Positions 1 through 64,000 of a stretch of DNA of 64,000 bases are shown here, one piece after another. Each line of letters starts with the position of its first letter. Position 1 is the stretch's first letter. The position numbers and the translations under genes were made by a program. Below the pieces are notes generated by a model. The model saw nothing but the letters and a program-made list of their open reading frames with translations, was not told where the DNA came from and searched no databases. The DNA is from Octopus vulgaris (Eukaryota). Location: the NCBI GenBank assembly GCA_951406725.2, contig OX597823.1:107942001-108006000 (forward strand). Reading direction: 5' to 3'.

Positions 1-89
1 CTGGCTACTAATCTCAATACACTACAAACTTTACTTTAATAATTTTGTTTAATTTCATTCAACAACTGTTCAGTATACACAACCATGCT

Positions 90-131
90 CCTGTACTTAT
101 ATATATGTATGTATATGTATGTATGTATATG

Positions 132-216
<85 letters not shown>

Positions 217-325
217 GTATATATATATATGTATGTATATATATATGTATGTATATATATATATGTATGTATATATGCATGTATATGTATATATGTATGT
301 ATATATATACATATATATATATATG
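90..325. repeat. (TATG)n/(TA)n compound microsatellite
   Basis: Directly visible; explains the YICM-type ORFs. Confidence 0.95.
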
Positions 326-637
326 TACCGGAGTAAGCACATGAATGTTAAACAAAGGTGGAAAAGAGAGTACTCAAATACCAAAGGTAGAGTAATATGC
401 TTTATTTAAAAACGGCTATAGAAGTATATATGATATGTTTATTTTGTTTATCGCATGCTTAAGACCGTTATTTGAAAGGACCAATGAACCAAATTCATTT
501 TTAAAGGTGTATCCCTTAACTAGTTTTGATCATATCCTTATTTCTGTTCTGTTTTAACAAAATTGTCCGACGAACGGGAACGTGAAACTTTGAGTAACAG
601 CTTTTGTTATATTTCTGCTGCTTTTAAGTAAAGTATA
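326..637. mobile_element. Small Penelope-like (pLTR-type) element with inverted termini and a hammerhead motif, inserted in (TA)n
   Basis: 395-411 ATATGCTTTATTTAAAA is inverted relative to 621-637; shares GTACTCAA..AGAGTAA..TTTATT with the element near 38128; hammerhead at 555-609; TA tracts on both sides. Confidence 0.6.
555..609 (+). ncRNA. Type I minimal hammerhead ribozyme motif (U4C variant)
   Basis: Stem I TAACAAAATTGT/ACAG(C)TTTTGTTA; core CCGACGA; stem II ACG-GGAA-CGT; GAAA; stem III ACT-TTG-AGT; predicted GUA cleavage after 596. Confidence 0.7.
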
Positions 638-647
638 TATATATATA

Positions 648-1025
648 CTAGAACTGGGCGCCACTGCATAGTGCCAAGGACTCCAAATTTGCCAACAAGA
701 TGTAGGACAAGATACTGTGATAGCCTGGGCTTCAGAGGTCCACAGCTCTTCAATATCCTCCCGAAGGACTCGAGAGACCTGTATGGGGTGGATGCAGATG
801 TCTTTAAAATAAAACTGGACCTCTTCCTGTCAGGTGTACCAGATGAACCAACTTCACGGCAGGAGGTGCAGATGAAGGCAGCTGCATCAAACTCTCTTAT
901 GCACCAAATGTCAATTGCTAAAAAGCATTCGTGAAGTAAAATCATGTAGCAACACCGAATGGCGGTGCCCCAGCATGGCCACAGCTCATGATCTGAAACT
1001 AGATAAAATGAAAAAAATGAATGAA
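648..1025 (+). mobile_element. 5'-truncated LINE (CR1/L2-group-like): ORF2 C-terminus, 3'UTR and tail
   Basis: ORF 671-934 GPQLFNILPK..FKIKLDLFLSGVPDEP..AAASNSL resembles invertebrate CR1-group ORF2 ends; 3' end GGCGGTGCCCCAGCATGGCCACAGCTC..GAAACTAG followed by an A-rich tail. Confidence 0.75.
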
Positions 1026-1380
1026 ATATATATATATATATATAAAGAGAGAGTGTGTGTGTGCACATGTGTGTATTTGGTAGCTGCCATGGAAACATCC
1101 GTCACTACTCTGATCTACCTTGACTCACATATTCCGAAATTTGGTATTACAGTGAAGGAGACTAGTTTATGCCGAAGCAATCACATGCGATTAGAACTCA
1201 CTATTCGTATCAAGCACAGAGCAAATACGAAACTGATATTAGCTGCAATTCAACAACCGAACACCACTATTATTACCTACTAACATAGTCAGTTCAATAC
1301 AACTATAAGTGGTGTGTGTTTGTGTTTGTGTGTGTGTTTGCGTGTGTATAAGCGTGTATGTATGTATAAGTATATGTATA

Positions 1381-2162
1381 CGTGGTCTGATCAATACGTA
1401 TTGGGAATGTTGCCATAGTAACAAAGCTAAGACACGCAGAGTAAAACCGCTTGGCACTGATTGAACTTGGCCTCTGGTGCGTACGCGCACTAAGTTTTGA
1501 TGTTCTAGCTCACTTCCGCTGTTTACAGCAGTGCTTGGAAGGAAGGTGTGAAGCATGTGATCGTCGCACTGATCATGAAAGAGAATGTTGAACAGAAAAT
1601 CTTAATCAAATTTTGCCAAAGTCTTGGTGATACCTGATCAGAAGTCTATGCAAAGTTTTCAAAAAGTTTTCATCGTTCTCAATACAACCAAGGAGATCTT
1701 GTGCACCTGAAATCCGAGTGTCTTTTTGGTCAGCTGAAAGCAGTTTTGGCACAAACTTGGCGGACACGCGTCTCATACACAAATCTTCAGTGATAAGGAA
1801 CTGAACTGAACCGTAACTAATCTGCGCATCCTCTGATAACTCACGGATGGTGATTCGACAATTTCCCCTCACAGCTGCATGCACATCTGCGATGTACTCC
1901 TCATGTACTCCTCTCCATGCACTTTCTGCAACTTTACAGCGGCCTCTGAGTAAGTATCGTCATCACAACTGTCCCTGTCATGGCCAATGCGACGATCACA
2001 CGCTACACACCTTCCTTCCAAAATCTGTTGTAAACGGCGGAAGTGAGCCAGAACGCTAAAACTTAGTAGAATTCAAGGACAATCTTTGCCAAGCGGCTTC
2101 AATCTGCGTGCTTTAGCTTCGTTACTATGGCAACAGTCTTGATACTTATTGATCAGACGACG
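1381..2162. mobile_element. Fold-back mariner derivative made of two inverted left ends
   Basis: TA-flanked TIRs CGTGGTCTGATCAATA / TATTGATCAGACGACG; about 200 bp inverted arms; transposase fragments on both strands (MKENVEQK..IKFCQ on +; ITIRELSE..MRRVSAKFVPKLL on -). Confidence 0.85.
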
Positions 2163-2230
2163 TATATGTATATATTATATAAAGATATATAAACGTAAGT
2201 ACATAAATATCTATATATATATACACAAAC

Positions 2231-2397
2231 GCGCAGGAGTGGCTGTGTGATAGGTAGCTTGCTTACCAACCACATGGTTCCGGGTTCATTCCCACTGTGT
2301 GGCGCCTTCGGCAAGTATCTCCTACTATAGACTCGGGCCGACCAAAGCCTTGTGAGTGGATTTCGCAGACGGAAACTGAAAAGCACGTTGTATATAT

Positions 2398-2433
<36 letters not shown>

Positions 2434-2639
2434 ATATGTTTGCTTGTCAGTGTGTTCCCACCCCCAACATCGCTTGACAACCGATAGTGGTGTATTTGCG
2501 TCCCTGTAACCTAGCGGTTCGGCAAAAGAGACCGATAGAATAAGTACTAGGCTTACAAAGAATAAGTCCTGGGGTCGATTTGCTCGACTAAAGGCTGTGT
2601 TCCACCATGGCCGCAGTCAAATGACTGAAACAAGTAAAA

Positions 2640-2640
<1 letters not shown>
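2231..2640 (+). mobile_element. SINE family A (tRNA-derived head, internal microsatellite, LINE-derived tail)
   Basis: A-box TGGCTGTGTGATA and B-box GGTTCATTCC; several copies in the window; tail CCATGGCCGCAGTCAAATGACTGAAACAAGTAAAAG. Confidence 0.9.
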
Positions 2641-2689
<49 letters not shown>

Positions 2690-2850
2690 TCACAAACACA
2701 CACATACAAGCACACATATACATACAGGCATATATACATACATTCATACATACATACATACTTACATACATACATACACACATACATGCACACATGCACA
2801 CATATATGCGAATTCAAACAACTATATGTTCATGACATATACTTATATGA

Positions 2851-2916
2851 TGGCGGTGCCCCAGCATGGCCACAGCTCGTGAGCTGAAACTAGATAAAAT
2901 AAAATAAAAAATAAAT
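2851..2916 (+). mobile_element. Solo LINE 3' terminal tail
   Basis: TGGCGGTGCCCCAGCATGGCCACAGCTCGTGAGCTGAAACTAG plus (ATAAA)n; near-identical to 960-1003. Confidence 0.85.
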
Positions 2917-3210
2917 ATATTTACATATCTCTAGCATTTCGAAATGTTTCTACGTCCATATGGTCCTATATCAATTTATCTGTCTATCTCTCTATGCGTT
3001 TATCAGTCACACATCTGTATATCTGTACATCTCCGTCTTCATAAAACTCTATATTTCCAGCATAGATATATTTATCTGTACATGTCTCTGTGTAGTTTTA
3101 TTTTCATTTGTCTAAATGTCCATCTGTTTCCTTCGTTTTTATATTATTTCTTTACGTTAACATGTCTACATGTTATTATATCAATGATATCTACAAATAT
3201 ATATATATAT

Positions 3211-3343
<133 letters not shown>

Positions 3344-3649
3344 TGTGTATGCATGGATGTATGCATCTATGTACACGCACATATACAAAGTATATGTCTG
3401 AATTAACGTCCCTCTTACCAGTTGAGCTTGACACATAATCCAGTTAGGGCTAACGAAACCGCTAATAAAGGAACAATTTAAAACAAACGGAAGGACGACA
3501 ACAACAACAACAACAACAACTACACCAACTCTAGCAACATCACCAAGAACACCAACAATGATATCAACAACATACTAACACACAGCAACAAATGGTCATA
3601 AATAAATATACTATAACAACAACAACAACTAAATGAATCAAAAACAGAA

Positions 3650-3681
<32 letters not shown>

Positions 3682-3944
3682 TGCAATAACAATGGAAGTC
3701 TTTTTATTCTAGATAAGAAATCTGATTGTTGTGTTTGATTTGTGTTTCTGTTGTTGTTGTTGTTGATGGTGTTGATATTGTTGTTCTTGATTTAGTTACT
3801 GTTGTTAATATTGTTATTTATTTTGAGTTAGTGTTATTTTTGTTGTTGTTCTAGACACTGTTGTTGTGGTGGTGGTAGCATTAGTAATAGCATTAGTAGC
3901 AGTATTTGCCTTTGTTGTTGTGTTGTTGTCGTTGTTGTTGTTGT

Positions 3945-4027
3945 TATTATTTTTATTTTCATCATCATCATTATTATTATTATTTTCATTATCATCATCA
4001 TTATTATTTTCATTATTATTATCATCA

Positions 4028-4058
<31 letters not shown>

Positions 4059-4097
4059 CATCATCATTATTATTATTATTATCATCATCATCATCAT
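3945..4097. repeat. (ATT)n/(ATC)n trinucleotide repeat
   Basis: Directly visible. Confidence 0.95.
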
Positions 4098-4329
4098 TGA
4101 TGATTTGTGGGTGACAGAATCGGTACAGAGTCGAACGTGATGCTTTTCGGTATAAAATTTCATCACTTCCTGTTTCTGAGTTTACATCTCGCAGCAGCCA
4201 GCTTCAATATTTATCATTTCAGGATTGACAAAGTAGCTAACAGTCAAATATCGAATGCTATCTTATCAATTGTACCCGCTACTACAGGTGATGACCTTGA
4301 GCCCGAGATAGCATTTTCGGGGCAGTTGA

Positions 4330-4505
4330 CTGGGAGAATCATGAAAGTGTCCTGCGTTATTTGTTCCAGCTCTTTACGTTTTGAGTTCAAATTCTCCCGA
4401 GGTAAACTTGCCTTTTGTCCTTCTGAAGTCAATAAAACACAAAACCGGCAAAGTACTGCGGTTGATATAATTCACAAATTCATGACTTTATGCTTTTATT
4501 AGAAA
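4330..4505 (+). mobile_element. Degenerate SINE family B copy
   Basis: TTACGTTTTGAGTTCAAATTCTCCCGAGGTAAACTTGCCTTT matches the family B body. Confidence 0.6.
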
Positions 4506-5227
4506 CAATTACTTTCATTTTTCCTGACAATTTAAGGATTGGGGTGTCAGTTAGTACCGCGTAATTAGAGATTTAGTCATTTCACCCAATTGACGTCATT
4601 AAAATACATTGAAATTTCTTTGTCGTCATACCTAGTTTTAAATTCGGTGATGATTATAATATCACTTACTACATCATTCTCATGACCTTTGTTGTACACT
4701 AAAAAATGCAACAATATAATGAAAACAAAGATTCACTAACAACTGCTTCATCATGAAGCTGCGATCATGAAATATTGAGAGACCTAAAAACTTTATGGCT
4801 CCGAATTAACCGCATTGTACGAATGAAGAAAATACAGAATATCATTATTAAATATATTGAACCCAAGATGGTGTTTGACTGAGTCAACCGAGAGAAGGAC
4901 AAAATACTCTGCAGTATATGTTCGAGATCTTTGCACTATGGCTTTTCAGTAGTAACCTTCATCCACCACCTTGTCCTTCGGCGATTTCAGCGGAGTCCAT
5001 TCTGTTGTAAATAACCAGCGCAGGTCACTGCTTTGGCGATAGCTTTATTCTTTCCTCATACAAGTCTTAGAGCTTCCCTAATAGACAAAAGGGTGTAGCG
5101 CTGTCCTTTTCTCTCTGACTAAACAGTGAATATACACACTCGCGCGCATTCATACAACAATGACCGAGACTTGACACACCACTTTGCTCCTTACTGGTAA
5201 TAGGGAGCAAACCGTGTCGGAAGGGCG

Positions 5228-5856
5228 AAACACTGTTAGCACACTGTTAGCGAATGCCCGAAATTGACACAACGTGAATACAAGAGCTGATATGACAATG
5301 TGGTAAGAATGATCCATTGGGTGCTTTGTGGAAATGATGACCAAGAAAGATCAGACTTGGTATGACCAAATCGCAGAAGGAGTTACTGAGAATGGGGATG
5401 GTAAAATCCCGTGGGATGCAATGATTCAGTATGGACATCAGATTCAACACGGAAGCCTTACATTATTGTAGTGAACAGAAAAGATAAAAGATGCCTGATA
5501 ATCGACATAGTATGATCTGGTGACAACAGAATCGAAAAGAAAGATGAAGGAAAAGGGAACAACTACGATGAATTTAAGTGGGAAATACGCAGGTTGTGGC
5601 CAATGGAGAAAGTGAGCATGATATCAACAGTGATCGGTGCACTTGGAAATATCAGTATCCATCTATCAAGATGACTTTAAAAGATTGGAACGAATGTAAA
5701 GACAACACTTACAGAAATCACCATTGCTTTGAACTGTAAGAGAACTCTACAGAGTTCTTGAAGCATGATCAGTAAACAACTGTCATCTTAGTCTGCTGGC
5801 TATGGACTGTAGACATTTTCCATCATAATCAGCAAAATAAAGCTGAGATTTTTCAA
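5228..5856 (+). mobile_element. Decayed R4/Dong-like LINE 3' end (Zn knuckle plus restriction-like endonuclease)
   Basis: Translation with stops and frameshifts: TVSECPKLTQREYK..DNVVRMIHWVLC..WDAMIQ..IIVVNRKDKRCLIIDI..VIGALG; ends in (CAA)n. Confidence 0.75.
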
Positions 5857-5884
5857 ACAACAACAACAACAACAGCAGCAGCAA

Positions 5885-6312
5885 CTGCCCTACTGAAGTA
5901 CCAGGCAGTGGCTTCTAATCTTAACTGATTTGAAGTATTATCATGTGCATGTGTTGTCTTGGTATAAAAGATGGGCTACAGCAAATATTCTGCTCAGTAC
6001 CACAGATTTGCTTGACCGTAACCAGTTGAGCATGTCCTTTGGTGGCTGACGATATGTGCATCTCCGATCATGAGCAGAAGTAGTGGGGGAGCATCATAGT
6101 CATGTGTTGAGAGGAAGTCTTTGAGGTTTGAATAATTCACCTCTGGAAACATGTGTGTTTCGTTCAATATTCTTAAACAACCCTTATTCAGAGACCTTTT
6201 GAGCGGAATGGGACCTTTTTGACCCTTACACATGGACCTTATCAAACGAGTAATCATGAATATTTTACCCCAGCAGTACTGTGATGGCATGCACTGCTCT
6301 CTCGCTCAATAA
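5885..6312. mobile_element. Non-coding interspersed repeat (family D) lying between trinucleotide repeats
   Basis: Clear homology to 15586-16030 (AAAAGATGGGCTACAGCAAATATTCTGCTCA; AATTCACCTCTGGAAACA). Confidence 0.8.
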
Positions 6313-7069
6313 TGATAATGATGATGATGCTGATGATGATGATGATGCTGATGATTAAAGATATGAACGTTGTTTTGAAATTACTATTAATTACAAATTA
6401 AAATTGAAAATCCATATCCTTGTGGTGGTTTTTAGCCTCACAACCTCATTGGCTTTCTGGAATAGCACCGAACATTGGGATCTTTATATAGTTATTTATG
6501 AGTCATTTCCAATTGTTATGAGTTATTTCCTGTTGGTTTTCTCTGAACTCACTTGTACACTGGAACCCTGGCTCATAGGCTTAACAGATATTCGTTGACT
6601 CGAAACTGTCAGCACTGCTTACCTCGTGGTAACTACTTTCAGCTACGCGGGGCTTGGAGATCTAACCATGGACACAACGTAGTGACACTATCAACAGACG
6701 AACCACGAAGTCTTCTTTTCTGCATAAGAGACACTTTTGATGTGTTGTTGTAGCGGTGGTGGTAGTGGTATCGGTTTTGTAATAGTAGTAGTAGTAATAA
6801 TAGCGGTAGTAGTGATGGTAGAAGTGATGTTAGTAGTGAGTGTAATGTAATGGTGTTAGTAGTCTTAGCGGTATTGGTAATAGTTGTAGTGGTTGGGTTC
6901 TAGAGATTGTATTATTGATTGTGTTTATTAAGGCAAGTAGTAGTGGTAATGGCATCATTATCTTTATTACTAGTGATGGTAATGGTAAATGGTCCTAAAG
7001 GAAACACTAATAGTAGCAGTAGAGAGTTCGCTGGTGATAGTGTTGGTGGTAGCGGTGGTAAAACTAATA

Positions 7070-8131
7070 TTGATTTCGAATTTTGGTACAAGATCAGCAA
7101 TTTCAGGAAAAGGGCCAAGTCAATTTCATCGACCCTCAGTATTCAACTGGTACTTATTTTATCGAGGACGAAAAGCAAAGTCTACCTCGGCGGAATTTCA
7201 ACTCAGAACATAAAGCCGGAAGACATACTGCTAGGCATTTTGTCCGGCGCAGTACCGACTTTGCCAGCTCGTCTCTTCAGTGGCAAAGTAAGATTGGTTT
7301 CAAACTTTAGAATAAGGCCATTAGTTTCTGGGAAGGGCTTAAGTCAATTACATTCACCATAGTGCTCAACTGGTACTTATTTAGTTGACCATGAAAAGGA
7401 TGAAAGGCAAAGTCAATCCAACCTTAGCGGAATTTGAACGTAAAGACGGACGAAATGCCGCTAAGCATTTTGCTCGGTGTGCTAACGATTCTTATCTCTT
7501 TATTGCCCTCAAGGGGCCAAACATAAAGAGGGCAAACATGGACAGACAAACGGATTAAGTCGATTATATCGACACCAGTGCGTAACTGGTACATATTTAA
7601 TCGACCCCGAAAGGATGAAAGGTAAAGTCGACCTCGGCCGAATTTGAACTCAGAACGTAATGGCAGACGAAATACCTATTTCTTCACTACCCACAAGGGG
7701 CTAAACAAAGAGAGGACAAACATGGAGATGCAAACGGATTAACTCGATTATATCGACCCCAGTGTGTAACTGGTACATATTTAATCGACTCCGTAAGGAT
7801 GAAAGGTAAAGTCGACTTCGGCCGAATTTGAACTCAGAACGTAATGGCAGACGAAATACCTATTTCTTCACTACCCACAAGGGGCTAAACACAGAGAGGA
7901 CAAACAAGGACAGACAAACGGATTAAGTCGATTATATCGACCCCAGTGTGTAACTGGTACTTACTTTAATCGACCCCCGAAAGGATGAAAGGCAAAGTCG
8001 ACCTCGGCCGAATTTGAACTCAGAACGTAACGACAGACGAAATACGGCTAAGCATTTCGCCCGGCGTGCTAACGCTTCTGCCAGCTCGACGCCTTTAGGG
8101 GTACTAATGATTCCGCTAGCTCGCCACCTTA
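7070..8131 (-). mobile_element. Cluster of SINE family B: two older copies plus a nested 3-unit tandem array (7492-8093)
   Basis: Repeated CGACCCCGAAAGGATGAAAGGCAAAGTCGACCTCGG; units 7492-7676, 7677-7860 and 7861-8093; host head resumes at about 8098. Confidence 0.9.
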
Positions 8132-8153
8132 GTGCTGAACCTAATATTAGTAA

Positions 8154-8534
8154 CTAGCAGTATCGCCCGGCGTTGCTCAGGTTTGTAAAGGAAATAACTA
8201 TAAAGCATTTTTAGAGAGTTATAGCCAAAAAACAGCAAAAAAATGGAAAAAAACATGGTAAATATTTTTGAGAGTAAAAAAAGTTGGAGTTGCGTCCCCT
8301 AGATAGTTTTTGGTTTGTGTTTCTGATTCTCGACCCCATGTCGAATTTATCGATTTTTTCAGAACTGGGGGAACTTTTCAAAATTTTCGCTGCGTTAGTT
8401 TTGAATTATGACATTGGGCTATGTGTGTGTCAAGTTTCATCAGAATCGGTTGAAAGCCGTGGTGAAGGTGAGGGTACAAGCAAACAGACACACAGAAACA
8501 CGCACAGACAAACTGCCGTTTATATAGAGAGAGA
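8154..8534 (-). mobile_element. Non-autonomous Helitron
   Basis: On the - strand: 5' TC, 3' imperfect hairpin CCTGAGCAACGCCGGG shortly before terminal CTAG, inserted between A and T with no TSD; second copy at 55065. Confidence 0.8.
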
Positions 8535-8539
8535 TGATA

Positions 8540-8757
8540 AGGCGGTGAACTGGCAAAATCGTTAACAGGCCGAGCCAAATGCTTGGCGGTACTTCGTCCG
8601 TCTTTACTTTCTGAGTTCAAATGCCGCTGGAGTCGACTTTGTCCTTCATCCTTTCGGTTTCGATAAAATAAGTACCAGTTGAATACTGGGGTTGATACAA
8701 TCGACTTACCCTTGATCCGAAATTGCGTGCCTAGTGCCAAAATTTAAGATCAGTATT
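8540..8757 (+). mobile_element. SINE family B (older tail type)
   Basis: Head GGCGGTGAACTGGCAAAATCGTTA; core GTCGACTTTGTCCTTCATCCTTTCGG; tail GTGCCAAAATTTAA. Confidence 0.85.
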
Positions 8758-9544
8758 AATAATGAGCAGGGTTGGTGGTGTCAGTAGTAGTAATAGTAGT
8801 GGTGGTAGTTAGTGGTATTGGTGTTAGTTGTGGTGACGTTGATAATTGTAGTGGTGGCGGCAGTGGAAGGCATCGGTGGTAGTATTGCCAGTGGTGTTTG
8901 TATGTTGATGGTGGCTCTTGGTATTGTTAGTAGTATTAATGTAAGAAACTGGCGGTAACAGTACAATAGTGGTGCTGTTGGCGTTGATGGTAGTACTGGT
9001 GGTGGTGGTTGTGGTGGTGGTCGTGATGGTAGTGGTAGTGGTTGTAGCGATAGTGAACGTTTGATGTGTGTGTTAGTAGGAGTGTGGTAGAGGGTGACTA
9101 CCGTCAGATACTGTGATTGGTCAACAGAAATACTTTACAGATAATGGCGTTGCATCACCGAAGTCAATTCCTTTTAAAATTGTTGATCTTAGAGATAGAG
9201 AGACAACGTATGTATGTGTGAATGTAAGGGTACACGTGTGCGCATGCGTGCGCGTGTATATCGGTGCGTTTGCGTGTATGCGTGAATACGAATCGTACAT
9301 CGTTATTCAGTTGTATAAATATACGTATATTATACACATACACATATAAACACATGCATACGTACATACACACGCGCGGATATATGCATATACGCACACA
9401 TACACGCAACCCCATCCCCATATCTACTATATACATATAAATGTACATTGTGATTGTAATAATTTTGTATGTATGCATGTGTATATTTACATACATACAT
9501 ATATATATATATATACATGCATACATACATATATACATACATAC

Positions 9545-9577
<33 letters not shown>

Positions 9578-9616
9578 CATACATATATATGCATGTATAT
9601 ATTATATATATATATT

Positions 9617-9651
<35 letters not shown>

Positions 9652-10283
9652 GCGTATATATATATATATATATACGTATATATATATATATATGCATATA
9701 TCTATATATATATATATACACACATATATATGCATATATATAAATATACGTGTTTATGTATGTATACACACACATGTATGTTAAAGATCATCACAATAAT
9801 AATAATGATAATAATAATAATAATAATAATAATCATTCACTGTAAAGATAGTAAAGGTTGGCTGTTAATGATGTTTGCGTTGGTTGGTGTGAGGATGGCG
9901 GTGAGGTGGGGGGGGGGCGTAGAGAAACAAAAAACAAAAAAACCACGAGGATTGTTCCCCTGGGTGAAGGTTTTACATTATATTTGTCTGTAAATTTAGT
10001 CCAGTCCACACAACTAATCATAACTGATGTTTAAGTGGATTTTATTAACAAATAACATATCTCTTGCTTTAACTACTTACATATCTACTATTCCATCTCT
10101 ATGGCCGTTATATACTTCACTTGTATATGTGTGTGTGTTTGTGTGTGGTTGTGTTTACGTCCATGGGTACATATGCGTATACGTAGTGATATCTGTACGT
10201 TTATAGTTTTGTAAAAAATCATATTTCTGTATTTGATATTCTGACTCTCTGTCTGTCTGAACATTAGTATGCAAACACACACA

Positions 10284-10335
<52 letters not shown>

Positions 10336-12071
10336 CTCTCTCCCTCTCTCTCTCTCTCACTGGTTTCCTTTCACACATTTACACATAGACACACAAGACT
10401 CCTGCACATACATACATACATACATACATACATACATACATACATACATACATGCATGCATGCATACGTAAATAACCTTTATCAATAAATAGATATCATT
10501 GTATATCTTTCAATATCTATTTTTCTAAGTCTGATTCTCTGCCTTACTCCCCACTCACATCTCTCTCTCTCTCTCTCGTTTTTTAACAGTCTTCTCACTC
10601 TCTCGCACACACAAGGAAACAAATACAGATTATATATATATAATATCATGTAGTATACCCACCCTCATGCTACTGTTATCCTTCTTCCCACTTTTATTAT
10701 TATCAGTAACAATAATAATGCTTTCTAAGCATGAGATCGTGACCACTAACTTTGCGAATAGACTTCTACATTGTTCTGAGTTCCAAACATGATTGACACC
10801 TATTTTACTTGTCCCAGAAGGATTAAAAGCAAAGCCAACCCTGGTGCGATACGAACCCAGATCCTAAACAGGTGCAATCACAGCACCGTTTTAACGATTC
10901 TACCGTGTATCACTTTAATAATTTCCCATACATCATCCTCCGATATTCCTGTTTCGGGTCTTTTAATATCAGACACCCTCACCCAGGTGATCTAGTCGGG
11001 GTTGATCAACCCATCAACTTGTGTCCAGTTAGCACTAACCCTGGTAACATTGAGCCTTCCAGAGTTCGCACCTCCTGATCTAGAACCAACTTGGGGCAAC
11101 TTTTGCTGTTTCTACAGCCAATCTGAGGGTCGAGGATTTCTAATAGTGCAAGAAGAATTTAGGGAATGCCATCAAGTATATCGGCAGAGCTACACATATT
11201 ACTTGTTAATTCATTACTCCTTGAAAGAAAAATTGCAAAGTCGTCTGCCAGTGGGATTGAAACTCAGAACTCAAAAGGAACTAATTCAATATCTCAGTGT
11301 CTTTAGTCAACCACTGGTGTTAGTCCTTCCATCAGATTTCGACTGAAGTTCACAATTTCGCCATCATTTTCTGTACTGTTTCATTACTGAGGTCAATTTA
11401 TCGTTGACCAAACACGTATACCTATAATAAAGTATGTTCTCTTCTTTCCATATAGATATACACGTATCTATACACGAGAGTCGAGACGACACCCAGGTCA
11501 TTCAAGTTTGTCTCATTTGTAGACCAACATCTGCCTCATTTTTAATTGTTCTTGGTATCTAACCGCTCTCATACCGTCGAAAAGGTCTGTTAAGAAATTA
11601 GCTTTTGTGGCATTTATCTCATCAATACTATATTCCCTCATTTTTAACAATCATTTGTATCTATCTGCTGTCATACATCCAAGAAGACATTCTTGATCAG
11701 TCGTTTTAATGGCTTCTATCCTGTTCCTATACTAAATCTAGTTTATTTCAACTTTGGTTAATGTCTCTTCACTGTTATTCCATCGAGGAGACACGATCGA
11801 AAACCAGATTCGGTAGCGTGTGTCTTATATAGCGTGTGTACTTATATACTATATCGCTTTTATTCTTAATTGTTAGCAAAGAACTACTTGTGGTATTTGT
11901 ACTTGAATTTCACCTCTTTCTATGACAGTTTCAACATATCAAGAGAGTTTCCATATAGTAGCTCGACCTGAAAGAAATAACAGCTGTATTTCTCTCAAGG
12001 CGCAGACTAAATTGAAAAGAAATTATAAAGAAGGGAATAGGGGAGGATTCAGCGGTTGAGGATTGGCGATA

Positions 12072-12091
12072 ACACACACACACACAAAAGT

Positions 12092-12146
<55 letters not shown>

Positions 12147-12147
12147 C

Positions 12148-12208
<61 letters not shown>

Positions 12209-12270
12209 TATATATACATACATACATACATACATATATATATATACATACATACATACATATATATATA

Positions 12271-12316
<46 letters not shown>

Positions 12317-12343
12317 CATACATATATATATACATTCATACAT

Positions 12344-12414
<71 letters not shown>

Positions 12415-12420
12415 AATATA
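12072..12420. repeat. (CA)/(TA)/(TACA)n microsatellite
   Basis: Directly visible. Confidence 0.95.
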
Positions 12421-13591
12421 TCATATATAACCTTAGCTTTATTTCTTCATATCTCCTGAGTTTCGTTTTCATTGTGTCAGGGCGTATCTAAGAAAATACA
12501 TAACTGTCCCAACGCACTGAAACTGCCCAAATTCCCTAGAATGGGCCGCCGATGAAGGGTGACTTGTCCGTTTGTTCCTTTTGCCATATGTTCTCATTGT
12601 TTGTGCCTAATTTCTCCCGACCACCGATCAACACACACACACAAACACACGCATGGGTACATGCGCACGTGCATGTTACACTTGATGACAGTTGCAGGTA
12701 CTTCAGTATAAAAACCATCTGTATGAAACGATTAGTTATGGCCTTGATATTCTAGTTGGTTCTCTCTCTCTCAGTCTATTTCTTCTCATTTACTCCCAAA
12801 CACACGTTCCTTCGTACGCATGCACAAACAAGCTCAAATATTCATACACACAAACATATTGGTGATCTTTGTATAACAAGATTGGTGCAGTTAATGTGAC
12901 TAGATAAATATTTGAAAAAAAACTGTACCCAGCAAATACATCATATAACAGAAATGTGGAAATGCAGAAATATTTTTTACAAGCAAGTAGTTGTTTATTT
13001 AGGGTATGTTCGTATTTAAGGACATAATGATATGTGGCTATGATATTTTTTTGAAATAATTTCTACCATTTTTCTATGTTTACATTAATGACTATCCATC
13101 TACTTTTGGAATGTACTCGTAAATTAGTAAGCAAAACATACACCAACAGTAGAAATGTTGCAACATGGTTGAACAAGTGAATAATATGTTACATCACATG
13201 TGCATGTAACATACAAGCATTCATACTCAGACACGCGCACGAACATATAAATGTACAACTTTATCTACGTATGTATATACGCATACATATCATATACACT
13301 TGCGTATATGTACATATATTTATTCATTTATATAGTAGAAATATCTATATTATATATATTATATATCCAGTTATATATATATATATATATGCATATGTGT
13401 GTGTGTGTGTGTGTGTGTACGTATGTATGTATGTATGTATGTTTGTACTGCATTTACATTATTTTGTACGTACATGCTTATAAATATATTATGTGTGTGC
13501 GTTCAAGTGCATCTTTATACATACGTACACACGCGCACACACTCACATATATATATGTATATAAACATATCTATATCTATATATATCTATA

Positions 13592-13643
<52 letters not shown>

Positions 13644-13774
13644 GTATATGGACATATGAAAAAGCTGCATGTATCTATTACAAAAATAACAAACAAAACT
13701 AAAAGTAATCACATACTTGGATAACTACACACGCACAATACACACACATTAGTACTCACACGTACACGCATGTG

Positions 13775-13835
<61 letters not shown>

Positions 13836-14325
13836 ATATGTATATATATATATATAGACATATATATATACGTATATATATATATATATGTATATATGCA
13901 TATATATATATATATATATGCGTATATATGTGCGTATATATGTGTGTATATATATGTATATATATATATATATATGTGTATATATACATATATGTACGCA
14001 TAGGGACACCTAAATACTGACTAATGCCCAACAATAACATGTAATAACAACAATAAAAACAAGGCCACCACCGCCAACAACAGCAACAACAAATACCAAT
14101 AACAAGAGCAATGCCACATGGAAAATTGCACCAAGCTGAAGTCCTATTAAATATATGCAATATAGTGTCCATTGTATTGCAGTAAATTGCATTATTGGTG
14201 TAATGTACTGCAACATATATAGTTGCTAACTGCATTAGGCTTAGTTACGGGGATATTAGAATATTGGGGTAAAAAATAACAATAACAATAACATATTCAT
14301 ACATATATATATACATATATATATT

Positions 14326-14405
<80 letters not shown>

Positions 14406-14573
14406 CATTTATACAATCGTATGTCCAAAATACATACGTTTAATAAACACGCACATATATACATACCTTTACGTATATTCATATAGGTGTACTTGTGTAT
14501 CAAACTAATATAGGTATCTGCGTAATAGTGTTTGTGTGTATGTATATATATATATATATACATATATACATGC

Positions 14574-14633
<60 letters not shown>

Positions 14634-15104
14634 CATGTGTATATATATATGTGTGTATATGGGTGTATATTTGTGCGTGTGTGTGTATATACGTTGTATG
14701 TAGGAAGTATTAAAAAATTGGAGCCACATGGTTGTTTATAGTAATGTTATCTGAAAGTAACAAGTTTTATTACGTTAGATGGATTTCTTAATTTTTTCCC
14801 TCCTTGTTTCTGTCCATCCGTCTGTCTGTCTGTATGTCTGTCTGTCGCTCTTTCTCTGTCTTTCTCTCTGTTCCTATCTCGCTGATTTCTTTAATCTCGA
14901 CTCAAAACATTCGCGAACATTCGCGAACATTCAGTTGAACACTCGCATGCATTACATACATATTTTGCTCGGCCTATTTAGAATGTTTATTGCGCAATGC
15001 CAAAAACAACTATATTTTAGAACTGTATAGAAAAACTGCACGGAAATGGCATAGATGGGTTTCGGCACTGTCCAGAAAATCTGTTACCGTTATATTATTA
15101 TAAT

Positions 15105-15287
15105 AATCCTTTCTACAACAGGCAATTGTGGGGTGGGAGTAAGTGAACCTCATCGACTCCAGTACTTGGCTGGTACTTAATTTATCGACCCCGAAAGGAT
15201 GAAAAGCCAAGTCATTCATCTTCGGCGGAATTAGAATTCAGAACGTAAAGACGGACGAAATATCACTAAATATTTTGCCCGACATGG

Positions 15288-15341
<54 letters not shown>

Positions 15342-15542
15342 TTGATTTCAAATTTTGGCACAAGGTCAGCAATTGTGGCGGAGGGGCTAAGTCGATTACA
15401 TCGACCCCAGTGTTCAACTGGTGCTTATTTCATCGACCCCAAAAGGGTAACAGGCGGACTTTGAACTCAGAACATAAGTAAAGACGAAATACCGTTAAGC
15501 AACTTACCTGACGTGCTAATGATTTTGCTATCTCACCGCCTT
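15105..15542 (-). mobile_element. Two SINE family B copies separated by (AAT)n
   Basis: TTTATCGACCCCGAAAGGATGAAA and TTGAACTCAGAAC motifs. Confidence 0.8.
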
Positions 15543-15585
15543 ATCAATTTTAATGATATTAATATTAATAATATTTGTAATAATA

Positions 15586-16030
15586 AATGCCCTGATGTAA
15601 TACGAGGCAGTGACCCTCGTGGTTTCTTATCTAAACTGTCTGGAAGTGTTAATATGTGCATGTTATATCTTAGTGTAAAAGATGGGCTACAGCAAATATT
15701 CTGCTCAATACTACAGATTTGCTTGTCAGTTGTTTAACCTTAACAAGTCAACCATGTTTTTTAGCGACTGCTGATATATGCATCTCTGATCATGTGGGAT
15801 ACTTCGGAGTTTGAACAATTCACCTCTGGAAACAGGTGTTTCATTCATCCTTAAACAACTCTTATTCAGGGTCTTTTGAGTGGAATGGGGTACGCGACCT
15901 GAAAACAATTCTAACTAGGCTCCCACCTGCAAGGTCATGCAATGTTTATCTTGATATGATATCACCATGTCGTGCATATATGGTTGTGATGCATGTGCCT
16001 AGTGTATCCTTATGAGACGGGTAGTCATTG
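15586..16030. mobile_element. Family D repeat, truncated next to the mariner
   Basis: Homologous to 5885-6312 but lacks the last ~60 nt present in that copy. Confidence 0.8.
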
Positions 16031-16042
16031 CTAGTTGATATA

Positions 16043-17292
16043 CGAGGGACGTTCAATAAGTAATGCCCCTGACCCATAGCAGTAGAACAACGAAACTTGG
16101 CACAGTTATTAGTCTTTTTCTACATAGGAACCACCCAGAGTTACGCATTCCTCCCATCGTTTGATGCAGCTCTGGAGACCGTTTTTGTAGAAGACCCCAG
16201 CTTGGTCCTCCAACCACGACGTGACTTCAGAAATCAAGGCTGCATCATCTGGGAAACGCTTTCCTTTCAAAAACAACTTCATGGCTGGGAAGAGCTGAAA
16301 ATCAGAGGGTGCAAGGTCAGGAGAGTAGGGGGATGGGGGAGGAGTTCATAGCCGCACATCCGTGCTTCTGATCTGGCAACAAGCGAGTTGTGGACCGGAA
16401 CGTTGTCCTGCAGGAGGAGGATGCCTTTGCTGATCTTGCCCCGCCTCTTGATTTTGATAGCTTCTCTTAATTTCCTCAAAAGTGAAGCATGATAGGCCCC
16501 TGTAATTGTGGTACCCTTTGCCAGGAAATCTCATCACTACTCCGTCCTGGTCCCAGAAGACTGTGAGCATGACCTTGCCAGCGGAGGGCTGCACCCTTGC
16601 CTTCTTTGGAGGAGGTGAGTCACGGTGCTTCCACTGCATTGACTGGGATTTGGTCTCTGGATCATAGTGATGGACCCAGGTTTCATCCTGTGTAATTTTG
16701 AAAAATTTTGACTCATCTTCTTGGCTAGACGCGTTCTTGCTTCTGGAAAGGTGTGAGCAGCCCGGGAATCCATCTAGCAGACACCTTTTGCATATGCAAA
16801 TGGTCATGAATGATAGTTTCCACAGACCCGGTACTAATCTTGACCTCATGGGCTATTTGGCGAATAGTTATGCGTCGATCTTCCAAAATGGCAGCCTCAA
16901 CTTGACAGACAGATGCCTCATCAACAGCAGAAGGGGGCGACCAGATCTGGGAGCTGTTTCCACAGAGTTCCGACAAAGTTTGAATTCACGATGCCAGCGT
17001 TTTACAAGGTCATATGATGAGGCATCATCACCATAAGTTACTTTCATTTCATCAAAAGTCTCCCTTGGTGTGCGTCCTTTCAAATACAAAAACCGGATCA
17101 CTGCTCGACACTCAACAGGTTCCATTTCACACTTGACTCAGTTCAAACACCTGTAAATCAGAAACCCCAATTAGTTCAGAGCTGTAATTTGCAACCTAAT
17201 CTATAGAGATATAAATATTTGCACATGCAAAATTTCAGCTAGATCAAACTACTGCAAGTGTGTCAGGGGCATTACTTATTGAACGTCCCTCG
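16043..17292 (-). mobile_element. Full-length mariner with frameshifted transposase pseudogene
   Basis: Perfect TIRs CGAGGGACGTTCAATAAGTAATGCCCCTGAC with TA on both sides; split ORFs MEPVECRAVIRFL.., WIPGLLT, DETWVHHYDPETK, LLQDN, LPHPP. Confidence 0.97.
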
Positions 17293-17916
17293 TATATCAA
17301 CTAGAGTAAGAATAGCATCAATAACAACGGCCTCAGCAACAGCATCTGTTGTAGAAAATAAAACTCAGTACAAAATGTATGTATAAAGTAATTATACATT
17401 AGTATGTCGTCCAGCATATGTACGTGTTGTTGTACTACGGTTTAGTTTTCATTATTTGCTTTATCTTAAATTTTTGTTTGTTTGTTTGCTGCTTATGCTG
17501 ATGCCGACATCAAATGTATGTCGATGTGTGTGTGTGTGTATGGGTGCGCAGTTTGCATGTTCAATGAGTGTGTTTGCGTGTGTTTTAGTTTGCATTTTGT
17601 ATGTACGTAACTTGTATGTAATATCGGTGTGACAGTGTGTGTAGTTTGTATGTTGTATATATGCAGATCGTATGTTGTATCAGAGCGAGTGGCTTCTGGT
17701 TATGCGTGTGAAGTAATTGAGTTTTGTTGAATTTAATCGTGTATTATCTCCATTTTTGTATTGCTGTAGTGATAGATTAGCGTTGTTGTAGTGGCGTTGT
17801 TTTTGTTGTTGACGATCTTTGTGGTGTCATAATCTGTCCTCAGGGTTCATACTACCTCTGTAAGCTGCCCACTGTCGGATCTTTTATATGTGCTAAAAAA
17901 AGAATTTATATTTCAA

Positions 17917-18289
17917 GGGAAGGAAGCACTCCGTCGGTTACGACGACGAGGGTTCCGGTTGATCCGAATCAACGGAACAGCCTGCTCGTGAAATTAACGT
18001 GTAAGTGGCTGAGCACTCCACAGACACGTGTACCCTTAACGTAATTCTCGGGGATATTCAGCGTGACACAGAGTGACAAGGTCGGCCCTTTAAAATACAG
18101 GTACAACAGAAACAGGAAGTAAGAGTGAGAGAAAGTTGTGGTGAAAGAGTACAGCAGGGATCACCACCATCCCCTGCTGGAGCCTCGTGGAGCTTTAGGT
18201 GTTTTCGCTCAATAAACACTCACAGCGCCCGGTCTGGGAATCGAAACCGCGAGTCCGCTGCCCTAACCACTGGGCCATTGCGCCTCCAC
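17917..18289 (-). mobile_element. SINE family C (tRNA-derived), tail type 1
   Basis: Head GGCGCAATGGCCCAGTGGTTAGGGCAGCGGACTCGCGG..TTCGATTCCC; body shared with 38746-38937. Confidence 0.9.
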
Positions 18290-18814
18290 CTTTATATTTC
18301 AACATAGTTTATTTATCCGTTGAGTTTTTGTACCTTAAGTTGATAAATTTGGGTGTTTATTTCTATCCTTTCACGTATAGTGCAGGTCGTTTCTTCTGTG
18401 GAGTTTGTGATGTTCTCCCTATAATGCATCTTATATGATATACAATGATCTTAGTGCTCAAAAACATCTACGGGCTGGCTGTACACACCCTGCGGTTGTT
18501 GCCAGTGCAATGGTTTTTTGTGAATATCTATGATTTAAATATGAGTGACAAGATGGATCTGTCTGTCTTTTTTTTGTATTACTCTGATTCTAAGTTTCAT
18601 TTCGTGTAATATTTCCCTAGCTCACCTTCAAGTGACGTATATAACACCTTGGAATTTTTTCTTCTCATATCATTTCAATCCACTTCAAATTTGTTCCGAT
18701 ATGTACTAGATTTGTTGAAGATGTGTTTGATGTTAAAATCTGATTCAGGGTGTTACTGATAGTGCGTATGTGTGTATGTGTGTGCATACACACTCACACA
18801 CATCGATTCTTTTA

Positions 18815-19065
18815 GGTAACGAATTCCATTCGACTCTGTGACATCTTGATATCTTGAGCAAGTGTTTTTACCAATGCCTCTGTTCGACCTAATCCTTGTG
18901 AGTGAAATTTGGGAAACGAAATTTGTTTAGAAGCCTATCAAATAGACTACGTGCAATTCGAAGTTATAGCCTCGGCGGCACACTTCTGTCACACTGGTTT
19001 AGCATAAGAGTTACATTAAAAGTACAAGTGTCAGTGGAGTACCCGATCACTTTGCTCGCCTACGT
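18815..19065 (+). mobile_element. Old chimeric SINE: family A body plus family C type-1 tail
   Basis: TTGAGCAAGTGTTTT..CCTTGTGAGTGAAATTTGG (A body) followed by GAGTTACATTAAAAGTACAAGTGTCAGTGGAGTAC (C tail). Confidence 0.55.
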
Positions 19066-20269
19066 CAGTGTGTAGCTCACCGTACTTGATAAAACAACTT
19101 TCAAATACAGAAAAAGGCCAGAGTTCCCATCATACAAACATACATATAAACAAACACACACACACACACACACACACATATGGATAGATTGATAGACAAA
19201 GAGAAAGATTGAGTGAGTGAGAGATAGAAAGCTTTTTACTGTTATGTATCAACTACGTATTTTATCCATTTCATAGAACGGGATGCAAAACAGATTCGAG
19301 CAGAGTTTTACGAAATTATATACTGTAATGAATAAAAACAACAAAATAGTTTTATTACGCATCAATGATATAAATACTACAGGGGACTTATTTTATTGAC
19401 ATCATAGGGGATATGTTCAAACTGTCCTTTTCAAATTCGAACCCAGAACGTCGAGGAAGTGAAGTAGATAATAGTATAACAATCCACAGTTGCTGTTTAT
19501 TCCAATCTCTTTATGGTGACTTAAAAACTAAGCAAACGGCTAGATTCTATTGACCTAGTGCATGACCAACACTTTATTTGATTTACTCCGGAAGGATGAA
19601 AAACTAGGAATACTTCGACTGGATTTGAACTAAGAATATAAAGGGTCCTAACCACGATGACAGCAGCCGTAAAAGTAATGGTAATAATAGTGGTGGTGGT
19701 AGATGAACGTATTAGGTTCCCAAACACTGTGTCTTAGATTTTCAAAACTTCAATTTTAGCTTTTAGAAAATTCAAACATTTGTTTGAAGGTCTTGAGAAA
19801 ACATGTTACAGAATATTGTTATCTACAAGTGTTTTAAATGAAAACAACGTAAACCATAGTTTTCTCTATTTGTTCCAAAATTTTAAATATTCGATCAGTT
19901 TTTCTTTAAACTTTTCGTGGGAAGTGTTCCGATGCTTTGTTATTAGATCTCCCGAGGACGACGAAATAACAAAAATTGAGAAACAATAGATTGAAAGTTG
20001 ATGAAAGTCTCAATTACATAAGTGTTTGAATGTTGCAATACATTTATACGATTTTATAGGAACTTCTTTAGATTAAAAGATACACTGGAAAGATACGCAG
20101 AAAGATTGAAGTGAACGTAGTTGATAAATCCAACCAACACTACCGGTGAGGACCTCTTTTTAAAAATTACTGTTGTTGTTTAATCCTGTGTAAACTGATT
20201 ATGTTACAAAGACACTGAAACTAGTTACAGTGATAACTGGGTGAGACAGTGATTTCATAGATTTCGTTT

Positions 20270-21260
20270 CATCAGGCTGAGTAAAAAGGAAGCAAACTTT
20301 TGGAACATGAAATTCATTACAATATATTTCAACAATGCGGCAATTTTATTCATCGAAGTACCATTACAATTAACACATTTCTGCCAAGTTTGTTTATTCC
20401 GGTAACATAAAATTCTGGAATTCTGGAGGAGATGAACTCTTTGAACACACTTTCAGCATCGGTCTGATTTTTGAACTCCTTCTCTCGCAGGAAAATATCA
20501 AGGTGCTTGAAAAAGTGGTAGTCGGTAGGAGAGAGATCTGGGGAATAAGCTGAGTAGGGAAGGACTTCGTAGCCAACTTCCCTCAACTTCTGGAGCATCA
20601 TTAATGAAGCGTGTGGTCAAGCATTGTCATGAAGAATGACTGGCCCTCTTCTGTTGACCAGTCCGGGACGGAGGTGTCACAATTTTTCGGTCATTTTGGC
20701 AATTTCATGGCATTATGCTGCTGCAGTAATGGTTTTTCCGGGTTTTAAGAAGTTATAGTGGATAAGTCCAGCAGTACACCACCAAACAGTCACTATAATA
20801 TTCTTTTTGAAGAGCTTGGGTTTAGGGAAGGTTTTCGGTGCTTCATTTTGGCCCACCTACTTCGAAGAACGTTTTTTTTTTTTATTGTACAGAATCCACT
20901 TTTCATCGCAAGTAACAATACGCCCGAGAAATGGATTGGTCTGGTTACGGAGAAGAAGTGACGAGCAAATTTCATATCTGCGCATTTTCTGATTTTCATT
21001 CAAGTCGCGTGGTACCCATTTGTCGAGCTTTTTTGATTTTCCGGTCACATGCAAATGGTTGCAGGAAGTTTTCTGGCTAAATCGAAGTTCTTTTGCCAGT
21101 TCTTGGGTGGGTTTACGTGGATCTTTCTCAATGGTGGTATTTAAGTGACCGTCATCAATGACAGATGGGCGTCCACTACGTTCACGATCTTCAAGGCTCA
21201 GCAATACACTCCGAAATCGTTTAAACCATTTTCGAGCTGACCACTCACTGGTCATTTCGG
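20270..21260 (-). mobile_element. 5'-truncated mariner (Hsmar1/cecropia-like) transposase relic
   Basis: WVPRDLNENQKMRR..IVTCDEKWILYN; YSPDLSPTDYHFFKHLD. Confidence 0.92.
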
Positions 21261-21489
21261 AGAAAAAGAATACGGTGGTTCATCAGTAGAAACTCTGATG
21301 AAACTCTTGAAAATAGGACGATAATGATTATTGTTTCTAACGTAGACAGAATCGACTTCCGGAAGGACGAAAGGCAAGGTTAATCCAGGTAGGGTTTAAA
21401 CTCAGAATGTAATAAGCTGTAACTAAATACCGCAAGACAATAGAATGCGGGGCTGCATAAAGGAGCGAGTAAAAAAGCACAACACTATA

Positions 21490-22400
21490 ATAATTCCAAC
21501 AATTATATAATTCCTCAGAAGAGGGAAGACTCCTTAGGGCTGCTAGTGGAAACCCCACAAACTAGGGCCGCCCTGATAACAAGGATAAGTACCTTCTCCT
21601 CGTCGTCTTCTTTCAGTCTAGAGGTGCATGCTTAGAGCAGACCCGTTTACTCGGACCATCCTTGCTACATTCAACAGATTTGCTTGAAGGCAGTTCTTTC
21701 CTCTATACCTTCATCTTTTCAAATGAAACTTGCAAAAGCTGATGAAAGTTTGGCCAAAGAAGGAAGTGTTTGTTTTCAGCCCTTTCCAGCTGGTCCACCA
21801 CACGACCTCTTTCACCAAGGCCACTAGACTGACACACACTGCCTGTGCTTTTCCAGGCCAAAGGCAGGCAGTGGGACGATCTTCATAATGGACTCAACCG
21901 ATAGGCAGATCCGTCCTACGCGCGGCAGCAGGTGTTCGACATAAACTTACAAGTCAGCAATGCTCGGGAACTGGACGAGATCTTGCCAGACAATTTCGTC
22001 GCTTTTTATGCATCTCAAGCAGGCTCGACTGACAGCATTTCTATGCTTGTCGAATTTATTTGGAACAATGTGACCCGGTAGCATTGTTTGGCAAGGTATT
22101 TCTGGAAATTATCCAAGCGTCCCAGCCCAAAAGTCATCCGGAACAGAACAACCAGTTGACTATCGTCGATGCCCAGTCCCGCTGAAAACGTCATCGCTCT
22201 TGCCAGCCACTAAACCTCTTTAAAACACCAGAGAGGAATCTCTACCGACAGCGCTACCCGACTGACTGAGAACTGTGGGCGCTTGACGACATTTTAGGTG
22301 CCATATACTCTGCTTCGGTCTACAGTTAATCAATGACTGATTCTCAATCAGAGACGAGCGGTGGAAAATCTTATTTCACAAACGGTGACAACACACCTGC
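21490..22400 (-). mobile_element. Very decayed RLE-type non-LTR retrotransposon fragment (tentative)
   Basis: GC-richer block with weak remnants resembling RHNAV and (P)YEDRPTA motifs; no continuous frame. Confidence 0.3.
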
Positions 22401-23248
22401 TCACAGTGGAGGAAACGCTGGAGATGTTATAGTCTCAGCATACATCTACGTGTCAGCAGCCACTGCATGCCTATCCCTCCATTCAGTGGGTGTTGACAAC
22501 AAATGGAGCGCCTAACCAGTGGAACTCGTATGTCTAACCGTAACCTTGGTGTTTTCTTTCCCAATATATTGCAGCACGCGTGTTTGCAGCCCGTATTGTT
22601 CTCAGCCTTGAAACCAGAACACTCCATCACTTGCTCTGTCCTACGTCCTTTCACACGTTGCCAGATCTTTCTCCAACTCCTATTTTAGGAGCATTTAGAA
22701 GACCTCTCCATTCAAAAAACCCACAAATATATCTTATCTCATTTAGTAAATTGTTCAAATCAAAAGAGGAACTAGCTTTTGTACCATATCGTTTGTATGA
22801 CTTACCCTTTGCTTAGTTTCGACTCACGTCTAATATTTCTTCTTGGTTTGTCACAACTGGAAAACACTAAAGAGCTCCTGCCGTTGGTGGTACTTTTCTT
22901 ATTGCCATTTGAGTCTATGTTTTTGACACATATCTTTTTGTGCTTGTCCTGTTCAAACTGCCTGAATTTATAACTATTGTCTGTTTATTTAAGTTGCTGT
23001 CACATCTGTGAAACTTTCAGTGGACCATATTTGTTGCATATAATTAAGAAAGGACTAATCACAACCCTTTCTACAATAGGCGCAAAGCCTGAATTTTATT
23101 TTGGTGGTGTTGTTGTTGTTGTTGGGTGATAGTTGATTACATTGACTTCAGTATTAAATTGGTGCATATTTTATTGTTCACATGAGAATGAAAGAAAAGT
23201 TGACCAAAGTGGGATTTGAACACAGTAATAATAATAATGATAATTTTT

Positions 23249-23634
23249 TATTTCTTTATTGACTATAAGGGGCCAAACATAGAGGGGACAAACAAAGACA
23301 GACAAAGGGATTAAATCGGTTATATCGACCCCAGTGCATAACTGGTACTTATTTAATCGACCTCGAAAGGATGAAAGGCAAAGTCGACCTCGGTGGAACT
23401 TGAACTCAGAACGCAGCGGCAGATGAAATACCTATTTCTTTATTACCCACAAGGGGCCAAACATAGAGGGGACAAACAAGGACAGACATAGGTATTAAGT
23501 CGATTATATCGACCCCCAGTGCGTAACTGATACTTATTTAATCGACCCCGAAGGGATAAAAGGCAAAGTCGACCTCGGCGGAATTTGAACTCACAACGTA
23601 ACGACAGACGAAATACCGCTAAGTATTTCGCCCG

Positions 23635-23635
<1 letters not shown>
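23249..23635 (-). mobile_element. Tandem dimer of SINE family B
   Basis: Units 23249-23432 and 23433-23635 joined at GAAATACC|TATTTC. Confidence 0.9.
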
Positions 23636-23675
<40 letters not shown>

Positions 23676-24513
23676 GCAATAACAACAACAACATCAGCAA
23701 GGATGTGATGGTAATAACAAGAGCAATGATAAGGATACTTTCATTTACTTGTTTAATGATAGTTTCTTTGAAAATAATGTCTAAAGTAGTCAGAGGACGA
23801 TGCATTGATGGTGGCAGGGTGGAGTGTAGTTGATTACATATTGACGCCGAGGGTGGCAGAACTCAGAATTGAATGAAAATGTAAGAGAATGCATTTTGTT
23901 GCTCGTTCAACCCCTCTGCCAGTACCTCCCACCCTAATGATTATTATTGTAAACATATTCACAGAACAAACAAACACACAAATAAATAAAGAATACCAAA
24001 TTCCGTAACTCTAACAATTAGTTCTTCTGTAGTTGAAGAAAATTTATCATTGCCTTTCATGTTTTATTTTTCACTTTTGTTTGTGTTTTATTGTTTTAGA
24101 TTATTTTTTTGTGGTGTGTGTGTTATCCCCCCCCCCCCTCTCTGCCTTTTTGTCTCAACAATGTCTGAGAATAGAACAAAACAGTCAAAATGTGTAAATA
24201 ATTACTTGAAGCGATGCTTTCAGTGAAATTCTACAAAGCTATTCTCTATTCAATAACTGTTTCTATTCCCTTCACTAACCAAACACACATTCTCCTCTCT
24301 CTCTCGTCTTTCATTTCTCCTTCTTCAACGTTCGCTCGGCTTTTTCCAGCGTTCTGCTAGATTGTTGCTTTCGATTACATTTTGTTTGTTTTTGTTGTTT
24401 AACGAAAATACCAGAGTAAATTTATTTGAAGTGAAGTTGTTCGACTAAACTGACTAAACGCTACTAAAGCCTTTCTTTTGTGTGCCTCAGCAAGGCGCAT
24501 AACTCTGCCACTC

Positions 24514-24587
24514 TCAGTTTGCCTGACTGACTGCAGGTTCCACATCTGCTTCATGGTTGAGAGATTTGCGATAGAAATGGCACCTAG
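24514..24587 (-). CDS. Candidate terminal coding exon of an unidentified gene ((A)RCHFYRKSLNHEADVEPAVSQAN*)
   Basis: Strong acceptor TTTTTTTTATTTACAG; non-repetitive sequence; downstream AATAAA; no homology recognised. Confidence 0.35.
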
Positions 24588-25126
24588 CTGTAAATAAAAA
24601 AAACAACGGTTGCTGCAACAATCTGCAAGTATCTAAGTTTGCTAAAAATAAAATTCAGTTTCTGTAAGTTGTTAACAAGGTAAAAAAAAAAAACAAAAAA
24701 AAGCAAAACAGCTGTAAAATAATAAACTGGGGCGGGGGGGGGGGAGAAAGAAAGTAAACCGGAAACAGTAAAATTAAACCCTAAAGGGCAGAGAATATTC
24801 CCACACCTCATCGTAAACTATGAAGCAAAGTTATCAATGTGATAACATTTCTCATGCCTATACGACACTCGCTCACGTCTATACATAACACTTAAAATGC
24901 AGATGAAAATGTTGTGCAGTAGTACTCGGGGTAGCTAAACACTCATCTCTTCGTATCATAATAAATGTTAATGTTTCAGAAATTGAACTTGCGGTCAGTA
25001 GTTCGGCAAAACTATCATTTATATATCTTTTATATATGAATGTGACTGTTCATGAATGTGTTTGTATGTTTGCACACATACAAACACACTATTATACATT
25101 TATATTATAATACATTTATATGCAGA

Positions 25127-25343
25127 AGGCGGCGAGCTGGCAGAACCATTAGCACGCCGGGCGAAATGCGTAGCCGCATTTCGTCTGTCGCTACGTTCTG
25201 AGTTCAAATTCCGCCGAGGTCGACTTTGCCTTTCATCTTTTCGGAGTCGATGAATTAAGTACCAATTGCGTACTGAGGTCGATCTAATCAACTAGCCCCT
25301 CTCCACAAACAATTTCGGGCCTTGTGCCTAGAGTAGAAAAGAA
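25127..25343 (+). mobile_element. SINE family B (third tail type)
   Basis: Full head GGCGGCGAGCTGGCAGAA, core, and tail GGGCCTTGTGCCTAGAGTAGAAAAG. Confidence 0.9.
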
Positions 25344-26876
25344 TATATGTATTTGTGCGCATACAACGCAAGTGTAGATCTGAATAAGTCGATATTAAGG
25401 TTTTTAGTCAAAGACTATTGCGGCTGAGACAAAGTCTAAAATTAAATTCTCACAGTCAATATTCTAACCCTTTAACTTCCCCGCTCTGTTCTTTCATTTG
25501 GTCAATCTATTGCTTCCACTCTTTAGTATTCTCTCCGTTGTTTCTCCTCAATGGCTGGAGTTACGATGTCGGGGATGTATGAAGACGCACACACAGGCAC
25601 ATACATGCACAGATATATCTATTAAGCACATATAAGCTGATAATATGGCTTTGATCGGAAGTAAAAGCCTTGTCTTTTACTCTCATTCATTACAGAGATT
25701 TTGTGGCTTTCCCCATAACCAGATAAAGAAAGGACAACTGAGCATTTGGATGACAGGTTGAGTTGTTCTCAACCCGGGAGAAACCTTTCAACATTATTCC
25801 TCAACGATGTCACAGACGACGTTCTTTGAACATCTCAGACAATGTCCGGCTTGTGGCACTACGGTGTCTAATTGTCTATCACCAGCCGTCATAAACCCAA
25901 ACTTGTTGGAACGGGTTCTGTCAGTATATGGACTTTCTAATCAAAAGAATTCATATCTCCCCTAAGTCTATATAAAACCGTATCGTGTTTGTCGCTATTA
26001 CGACAGCTGTTGTGTGTGTATTGTGTGTGTGTGTGTGTGTACATATATGTCTGTGAGTCTACGTGCCTGTGAGTCTATGTGTGTGTATGTGTCTGTCTGT
26101 TTGTCTGTCTCTTTCTCTCTCTCTCTCTATATATATATATATACACACGCACACACACACACACACACACACATGCATACATATATTTTATCATTTCAAT
26201 ATTTCCCACAATCATATTTTTCTTTTAATATTTCCATTAATATATTTTTTTCAAAGAAATCAATATTAAAATGTAAGAAATCAATACTTTTATTATTATT
26301 TCCTTTCCTATTCTCTTTAGGAAAACATTTATTTTTATAACAACACATTTATGATATTTTTTTCTTTTCAATTCCTCGATTTTGTTTTTCTAGTTTTCAA
26401 TCTCTTTGCATGATTTTGGCAATTTTAATTCTAAAAGTCTTGCGATATTGATCTCAATAAAAAAAATATATTTCCTTCCTTCCCACCTATTCCCCTGCTC
26501 TCTCTCTCTCTCTCCCTCTCTCTCATATTTACTCCTCTCTATTCCCCGTCTATTTGTCTTAGTCTCTCCCTCTCTCTCGTTTATTGCTCCTTTTTTTCTT
26601 TCTTCTTTTCTGTCTGTCGTTCTGATATCATTTCCAGTTCATTCATTTCCATCTTCCAGTCATTCCCCTCACACTCCATCCCACTTTTATTCAATCTTTT
26701 TCTCATATCTTGTTTCCTGAGATCTGACTGCTCCCTCATCTGCCTCCTTCGTTAGCCTGACTCTCTCCGTGAGCCATTTCCTGGAGCCTCTGAGTCGTCG
26801 CATGGCTCAGAACTATTTCTAAGCCAAATGTCCCTCAAATCATTGCTTACCGTCTAAAATAGAAAGAAAGGGATAT

Positions 26877-27270
26877 CTCTTTTACTCTTTTACTTGTTTC
26901 AGTCATATGACTGTGGCCATGCTGGAGCACTGCTTTTAGTCGAGCAAATCGACGCCAGGAGTTATTCTTTGTAAACCTAGTACTTATTCTATCGGGCTCT
27001 TTTGCCGAACCGCTAATGACGGGGACGTAAACACACCAGCATCGGTTGTCAAGCGATGTTGGGAGGACAAACACAGACACACAAACACACACACACATAT
27101 ATATATATACATATATACGACGGGCTTCTTTTCAGTTTCCGTCTACGAAATCCACTCACAAGGCTTTGGTCGACCCGATGCTATAGTAGAAGACACTTGC
27201 CCAAGGTGCCACGCATTGGGATTGAACCCAGAACCATGTGGTTGGTAAGCAAGCTACTTACCACACAGCC
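26877..27270 (-). mobile_element. SINE family A
   Basis: Reverse complement of the 2231-2640 family. Confidence 0.92.
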
Positions 27271-27427
27271 AGAAATAAGATAATTTTAGATATCCCTAAA
27301 AAGACGAGGCTATCACGGCTGAAATATTTCTAACCATAGGATTGACTGGAAGCTAAACAACAATTACAAAAAAAGGAAAAACAACAACAACAACTTCTTT
27401 CACTATACTCTTACAACGCCTTATATA

Positions 27428-27653
27428 TTTCTTTACTACCCACAAGGGGCTAAACACAGAGAGGACAAACAAGGACAGACAAACGGATTAAGTCGATTAT
27501 ATCGACCCCAGTATGTAACTGGTACTTATTTAATCGACCCCGAAAGGATGAAAGGCAAAGTCGACCTCGGCGGAATTTGAACTCAGAACGTAGCGGCAGA
27601 CGAAATACGGTTACGCATTTCGGCCGGCGTGCTAACGTTTCTGCCAGCTCGCC
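27428..27653 (-). mobile_element. SINE family B
   Basis: Full-length; CGCCTTATA at both ends is a possible TSD. Confidence 0.92.
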
Positions 27654-29147
27654 TTATAACTGCACATCAATACACCCCACTCACTCTCTTTGTAGCCTTC
27701 ATAATAGAATTATTTGTCTTCATCTCTTACAACTTGTCTATCGTATTACTTCTCATGAAACTTTTCCTTCCTCTGTATCTAAGACTATCTGTGGACATAT
27801 CATTCTGTACATACAGTTACATAGTTGAACCGTCAGTGACTTCACTGTTTGACAGCCTATAAGGCTATAGTCGAACTGTTCGGAGGCCTATGGCTGCTAA
27901 ACAAAACTTTACCTTTAGTTGGGTCTAACTGATTACTTTTAATCATGTTTGATGACGCTTGATTGATCTTTAATCAAAGTATTTTTAAAGCTATCGTTAA
28001 GAAGTATACTACTCATATTTAAAGAATAATAACACCTCTATGGATACTCCATTTTAACATTTGTCTATCTATAGACGTATTGTTATTCTGTGTTTACAGT
28101 TCTTTGGTTTATATAGCCTGTAACTTCGTTAATAGGTAGCTTATAGAACCATTGTCGAATGACTTTAGCTCTGTTGATATATTCTCTATACATTTATGAT
28201 GAGCTGTCAATGTATCGATTATTTAATCCCCCTTCAGCCTATTACAGTAAGTATCTACGCGCCTTTTATTTAATAGTGAAAATATCACAATGTTCAAATT
28301 CATTTAGTCTGATTCTGAGAATCAATACAGATTCTTTAGTTCACTAATTGTAAAACATTGTTAAATGCCTACATGCACAACTCTACCCAATCTACGAACC
28401 TATTGTTTATAAGTATTGAGTTGTTCCATGCATTTAAATCAGATATTCCAAGTACCATTAGATTCGCCATGTTTGCCTTTTCCTTTATTTCGTAATAAGC
28501 GTTTTCTTTAATGGTTACAGGTTATAATCAACTTAGTTCTAAATAAATCGTAATACTCCTTTAAGCCCATACAAAGTCACTATAGCTTTAAGCCTACACT
28601 AAATCGCTATAGCTTTATTTTAAGAATGCATTAGTCTTTTTGATGAACACACTATTCCCATACCATAGTTTAGTATCACCGTTTAATAGACATAACTCTA
28701 TTCTATACATGATAGAACGGAGCAAGACCATGACTCAGCCTTTGTGACGGTTTTTATAACCTTTTCTCTCGATTTGAGTTGTTAGTCGAACAAATGAAAG
28801 CTCTTAGGAGGGACGTGGACATCACCCAAATCCGTTTCTTTCTTCTTAAAAACGTGAACGCATGGCAAAATGGTAAATAAATAAAGATCTGAAAGAAATA
28901 ACGGTGCTTTAGAATTGTTGCTAGTAGAAGTGGGGATCAAGATTTGACTATAATAAGGATTGATGCAATAATATTAAAAAATCTGGGTTTGATTATTACC
29001 ATTTTCTTCAACATTATAAATAATCAACTATGATGATTAAGAACAAATATTAGGGGTTAAGTAATATTTTCTCTTGTCATAGCCAAGGGTAAAAACTCCT
29101 AATATTTCCGTTTTGTCAGACTTTGTCAAAGGAAGAATGGTCTAAAC

Positions 29148-29407
29148 CAACGGTTCCCCAAATTATTTGCACTACTCACCTGTTTTATGCCTAATAATTT
29201 TCCCATGAACCGGGGGATCATGCGTATAACAAAACACATTAAAGTGACATACCATATAATCTAATTATTACATAAATAATAAATGTAAATGTATAATGTA
29301 AAAATAACCTGCACTCTGCGATAGAAAATCAAACATATGAAATCTTAAAAATTATTCTTTCCGTGCGTCCAGGTGCTGGTCCGCGGCCCGATGGTTAGGG
29401 GCCCTTG
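29148..29407. mobile_element. Old hAT (Charlie-like) MITE
   Basis: Ends CAACGGTTCCCCAA / TTAGGGGCCCTTG; subterminal GGTCCGCGGCCCG; degenerate 8-bp TSD GTCTAAAC/GTGCATAC. Confidence 0.55.
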
Positions 29408-30789
29408 GTGCATACAGTTGCTTGTTGGCACTGTAGTAACTAGTTTATTAAGCGGAAATCTTTTTAAGCGAGCTATGATGGAGGCTATACTTCCTGTGAT
29501 GTAGCCTGATACAGCACAGACGTTCGGAGTTGTTTCGCTTTCTTCTTCAGCTAATTTCGCTATATTTAATCTTGCGGTAGATTTTGATTATTTCTACTTC
29601 TGAAAATAAATCAAAATCCTGCTTTTTATGACTCAAATATTTAACAAAAGCCCTGTGTCCTTAAAACTGCCATGCATGTCATAAAACTCCTATAGAAATG
29701 AATCCTATCCAATAGATGTCAATCGCAATCTGAGACGTGTGTGTCACTCCTTATAGATTCAAGGATAAACATCAATCGAATGAATCTAAAATTTGGCATC
29801 TTCTACAACTCATTTCACTTGATTATTCTGAGATTTGTAAATGTTACGAGGATATCAGCAACACGCGTGAAAGGAAATACGTTCGACTGAGGATCAAATC
29901 TAGGTTACAAGCACAGCCCACTAAGCGTATATATTTATATTCAAGGCAACATGTTATACGATCTGTTTCAATAAATTCCTTATAGATTTTGAAATGGATA
30001 TCATATGAATCAATCACCTCAATATTAGAACAACAATGCCATAGAAAATATGGGATGTCAACCAACTTAGACCACTGAGCAAGATAGACTTTGAGGGGAC
30101 AATGCAATGTAACAGGTCAGCTTGAGAACACTTGTTCAATATTGACTGATCGGACTGAGCACGGACAACTGTTCTCATAAATGATACAGCATCCAAACGT
30201 AAATATAAGGTTAAATGCTGCCTTAATTACGAGACACTAAATCCTTTATTTGTTGTAGTTGTTTTAATTGTTTAGTTCTAGGTAACTCGTATCGAAGAGA
30301 TCTACGACAAAAGCTGTTCCAAACGTGATTATCTTCAGGTATATCATTCATTTTCAGGAATATCATTTCTGGGATTTATGAAATATGCTCTCCAACTTCT
30401 TTTTTATACGGTAGGTATGATTCGAAAGAAGTTCGCTGACTATTTTGGAAGAAACGAATGGTCAACTCGCTAATTTGTCGCTGGCTCAGGCTTTGTTGTT
30501 TGTCGTTTATCCCACAAATATTTCTCTCATCAGTTCACTGAAGATAAAGTAAGAATGCCTGTCCACCATAGACACCATCATGTCTTGGAGATCGGAAACG
30601 TCACAGAATATAGTGTGTAGGAGTGGTAGTGATATGGGGGGACCGTAGTGGTGTTGGTGGTGGTGCAAGATCTCACTTGAATTGGGTTCAATCAACAATC
30701 TGCATCTTCAACTCCCCACATCCGCCTCCTTTAAAACCCCACAACACCAATATACCAGAGGCACTCACACTTACCTATCCGCCACAAAT

Positions 30790-30841
30790 GTGTATGTATG
30801 TTTGTATATATGCATGTATGTATATACGTATGTATGTATGC

Positions 30842-30873
<32 letters not shown>

Positions 30874-30884
30874 ATACGTATATA

Positions 30885-30915
<31 letters not shown>

Positions 30916-30916
30916 G

Positions 30917-30947
<31 letters not shown>

Positions 30948-30964
30948 GTATATATATACGTATA

Positions 30965-30999
<35 letters not shown>

Positions 31000-31000
31000 G

Positions 31001-31031
<31 letters not shown>

Positions 31032-31150
31032 GTGTATATGTATATATGTATGTATATATGTATATATATATGCATATATATATGTATATATATATGTATA
31101 TATATATATATATAAATATGTATGTATGTATGAATTTATGTATGTGTGTA
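30790..31150. repeat. (TATG)/(TA)n microsatellite
   Basis: Directly visible. Confidence 0.95.
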
Positions 31151-32324
31151 CGTGTGTGTGCGCGCGTAAACTTGTTCTCATTGAATTACACCCAATGAAC
31201 AAATGACTATCAAATGTTTATCTTTACATATCAAAGCTATTCTTTACCACAAAGACCTAAAGACTCAATTTTTGAAATTCTGCTAAATCATTCCCTTGTC
31301 AGTCTTTTATTGCCTTTTTTCTCTCTTCTCAGTCGCTTTCTTTGTCTTTATAGTTGTTAACGGCGTCACTGTTGTTGTTGTTATATTTTTACTTCATCTT
31401 ATCGTACAATCTTTTGTTGTCTTTGAAAATGTTTACCACGAATTTTATTTCACTTCAACCATTTCCTTTTCTTCCATTTCACCACAAAAGGAAATATGAA
31501 ACGAAAGAAACGTTAAAGAGAAAAATTAATAACAATGATGATGATGATGATGATGATGGTACTGCTGCTGCTGCTGATGAAAATAATGATAATAATAATA
31601 ATAATAATAATGATAATAATAATAATAGGCAAATAATAAATGGCAAAGAAATATGAAATATTAACATGAGTGGAAGAAAACTTAATATTTATAATAATGA
31701 TTTCTTTTGATAATAATAATAATAATAATAATAATTTTAATGATGATGGACTATGACACATTTTATGATACATGTATATATGTATATGTGTGTGCGTGTG
31801 CGTATATATATGTATATATGTATATATATATGCATGCATATATGTATAAATACGCATACCCATACGCAATTTTGTTTTATACTTTTCGTTTTGCAATTTT
31901 AATGTGAACATCGTTTGATATACCCACATACATACATAAATACACACACACACACGCGCGCGCGTGCACAGACAAAAATATTATCAAAAGACGAGAGAAT
32001 ATTCATTATCCCGAAATTGGCACAATATAATGATAATTCTGTTCGACTGACCTAAAGAATCTAGTACGACTGCTTGGTGTGGTCTGGCCAGCTTTTGCAG
32101 TATGTAAAGTAGGGCAGTGGACCAAGTGTCTTGGGTTACCTGAACTGTGGTAATCAACAGGAGAATTAGGGACAGGGTTTACAATGACGAAAGGGGTAAA
32201 TATGGGGAAGGAATGTGGATTAAGAAATTCAACAGACTTCAAATGACATCAGGCGTTTGGTTTGTCTCCCTTAATAATAAAGGGGTTCTTGAATCCCCCT
32301 GTATTTATGCATAAATACACGCGC

Positions 32325-32349
32325 GCACACACACACACGTTTATATATA

Positions 32350-32417
<68 letters not shown>

Positions 32418-32592
32418 TACATACCTAGATTCATACAAACATACATACACACACATGTATACACATACAAACATACATACATACATGCACGCACACACAC
32501 ACATATATATATATACACAAACGTATATACGTACAAACATTCACACATACATGCGAACATACATACAGGCATACATACATACACACACACTT

Positions 32593-32627
<35 letters not shown>

Positions 32628-32822
32628 CATACATACATACAAACACACACAAACATACATGCAAACATACCTACATACATACACATGCACACATACATAC
32701 ATACATACATACATACATACATACATACATACATACATACATACATACATACATACATACATACATACATACATACATACATACATACATACACATACAT
32801 ACATACATACATACATAAATAC
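32325..32822. repeat. (TA)/(CA)/(TACA)n microsatellite
   Basis: Directly visible; continues after the U6 insertion to about 33030. Confidence 0.95.
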
Positions 32823-32931
32823 GTACTAGCTACGGCGGTACATATTCTAAAATTGGGACGATACAGAGAAGATTAGCATAGCCCCTGCGCAAGGATGACA
32901 CGCAAATTCGTGAAGCGTTCCATATTTTTTT
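32823..32931 (+). pseudogene. U6: Full-length U6 snRNA retrocopy
   Basis: GTACTAGCTACGGCGGTACATATTCTAAAATTGGGACGATACAGAGAAGATTAGCATAGCCCCTGCGCAAGGATGACACGCAAATTCGTGAAGCGTTCCATATTTTTTT: ACAGAGA box, AGC triad and ISL present; several substitutions; only microsatellite upstream, so no PSE/TATA promoter. Confidence 0.95.
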
Positions 32932-32985
32932 AACGGCGGTGCATCAGCATGGCCGCAACTCTGAGCTGAAACTAGAAAAAAAAAA
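32932..32985 (+). mobile_element. LINE 3' terminal tail plus A10 fused to U6
   Basis: AACGGCGGTGCATCAGCATGGCCGCAACTCTGAGCTGAAACTAG matches 958-1003 and 2851-2893. Confidence 0.9.
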
Positions 32986-32993
32986 TACATACA

Positions 32994-33025
<32 letters not shown>

Positions 33026-33564
33026 CATATACTATGTAGTAGTCTAACACTAACGGAGACTGCAATTGTTGGAAAAAGTACGTAATAGCATTAATTAGAG
33101 CGGAATGAATTTCATTCTTCAAACTCGGTTAAAATCGAATCACAACCCGGGGCAGGCCAGGTACGACAGCTCTGAGTGTCTGCTCACGGAAACTTCAACT
33201 TTGAATTAATCATATAATTATATCTGGTTGCAATCAAGGTGGCAATAATTGTTATACTGCTAACGCTTTATTGAAGTAGAAACACTGACTATAATTGTCT
33301 TCTTGTCCCCAGAAAAAAAAGGTTGCCCCTTTCTTAACGACATGTTTATTCCGAATAATAGATGTTACCTTGACTCTCGTTCCAAGTCAGTGGAATCTCC
33401 CTGTGGGTCACCTTATCTTCTTCCCAAGAGAATATAACCTCAAAAATTTACCTGGAATGGGATTTGTTTACCTTTCTTTGTCATTTATTTTTTATTCGGC
33501 GTTGTCTCTTCTTCTTCTTCTTCTTCTTCTTCTTCTTCTTCTTCTTCTTCTTCTTCTTCTTCTT

Positions 33565-36170
33565 CGTCGTCGTTATGTAACGCCCCTGTTCCATGTTGAT
33601 ATGGATGAGTTGGTTTTAGAGAATCCTACGTGCCAGACGGCTGTTTCGAGCGCCAATATTGGCTTCGGCATGGATTCTACAAGCGTATTCCAACTTCTTT
33701 ATAGAGAGAGTGTACTGAGTTGGTTTTTTTCCGTGGCACCAGCACTAGTGAGGTTACCAAGTACCTCGTAAGATAAGACCCGTGTCTTGTCGTACGGATT
33801 ACTTTGGGTGCAGCGTTGAGGCTGGTGGTTGTGTGCCGGATGTTGAGAGATTAAAGTATGATAGAGGAACATGGACAGCTGTCTGACTGGAAAGAGAGAG
33901 AATGAGAGAGAGAGAGAGAGAGGGGGGGAATGGATAATGGACATGAGGTACCTGGGCGTACACTCAAAGTACAAGAAGATGGATATGAAAGCTAATAGAG
34001 ACGAAGATACGAGGGTGAGTGGATGTGCAGGTTTGTTATAGTGTGAAGGAATACTAACAGATAGAGATGAAAATAGAAATGAATGCAGCATAAGGTGATC
34101 ACAAATAGAGGCGTGGTCAATGGTGAATTTCAGTTTGACTGAAGTGGGTCAGTAAGGAGGAGGAGGCAAGTGGTGGTGCATATAGCAGGAGGAGGAGGAG
34201 GTAAGTGGCGGAGGAGATCAACAGAACAAGACCGTAGATAGATGCGAAATAGGGAGATGATGTAAAGTCGAAGAGAGAGAGAGATGCATGGTGATAGAGA
34301 CGGAAGTCAGGGGTATTTAGGAGTGGATATTGAGTTACAAACGAACTTGGGGGACTTGAGTAGAAGTAAGTGTTATGGTCCGATATTGAAAATGCGGCGG
34401 AATGTGTAGCTGGACAGTGGTTGCAAGGGCTGCAAAACTAGTAGCACAAAAGTGTCGGGGTGAAATCTGTGCAGTTATGCTTTCGTAGAATTACATCAGC
34501 TGGGAAAATAGTGCTGATGTTAGAAGAGTGACTGAGGGATGGACTTTATTAGGATGAGTTTCAGTGCTGGATTAATAGCTACAAAATTGGTTGCAGAGGT
34601 AAAGACATAAACGATATAATATTGACGCGCCATTTTCGCTAAAGTAGCCAGGTCGCCTGGAAGACAGTGAATCACTAGTCAGCTCGGAGCCTTCGTTATT
34701 TCCTCCGTGAAGTTATTCAACCTGGGGTCGGTCTTCTCTGCTTCATCCAATGTCTTTCTGGATTTTCCCTTTTACACAGGTTCCTTCCACATTTAGTGAT
34801 CAGCACTTCTTTATACTGCTATTTTCTTCTGTACACATCACATGACTATACCAGCGCAGTCTTCAGTGTTGGACATTACATTTAATGATTCTTATACCCG
34901 ATTTTACTCTCAACACATTCGCACTTTGTCTGTGTACACTGACGTTGCACATCAAGCAGAGAATGCCCGCTTCATTTCTTTCTAGTCTTCGGATGTCCTC
35001 TTCCTTCACAACGTTTCTTGCCGTGTAGCATAGCTGTTCGTACACAAGCTTTTCAGTCCGAGAGAAAGAAAATCCTTTTGTTAATAACAGAAATAATAAC
35101 TCTCTGAACTTTCCAAAGCCGGTTCGTATTGTAGCGAATATATTTCAGTACCTTCAGAATATCCTCCCGCACTACTAATTACAGCGTTTAAGTAACAAAA
35201 ACTATGTACTACCTATTTCTTTACTACCCACAAGGGGCTAAACACAGAGGGGACAAACAAGGACAGACATAGGTATTAAGTCGATTACATCGACCCCAGT
35301 GCGTAACTGGTACTTAATTTATCGACCCCGAAAGGATGAAAGGCAAAGTCGACCTCGGCGGAATTTGAACTCACAACGTAACGGCAGCCGAAATACCGTT
35401 AAGTATTTCGCTCAGCGTGCTAACGTTTCTGCCAACTCGCCGCCCTATGTACTACCTCTGATGTTGCTCCTGAGCTTTCGAGAAAATCTATTCCCCATGT
35501 ATTATTATTTGTTGCTCTTGTGCATCTGCCACAAAGTGTTCTTTCTCTGTTAACCTTTCTGTGATATTACTGTCCTGTGTCCATGGCTTGTACTGGGTTC
35601 ACTGTTTGAAATTTGCATCTACAACTTTTCTATACATCGATCAAGCCATTTTCCTGAAGGGATTAAGGTACGGTCTGTTTTCTTGCTTGCTACAACTTTG
35701 GTCTTCGGTAAGTTAGCCTTGATTCTAGGTTTTGCTTCTAATCTGGAATTTCTTTTCTAATTCTACAACGGATTCAGATATACGAGCAAAGTCATAATCG
35801 CGAAGGATTTCTCATTCCCAATCAGTGTTAAACTCCTTTGCTATGGCCTGCAGAACGATGATGAATAGGAGAGGATTGCGAACTGATCCTCTGTGAACTT
35901 CTGCTTGTACAGTGAATTTGTTGCAGAACTCATTGCTATCTCACGCCTTATAGAGAGCAGCTATGAACAGTTCTCGCTAGTCATTCGTCTACCTTTGCAT
36001 TCCTTTGCAGTGTCCATCAGGTCAGGGAGTGAGGGTCCTTGTCGCAGGCTTTCTCCAGCTCCACGAATGCCAATTATAGCTGTTTACTTTTGGAGAAATA
36101 TTTCTGCAGTTACCTTACTACAAACAGAACTTCAACTGTGCTTCTCCTTGGCAAAAAGCCAAACTACGTT
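33565..36170 (-). mobile_element. Decayed RTE-clade LINE (RT region plus long 3'UTR), interrupted by a SINE
   Basis: - strand remnants FGFLPRRST..LAFVELEKA and RRLERNEAGILCLMCNVS; ends GGCGTTACATAACGACG then (GAA)n. Confidence 0.7.
35215..35444 (-). mobile_element. SINE family B with 13-bp TSD
   Basis: CTATGTACTACCT at 35202-35214 and 35445-35457. Confidence 0.95.
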
Positions 36171-36522
36171 TCATCTAGTTTAACGTCCACCCAATCTAAA
36201 TGAAGTGTATATCGTTCTATGTGTGTGTCTGTATACGTGTGTATATACATATATGCTTGTATGTTAATATATGTGTGTGTGTATGTGCATGTATTTATAT
36301 ATATATAGAAGTGTATATCTATATGCATATATATGTGCATGTATATATATATATATATATCATATATATATATCATATATATATATATATATATATATGT
36401 GTATGTGTATATGTATATATATATATATGTATATGTACATATTTATACATAGACACATTTATTTACAATATTTCCATTTTATCATATTTTCTCACGTATT
36501 TTGCATTTTATATTATTCTGTC

Positions 36523-36558
<36 letters not shown>

Positions 36559-36591
36559 CCTACTTACACACGCACGCACACACACACACAC

Positions 36592-36641
<50 letters not shown>

Positions 36642-36953
36642 GCATAGACATAATGTGGTGGATGGCATGACTACAAATATCGATGATGATGATGATGATG
36701 ATGTCGACAACTGCCAAAATAGAAAAGAAAAACAAACTGATAATAACATTAGCGAGATTGGAGTTTCATAATAAGTATCGGGGGATCTAATAAAGAAACG
36801 TGTTAGGTTGTATTGTTGGTATATATAATAGTCGTGACTTGGTGAGGAATGGCCTAGCAATAGCAGCAGCAACAACAGCAACAATAACGGTAACGACTAT
36901 ATACGAAGCTCACGTACTCGTTGCATACGCACTCACACCCATACAAACACAAA

Positions 36954-37036
<83 letters not shown>

Positions 37037-37330
37037 TTATGAATGTATGTACAGACATATTTTTCGAGACATGTTCATTGTGAAATGTACTACAACACGA
37101 ATATTCTCCTAGAACAATTATAGAATAATTAATTGTATATTTTTATAGACAATTACTTGAAATCTTTTATATAATGATCATTACTATTTACGTATAAAAG
37201 AAACGCTATGTAATTCATTATTAATTAATTAACGCCCGCCTTCACCGCATGCACTTTTATGAATATTAAAGATACAGTGAAGCATTATCCGAAGTTTTTT
37301 TTACACTATAAATAGTAATGTATTACTCAC

Positions 37331-37376
37331 CTTTCTGTGGACAGGATATGGCATTCTTTCTCTTACGATGCTCTAA
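37331..37376 (-). CDS. Candidate internal exon (LEHRKRKNAISCPQK, or SIVRERMPYPVHRK from the 37372 acceptor)
   Basis: Consensus donor AAG|GTGAGT; several tandem AG acceptors; acceptor choice uncertain. Confidence 0.35.
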
Positions 37377-38032
37377 CTAGACTAGAAACTAGTCAGATCA
37401 GGTTTACAGTATGTGTCCACCGAGAGGTAAACCTCGGCAATGTAACCACTCTGTTACTATTTATTGCGAGGTTACATGGTATGTTTATTTAAAAAGTATA
37501 TCTTACATTTTAAATTAACTTAATGATGCTGTGTAGTGCGCATTGTCTTTAATCCATATTTCAGTGGATGTTATGGATATTAGACAGATAAATCTTTCTC
37601 TCCTTCTAGCTCTCTTTCTTTCTATATATACGTACATACATAAACCATATACATATATATATATATGTATGTATGTATGTATCCTTTCGAAATTTCTCCT
37701 AGGCGTTACCCATTACACTGCATCTTGGCCCCACGGCCCTTAATGTTTGTCTTCATCGATTCTTTACTCTGTACATCCACTGTCGTTGCTTGTTCTTTCG
37801 AAGCTCGAACTCTCCACAAATTTTTAATTTTTTAAATTTCTAGATGCTGCTGTTTTATGAAAGTGTCCCATCTTGTCGTTGAAAGCACGAAATAGGGGAG
37901 TAATTTACAGTCGACAACTGAGGAGGTGTTAGACTTCTTTTGGTATTTTGTCCCGTACTTGTCTCTCATTATGTGTTTACGTATTTTTCACTCGTTGGTG
38001 ATGTCCTGTACTTGATGTATTTTATATTTATA

Positions 38033-38087
<55 letters not shown>

Positions 38088-38090
<3 letters not shown>

Positions 38091-38287
38091 GGTCCCGGGT
38101 TGATTCGGGGTTAACCACAGTAAGTAAGGTACTCAATACATAGCAGAGTAAAATTAATTTATTATATAGAAGGAGCTTCTACAGGGCTAGTACTGTTTCA
38201 TTCAAGAGAAATCTTCAGGAAGCTCCTGAAGATTTCTCTTGAATGAAACAGTACTAGTCCTGTAGAAGCTCCTTCTATATAATAAAT
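38088..38287. mobile_element. Penelope-like fold-back remnant: 64-bp arms with a 3-nt spacer, in (TA)n
   Basis: 38157-38220 is the reverse complement of 38224-38287 at 63/64 positions; each arm carries CTGAAGA-stem-GAAACAGTA. Confidence 0.75.
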
Positions 38288-38364
38288 ATATATATATATA
38301 TATATATATTGATAGATAGATAGATATGTATACATATATATGTATATATATGTATATATATATA

Positions 38365-38575
38365 TCACACCATGCTTGATCGCTAAATCCACAACTTTTT
38401 TATTCTCTGCTTTGTTGTTCCCTCTTTTGTGTATTTTCTTTTGTTCCTTTCTGTTGAAGAGCGTAGGCTCGAAACGTAAAAGACTTTCGCACTTTCCCGA
38501 GCGTCAAACTAATACAACTGTTTGTTATTTGTTATTCTTACGCCAGTCTTCGTCTTTTGTTTGTCTGTAAATTTC

Positions 38576-38580
<5 letters not shown>
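38365..38580 (+). mobile_element. Small hammerhead-bearing element in (TA)n
   Basis: Homologous to 39865-40050; contains the motif at 38447-38482. Confidence 0.7.
38447..38482 (+). ncRNA. Minimal hammerhead-like motif (A6U variant, palindromic stem III)
   Basis: CTTT-CTGTTGA-A-GAGC(GTAG)GCTC-GAAA-CGTA-AAAG. Confidence 0.6.
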
Positions 38581-38618
<38 letters not shown>

Positions 38619-38629
38619 TATATACATAC

Positions 38630-38935
38630 GTGATCCTCGTGACCGACCAGGCTATCAGATGTTGCTACACATCGCTGGTCACAATGCGCTTCGCATTGTT
38701 TTAGTCTTCAAATGACGCCACCCCGCTGGCTAAGCGAGCAGGCCAACAGAAGAAAGAGTGAGAGAAAGTTGTGGCGAAAGAGTATAGCAGGGATCGCCAC
38801 CATCCCCTGCCGGAGCCTCGTGGAGCTTTTAAGTGTTTTCACTCAATAAACACTCACAACGCCCGGTCTAGGAATCGAAACAGCGATGTTATGACTGCGA
38901 GTCCGCTGCCCTAACCACTGGGCCATTGCGCCTTC

Positions 38936-38937
<2 letters not shown>
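38630..38937 (-). mobile_element. SINE family C, tail type 2
   Basis: Same head and body as 17917-18289; unrelated tail at 38630-38745. Confidence 0.9.
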
Positions 38938-39014
<77 letters not shown>

Positions 39015-39459
39015 TACACACACGTACCTACATATACACATGCGCGTATAAAGGAATACAGAAAACGTCGTCGGAATTAACGCATGAGATCGGCAGACAT
39101 CGATTACGCGAAGCATATGTTTAGCGTACAAAAGCCATCGGTACCATTCGTCGACATTACTCAACAAAAGTACTTATATACAGCGCCTGGACTCCGTATA
39201 CTAATCTATGTGGAGTTATGAAGACCCTAACCACATCGGAGATAGAAGTTGAGTGCAAAACTGATCTTCAGCTCCTATAACTAATGGCTGGTGGCCTATA
39301 ACCTCAAATTCGAGAAAGAAAAGTCCTCATGGCTAGTTGTTGAACACACTGACAAAGAAAAAGGGTTAAAACTTTATAATCTCCCTCAAACCGCTATCTG
39401 TAATCGACCCGGTTGACTTGTGGGTCCAAGGACTTCAGCAGGAATCTCCTGAAGTTTCT

Positions 39460-39700
39460 AGTCTCCTATTTCCTCCGTTTGTAAATTCATAAGTTATTAC
39501 GTGTGTAGCACGGTTGAGGTCACCTAGCGCTCTGCATGCAACATCAGGTCCGAGCTGATAGCCATGATCAAGGTGTTCGTTCTTCCCAAAGACACAGTGA
39601 AAAATGCAAGCACCAGGTTCAGGGGCCGTTTTGAGGTCGTGGTGAAAGGTGAGGATGTCTATTTTGAGTAACTCTTAACTCTTAACAGTGATAATCGAAT
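39460..39700 (+). mobile_element. Tc1/mariner-superfamily transposase C-terminal relic
   Basis: SYYVCSTVE..LPKDTVKNASTRFRGRFEVVVKGEDVYFE*. Confidence 0.6.
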
Positions 39701-39823
39701 TCATAATAATTTTTGGAATTTAAAAAAATACTTTTATTTTTGGATGGCATATTGTTGTTTTCTTTCTCTTTTATACGAAAAGTCAAATTTAACCCGAACA
39801 CTCTGTGTGTGTGTGCACATACA

Positions 39824-39862
<39 letters not shown>

Positions 39863-39923
39863 GTTAGCTCCTACACGCATTTTTTTCTCTCCTTGTTTCT
39901 CTCCTTGTTTTTTTTCTGTGTCC

Positions 39924-39959
39924 CTTTCTGTCGAAGAGCGTAGGCTCGAAACGTAAAAG
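39924..39959 (+). ncRNA. Minimal hammerhead-like motif within the element at 39865-40050
   Basis: CTTT-CTGTCGA-A-GAGC(GTAG)GCTC-GAAA-CGTA-AAAG; differs from the 38447 copy only at position N7. Confidence 0.6.
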
Positions 39960-40047
39960 ACTTTTTCTATTCCTGAGCGCTATACTAATACATTTGTTTG
40001 TTTGTACTCCACCTGCCTTCGTCTTTTGTTTATTTTCGTAAACTTTC

Positions 40048-40107
<60 letters not shown>

Positions 40108-40911
40108 ACCTTTGTCGCTTTACGTTTATCAAATCCTCTCGCAATACTTTGATCGGTCAGTGGTCACCGTACAAGACTCTTGGCCAAGGTACTACGCTGT
40201 GGTACAGAACCCGGTACCATATGGTTGGGAAACAAACTTCTTACCACACCCCCAAGTGAGCACATCCATATTATACATACATAGATATACGGATATGTAC
40301 GTATATACGTTTGCATATATAATGGATGGGTGGGGGTATAGTGTTCGTCTCTCTCTCCCTTATTTTTTTCTTTTCTTTATCTGGTAATTTATCTAATTGT
40401 CTCCTTGTTCCACTTCTCCCTCCTTCACCGTATCACCCCCTCTCTCTAATTTCTCCTTTCCTTTCTTATTCTACCCAACATACCAATCTAACCCGATTAA
40501 ACTCAACGAGACTCACCCCCAACTCCAGCTACACATTCCTTCCTCGTGTCTATTTTTCTATCCATCCTGCCTTATATCCCCCTATATACACCCCACATCC
40601 TCATATTCTTAAATTTTTTTTTACCACCTCTCTCCCCACCCATTACCAATGATACCTAGTTTTCTGCAGTAATAGTATACTCTGTTCTAAATTGTGGCTC
40701 TCTTACTGAAGACTTCACTCAAGGCTCATGAACTTATCATCGTATCATCATTACCATCATCTTCATTGTTGATGTCGTTGTCGTACTTGTAGTCGTGGGT
40801 GTGGTCGTGGTAGCAGTTGCAGTCGCCTTTACGATGATCTTCACCTAATTTCCATCTCTTTCACCGACACCATAATATTGTCAGCGGCATTACTCTTATT
40901 GCCTATACCAA

Positions 40912-41340
40912 AATTGATTTCAAATTTTGGCACAAGGCCAGCAAGTCCGCAGGAGGGTGGAAGTCGATTACATGGCCCCCAGTGCTCAACTGGTATTTAG
41001 TTTATAGATCCCGAAGGGATGGAAGGCAAATTCGACTTCGGCGGAATTTGAACTCAGAACGTTAAGACAGACAAAAAATGCTGCTAAGCATTTCGACCAG
41101 CGTGCTAACGTTTCTTATTTCTTTTCTACCCACAAAGTGCTAAACACAGAGAGGACAAAGAAGGACAGACAAACGGATTAAGTCGATTACACTAGTGCGT
41201 AACTGGTACTTAATTTATCGACCCCAAAAGGATGAAAGGCAAAGTCGACCTCGGCGGAATTTGAACTCAGAACGTAGCGGCAGGCGAAATACCGCTAAGC
41301 ATTTCGCCCGGCGTGCTAACGTTTCTGCTAGCTCGCCACC
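40912..41340 (-). mobile_element. Two joined SINE family B copies with different tails
   Basis: Junction GCTAACGTTTC|TTATTTC at 41114/41115. Confidence 0.88.
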
Positions 41341-41534
41341 CTTCTTTATTTTCTTTTTTTAATTATAAAGGATAAATAGATTTGATATTTCTTAATAATC
41401 GTTCAAATTTATCATTACGAAAGACCCATCACCACATAAACTCCATTAAAACAAGAGCTCAATTGTATGAGATGGTTACCAAGGTTTCGTTTATTTCTTT
41501 TTCCCCCTAATTCCGCTGCAATTTAACATGTTAT

Positions 41535-41912
41535 CATCATCACCATTATCATTGTTCGACTGTGGTCGAGACAATGGAATTTACTATGTTACGCCAGACT
41601 TCACGGTCCATCATAGCATTACGGAGGTCCTGCTGCTGGATGCCTGTATCCCTGGAGATTACATCAGGGTAGGAGAGTATGCGCCCTCTGGTATCGCGAG
41701 CAGATGGCTTCCAGAGGTGGGGAAGCTCTACTCCTTGACGGATGGCGCCGTCCACCTTAATACACCGGCACCCCGGGATCCCCTTCGCCTTATGAAAAAA
41801 AGTTGCTGGGCGTTGGACTAGATTCTGGGGAGGTGGCTGCGGTCACCAGACGTAGGGGTCCTGATGCGCGGCCAATTTGTGCCCGGTCCTCCGTAATGCT
41901 ATGATGGACCGT
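41535..41912 (-). mobile_element. Internally deleted RTE-type element with inverted terminal segment
   Basis: C-terminus LWKPSARDTRGRILSYPDVISRDTG..MMDREVWR then (TGA)n; GC-rich 5' part; 41888-41912 is an inverted copy of 41603-41627. Confidence 0.75.
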
Positions 41913-42068
41913 ATTATACGAGATACTTCATAGTATAAAGTCAGTATTCTACTACCCACTATTTACCAATATTATTGGTTCTTCATAATAGCATTGTGTA
42001 TCGCCTTTTTTCTATGATCTAGCAACAGTTTGAATACTTTATCTACATCTATTGACATAGCTGTTTAC

Positions 42069-42128
42069 CTCTTCAATCGGGTTGTCTTGCAACCTGGCCC
42101 ACTGAGAAGCCTTCCTGTTGTCATGTTG
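42069..42128 (-). CDS. Candidate internal exon (QHDNRKASQWARLQDNPIEE)
   Basis: Acceptor TTCCTTTGTAG, donor GAG|GTAAAC, 60 nt, open in phase 0; second in-frame acceptor at 42182. Confidence 0.4.
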
Positions 42129-42806
42129 CTACAAAGGAATGCCACCATAATCGAAACTGGGACATGGTGTGACTGTGTGATTCTAAAAATAGATTATAAT
42201 ATTAATCTAGAGAGGTACTCGCTTCTCTCCATCCGTTGTCTATCCACCTGTCTAGCTATCTCCTCTTTCTAATTTTCAGTCCATCTTTGCCATTCATTAT
42301 ATTATTATTCAATCAAACTTCCTATCATTCTCTCCTTCTATCACATGTCCCTTTTGTCTATCTTTATATTTGTTATACCAATCCATCTGCTTCACTCCTC
42401 AACCTTTAAACTGTTCTATCTAACTTTCTCTCAATCTGTCGATCGTGATATCGAATTTTCCTATTTCGAAACTATTTCGTCAATCTTTCTATCACTCTTT
42501 ATACTTTTCCATAACATTTTCATTATATTTTGAAACCATCCGGTCAGTCTTACAATTTATCTTTCAACCAACGTGAAGGCGAATCGCCTAGTGCTAAGGA
42601 TGTTTGGTCCTTAATAAGAAATAGAGTTCAGTTCCTGGAACTGATGCGTTGTACTCTTGAGGTACTTCATTTCACGTTGCTCTAATTTATTCAACTTCAA
42701 GCGCCGGCCGGGTGCTCTGTCACCCTCAAGCTGTCAGAAACTTGATGTCCGTTCGGATTGAGGGTAGGATATCGATATCTGCTCAGACTAAATAAGCACC
42801 AAAATG

Positions 42807-42878
<72 letters not shown>

Positions 42879-42907
42879 ATTTCACATTACACACACACGT
42901 GCGCTCG

Positions 42908-42945
<38 letters not shown>

Positions 42946-42949
42946 GATT

Positions 42950-43226
42950 TCTTTACCATTATTGTTTTTTGTATTTATATTCGTGTGGCATCGTCCGTTT
43001 TTCTGTCCTTGTTTCGTATACATTCGATCCTTTTTCCAAGAAATCTAATGCTCGTAGCTTAGTTTTTCCTTGGGGCTGGCCGGATCGGAGCGATCTCAAG
43101 ATTAATCAGCCGAAATTGCGAGGATGATCCGGTTCTTGACTGAAGATTGAAGGCTTCGAATGTCCCGTCCGTGTTTTTTGTATCGTCTTCTAAATGTTTT
43201 ACGTTCTGTCCCAGTTTGTATTTTTC

Positions 43227-43230
<4 letters not shown>
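42950..43230 (+). mobile_element. TA-embedded repeat (Penelope pLTR-like), homologous to 54726-55037
   Basis: Shared AATCTAATGCTC..TAGCTTAGTTTTTCCTTGGGGCTGGC..AATCAGCCGAAATTG. Confidence 0.7.
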
Positions 43231-43288
<58 letters not shown>

Positions 43289-43985
43289 CTATGCATACGT
43301 CGTGTATCTATACAAATTCCTTGGTGGAAATATGGCACGTGTTACCACCATAAATCCAAAGTGACGATTGGCTGAACATTTCAAGTTAGTCTTTCTATCC
43401 TTCTATCAATTATTTCCTTTGTTTCCCTTACCTGTCTATATTTACATTGCACTCTTTCTACTTATCCTCCCGCCTCTCTCTCCCCCCCTCTCTCTCATCC
43501 TTTATCACTTAATTCTCTGTGTTTCATTCAGAACGATTTTTCTCTTTCCTGTTTTTCATGTGCGACTATTTTTCTTTGTCTGCTTATCTGTTTGTTTATT
43601 TATTCATCTTACTGCCCCCCCCCGCCCTATTTGTCCCCCTCCTCTCTCTTTCTCCACACACACACACATATTTATACACACACACGTACGCACATCTATA
43701 AATCTCTGTGTCTCTCTGTCTCTTTGAATGTGTGTATACATTGATATATGTGAGTCCGTGAGTGTTTGTCTATTCGCCCCGCTTCACGTTAACTCAAGAA
43801 AGTTTCAAATGTAATACGATAGAGTTTTTTGTCTCTAAATTTCAAATGGATTTTATTGGATGAAAATAAAACAATACACATCTACCTATTTCTCTTCCTC
43901 TCTTCTTCTTCTCTCTCTCTCTCTTTCTCTGTTTTCCTCGCATATATATAAACAAACAAACGTACATACATACACACATACACAC

Positions 43986-44031
<46 letters not shown>

Positions 44032-44061
44032 AAACATGCGTTCAAACAGATATACATACTA

Positions 44062-44270
44062 TTTTACTCATTTACTTGTTTCAGTCATTTGACTGCGGCC
44101 ATGCTGGAGCACCGCCTTTTGTCCAGCAAATCGACCTCAGGACTTATTATTTGTAAGCCTAGTACTTATTCTATCGGTCTTTTGCCGAACCACTAAGTTA
44201 CGGGGACGTAAACACACCAGCATCGGTTGGTCAAGCAATGCTAGGGGGACAAACACAGACACACAAACAT

Positions 44271-44301
<31 letters not shown>

Positions 44302-44473
44302 CATATATACGGCAGGCATCTTTCAGTTTCCGTCTATACCAAATCCACTCACAAAGCTTTGGTCGGCTCGAGGCTATAGTAGAAGACACTTGCCCAAGGT
44401 GCCATGCAGTGAGACTGAACCTGGAACCACGTAGTTGGTAAGCAAGCTACTTACCACACAGCCACTCCTGCGC
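44062..44473 (-). mobile_element. SINE family A, with an additional solo tail at 44543-44600
   Basis: Full head, body and tail match. Confidence 0.92.
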
Positions 44474-44476
44474 ATG

Positions 44477-44545
<69 letters not shown>

Positions 44546-45032
44546 TTTAATTCTTTTATTTCTTTCAGTCATTTGACTGCCATGCTGGAGCAACGCCTTT
44601 TATATATATATATATATGTATACATATATACGCACGCACACACATATACATATTCACATTCTTCATAGTCTGTCTATGATCGACAAGAACTGTTATCATG
44701 GCAGTGTAAACATGACACACTCCTCACATATCCAGTTTAACCATTCCAAAGCCTAGATGTGGAGTATCTAGAGAAATACTCCTTACAGCGCACTAGTCAA
44801 ATTATGCTGCTCTCTTATCCTCAGTATCCGCTCTCCAACTTTTGATTTTTACATGTTTCGTTTATATATTAGATCGAACAAGCGTGTCAACGTATCAAAG
44901 ATTGTTTCCATTCCTAGAATTTCTTGATTATATATTCATGTGTGTGTGTATGTGTGTGTATAAAATGTGTATATAATGTATGTAATACACATATACATGC
45001 ATGTATATTTTATGTATATATGTATATATACT

Positions 45033-45083
<51 letters not shown>

Positions 45084-45748
45084 AAAAAAGAAGTTTGAAA
45101 ACGCCACTATATTAGATAAATTTTAATTTTCGTATGAATTTTACATGTTTCGGTTCTTGAAAAAACGTATATAACCTTATCAAAAATATTATAAAAAGTG
45201 TAATGGGGAAGTTCATAATCGTTTCTAACTGGTCTCAATAGAATCCATGTTCTTGAAAAAACGAACCTTACCAAAAATATTATACAAAGGGAAAATTGAA
45301 AAGTTCATAATCGTTTCTTACTGTTCCCAATAGAATCCATGTGGTGGTGTTTTGTCGGTAGTTGGTATAATCGCCATATTCCTGTTGAGTGTATTGAAGA
45401 AGCCCATTATTGTTTCTTGCTGGTATTAAAAGGAACCGCTTTTTTGTTACCTTGTGTTCTAATGGTAGCAACAGTAATGATTGTTGGTCGTAGTAGTTGG
45501 TCGTAATTTTGGCAACCTTGGTGGTGGTTGGGGTTAGTAGTAGAGGACTGTTGATCGTAGCAGCAAAAGTGGTGGGTTCACTGGCACTGTTCACTGACGT
45601 CACATAATTCCAAACCAATCAAAACCAAACTTCAACGAATACAAGGTAAAGACCCCCAACTGTATCCTGTAAGGAAACCAACCAAGTAGAACGACAAGCT
45701 TGACCACGGAAGAAAACGTCATCAATTTTTTAACGAATCAAAATCAGC

Positions 45749-45792
<44 letters not shown>

Positions 45793-45874
45793 GCAAATTA
45801 GAAATGACTAATTGTCCCTCTTAGCGTGTGGCATGTATGTATAATGCCCTCTGGCATGTATGTATAATGCCCTC

Positions 45875-47041
<1,167 letters not shown>

Positions 47042-47654
47042 CATATTAGGGTTGAGTTCTATGAGATCTAAACGAATAGGTATGATCTTTAGGTACTATA
47101 GTTGGTCAACCGTCAGGTTCAAGATCACAGCTATTGAGGATGAATCTAGTGATCCGTGTTAGGGTTCCGTTATAGCATGTGTATATTATACATTAGTGAA
47201 AAATCAAAGACAAGCCAAAACGAGTATCATAAGTCATTTAGAATAATTCAATTTGGAGTGCAATAGATCGATACTAGGGTCATAATTATGGGTGAAAATT
47301 TCATATGACACCGCTAGAAAAAACTGCCGTTAAAACCGAAAAGATCCCACTTCATCTTCTCATATAACTGTTTTATTGTATAATACAATAGAAATTTCTC
47401 TTCTTTGCAATCAGGGAAGATTACTTTTTGTGGTAAAGTTTACCACTATATAGAGTATATTGCTCCTGGATATTTTGTTAAAGTATGTAAATCAATGTTT
47501 TTCTCAAAACATCTTCATACGCACATCTATCTATCTTACCCATTAAAAGTTCAAGTGAGGTAATAATCGCTTTTCCTGTGGGACTTGGGTACGTTATCAC
47601 TTCAGTTATGTTTAATGGAGAAACATGTTTTGGTGGTTTTTATGCAGTGCACGG

Positions 47655-47700
<46 letters not shown>

Positions 47701-47766
47701 ATGTACTCCTCTCTGTAGGCTTCATTACATCTTTTAAATTTGTTAAAGCAAAGCTTTAACTCCCTA

Positions 47767-48700
47767 TTAGTTTTTCATAAAGTTTCGTACTACACTCATT
47801 GAAGTCATATAATTGTTCCAAGACAAATTTTCTCTCACCGCAATCGGAATTCTTTGATACCCACTGCTATGTTTGGATACAAGAGCAACAGCACAATAGC
47901 CGCAGTCTGCGATTTCACATTCCTGTGCTACTTGCGCTTCCGCAAAAGTTTCTGTACTCTGTGAATTTGAGGAAATGATAAAGTCCGAGACATTCATAGT
48001 GTTCTTTGCAAGGAGCAGTTACTTTGTGGCGGATGAAATGGAACAAGTGCTTTTATAATCCAGCGAATATGGAATTTCGGTAGCGAGAAGAGTCGTCTTC
48101 AGGTAGAAAATGGCAGCAGAGCAGACAAACGATACTGGAAACACTCTACTGCAAGAAAATACGATGACCATATTTGGAGCCATTAATAATTTTCATTCTA
48201 TACTTTAGACGGGATCAAGAAGAGTGAATGAAGAAACAAATATATTTGTGACGATCTCAGTGGAGTTATACATATCTGCATCTGAAGAAGAGATAAAGAC
48301 GTCCATTCCTAAAGTTGGCTGCTGTCTATGGCAAGATTTTAAGCTGGGAAGACACCCTAAGATAGCGGTGGTTAAAGTGGTTAGGAAGAAGGCAAAATAT
48401 TGTGCAACATCAGATGTTTTGATATTCATAGATAAATTAGACTTCGTAGAGTAAATCCCAACTGCCTTACTGAATCTAAAATCAGTTCTAACGATCAGTG
48501 TGTCTCTGGCTTCAAGGGAGGGACGCGTGTCAAAGCTGAGACACATTGAGATCAAATGGTGATCAATCACTGGACATTTAGAAATTTCTCATCTTGCGAT
48601 GTTATGATTTGAAAGGAAGTTAGTAAAGACTATCGATTTCGATAGTGGAATTTACAAGTTCGAATACACGAAGGCCAAGAAAGTATAGTGCTGAATTACT
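47767..48700 (-). mobile_element. Possible decayed MULE transposase with OTU-like C-terminal domain
   Basis: EIADCGYCAVAL resembles the OTU DGNCGYRAVA motif; SFDTRPSLE resembles the MULE HFG.TTSRVE motif; fragmentary. Confidence 0.35.
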
Positions 48701-48766
48701 TGAGAAGTTCACCAAGTATTAAAAAACTTGCTGATTTTTCTTTTATGGTATTATTTGATTTATATA

Positions 48767-48907
48767 TAAGGTTGTCCCAAAAGTTCGTAGAAAGTCTTGG
48801 AAAATAATGGTCTTTATTTTGAGGAATAATTTTTGTTGTTTTTGTTAGTACTTGGCGAGTAAAAATTCAATTTTCGCTTTTTTTTACGAAATTTTGGGAC
48901 AACCTAA
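48767..48907. mobile_element. Mariner-type MITE
   Basis: AGGTTGTCCCAAAAGTTCGTA / TACGAAATTTTGGGACAACCT with TA flanks. Confidence 0.8.
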
Positions 48908-49128
48908 TATATATTTTTATATATAGTTCCACGTCATTTCGACTGAAGTAGATTATGTAAACCTGAAAAATTAGTGTTTCATAAAACAATACCGTTTATT
49001 ATTAAAATTATCGCCATTCAAGAGGACACCATCACGTGTTCTTATTGTTTCTATATCTATCATGAAAAATGTACTTATATCTTTAATTTATACAAAATGT
49101 TGCTAATTGTGCAAACAAAAGTTAAAGA

Positions 49129-49600
49129 CTTGTGAAAAATCTCATGCCAATTTGAATATAATTTGTTTTAATGAGATATACCGCCGCCACCATTATATTC
49201 CCACCTAAACAACATTTCACCACAAATGTTGCTTCTTCTGTCACTCACCGAGTGACTCAGCTATTAAAACCTACACTAAAGCCACGCCGCCGCATTCCCT
49301 TAGGAATTCCCCCTCCACTCACCCCGCACTCTCTAACCATTGACTTTCAAAAGTTCAAACCAAACAGTATCAACTATATTCCTGGAATAACTATAGGCAC
49401 TGCACCGCCCCCATAGACTAAGTTATTGAAGAAATCCTTACGTAGACACAAAGCCTCAGACGTACACGCACATATGTAAATAAGCATGCACGTATATATG
49501 CATGTGAGTATGTATGTATGTATGTATGTATGTATGTATGTATGTATGTATGTATGTATGTATGTATGTATGTATGTATGTATGTATGTATGTATGTATG
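49129..49600 (+). repeat. Direct duplication, copy 1 (about 380 bp unique sequence plus (TATG)n)
   Basis: Near-identical to 51357-51970. Confidence 0.95.
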
Positions 49601-49714
49601 TATGGATGGATGGATGGATGGATGGATGGATGAATGTATGTATGCATGCATGCTTGTATGTAAGTATACAAATATATATAATACAGTATATATTTAAAAT
49701 GGAGAAATAAACAT

Positions 49715-51300
49715 CGGAGGTGCTTTGCCCCACGCAGATGCTGCAGGAGATACTCAGAGTAGTTGCAGTCTCTTCTTGTAAATGCCATCGAAATGTTGGA
49801 AACCTTTTTGTATCGTCGGTAGCTATCTCAGTGTCATAAGCGTTTCGCCCTTCAGCCAGTGTACTTCACATGAGTGAACTGAATGTGTCTTCACCCGAAG
49901 AGGGGTTCCATGTGCGGTCTCTTATCATGCACAATCCCCTTGAGTTGGTTTATGCTGTCGTGCCCATCTCCTTTGTGACTTTCTTCAGTAATTTCGGTTG
50001 CAGGCGAATCTTCTGCAGGAAATAGCGCATCGATCCAACAGGAATGCTGCGGCAGACGATTTCAACAGGGAAAGATTTCGATTGCCGTCTCTTGACAAGA
50101 GTCTTGTTGACCAGGTTATGATATTTGGCTTTCTTTCGCAGGTGAAAAATATCGAGTATGTCCTCCTAGGGTACTGTAAATTCGACCATGATAAGTGTGC
50201 TTGATAAGAGAACAGGACCATGTCTGTTCCACTATTTTCTCAGGAAAGGTGAGTCTGTCTTTTGGATCCTCTTGCATCTGAGTCTGAGGCTAGAAGCAAA
50301 ATAGAAAACGGGTCCCCAGCTTTTATTCACGACTTAGAAGTCTTGTCACCTTCTTTTAGGAATCTGTTACCCTTGGCTGATATTTATTAGCTTTAACCCA
50401 TTACAGGTCTGTCCATTTGGCAATTTCTGTAAGGCCTTGTTATGTCTGTAAATGTATCGGCCTTCTCCCAGTGCCCGAGGACATCACGTCAAAACGCAGT
50501 ACAGGACGCGCAAAGAGTTGCTCCACACTGCTTGCAGAATGGTTCTTCTTTGTTGCATATTCTAAGGATAATTTGGTGTTGCCAAGAGGTCAGGGACAAC
50601 ACACGGAAGGAAGAACAATCTTCCGTGGTCAATACTCCAGAGCTCCTTCAAGGACAATGATTGTTCGAGCATCTGGTTTCACTGTATCCATTGTCCCTGG
50701 TGCCTTCACCTAGCGATCCACGTCTACTGAATCCCTGATTCTTTGCATTATGAGTTCTTTCACTCACTCTCTCTCTCTCTCTCTCTCTCTCGCTATTGGC
50801 ATGGATGCTTTTCTCGCCCATTGGCACTATAGTTGTCAGGTGCTGGAAATCCCTGAAAGGCCACTCCAACAATTTCCTGTTATGCCTATTATTTTTCCAC
50901 TTTCTTCTCAACTTCCTGGAGCTTTCACTTTTTTACAGCATTTTATGGTCTTCTTGGTATGTCGAACTCTCTTATCCTCAGATAAAAAAACAATGGGCTT
51001 TATTGCTCTTGCCTTTGCGGCTTTGAATTTCTCCATCACCGACAAAATTAGTAGACGGAGTCAAGAGGTCTTACAGTATATATTGACTGAGCTGAAAGTT
51101 AGGGGAGCGTCCAGCCATCCTCTCAAGATCATAAAGCAAAATGACCGCTGGAGTTTGAGTTTTCCATACTGCAAGCTCCATACTTCGAACCATAAAATTA
51201 TGTGTCACTCGTCAACTATATTCAGCCAGCTGCCTAGACAGGTCTTAGTGTCTTAGTGTCTTCGGCATGGATAATGTTCTCAAGACGATAACAGTAATTT
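49715..51300 (-). mobile_element. Decayed HERO-like (RLE) non-LTR retrotransposon, 3' half
   Basis: PFCKQCGA..GEGRYIYRHNKAL; DMVL..MVEFTVP*EDI..RKKAKY..FPVEIVCR. Confidence 0.8.
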
Positions 51301-51356
51301 TTTCCCTCAAGGTTTAGCGTTCCTTTTGTGGCAGAGCTTAAAATAAAACTTAAAAC

Positions 51357-51783
51357 CTTGTGAAAAATCTCATGCCAAGTTTATTTAAAAAAATTTGAAT
51401 ATAATTTGTTTTAATGAGATATACCGCCGCCACCATTATATTCCCACCTAAACAACATTTCACCACAAATGTTGCTTCTTCTGTCACTCACCGAGTGACT
51501 CAGCTATTAAAACCTACACTAAAGCCACGCCGCCGCATTCTCTTAGGAATTCCCCCTCCACTCACCCCGCACTCTCTAACCATTGACTTTCAAAAGTTCA
51601 AACCAAACAGTATCAACTATATTCCTGGAATAACTATAGGCACTGCACCGCCCCCATAGACTAAGTTATTGCAGAAATCCTTACGTAGACACAAAGCCTC
51701 AGACGTACACGCACATATGTAAATAAGCATGCACGTATATATGCATGTGAGTATGTATGTATGTATGTATGTATGTATGTATG

Positions 51784-51814
<31 letters not shown>

Positions 51815-51905
51815 ATATGTATGTATGTATGTATGTATATATGTATGTATGTATGTATATGTATGTATGTATGTATGTATGTATATATGTATGTATGTAT
51901 GTATG

Positions 51906-51939
<34 letters not shown>

Positions 51940-51970
51940 TGTATGTATGTATGTATGTATGTATGTATGT
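51357..51970 (+). repeat. Direct duplication, copy 2
   Basis: Two substitutions and one ~13-nt indel seen versus copy 1 in the unique part. Confidence 0.95.
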
Positions 51971-52161
51971 ACGCACACAGACATATATATATATATATAC
52001 GCGAGCACACACATGCTCACACACACATACGGGCAACCATAAACACATATACGCACGCGCTAACATGTTCCCGCCCCTTTCTTCTCTCACACACACAGAC
52101 ATATATAGATAAATAGATAAATATATAGATAAATATCTGTAGTTTTGCGTACATACGTATA

Positions 52162-52194
<33 letters not shown>

Positions 52195-52632
52195 TACACG
52201 AACACACACACAGAGACACGTATGAACAGGAGCACATGTAAATAATGTGAATATATAATGTTTCATAAAAAACAAAAAACAAAAAGAAAAAAAAAACTGA
52301 AAAAAAATCAAGAACAACAAAGCGCTGAATAGAAAAGTCCCGGGCAAAGTAAAATATAAAAAGTTATCTAAAGTTCACATAAATATTATATGAAATTGAA
52401 TGAAGTGAACGATTGAAAATTTGTTAGCTTTTTGCTAAAAATAGTTCTACTTGATATCTTGGCATCATTGAAATAGCATCATCTAATAGAATATTTCATG
52501 AATTTTTCAGAAAGTACAGAATAGAACAATATCAAAGGTATCTGATCTAAATTGACACAGTTATTCCATGTTCTCAGAAAATAAAATAAAAAATATACGA
52601 TTACATACAACCAGACATGCATACATGTATAC

Positions 52633-52671
<39 letters not shown>

Positions 52672-52725
52672 CAGCCAGACTATTAGACAGGTAGACAGGC
52701 AGGCAGCGAGGCAGACATGCACGTA

Positions 52726-52785
<60 letters not shown>

Positions 52786-52874
52786 CGCAGACATATAGAT
52801 TAGATGCATGTATTTGTATGCATTTATGTACAGACACACGATCACACACGCATACATATATACATGCATGCATC

Positions 52875-52905
<31 letters not shown>

Positions 52906-53064
52906 CATGCATACATATATGTGTGCATGTATGTATATTAGTGTTGCGTATAAATGCAGAGACAGGAAACCGCGATACGGGTGCGCATGTACATACATAT
53001 GCATGTTTTTCTTTATCTAGAAAATGAATATATTATATCTATAAAATATATATATTTATCATTC

Positions 53065-53095
<31 letters not shown>

Positions 53096-53379
53096 TGTAT
53101 GTATGTGTGTGTGTATGTATGTATGTATGTATGTATGTATGTATGTATGTATGCATGTGCATGTGTATGTATGCATGCATGTATGTATGTATGTATGTAT
53201 GTTGCATGTGTATACATATATGTACGTGCATATGTATATGTATGTGTGTGTGTATATATATATATATACATGTATATACACACATGTATATATATATACA
53301 TGTATATACACACATGTATATATATATATGTATACATATATGTAGATAAATAGATAGATTGATAGGTAGATAGAAAAAC

Positions 53380-53437
<58 letters not shown>

Positions 53438-53599
53438 TCAGGAAAATGCATAAATTGATAGTGATAGATAGATATGCGCACGCACATACTCGCAAACGCA
53501 TGCACGCACTAATATCTCTCTATCCATATACCTCTTTCTCTTTCTTTCTCTCTGTCTTTCTCTGAACTCACACGCGTATATTTATATAGAATATAGATG

Positions 53600-54572
53600 A
53601 GGTGCATTAATTTGAATTAATTAAAATACAGGTGTAATCGGTACAAGATTTTATTCTTTCAGTAAATATTTCGTATCCTGGTAGGGAATAATATTTTCCC
53701 ACATTCTTTTGTTTTTTTTTCGGATGCATTCAACGTATCTGACCTCCAAACTCACAACAAGCCACCTTTTTCCGGAAAAGAAAGATGGGAGTTTTGTCTC
53801 GTGGGTCTTTTTCTTTTTCCAGGTTATTTTGCATGCTTTTAACGAATGTGACATCGAAATCACGCGTAAACAGCTCTTTTTCCAGAAAAGGAAAGATTTG
53901 GCTGATACTTTTAGCATGCCCTGCTAACACGTAACAGCTTTTCGCTGAAATATTTACCAACTTCTTTCCCTCCATTTATTTTTTTCCACTTTATGGAAAT
54001 CAATATTTTCTCTGTTGACATCCACCTCAGTTAATTTTGCTTTTTTCCTAATTCTGTGCTTTCTGGAAGCAAAGCCTTCGCATTATCTCAAAGCTACGAG
54101 AATTCACAAACGCGATTTGTTTATTTTTTTAAAGGATTTCGTTGAAGATTTAAATACACCGGGTTTTGGCCAGTTTAAACACTAAAGGGTTAAAAAGTGC
54201 CAAAAGTATAAAATCAGCTTCTTTTTAGAGTTTTGGAGGATTTTAGAGTCCAAAAATTATAGTTTTTGTTTTGCTTTAGAGTTAAAAAATGCTGATTTTA
54301 TAGTTTTAAATTTTAAAGGGCCCAAAAAAGGCTAAAAGAATATTAAATATGCTAAGACAATCTGAAAATAATAGAAACTTTTAAACGTCTACCGGTTTTA
54401 ATGAAATTTAGGGGTTAACGAACTTGAGTTAATGGAACTTAAATGTAACGGAAGTTAATTAGCCGACAATGATTTTCAAAGTTAACTTAAAAGTTAACTC
54501 GTTAACGAAAATGTTAACTTCGTCGATTAACGCGATTATCAATTAATGATTAACGGACTTATGCCCAGCTCT
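53600..54572 (-). mobile_element. hAT-like DNA transposon end with decayed coding remnant
   Basis: Terminus AGAGCTGGGCATAAG on - strand; dense subterminal GTTAAC/TTAACG repeats at 54410-54556; partner TIR not found. Confidence 0.5.
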
Positions 54573-54590
54573 TCATATATATATATATAG

Positions 54591-55033
54591 AATACAAAAG
54601 GAGACAACAACGCAAAACATCCGGACAGTTACACGATACAAAAAGGGAAACAAAACATCCAGATAGACGATACAAAGAAAACAAGGCCGAGTCATTCGAA
54701 GTTTTCTTTTTACAGTCAAGCACCATTTTTTATTGTATTTATATTTGTGTAACATTGTCCGTTTTTTTCCGTCCTTGTTTTTGAATACATTCACTGCTTT
54801 CTTTCAAGGAATCTAATGCTCATAGCTTAGTTTTTCCTTGGGGCTGGCAAGATTGGAACAATCTCAAGAATAATCAGCCGAAATTGTGAGGATAATCTGG
54901 TGCTTGACTGAGGAAAGAAAACTTCGAATGACCTGTACTTGTTTTCTTTTTATCGTCTATCTGGATGTTTTGCTGTCCCTTTTTTGTATCACTTAGTTGT
55001 CCGAATGTTTTTTTGCGCTCTTGTCCCCTTTTG

Positions 55034-55037
<4 letters not shown>
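54591..55037. mobile_element. Penelope-like element with inverted partial terminal repeat, in (TA)n
   Basis: 54591-54725 is a diverged reverse complement of 54898-55037. Confidence 0.7.
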
Positions 55038-55064
<27 letters not shown>

Positions 55065-55427
55065 CTAGCAGTATCGCCCGGCGTTGCTCAGGTTTGTAAG
55101 GTAAATAACTATAAAGCATTTTTAGAGAGTTATAGCCAAAAAATAGCATAAAAAATGGAAAAAAAAATGATGGTAAATTTTTTGATGAGTTAAAAAAGCT
55201 GTAGTTGCGTCCCCTAGACGGTCTGTGGTTTGGGTTTCTGATTCTCGACCCCATGTCGAATTTATCGATTTTTCAGAACTGGGGGAACTTTTCAAAATTT
55301 TCGCTGCGTTAGTTTTGAATTATGACATTGGGCTATGTGTGTGTCAAGTTTCATCAGAATCGGTTGAAAGCCGTGGTCAGAGTGAGGTACGAGAAAACAG
55401 ACACACAGAAAACGCACAGACAAACTG
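55065..55427 (-). mobile_element. Non-autonomous Helitron (5' end lost in a CA repeat)
   Basis: Highly similar to 8154-8515 including the hairpin and CTAG. Confidence 0.8.
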
Positions 55428-55507
<80 letters not shown>

Positions 55508-55571
55508 GTATATATATGTATATATATATATATATAGCGGCGTACGTACACTTTGTTCTCTTATATATATA

Positions 55572-55747
55572 TTGGCTGTACGGTAAGCAGCTTTCTTCTC
55601 AACCACATGGTTCCGTGTTGAGTCCTACTGGGTAGTATCTTGAGCAAGTGTCTTTTACTATTGACCTGCAGCGGCTAAAACCTTGTGAATGGATTTGGTA
55701 AACGGAAACTGAAAGAAACCCGTCGTATATACATATATATATATACA

Positions 55748-55806
<59 letters not shown>

Positions 55807-56062
55807 GTATTTGTGTATGTATGTATGTAAGTATGTACTTTAGATATGTTTGTGTGTGTATTTGTGACCACAATTACTGCTTGACAACCGGTGTCGGTGT
55901 GTTCGCGTCCCCGTAAGTTAGCGGTTTAACAAAAAGGACCGATAGAGTAAGTACTAGGCTTAATAATAAGTCCTGAATTCGATTTCTTCGTATAAATCCC
56001 TTCAGGGTACTACTCCAGCATGGCCGCTGTCTAATGACTGAAACAAGTAAGAGATAAAAGAG
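55572..56062 (+). mobile_element. Older SINE family A
   Basis: Diverged head, body and tail; expanded internal microsatellite. Confidence 0.85.
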
Positions 56063-56072
56063 TATATAAATA

Positions 56073-56705
56073 CGAAGTGATATCAAAAAGTTCCCAGACC
56101 AGTTCTGTAGCGCACCAACAGATGGCAGCACACGGTTGCGTACTCGGTTGCGTACACGATGAGAACTCACTGTGACCTTCATGAGGCAGCGTGCCGAGTG
56201 GCATCGCTGCGTGTACTTCAAAGTTGTGAAACTGATGTGTTTGTGATCACATGTATGCTGCAGTCTGCGATTTTCGTCATGGACAGGAAGTTGGAAGAAA
56301 GAGCCGACGTGAAATTTTGCATTAAACTTGGGAAGTCTGCTGAAGAGACCCTGAGCATGCTTCGGCAATCTTACAATAAGAAGGCAATGGGTCGTATGCA
56401 ATGTTTCGAGTGGGACGGGCGTTTCAAAAGCAGAAGAACGTCACAGGAAAACGATGAGCGATATGGAAGACCTGCCACGACCGTCACTCCCGATAATTAC
56501 TCTCTTTACTCTTTTACTTGTTTCAGTCATTTGACTGTGGCCATGCTGGAGCACAGCCTTTAGTCGACCTCAGGACTTATTCTTTGTAATCCTAGTACTT
56601 ATTCTATCGGTCTCTTTTGCCGAACCGCTACATTACGGGGACGTAAAGACACCAGCCTCGGTTGTCAAGTGTTGTTGGTGGGACAATCACAGACACACAC
56701 AAGCG

Positions 56706-56771
<66 letters not shown>

Positions 56772-57213
56772 GCTATTTACGACGGGCTTCTTTAAGTTTC
56801 TATCTACCAAATCCACTCACAAGGCTTTGGTCGGCCCGAGGCTATATTAGAAGACACTTGCCCAAGTTGTCACGCAGTGGGACTGAACCCGGAACCATGT
56901 GGTTGGTAAGCAAGCTACTACCACACAGCCACTCCTACGCCTATTTGGAGAAAATTCATAATCTTGTGCATGATAATCGTCGGAGGAAAATCAACAGCTT
57001 TCTGAAGCGTTTAAGGGAGGACATTCGGCGAAAGCGACCGCATTTGTGGGGCGCGAAGAAGTGGGTTCTTCACGACGACAGTGTTACCCTGACACCGAGC
57101 TCGCCGCACTCGTGAGTTTCTTGCCAAAAATATCTAGGTGTCGCTTCCACAGCCGCCCTATTCGCCGGATTTAGTACCTACGGACTTCCATCTCTTCCCC
57201 AAGATGAAAATGC
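56073..57213 (+). mobile_element. Internally deleted mariner interrupted by a SINE
   Basis: TA|CGAAGTGATATCAAAAAGTTCC end; ATG at 56279 MDRKLEERADVKFCIKLGKSAEETL; LKRLREDIRRKRP; PPYSPDLVPTDFHLFPKMK. Confidence 0.88.
56497..56942 (-). mobile_element. SINE family A inside the mariner
   Basis: Full-length match; the transposase reading continues on either side (TVTPDN / LEKIHNLV). Confidence 0.92.
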
Positions 57214-57412
57214 AGACACACAGACACACATATCCTTGTTAGTTCTAAAGAAAAGAGATGGTACTCAGCGCAAAAAGTAGAGTTTAATAAAATAATAACT
57301 ACAGGAGAATAATTGGGTTATTCTGAGTTTCGCGTTGCTGTTTTTCAAAATATTTCACTTTTAACCTTATGCATAAGTACATACCTAATACACACGCGCA
57401 AACATGTATGCA

Positions 57413-57471
<59 letters not shown>

Positions 57472-57975
57472 ACACTATATATTATATATTACACATGTAT
57501 GATTATATGTATACATATATATATATATATATTTGCACTCACACATATATTTGCATATATTATGCACCTTATTTATGAATGTGTGTATGTATGAGTATAT
57601 ATATGTGTGTGTGTGTGTATGTGTGTGTGTGTGTCTGTGTGTGTTTGTGCTTACTTTTACATACACATATATCGAGGAAAATGAGGAGAGAGAAAGAGAG
57701 ACGTATGAGAGATATATGGACTGTGTAGTAATTCCTGCGAGTTGTCTATTTTGTGTGTGTTCTTCCTCTAACTCTCTCGCTCTTTCTCTTCCCCCGTCTC
57801 TCTCTGTACAAGAAGATGCTGTTGTTGTTGTTGTTGTGGTTGTTGGTAGTGGTGGGTTGTTACAACGGCAATACTGCATTGGTTTCTGGCATTGTTATTT
57901 GTCTCTTTCTACACGGCCAGCATTCTAATTTATAAATGTATTTGTAGTAGGTGTGCAGTTATAGAGGGGACACGA

Positions 57976-58007
<32 letters not shown>

Positions 58008-60529
58008 GGAGGGAGTTCAATTTAGAGTGGGTGAGTGTTTAGGTGCGTACTTATCAACGTACTTATGTATAGTCAGAAACACACACACACATACACACAC
58101 ATGCATATATGTATATGAATATATGTAGTTGTATGTAGATGTGTACGTGTGTTATTGTTTGAGTGTATTTACTTATCTAGGTTGCCATAAATTCAATATA
58201 TCACATAATGAATTTTATATAAAATAGACTACGTGCCTATATTAATGTGTGTATATGCATACAGACTAACACACACTTAACATCATCTCTCTTCAAACAC
58301 ACACATCAACTCACACACACACATATACATATACATATGCATATATATATATATGTGTGCGGCTCATGTGTGATTGTGTGTACGATCCGCATCTATGTGT
58401 ATATGTGTACTGTGCAGTAAGACAGCAATGTAATGTATAAGTGTAAGAGAATCATTGAAACGTGGCACAGATTTAAAATTGAATTTATCAGAAAAACCAG
58501 ACCAGAATTTGTCCACGCGATATAATAAAGAAACACTGAAATTAGATGTTTTGCTTTATGATAGCAATTTCAACAAGGTTTCCTCAGATTTGATCGAATA
58601 TTCCATTTTACATCGAAGCGTGTCGATTGGTTGGTGCAGTAACACACAGGGTGAGATGCCGACAGTTCGAATCCTCATCTAGACCTAATCTCATTCCTGG
58701 TTGTAGTCATTTCACTTCGTTCACAGTGATAATATATTTGCTATTGTATGATGTTCAGGTGAAAGCACTTGGCCGCCTGGTTGCCAGGGAAATTACACTC
58801 ACGATTACAGAACGGCGATGCGTTATCTTCAGAAAAACACCTCATTTCACGTTGCGCCAGTACATTCGGCTATAAATGGTTCACCTTATCGACGGACTGA
58901 TGTCTCCTACGGGAGAAATGCTCGACTGATCCGCCGATTCGCAACGTTTGCAAACTGCAACAACGCGCTTCTTGACAATTTTGTGGTTTTCAAATGACTG
59001 GATCAACGGTAGACAATGGCATCCGGCAGTCTGGTTGATACAATGATGACGTTAAGATTTCTTTAGTTATTTCCTACTACAATGAGAGTTCTGAAGTACC
59101 TGTATGAGGAAAGTGAAGATGTTACATAGATAAAAGGGACACGGTTCTCATCTCTTTATATGCTCGAATATATGAGATAAGTTACTGCCAGCCTTGCTTC
59201 AGATACCTCATCGACTTAATTATACACCTGCCAAGCATTCTTCATAGTCTACTGCTTCCTCCACCTGGCTAAAGGCTTCCGTAAAATGGGCCATAAACAT
59301 CACATGACTTCCGTCACCTAACCAAACTCACAATAGTCATAAAACATTTACAACTAATTAAGGTAACATCGATGGTAATCAAGAACTGGTAAACGGTGAA
59401 CAAGGAGTGTTTTATAAAATGCACAATCAGAAAATACTCTTCGACTCTTGGACGGAAAACTTATATTTAAGACGATGCTGTTAATCTTAGCTGACTAGTT
59501 GATTACGGAATCGTATATTTGATAAGCTAAGTCTTCTCACAACGATTTTCGTCGATAATTCTGTGTTTATAGACACCTTGTATTGTTTTCATTCTTCTAA
59601 GCCGTAGCAACAGTCTCTACCAAAGCTCTTACATCTACTCTGATCAGGAACTCTTGTGCTATAATTACAATGTCGCTGCAATTTTGTCTTAAGCTTGTCT
59701 CATTTCTGTCGAAAAGCTGATCGCTTAGGTCCTTCGTGTATTGGAGTAACCGTGACTCTGAAACGTTTCTAAATTCAAATTTGATCGGACTAGATTACAT
59801 CTTTAAAGTACGAGGGTCTTTCAATCTTCTGACATAAATCTACACTACCCCAGGGTAGCTATTTACAGCCAGGTGGACCGAGATATTTCAGAGGTTTGGA
59901 CGATGAACACGTGTCAGTGACAGAATGTAGAATGTAGAAATTTCAATTAGAAATTCGACATACAGCTGACCTGGCCACATTCACTTCTCTGCAGTGAATA
60001 ATTGACTTTCATAACGAACAATTTACTTCATAATACAGCCATGTTGCTGTAGAGGAGATTTAAACAAGTAGTAAGCAACATAGAAGTGGAAAATACAGCA
60101 AATAATTCTACGAACAGAAGATCAACTAGTGCAGAGCGAACAAAAGAATGCGCCTTGAAAATAACTATCTATATTAAAAATTGGGTTGAGGAAGTTAGCC
60201 TAAAGGGAATAGAAAATGTCAGCTTTAGAGGCAGTCAAATTTTAAGACAACATGTCTGGATGAATCAAAGATGACAATGACAGATAGCAAACAGAAAAAC
60301 CAAGCACAGGGATACAATACATACACACGCGAACATAATTATATACATGTACATATCATTTATCCTTTTTATATACACATACTCCCCAAACATTTACACA
60401 CACACACCACATATTTATACGCACACCCCCGCATATTCTTCCGCGCGCGCACACACACACACACACACTCACACACACACACACTACTACAAAACACGCA
60501 CATGCATATAAGTATATAAATATTGAGTT

Positions 60530-61705
60530 GTTGGTCATAAAGTCCGTTCGGCTTTTGTTTCCTGGCCAAGCTGAAGCAACCTCTCAAGTTCATCATTGAA
60601 GAAAACAAAGTCGGAAAACCAAAGCTCTTAACTTTCTTTGAAGACTCAGAAGGCAAGGTCGTGATTCGATCTGGCGTAGCTGAAGACAGGCAGGAAATGG
60701 AAAGAACCAGAGTTGGCGAATGCAGCAAAGGAAAGCCTTATGATCAGAGAAATAATGCGATACTCGGACCAATAGATAGGAACTGGGAGTAGCAAAAATG
60801 GAATCGTAGCCAGAGACCAAGGGTAAGATGAGGAGAGATCTGATTTTACAAGAAGAGTTAAAGGAAGAGGAAGCCATAAGAATCCGGAAGGCAATACAGC
60901 AGAGCCAACAGGGCAAGTGGACGACGTGAGAAGGTACACTCCCAAAGTGTCTCAACTGAAGACTTGTGGCATATTGAGCCTCTTAGAGTAAGTTTGACCC
61001 CTCAGATCTGTCTATAATCTCTAGCTTTCGAATACGAATTAGTAAAGTGAGGCAAATCAGATAATCCTGGATGAAACTCTGCTAGGGTAAACAAACAATA
61101 GAATACATTCTGGGTTCCTGCAGAGTAGTATTGACCCAAGGAAGATGCACGTATTGGCACAATCCAAGTGCTTAAGGAGCTTGCACACGTGATAAGCACC
61201 AGAATTTCCAACAAGATTCTACGCGGTAGGAAGCAAAAAATCATGGCCAGGAAGAGCTATACTATACGAGCAACGAGAATGGGGTCTTCTGGGTGATGAC
61301 TGGAAGTACTGAAGAGACCTCCCAGGATCAACAAGAGAACCAGGGATCATCAGGAAAGGTGACCCGAGGCTAAATATCGTGCTCCATTCCAGTTCATCAA
61401 AGCAAGTGATTTTGATTGCACTGGGTCATTTGAACATAGAATAAAAGAAGCACACATTTTCAAACCCGAAAAATACGCCGGTCAGGCAAACAACTTGATG
61501 GAAGCAAACTTTCGAGTCAAGTTTCTTGCCACAGAGGTTGGAGGCAAGAAGTTTTGTGGGTAAATCTGCTTACGTTCTACTGAAATAACTTTCACTCACC
61601 AGAAGGAATAGGACCAAAGCTCTAAAGGGAAAAGGCAGAGACTGCATAGAGGTGTTCTAGCTGGATTTGATCAAGAAGGAACAAAAACAACCTCCATACT
61701 GCTTG
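60530..61705 (+). mobile_element. Decayed HERO-like retrotransposon, 3' half
   Basis: KAIQQSQQGKWTT..DLWHIEPLRVS..NLVK*GKSDNP..LTQGRCTYWHN..NIVLHSSSSKQVILI..TEVGG; possible 3'UTR at 61930-62060. Confidence 0.8.
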
Positions 61706-62079
61706 AAGGCTTTTTTGTAATTTAACGCTAAGGGAAGTCTCTCAATATGAGTCATTCTGGTAGCGTTGATGTTTTGCCGTTGCAATGACAACCAACGTTA
61801 TTTCTTCTTTGAGTATACGTTTGAAAGCTGAATCAACGGAGAGGAAATCCAAAACGATAAAATTTGCAAGCGGTTTAAATGCACGAGTCTCTGATATCCA
61901 AGTGACTGAAAAGTGTTAGCAGAAGAGCACCCAGGAGTCATGACCTGGATGCAGATCGGCCCCTTAGAGTGTAAGAAGTTAAGGAACGAAACATTTGCTT
62001 GGGGGTGGTTTCTTCTCTGAACATCTTCTGCTGTTCATCTCCCCATGCGCACTCTCAGTTACTTGACACTTCAACATAG

Positions 62080-63226
62080 CTGGGCGCAACCTTGCGACGA
62101 GATGGGTTCTTTTTTGTGTGCTTGAGTCCACCGTGAAAATGTTGAACCAAAACTAATATTATGGACACCTTATGCGTTTTTTGTTTTAAAAATGACAAGA
62201 AAGCGGCGGGATTGTCCAAGAAGATATGCACTGTATGTGGAAAGGATGCTGTTATGAAACGTGTGTGCCAGAAGTGGTTTTCAAGATTTCGATGGGGAAA
62301 TGTTTTCGATTCAATGATGCACCTTGCTCTGGCTTCCCAGCTGAGATTAACAACGACACCAGCTCTCATTATATGACCAGGATGATCCGGATACCCCACA
62401 AATATCCAACTCAGGAGTTGCAAACTATCCGCATCAACTCGGTTACATCGGCAGGCTCGATGTTTGGATCTCACATCAGTTGAATGAGGCTAACCTTACC
62501 CAACGGATTACCATCTGTTTTTTTTTTTGGTGGTTTTCATTTTCTGTTGTAGAAACGTGAAGAAATCGACCCTCTTTGGAAGAGACTGGTGACAGAGGAC
62601 GAAAACTGGATCGTCTATATCAATTTGAAGCGCAAACAATCTTAGGGAAGCACGGTGAACCACCACGAATAACTTCAAAAGCAGGACTTCATCCGAAAAA
62701 GGTTATGCTTACCACTTCGTGGAATTGGAAGAGTGTTGTCTTTTACGAGCTGCTTCCTAGGGACAGGACCAGCAATTCGAATGTGTACTGTGACTAACTG
62801 GACAAATTAAACGAGCGGTCTGTTAGAAGCGCGCAGCACATGCCAATAGTAAGGGGATTGTCTTTCATCTCACTTCTTTCCAAGCTCGGCAGAAGTTACT
62901 GGGACTCGTATGGCACGTTTTTCCACATCTTCCATATTCGCCAGACTTTGTACCATCAAATTTCCACCTGTTTTGGTCTCTTCAAAATTCATTGAATGGA
63001 CAGACCTTCAGCTCTGAAGAAGATGTAAACCTTCACCTGGGAAAGTTTGTCGCTCGTAAAGACAGGAAATTCTTTGAGCTAGGAATAATAGATCTGCCCG
63101 CAAGATGGCAGAATTTACCGAAACGAAACGGTAATTACATCACTGATTGAATAAACCGCTTTGCGTTTAAAACTTGTGTCTTATTTTCGGTTAACAAATC
63201 GAACGGACTTTTTGACCGACCCAGTT
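62080..63226 (+). mobile_element. Decayed mariner (mellifera-like)
   Basis: CQKWFSRFR; KAGLHPKKVML; FYELLP; HLPYSPDFVPSNFHLFWSLQN; 3' TIR-like CGGACTTTTTGACCGACCCAGT. Confidence 0.88.
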
Positions 63227-63451
63227 TATATGAATCAGACAATTGTACAGATATTAGACAGACAAACAGGCGAACATATCTAGATTATATATAGATAGGT
63301 AGACGTATAATAGTATAAGGTTAATCCAAACGGGAAAACAGAAAAAATAACAACACGTGGAACAATTAAAGTATTATTATTAGGCGCTCAGGAAAAGGGG
63401 AATGAGGGTATATATATATATATATATACATGGAATATGTTAATTAGAGTC

Positions 63452-63511
63452 AGACCAAAGCCTTGTGAGTAGATTTTGTGAATGGAAACTGAAAGAAGCC
63501 CGTCGTGTATG

Positions 63512-63549
<38 letters not shown>

Positions 63550-63780
63550 GTGTTTGTGTGTGTGTGTGTGTGTGTGCGTTTTCTGATTGTGCTTGTCTAT
63601 CATTATTGTTTGACAAACGGTGCTGGCTTGTTTACGCCTCCGCCCCTTTGCTGTTGGGCAAAGAGACCAATAGAATAAGTACGCGGCTTTTAGGAACTAA
63701 ATACTAGAGTAGACTGAACCCTTGAATGCACCCCCGCCCTCAGCATGACTGCAGTCTAATGACTAAAACAAGTGAAAAGA
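63452..63780 (+). mobile_element. 5'-truncated SINE family A
   Basis: Body GACCAAAGCCTTGTGAGT..GGAAACTGAAAGAAGCCCGTCG and tail CAGCATGACTGCAGTCTAATGACTAAAAC. Confidence 0.8.
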
Positions 63781-64000
63781 ATTACTAAAGAGATATTAAA
63801 CTGACGTACTTGAAGATGGGATAAACTAAGAGAAGCAAACAAGAGAAAAACAGAGAGAGTGGGAAAGAGAAAGGCGGAGAGAGAGAGAGAGAGAAAAGAG
63901 AGAAAGCGAGGAAAAAGAGAGAGAGAGAGGGGAGAGAGTGGGAAAGAGTGAGGCGGAGAGAAAGAGAGAGGGAGAAAAGGGGACAGAGATAGAAGAAAGA

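What the first reader, a model, noticed from the sequence alone, without database searches (positions are those of the whole stretch)
38447..39959. Two diverged elements conserve a 36-nt non-canonical hammerhead, differing only at free position N7
Seen: 38447-38482 and 39924-39959 are identical except CTGTTGA versus CTGTCGA, while their flanks differ considerably. Both have U in place of the normally invariant A6, an extra A before stem II, and stem III reduced to the palindrome ACGT. Known: minimal PLE hammerheads with palindromic stem III are proposed to cleave as dimers. Inference: selection is acting on a variant catalytic core (CUGUNGA) that standard searches would miss.
Basis: partly seen in the sequence, partly recalled or inferred. 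Interest (0 to 1): 0.7.

Follow-up and report, generated by a model that had tools for sequence, protein, structure and literature searches.

The report
Jumping-gene hammerhead with altered core
These two stretches are short leftover ends of a recently active jumping gene whose predicted self-cutting RNA motif has U instead of the usually fixed A at one core position in about 18,000 genomic copies; the rest of the core stays conserved, so the RNA likely still cuts, but slowly (untested).

Summary
Observation confirmed: 35 of 36 nt are identical, against 77% in the homologous flanks. Both copies are ~200-nt 5'-truncated 3' ends of a Neptune-type Penelope-like retrotransposon, ending at (TA)n. 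They belong to an old and a younger subfamily. Genome-wide, 18,450 of 19,252 motif copies have U6 and 246 have A6. All 30 endonuclease-selected young copies, and the tandem units with long RT–GIY-YIG frames, carry U6. Sister families keep canonical A6 (7,827 hits), and stems I and II covary across families. In 83 copies chosen by flank, common variants hit 2 of 36 motif sites (N7, H17) versus 18 of 52 flank sites (P=0.0015). Rare mutations and CpG decay are similar in motif and flank. So constraint acts on source elements, not on these two fossils. U6 itself is not shown to be selected. The extra A and the ACGT palindrome are known features. Cleavage is untested, and truncated copies do not pile up at the predicted cut. 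I found no paper on a natural A6U hammerhead, but the key paper (Lünse 2017) was unavailable. This scan noted the same U6 core earlier in another genome (e1-10280526).

The parts
38366..38578 (+). 5'-truncated 3' end of a Neptune-type Penelope-like element, old subfamily (U6, U7, A17), between two (TA)n tracts; left border approximate
   Evidence: end branch 0.16-0.2; nearest rows 77-82% identical
38447..38482 (+). minimal type I hammerhead motif, copy 1: stem I 38447-38450/38479-38482, C3 38451, U6 38454, N7 38455, stem II GAGC/GCTC with GTAG loop, ACGT palindrome, predicted cut after A17 (38478)
   Evidence: sequence; covariation of the stems across families; cut site by hammerhead numbering, predicted
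38579..38628 (.). (TA)n tract at the 3' junction of copy 1 (likely insertion target)
   Evidence: the same junction type recurs in most other copies
39860..40050 (+). 5'-truncated 3' end of the same element family, younger subfamily (U6, C7, A17); an independent insertion
   Evidence: end branch 0.04; 96% identical to nearest row
39924..39959 (+). minimal type I hammerhead motif, copy 2: C3 39928, U6 39931, N7 39932, predicted cut after A17 (39955)
40051..40105 (.). (TA)n tract at the 3' junction of copy 2 (likely insertion target)

Best explanation
The two stretches are truncated 3' ends of a Penelope-like retrotransposon lineage whose terminal-repeat hammerhead motif carries U at position 6 in 96% of copies, and this motif likely still works as a slow, dimer- or protein-assisted self-cleaving RNA in the source elements. 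Shown: family identity, U6 as the lineage state including the youngest copies and tandem units with long open frames, A6 in sister families, and constraint on the rest of the core and stems between subfamilies, with change only at N7 and H17. Inferred: A6 changed to U once, before the oldest subfamily I sampled. Also inferred: tandem ~4.5-kb units give transcripts with two or more motifs, whose ACGU palindromes would pair to form stem III in trans; cutting after H17 would be slow, so most RNA used for copying stays uncut at this site. The two window copies themselves are probably neutral fossils.
For: Position 6 genome-wide: U 18,450, C or G 556, A 246 of 19,252; reversed-pattern control 0. 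30 of 30 loci chosen by the endonuclease protein carry U6 downstream, and their EN DNA differs by 0.4% on average. Five fetched long regions show the motif repeated at 4,470-4,529 nt with frames of 917-1,200 codons between; Pfam RVT_1 E=1.3e-7 and a sub-cutoff GIY-YIG hit. Canonical A6 sisters: 7,827 hits vs control 43, homologous flanks. U6 with sister-type spacing: 68 hits, about 25 truly sister-type by eye. Stems: 87% of cells paired, 50 double-sided changes vs 19 in shuffles, 0 of 500 shuffles as high; slid controls lower. Flank-selected 83 copies: common variants at 2 of 36 motif sites (N7, H17: A or U) vs 18 of 52 flank sites, P=0.0015. Ten core positions unchanged has P about 0.014 at the flank rate. 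A natural A6C hammerhead keeps low activity (PMC3088659, PMC7151607); a PLE hammerhead cleaved only with its protein (PMC11167929).
Against: No cleavage datum. A6 substitutions are strongly deleterious in Mg2+ (A6C rate 3.6e-6 vs 0.30 per min at 0.3 mM, PMC7151607), and PLE minimal hammerheads are already weak (PMC4209133). Loop II, which catalysis leaves free, is also unchanged between subfamilies, which fits sequence recognition equally well. 87 of 100 flank-selected copies carry the motif across the cut site. Among 37 copies truncated within the motif region, only 5 start at the predicted cut, similar to neighbouring positions (counted by eye). In PAc, hammerhead mutants did not block insertion in vitro (PMC11167929). 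Part of the N7 variability may be CpG mutability (C7pG8). The hammerhead fold is not the predicted minimum-energy fold of monomer or dimer. The covariation set is related sequence and was partly selected for changes at pair 10.2/11.2.
Confidence: 0.55

Rival explanations
1. A6U killed catalysis; the hammerhead-shaped sequence is kept for another job, such as a binding site for the element's protein or a promoter element in the terminal repeat, and the lineage spreads without cleavage.
For: Loop II is as invariant as the core; copies read through the cut site; hammerhead mutants did not affect PAc insertion in vitro (PMC11167929); Naiads reach high copy numbers without canonical hammerheads (PMC8557442); the U6 lineage has more exact-match copies than the canonical families.
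Against: The only two sites that vary between subfamilies are N7 and H17, the positions catalysis leaves free, and the common H17 states are A and U, not G.
Confidence: 0.3
2. Neutral carry-over: nothing constrains the motif now; it looks conserved because the source lineage has had little time to change it.
For: Any single site, U6 included, has about a 65% chance of no change at the flank rate; flank comparisons include T-rich tracts that are hard to align and may mutate fast.
Against: 2 of 36 vs 18 of 52 variable sites, P from 9e-5 to 0.006 over three thresholds. ORF remnants of older subfamilies differ from the young ORF at 32-56% of four-fold sites (post-insertion decay included), while their motifs, which were partly selected on the motif, differ at 1-3 sites.
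Confidence: 0.1
3. The family is canonical A6 and these two copies are dead mutants.
For: 246 A6 copies exist.
Against: A6 is 1.3%, rarer than C6 plus G6. A6 copies do not cluster on the tree of the oldest group: 10 changes vs 10.4 in shuffles. The youngest copies are all U6.
Confidence: 0.01

Closest known systems
Minimal type I hammerheads (min-HHR) of metazoan Penelope-like elements (Cervera and De la Peña 2014, PMC4209133; Lünse et al. 2017, seen only as a title in reference lists)
   Same: Location in the terminal repeat of a PLE, short stem I, extra nucleotide between 9 and 10.1, G10.1-C11.1 pair, palindromic 15.2-16.2 with no real stem III, mostly solo truncated copies, some inverted pairs.
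   Different: U instead of A at position 6, fixed across a lineage of about 18,000 exact-match copies. The text I read (parts 1-2 of 4) names U3-A8 and Drosophila variants but no A6 change.
Bcep176 phage hammerhead A6C variant (Perreault 2011, PMC3088659; PMC7151607)
   Same: Natural substitution at position 6 in an otherwise intact core.
   Different: Single phage sequence with C6, assayed (low activity, prefers Mn2+). Here it is U6, in a minimal eukaryotic retroelement motif, at very high copy number and not assayed.
PAc hammerhead of Poseidon from Anolis carolinensis (PMC11167929)
   Same: PLE hammerhead; uncut RNA appears to be the main template.
   Different: Poseidon clade, with the motif overlapping the ORF start. 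Here the motif lies about 750 nt before the first Met in tandem units and about 100 nt before the element's 3' end, and has U6.
Neptune clade of EN+ Penelope-like elements (PMC8557442)
   Same: Single ORF with RT then C-terminal GIY-YIG, CX2-5CxxC linker, microsatellite targets, tandem units.
   Different: Clade placement was not tested by phylogeny; Nematis also has a zinc-finger-like linker.

Membership tests
EN+ Penelope-like element | single ORF with RT followed by C-terminal GIY-YIG endonuclease | tested here: met
   Full-length relatives: RVT_1 E=1.3e-7 at residues 454-643; GIY-YIG E=0.0065 (below cut-off) at 874-907; homologues carry both domains. The window copies themselves have no ORF.
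EN+ Penelope-like element | tandem units forming pseudo-LTRs that hold the hammerhead | tested here: met
   Motif repeats at 4,470-4,529 nt on both sides of the ORF in 5 of 5 long regions fetched, two of which overlap.
Neptune clade | CX2-5CxxC linker between RT and EN; microsatellite (TA)n targets | tested here: met
   C-x4-C-x2-C linker in the ORF; 3' junctions at (TA)n. Definition from passages of PMC8557442.
Neptune clade | phylogenetic placement with reference Neptune RTs | not tested
   No named reference set was available; Nematis is not excluded.
Minimal type I hammerhead | stems I and II supported by covariation | tested here: met
   7 of 8 pairs show double-sided changes across 27 distinct rows; 0 of 500 shuffles reach the covariation score. 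Within the U6 lineage the stems are invariant, so the support comes from sister families.
Minimal type I hammerhead | core C3 U4 G5, G8 A9, G12 A13 A14, A15.1-U16.1, H17 | tested here: met
Canonical hammerhead core | A at position 6 (CUGANGA) | tested here: not met
   U in 18,450 of 19,252 copies
Hammerhead ribozyme (functional) | site-specific self-cleavage after H17 | not testable with these tools
   Only assembled contigs were available, which cannot show RNA ends; the truncation pattern shows no pile-up at the cut.
Rfam hammerhead families | covariance-model match | tested here: inconclusive
   No match for copy 1, but none for two canonical A6 copies either.

The most novel reading that the evidence does not exclude
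A6U is a selected attenuation of the hammerhead: a natural U6 core that cuts only when licensed (by dimer formation, the element's own protein or a metal such as Mn2+), which spared more full-length template and let this lineage out-amplify its canonical sisters. It would be a functional U6 hammerhead that I could not find described, at tens of thousands of copies, and a natural experiment on what PLE ribozymes are for.
Probability: 0.2. Interest if true: 0.7.

Novelty: new variant of a known kind. Interest (0 to 1): 0.42.

Why it matters
What PLE hammerheads do is still open. This genome holds a recently active lineage with U6 beside sister lineages with A6 on nearly the same scaffold, which gives a ready-made paired test. 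If U6 cuts, the hammerhead consensus must be widened and CUGANGA descriptor searches undercount ribozymes by many thousands in such genomes. If U6 is dead, an active PLE keeps a hammerhead shape without catalysis, which points to a non-catalytic role.

Tried and rejected
1. An old A6 subfamily at the base of this lineage: suggested, rejected. The oldest group is 82 U, 12 C, 6 A among the first 100 of 473 hits (by eye), and A6 rows do not cluster. 2. Copies templated by the cleaved 3' product: no pile-up at the cut. 3. A competing hairpin between the 3' strand of stem II and a downstream GAGC: predicted at mean probability about 0.3 in both U6 and A6 copies, so not a U6-specific compensation. 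4. Expression and cleavage from public runs: no RNA holder listed, only contigs, no molecule ends. The query covered the 206 nt just upstream of the motif, not the motif. 5. Metagenome scan for the U6 pattern: 0 hits. 6. Host-gene context: 80 of 181 candidate window frames scanned with Pfam gave only transposase and HTH fragments and weak hits. 7. RVT_1 genome search returned other retroelements and was not used. 8. The cluster-based test is circular, because clusters were defined on the flanks, and it included badly aligned columns; I rely. 9. Branch-by-branch counts of source-lineage changes were not obtained, so the number of changes per site is known only roughly. 10. Lünse et al. 2017 was not held.

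Full report
Observation. The two 36-mers match at 35 positions and differ at hammerhead position 7. They sit in two homologous ~200-nt repeat copies (38366-38578 and 39860-40050), each ending at a (TA)n tract. Flank identity is 117 of 152 ungapped positions; 35 of 36 at that rate has P about 0.001. No third copy was found in the window with up to 7 substitutions. The genome is 2.8 Gb and microsatellite-rich. An earlier scan note calls it octopus-like (e1-8667233); I did not test the taxonomy.

What the repeat is. An exact pattern with positions 6, 7 and three loop bases free has 19,252 hits, control 0. Most of the 59 loci examined are short, but several extend about 800 nt upstream into the C-terminus of a GIY-YIG endonuclease, one with a C-x4-C-x2-C linker. 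Searching with that 91-residue piece gave 150 scored hits, all 100% identical. The 30 fetched loci differ by 0.4% on average over the EN DNA, and all 30 have the U6 motif downstream. Five long regions (two overlapping) show tandem units of 4,470-4,529 nt with the motif on both sides of frames of 917-1,200 codons, some units broken. One ORF matches RVT_1 and, below cut-off, GIY-YIG; 529 homologues were found. This is an EN+ Penelope-like element of Neptune type by linker and target (definition from passages of PMC8557442); the clade was not tested by phylogeny. On flank trees, window copy 1 falls in the oldest group and copy 2 in a younger one (support mostly weak), so they are independent insertions and not a tandem unit.

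U6 is the lineage state. Position 6 is U in 18,450, C or G in 556 and A in 246 of 19,252 copies. In 83 copies chosen only by a downstream flank pattern it is 80 U, 2 A, 1 G. These are the first 100 of 16,758 hits, all on contig C1; 17 were dropped: 13 truncated or lacking the motif, 3 with atypical upstream sequence, 1 inverted twin. A6 copies are scattered on the tree, so my initial idea of a basal A6 subfamily failed. Other families in the genome keep A6: 7,827 hits vs control 43, mostly a TCC-loop sister with the same stem II and homologous flanks, plus many older families. U6 with sister-type spacing is rare, 68 hits, about half of them deletion variants of the GTAG lineage by eye. The simplest reading, inferred from this distribution, is one A-to-U change at the root of the GTAG lineage.

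Is it a hammerhead fold? Across 27 distinct rows from these families, 87% of stem I and II cells pair, and 50 cells change on both sides against 19 in shuffles; slid controls are lower. The rows are related and one pair was partly selected for change, so this is support and not a probability. Single-sequence folding recovers stem II but not the active fold. The extra nucleotide after A9, the G10.1-C11.1 pair and the palindromic 15.2-16.2 are listed as standard min-HHR traits in PMC4209133.

Where does selection act? In the 83 flank-selected copies, variants carried by at least 8 copies (CpG transitions ignored) occur at 2 of 36 motif sites and 18 of 52 flank sites, P=0.0015; with thresholds 5 and 10, P=9e-5 and 0.006. 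The 18 farthest-upstream columns, which aligned badly, and the pattern columns were left out. The two motif sites are N7 (all four bases) and H17 (A or U). Rare substitutions are 1.8% in the motif and 2.6% in the flank (P=0.056); CpG transitions are 5.8% and 4.8%. So source elements keep the motif, while inserted copies decay at about flank rates. At the flank rate, ten core sites staying unchanged has P about 0.014, but one site such as U6 has P about 0.65: the data do not show that U is preferred at position 6. Loop II is also unchanged, and N7 may be partly driven by CpG mutation.

Mechanism. Shown: structure of the element, U6 state, constraint on the remainder. From the literature: min-HHRs showed low activity as dimers and none as monomers (PMC4209133); a PLE hammerhead cut only in the presence of the element's protein, and its mutants did not stop insertion in vitro (PMC11167929); A6C keeps low activity and prefers Mn2+ (PMC3088659, PMC7151607). 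Inferred: the U6 motif is a slow, assisted ribozyme acting on tandem transcripts (0.55). The main rival is a catalytically dead motif kept for recognition (0.3). Genomic evidence for cutting is absent: 87 of 100 flank-selected copies span the site, and of 37 distinct copies truncated within the motif region (first 100 rows, by eye) 5 start at the predicted cut, with similar numbers at neighbouring TA-like positions. Public runs gave only contigs.

Literature seen. PMC4209133: parts 1-2 of 4 and a term search of supplement file 2, which showed no U6 core in the two CUGU passages displayed of three; file 1 could not be searched. PMC11167929: parts 1-2 of 4. Passages only: PMC8557442, PMC7151607, PMC3088659, PMC6765202, PMC11014351, PMC6962438. 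bioRxiv 2026.07.22.740005: part 1 of 5. Searches listed no paper on a natural A6U hammerhead (listings and abstract starts only). Lünse et al. 2017, which surveys small PLE hammerhead variants, was not held, and it or unseen supplements may already contain U6 examples. Hammerhead numbering and the freedom of N7 and H17 rest on my own knowledge. An unreviewed scan note reports the same U6 core in about 68,000 copies in another genome (e1-10280526); it is not independent support.

Verdict. A real, lineage-fixed core variant of a known ribozyme class in a recently active retrotransposon; the two window copies are ordinary fossils of it. Novelty: new variant of a known kind. Interest 0.42.

Noticed in passing
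window 32823-32929 (+): U6 snRNA match (Rfam RF00026, 107.6 bits) with several changes from the model; gene or pseudogene not determined.
   Followed up: no
window about 38160-38290: Long near-perfect inverted repeat (MITE-like hairpin) just upstream of copy 1 (sequence; overlaps a hairpin-type Rfam hit).
   Followed up: no
L045:1440-1620: Apparent chimera: upstream flank and A6 resemble the canonical TCC-loop family, while loop and downstream flank are of the GTAG lineage; possibly a template switch or recombination at the hammerhead.
   Followed up: no
25-35 nt downstream of the predicted cut in both lineages (window 38499-38503, 39975-39979): A GAGCG word shared by U6 and A6 families can pair with the 3' strand of stem II and would switch the hammerhead fold off (mean predicted probability about 0.3).
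   Followed up: partly
window 16349-17137 (-) and 56111-56560 (+): Mariner-type transposase fragments (Transposase_1, HTH_48).
   Followed up: no
L234-L263: Many older, low-copy repeat families with canonical A6 minimal hammerheads and different stems (439 hits vs control 8).
   Followed up: partly
L052 and L212: RT remnants of another, distant PLE family (24-29% identical to the Neptune-type ORF) lie next to motif copies.
   Followed up: no
runs X7, X19, X20 (organism labels B, E, F): Contigs cover position 6 with no different letter, so the U6 state is not confined to one organism label; the labels are coded and their relation to the host is unknown.
   Followed up: partly
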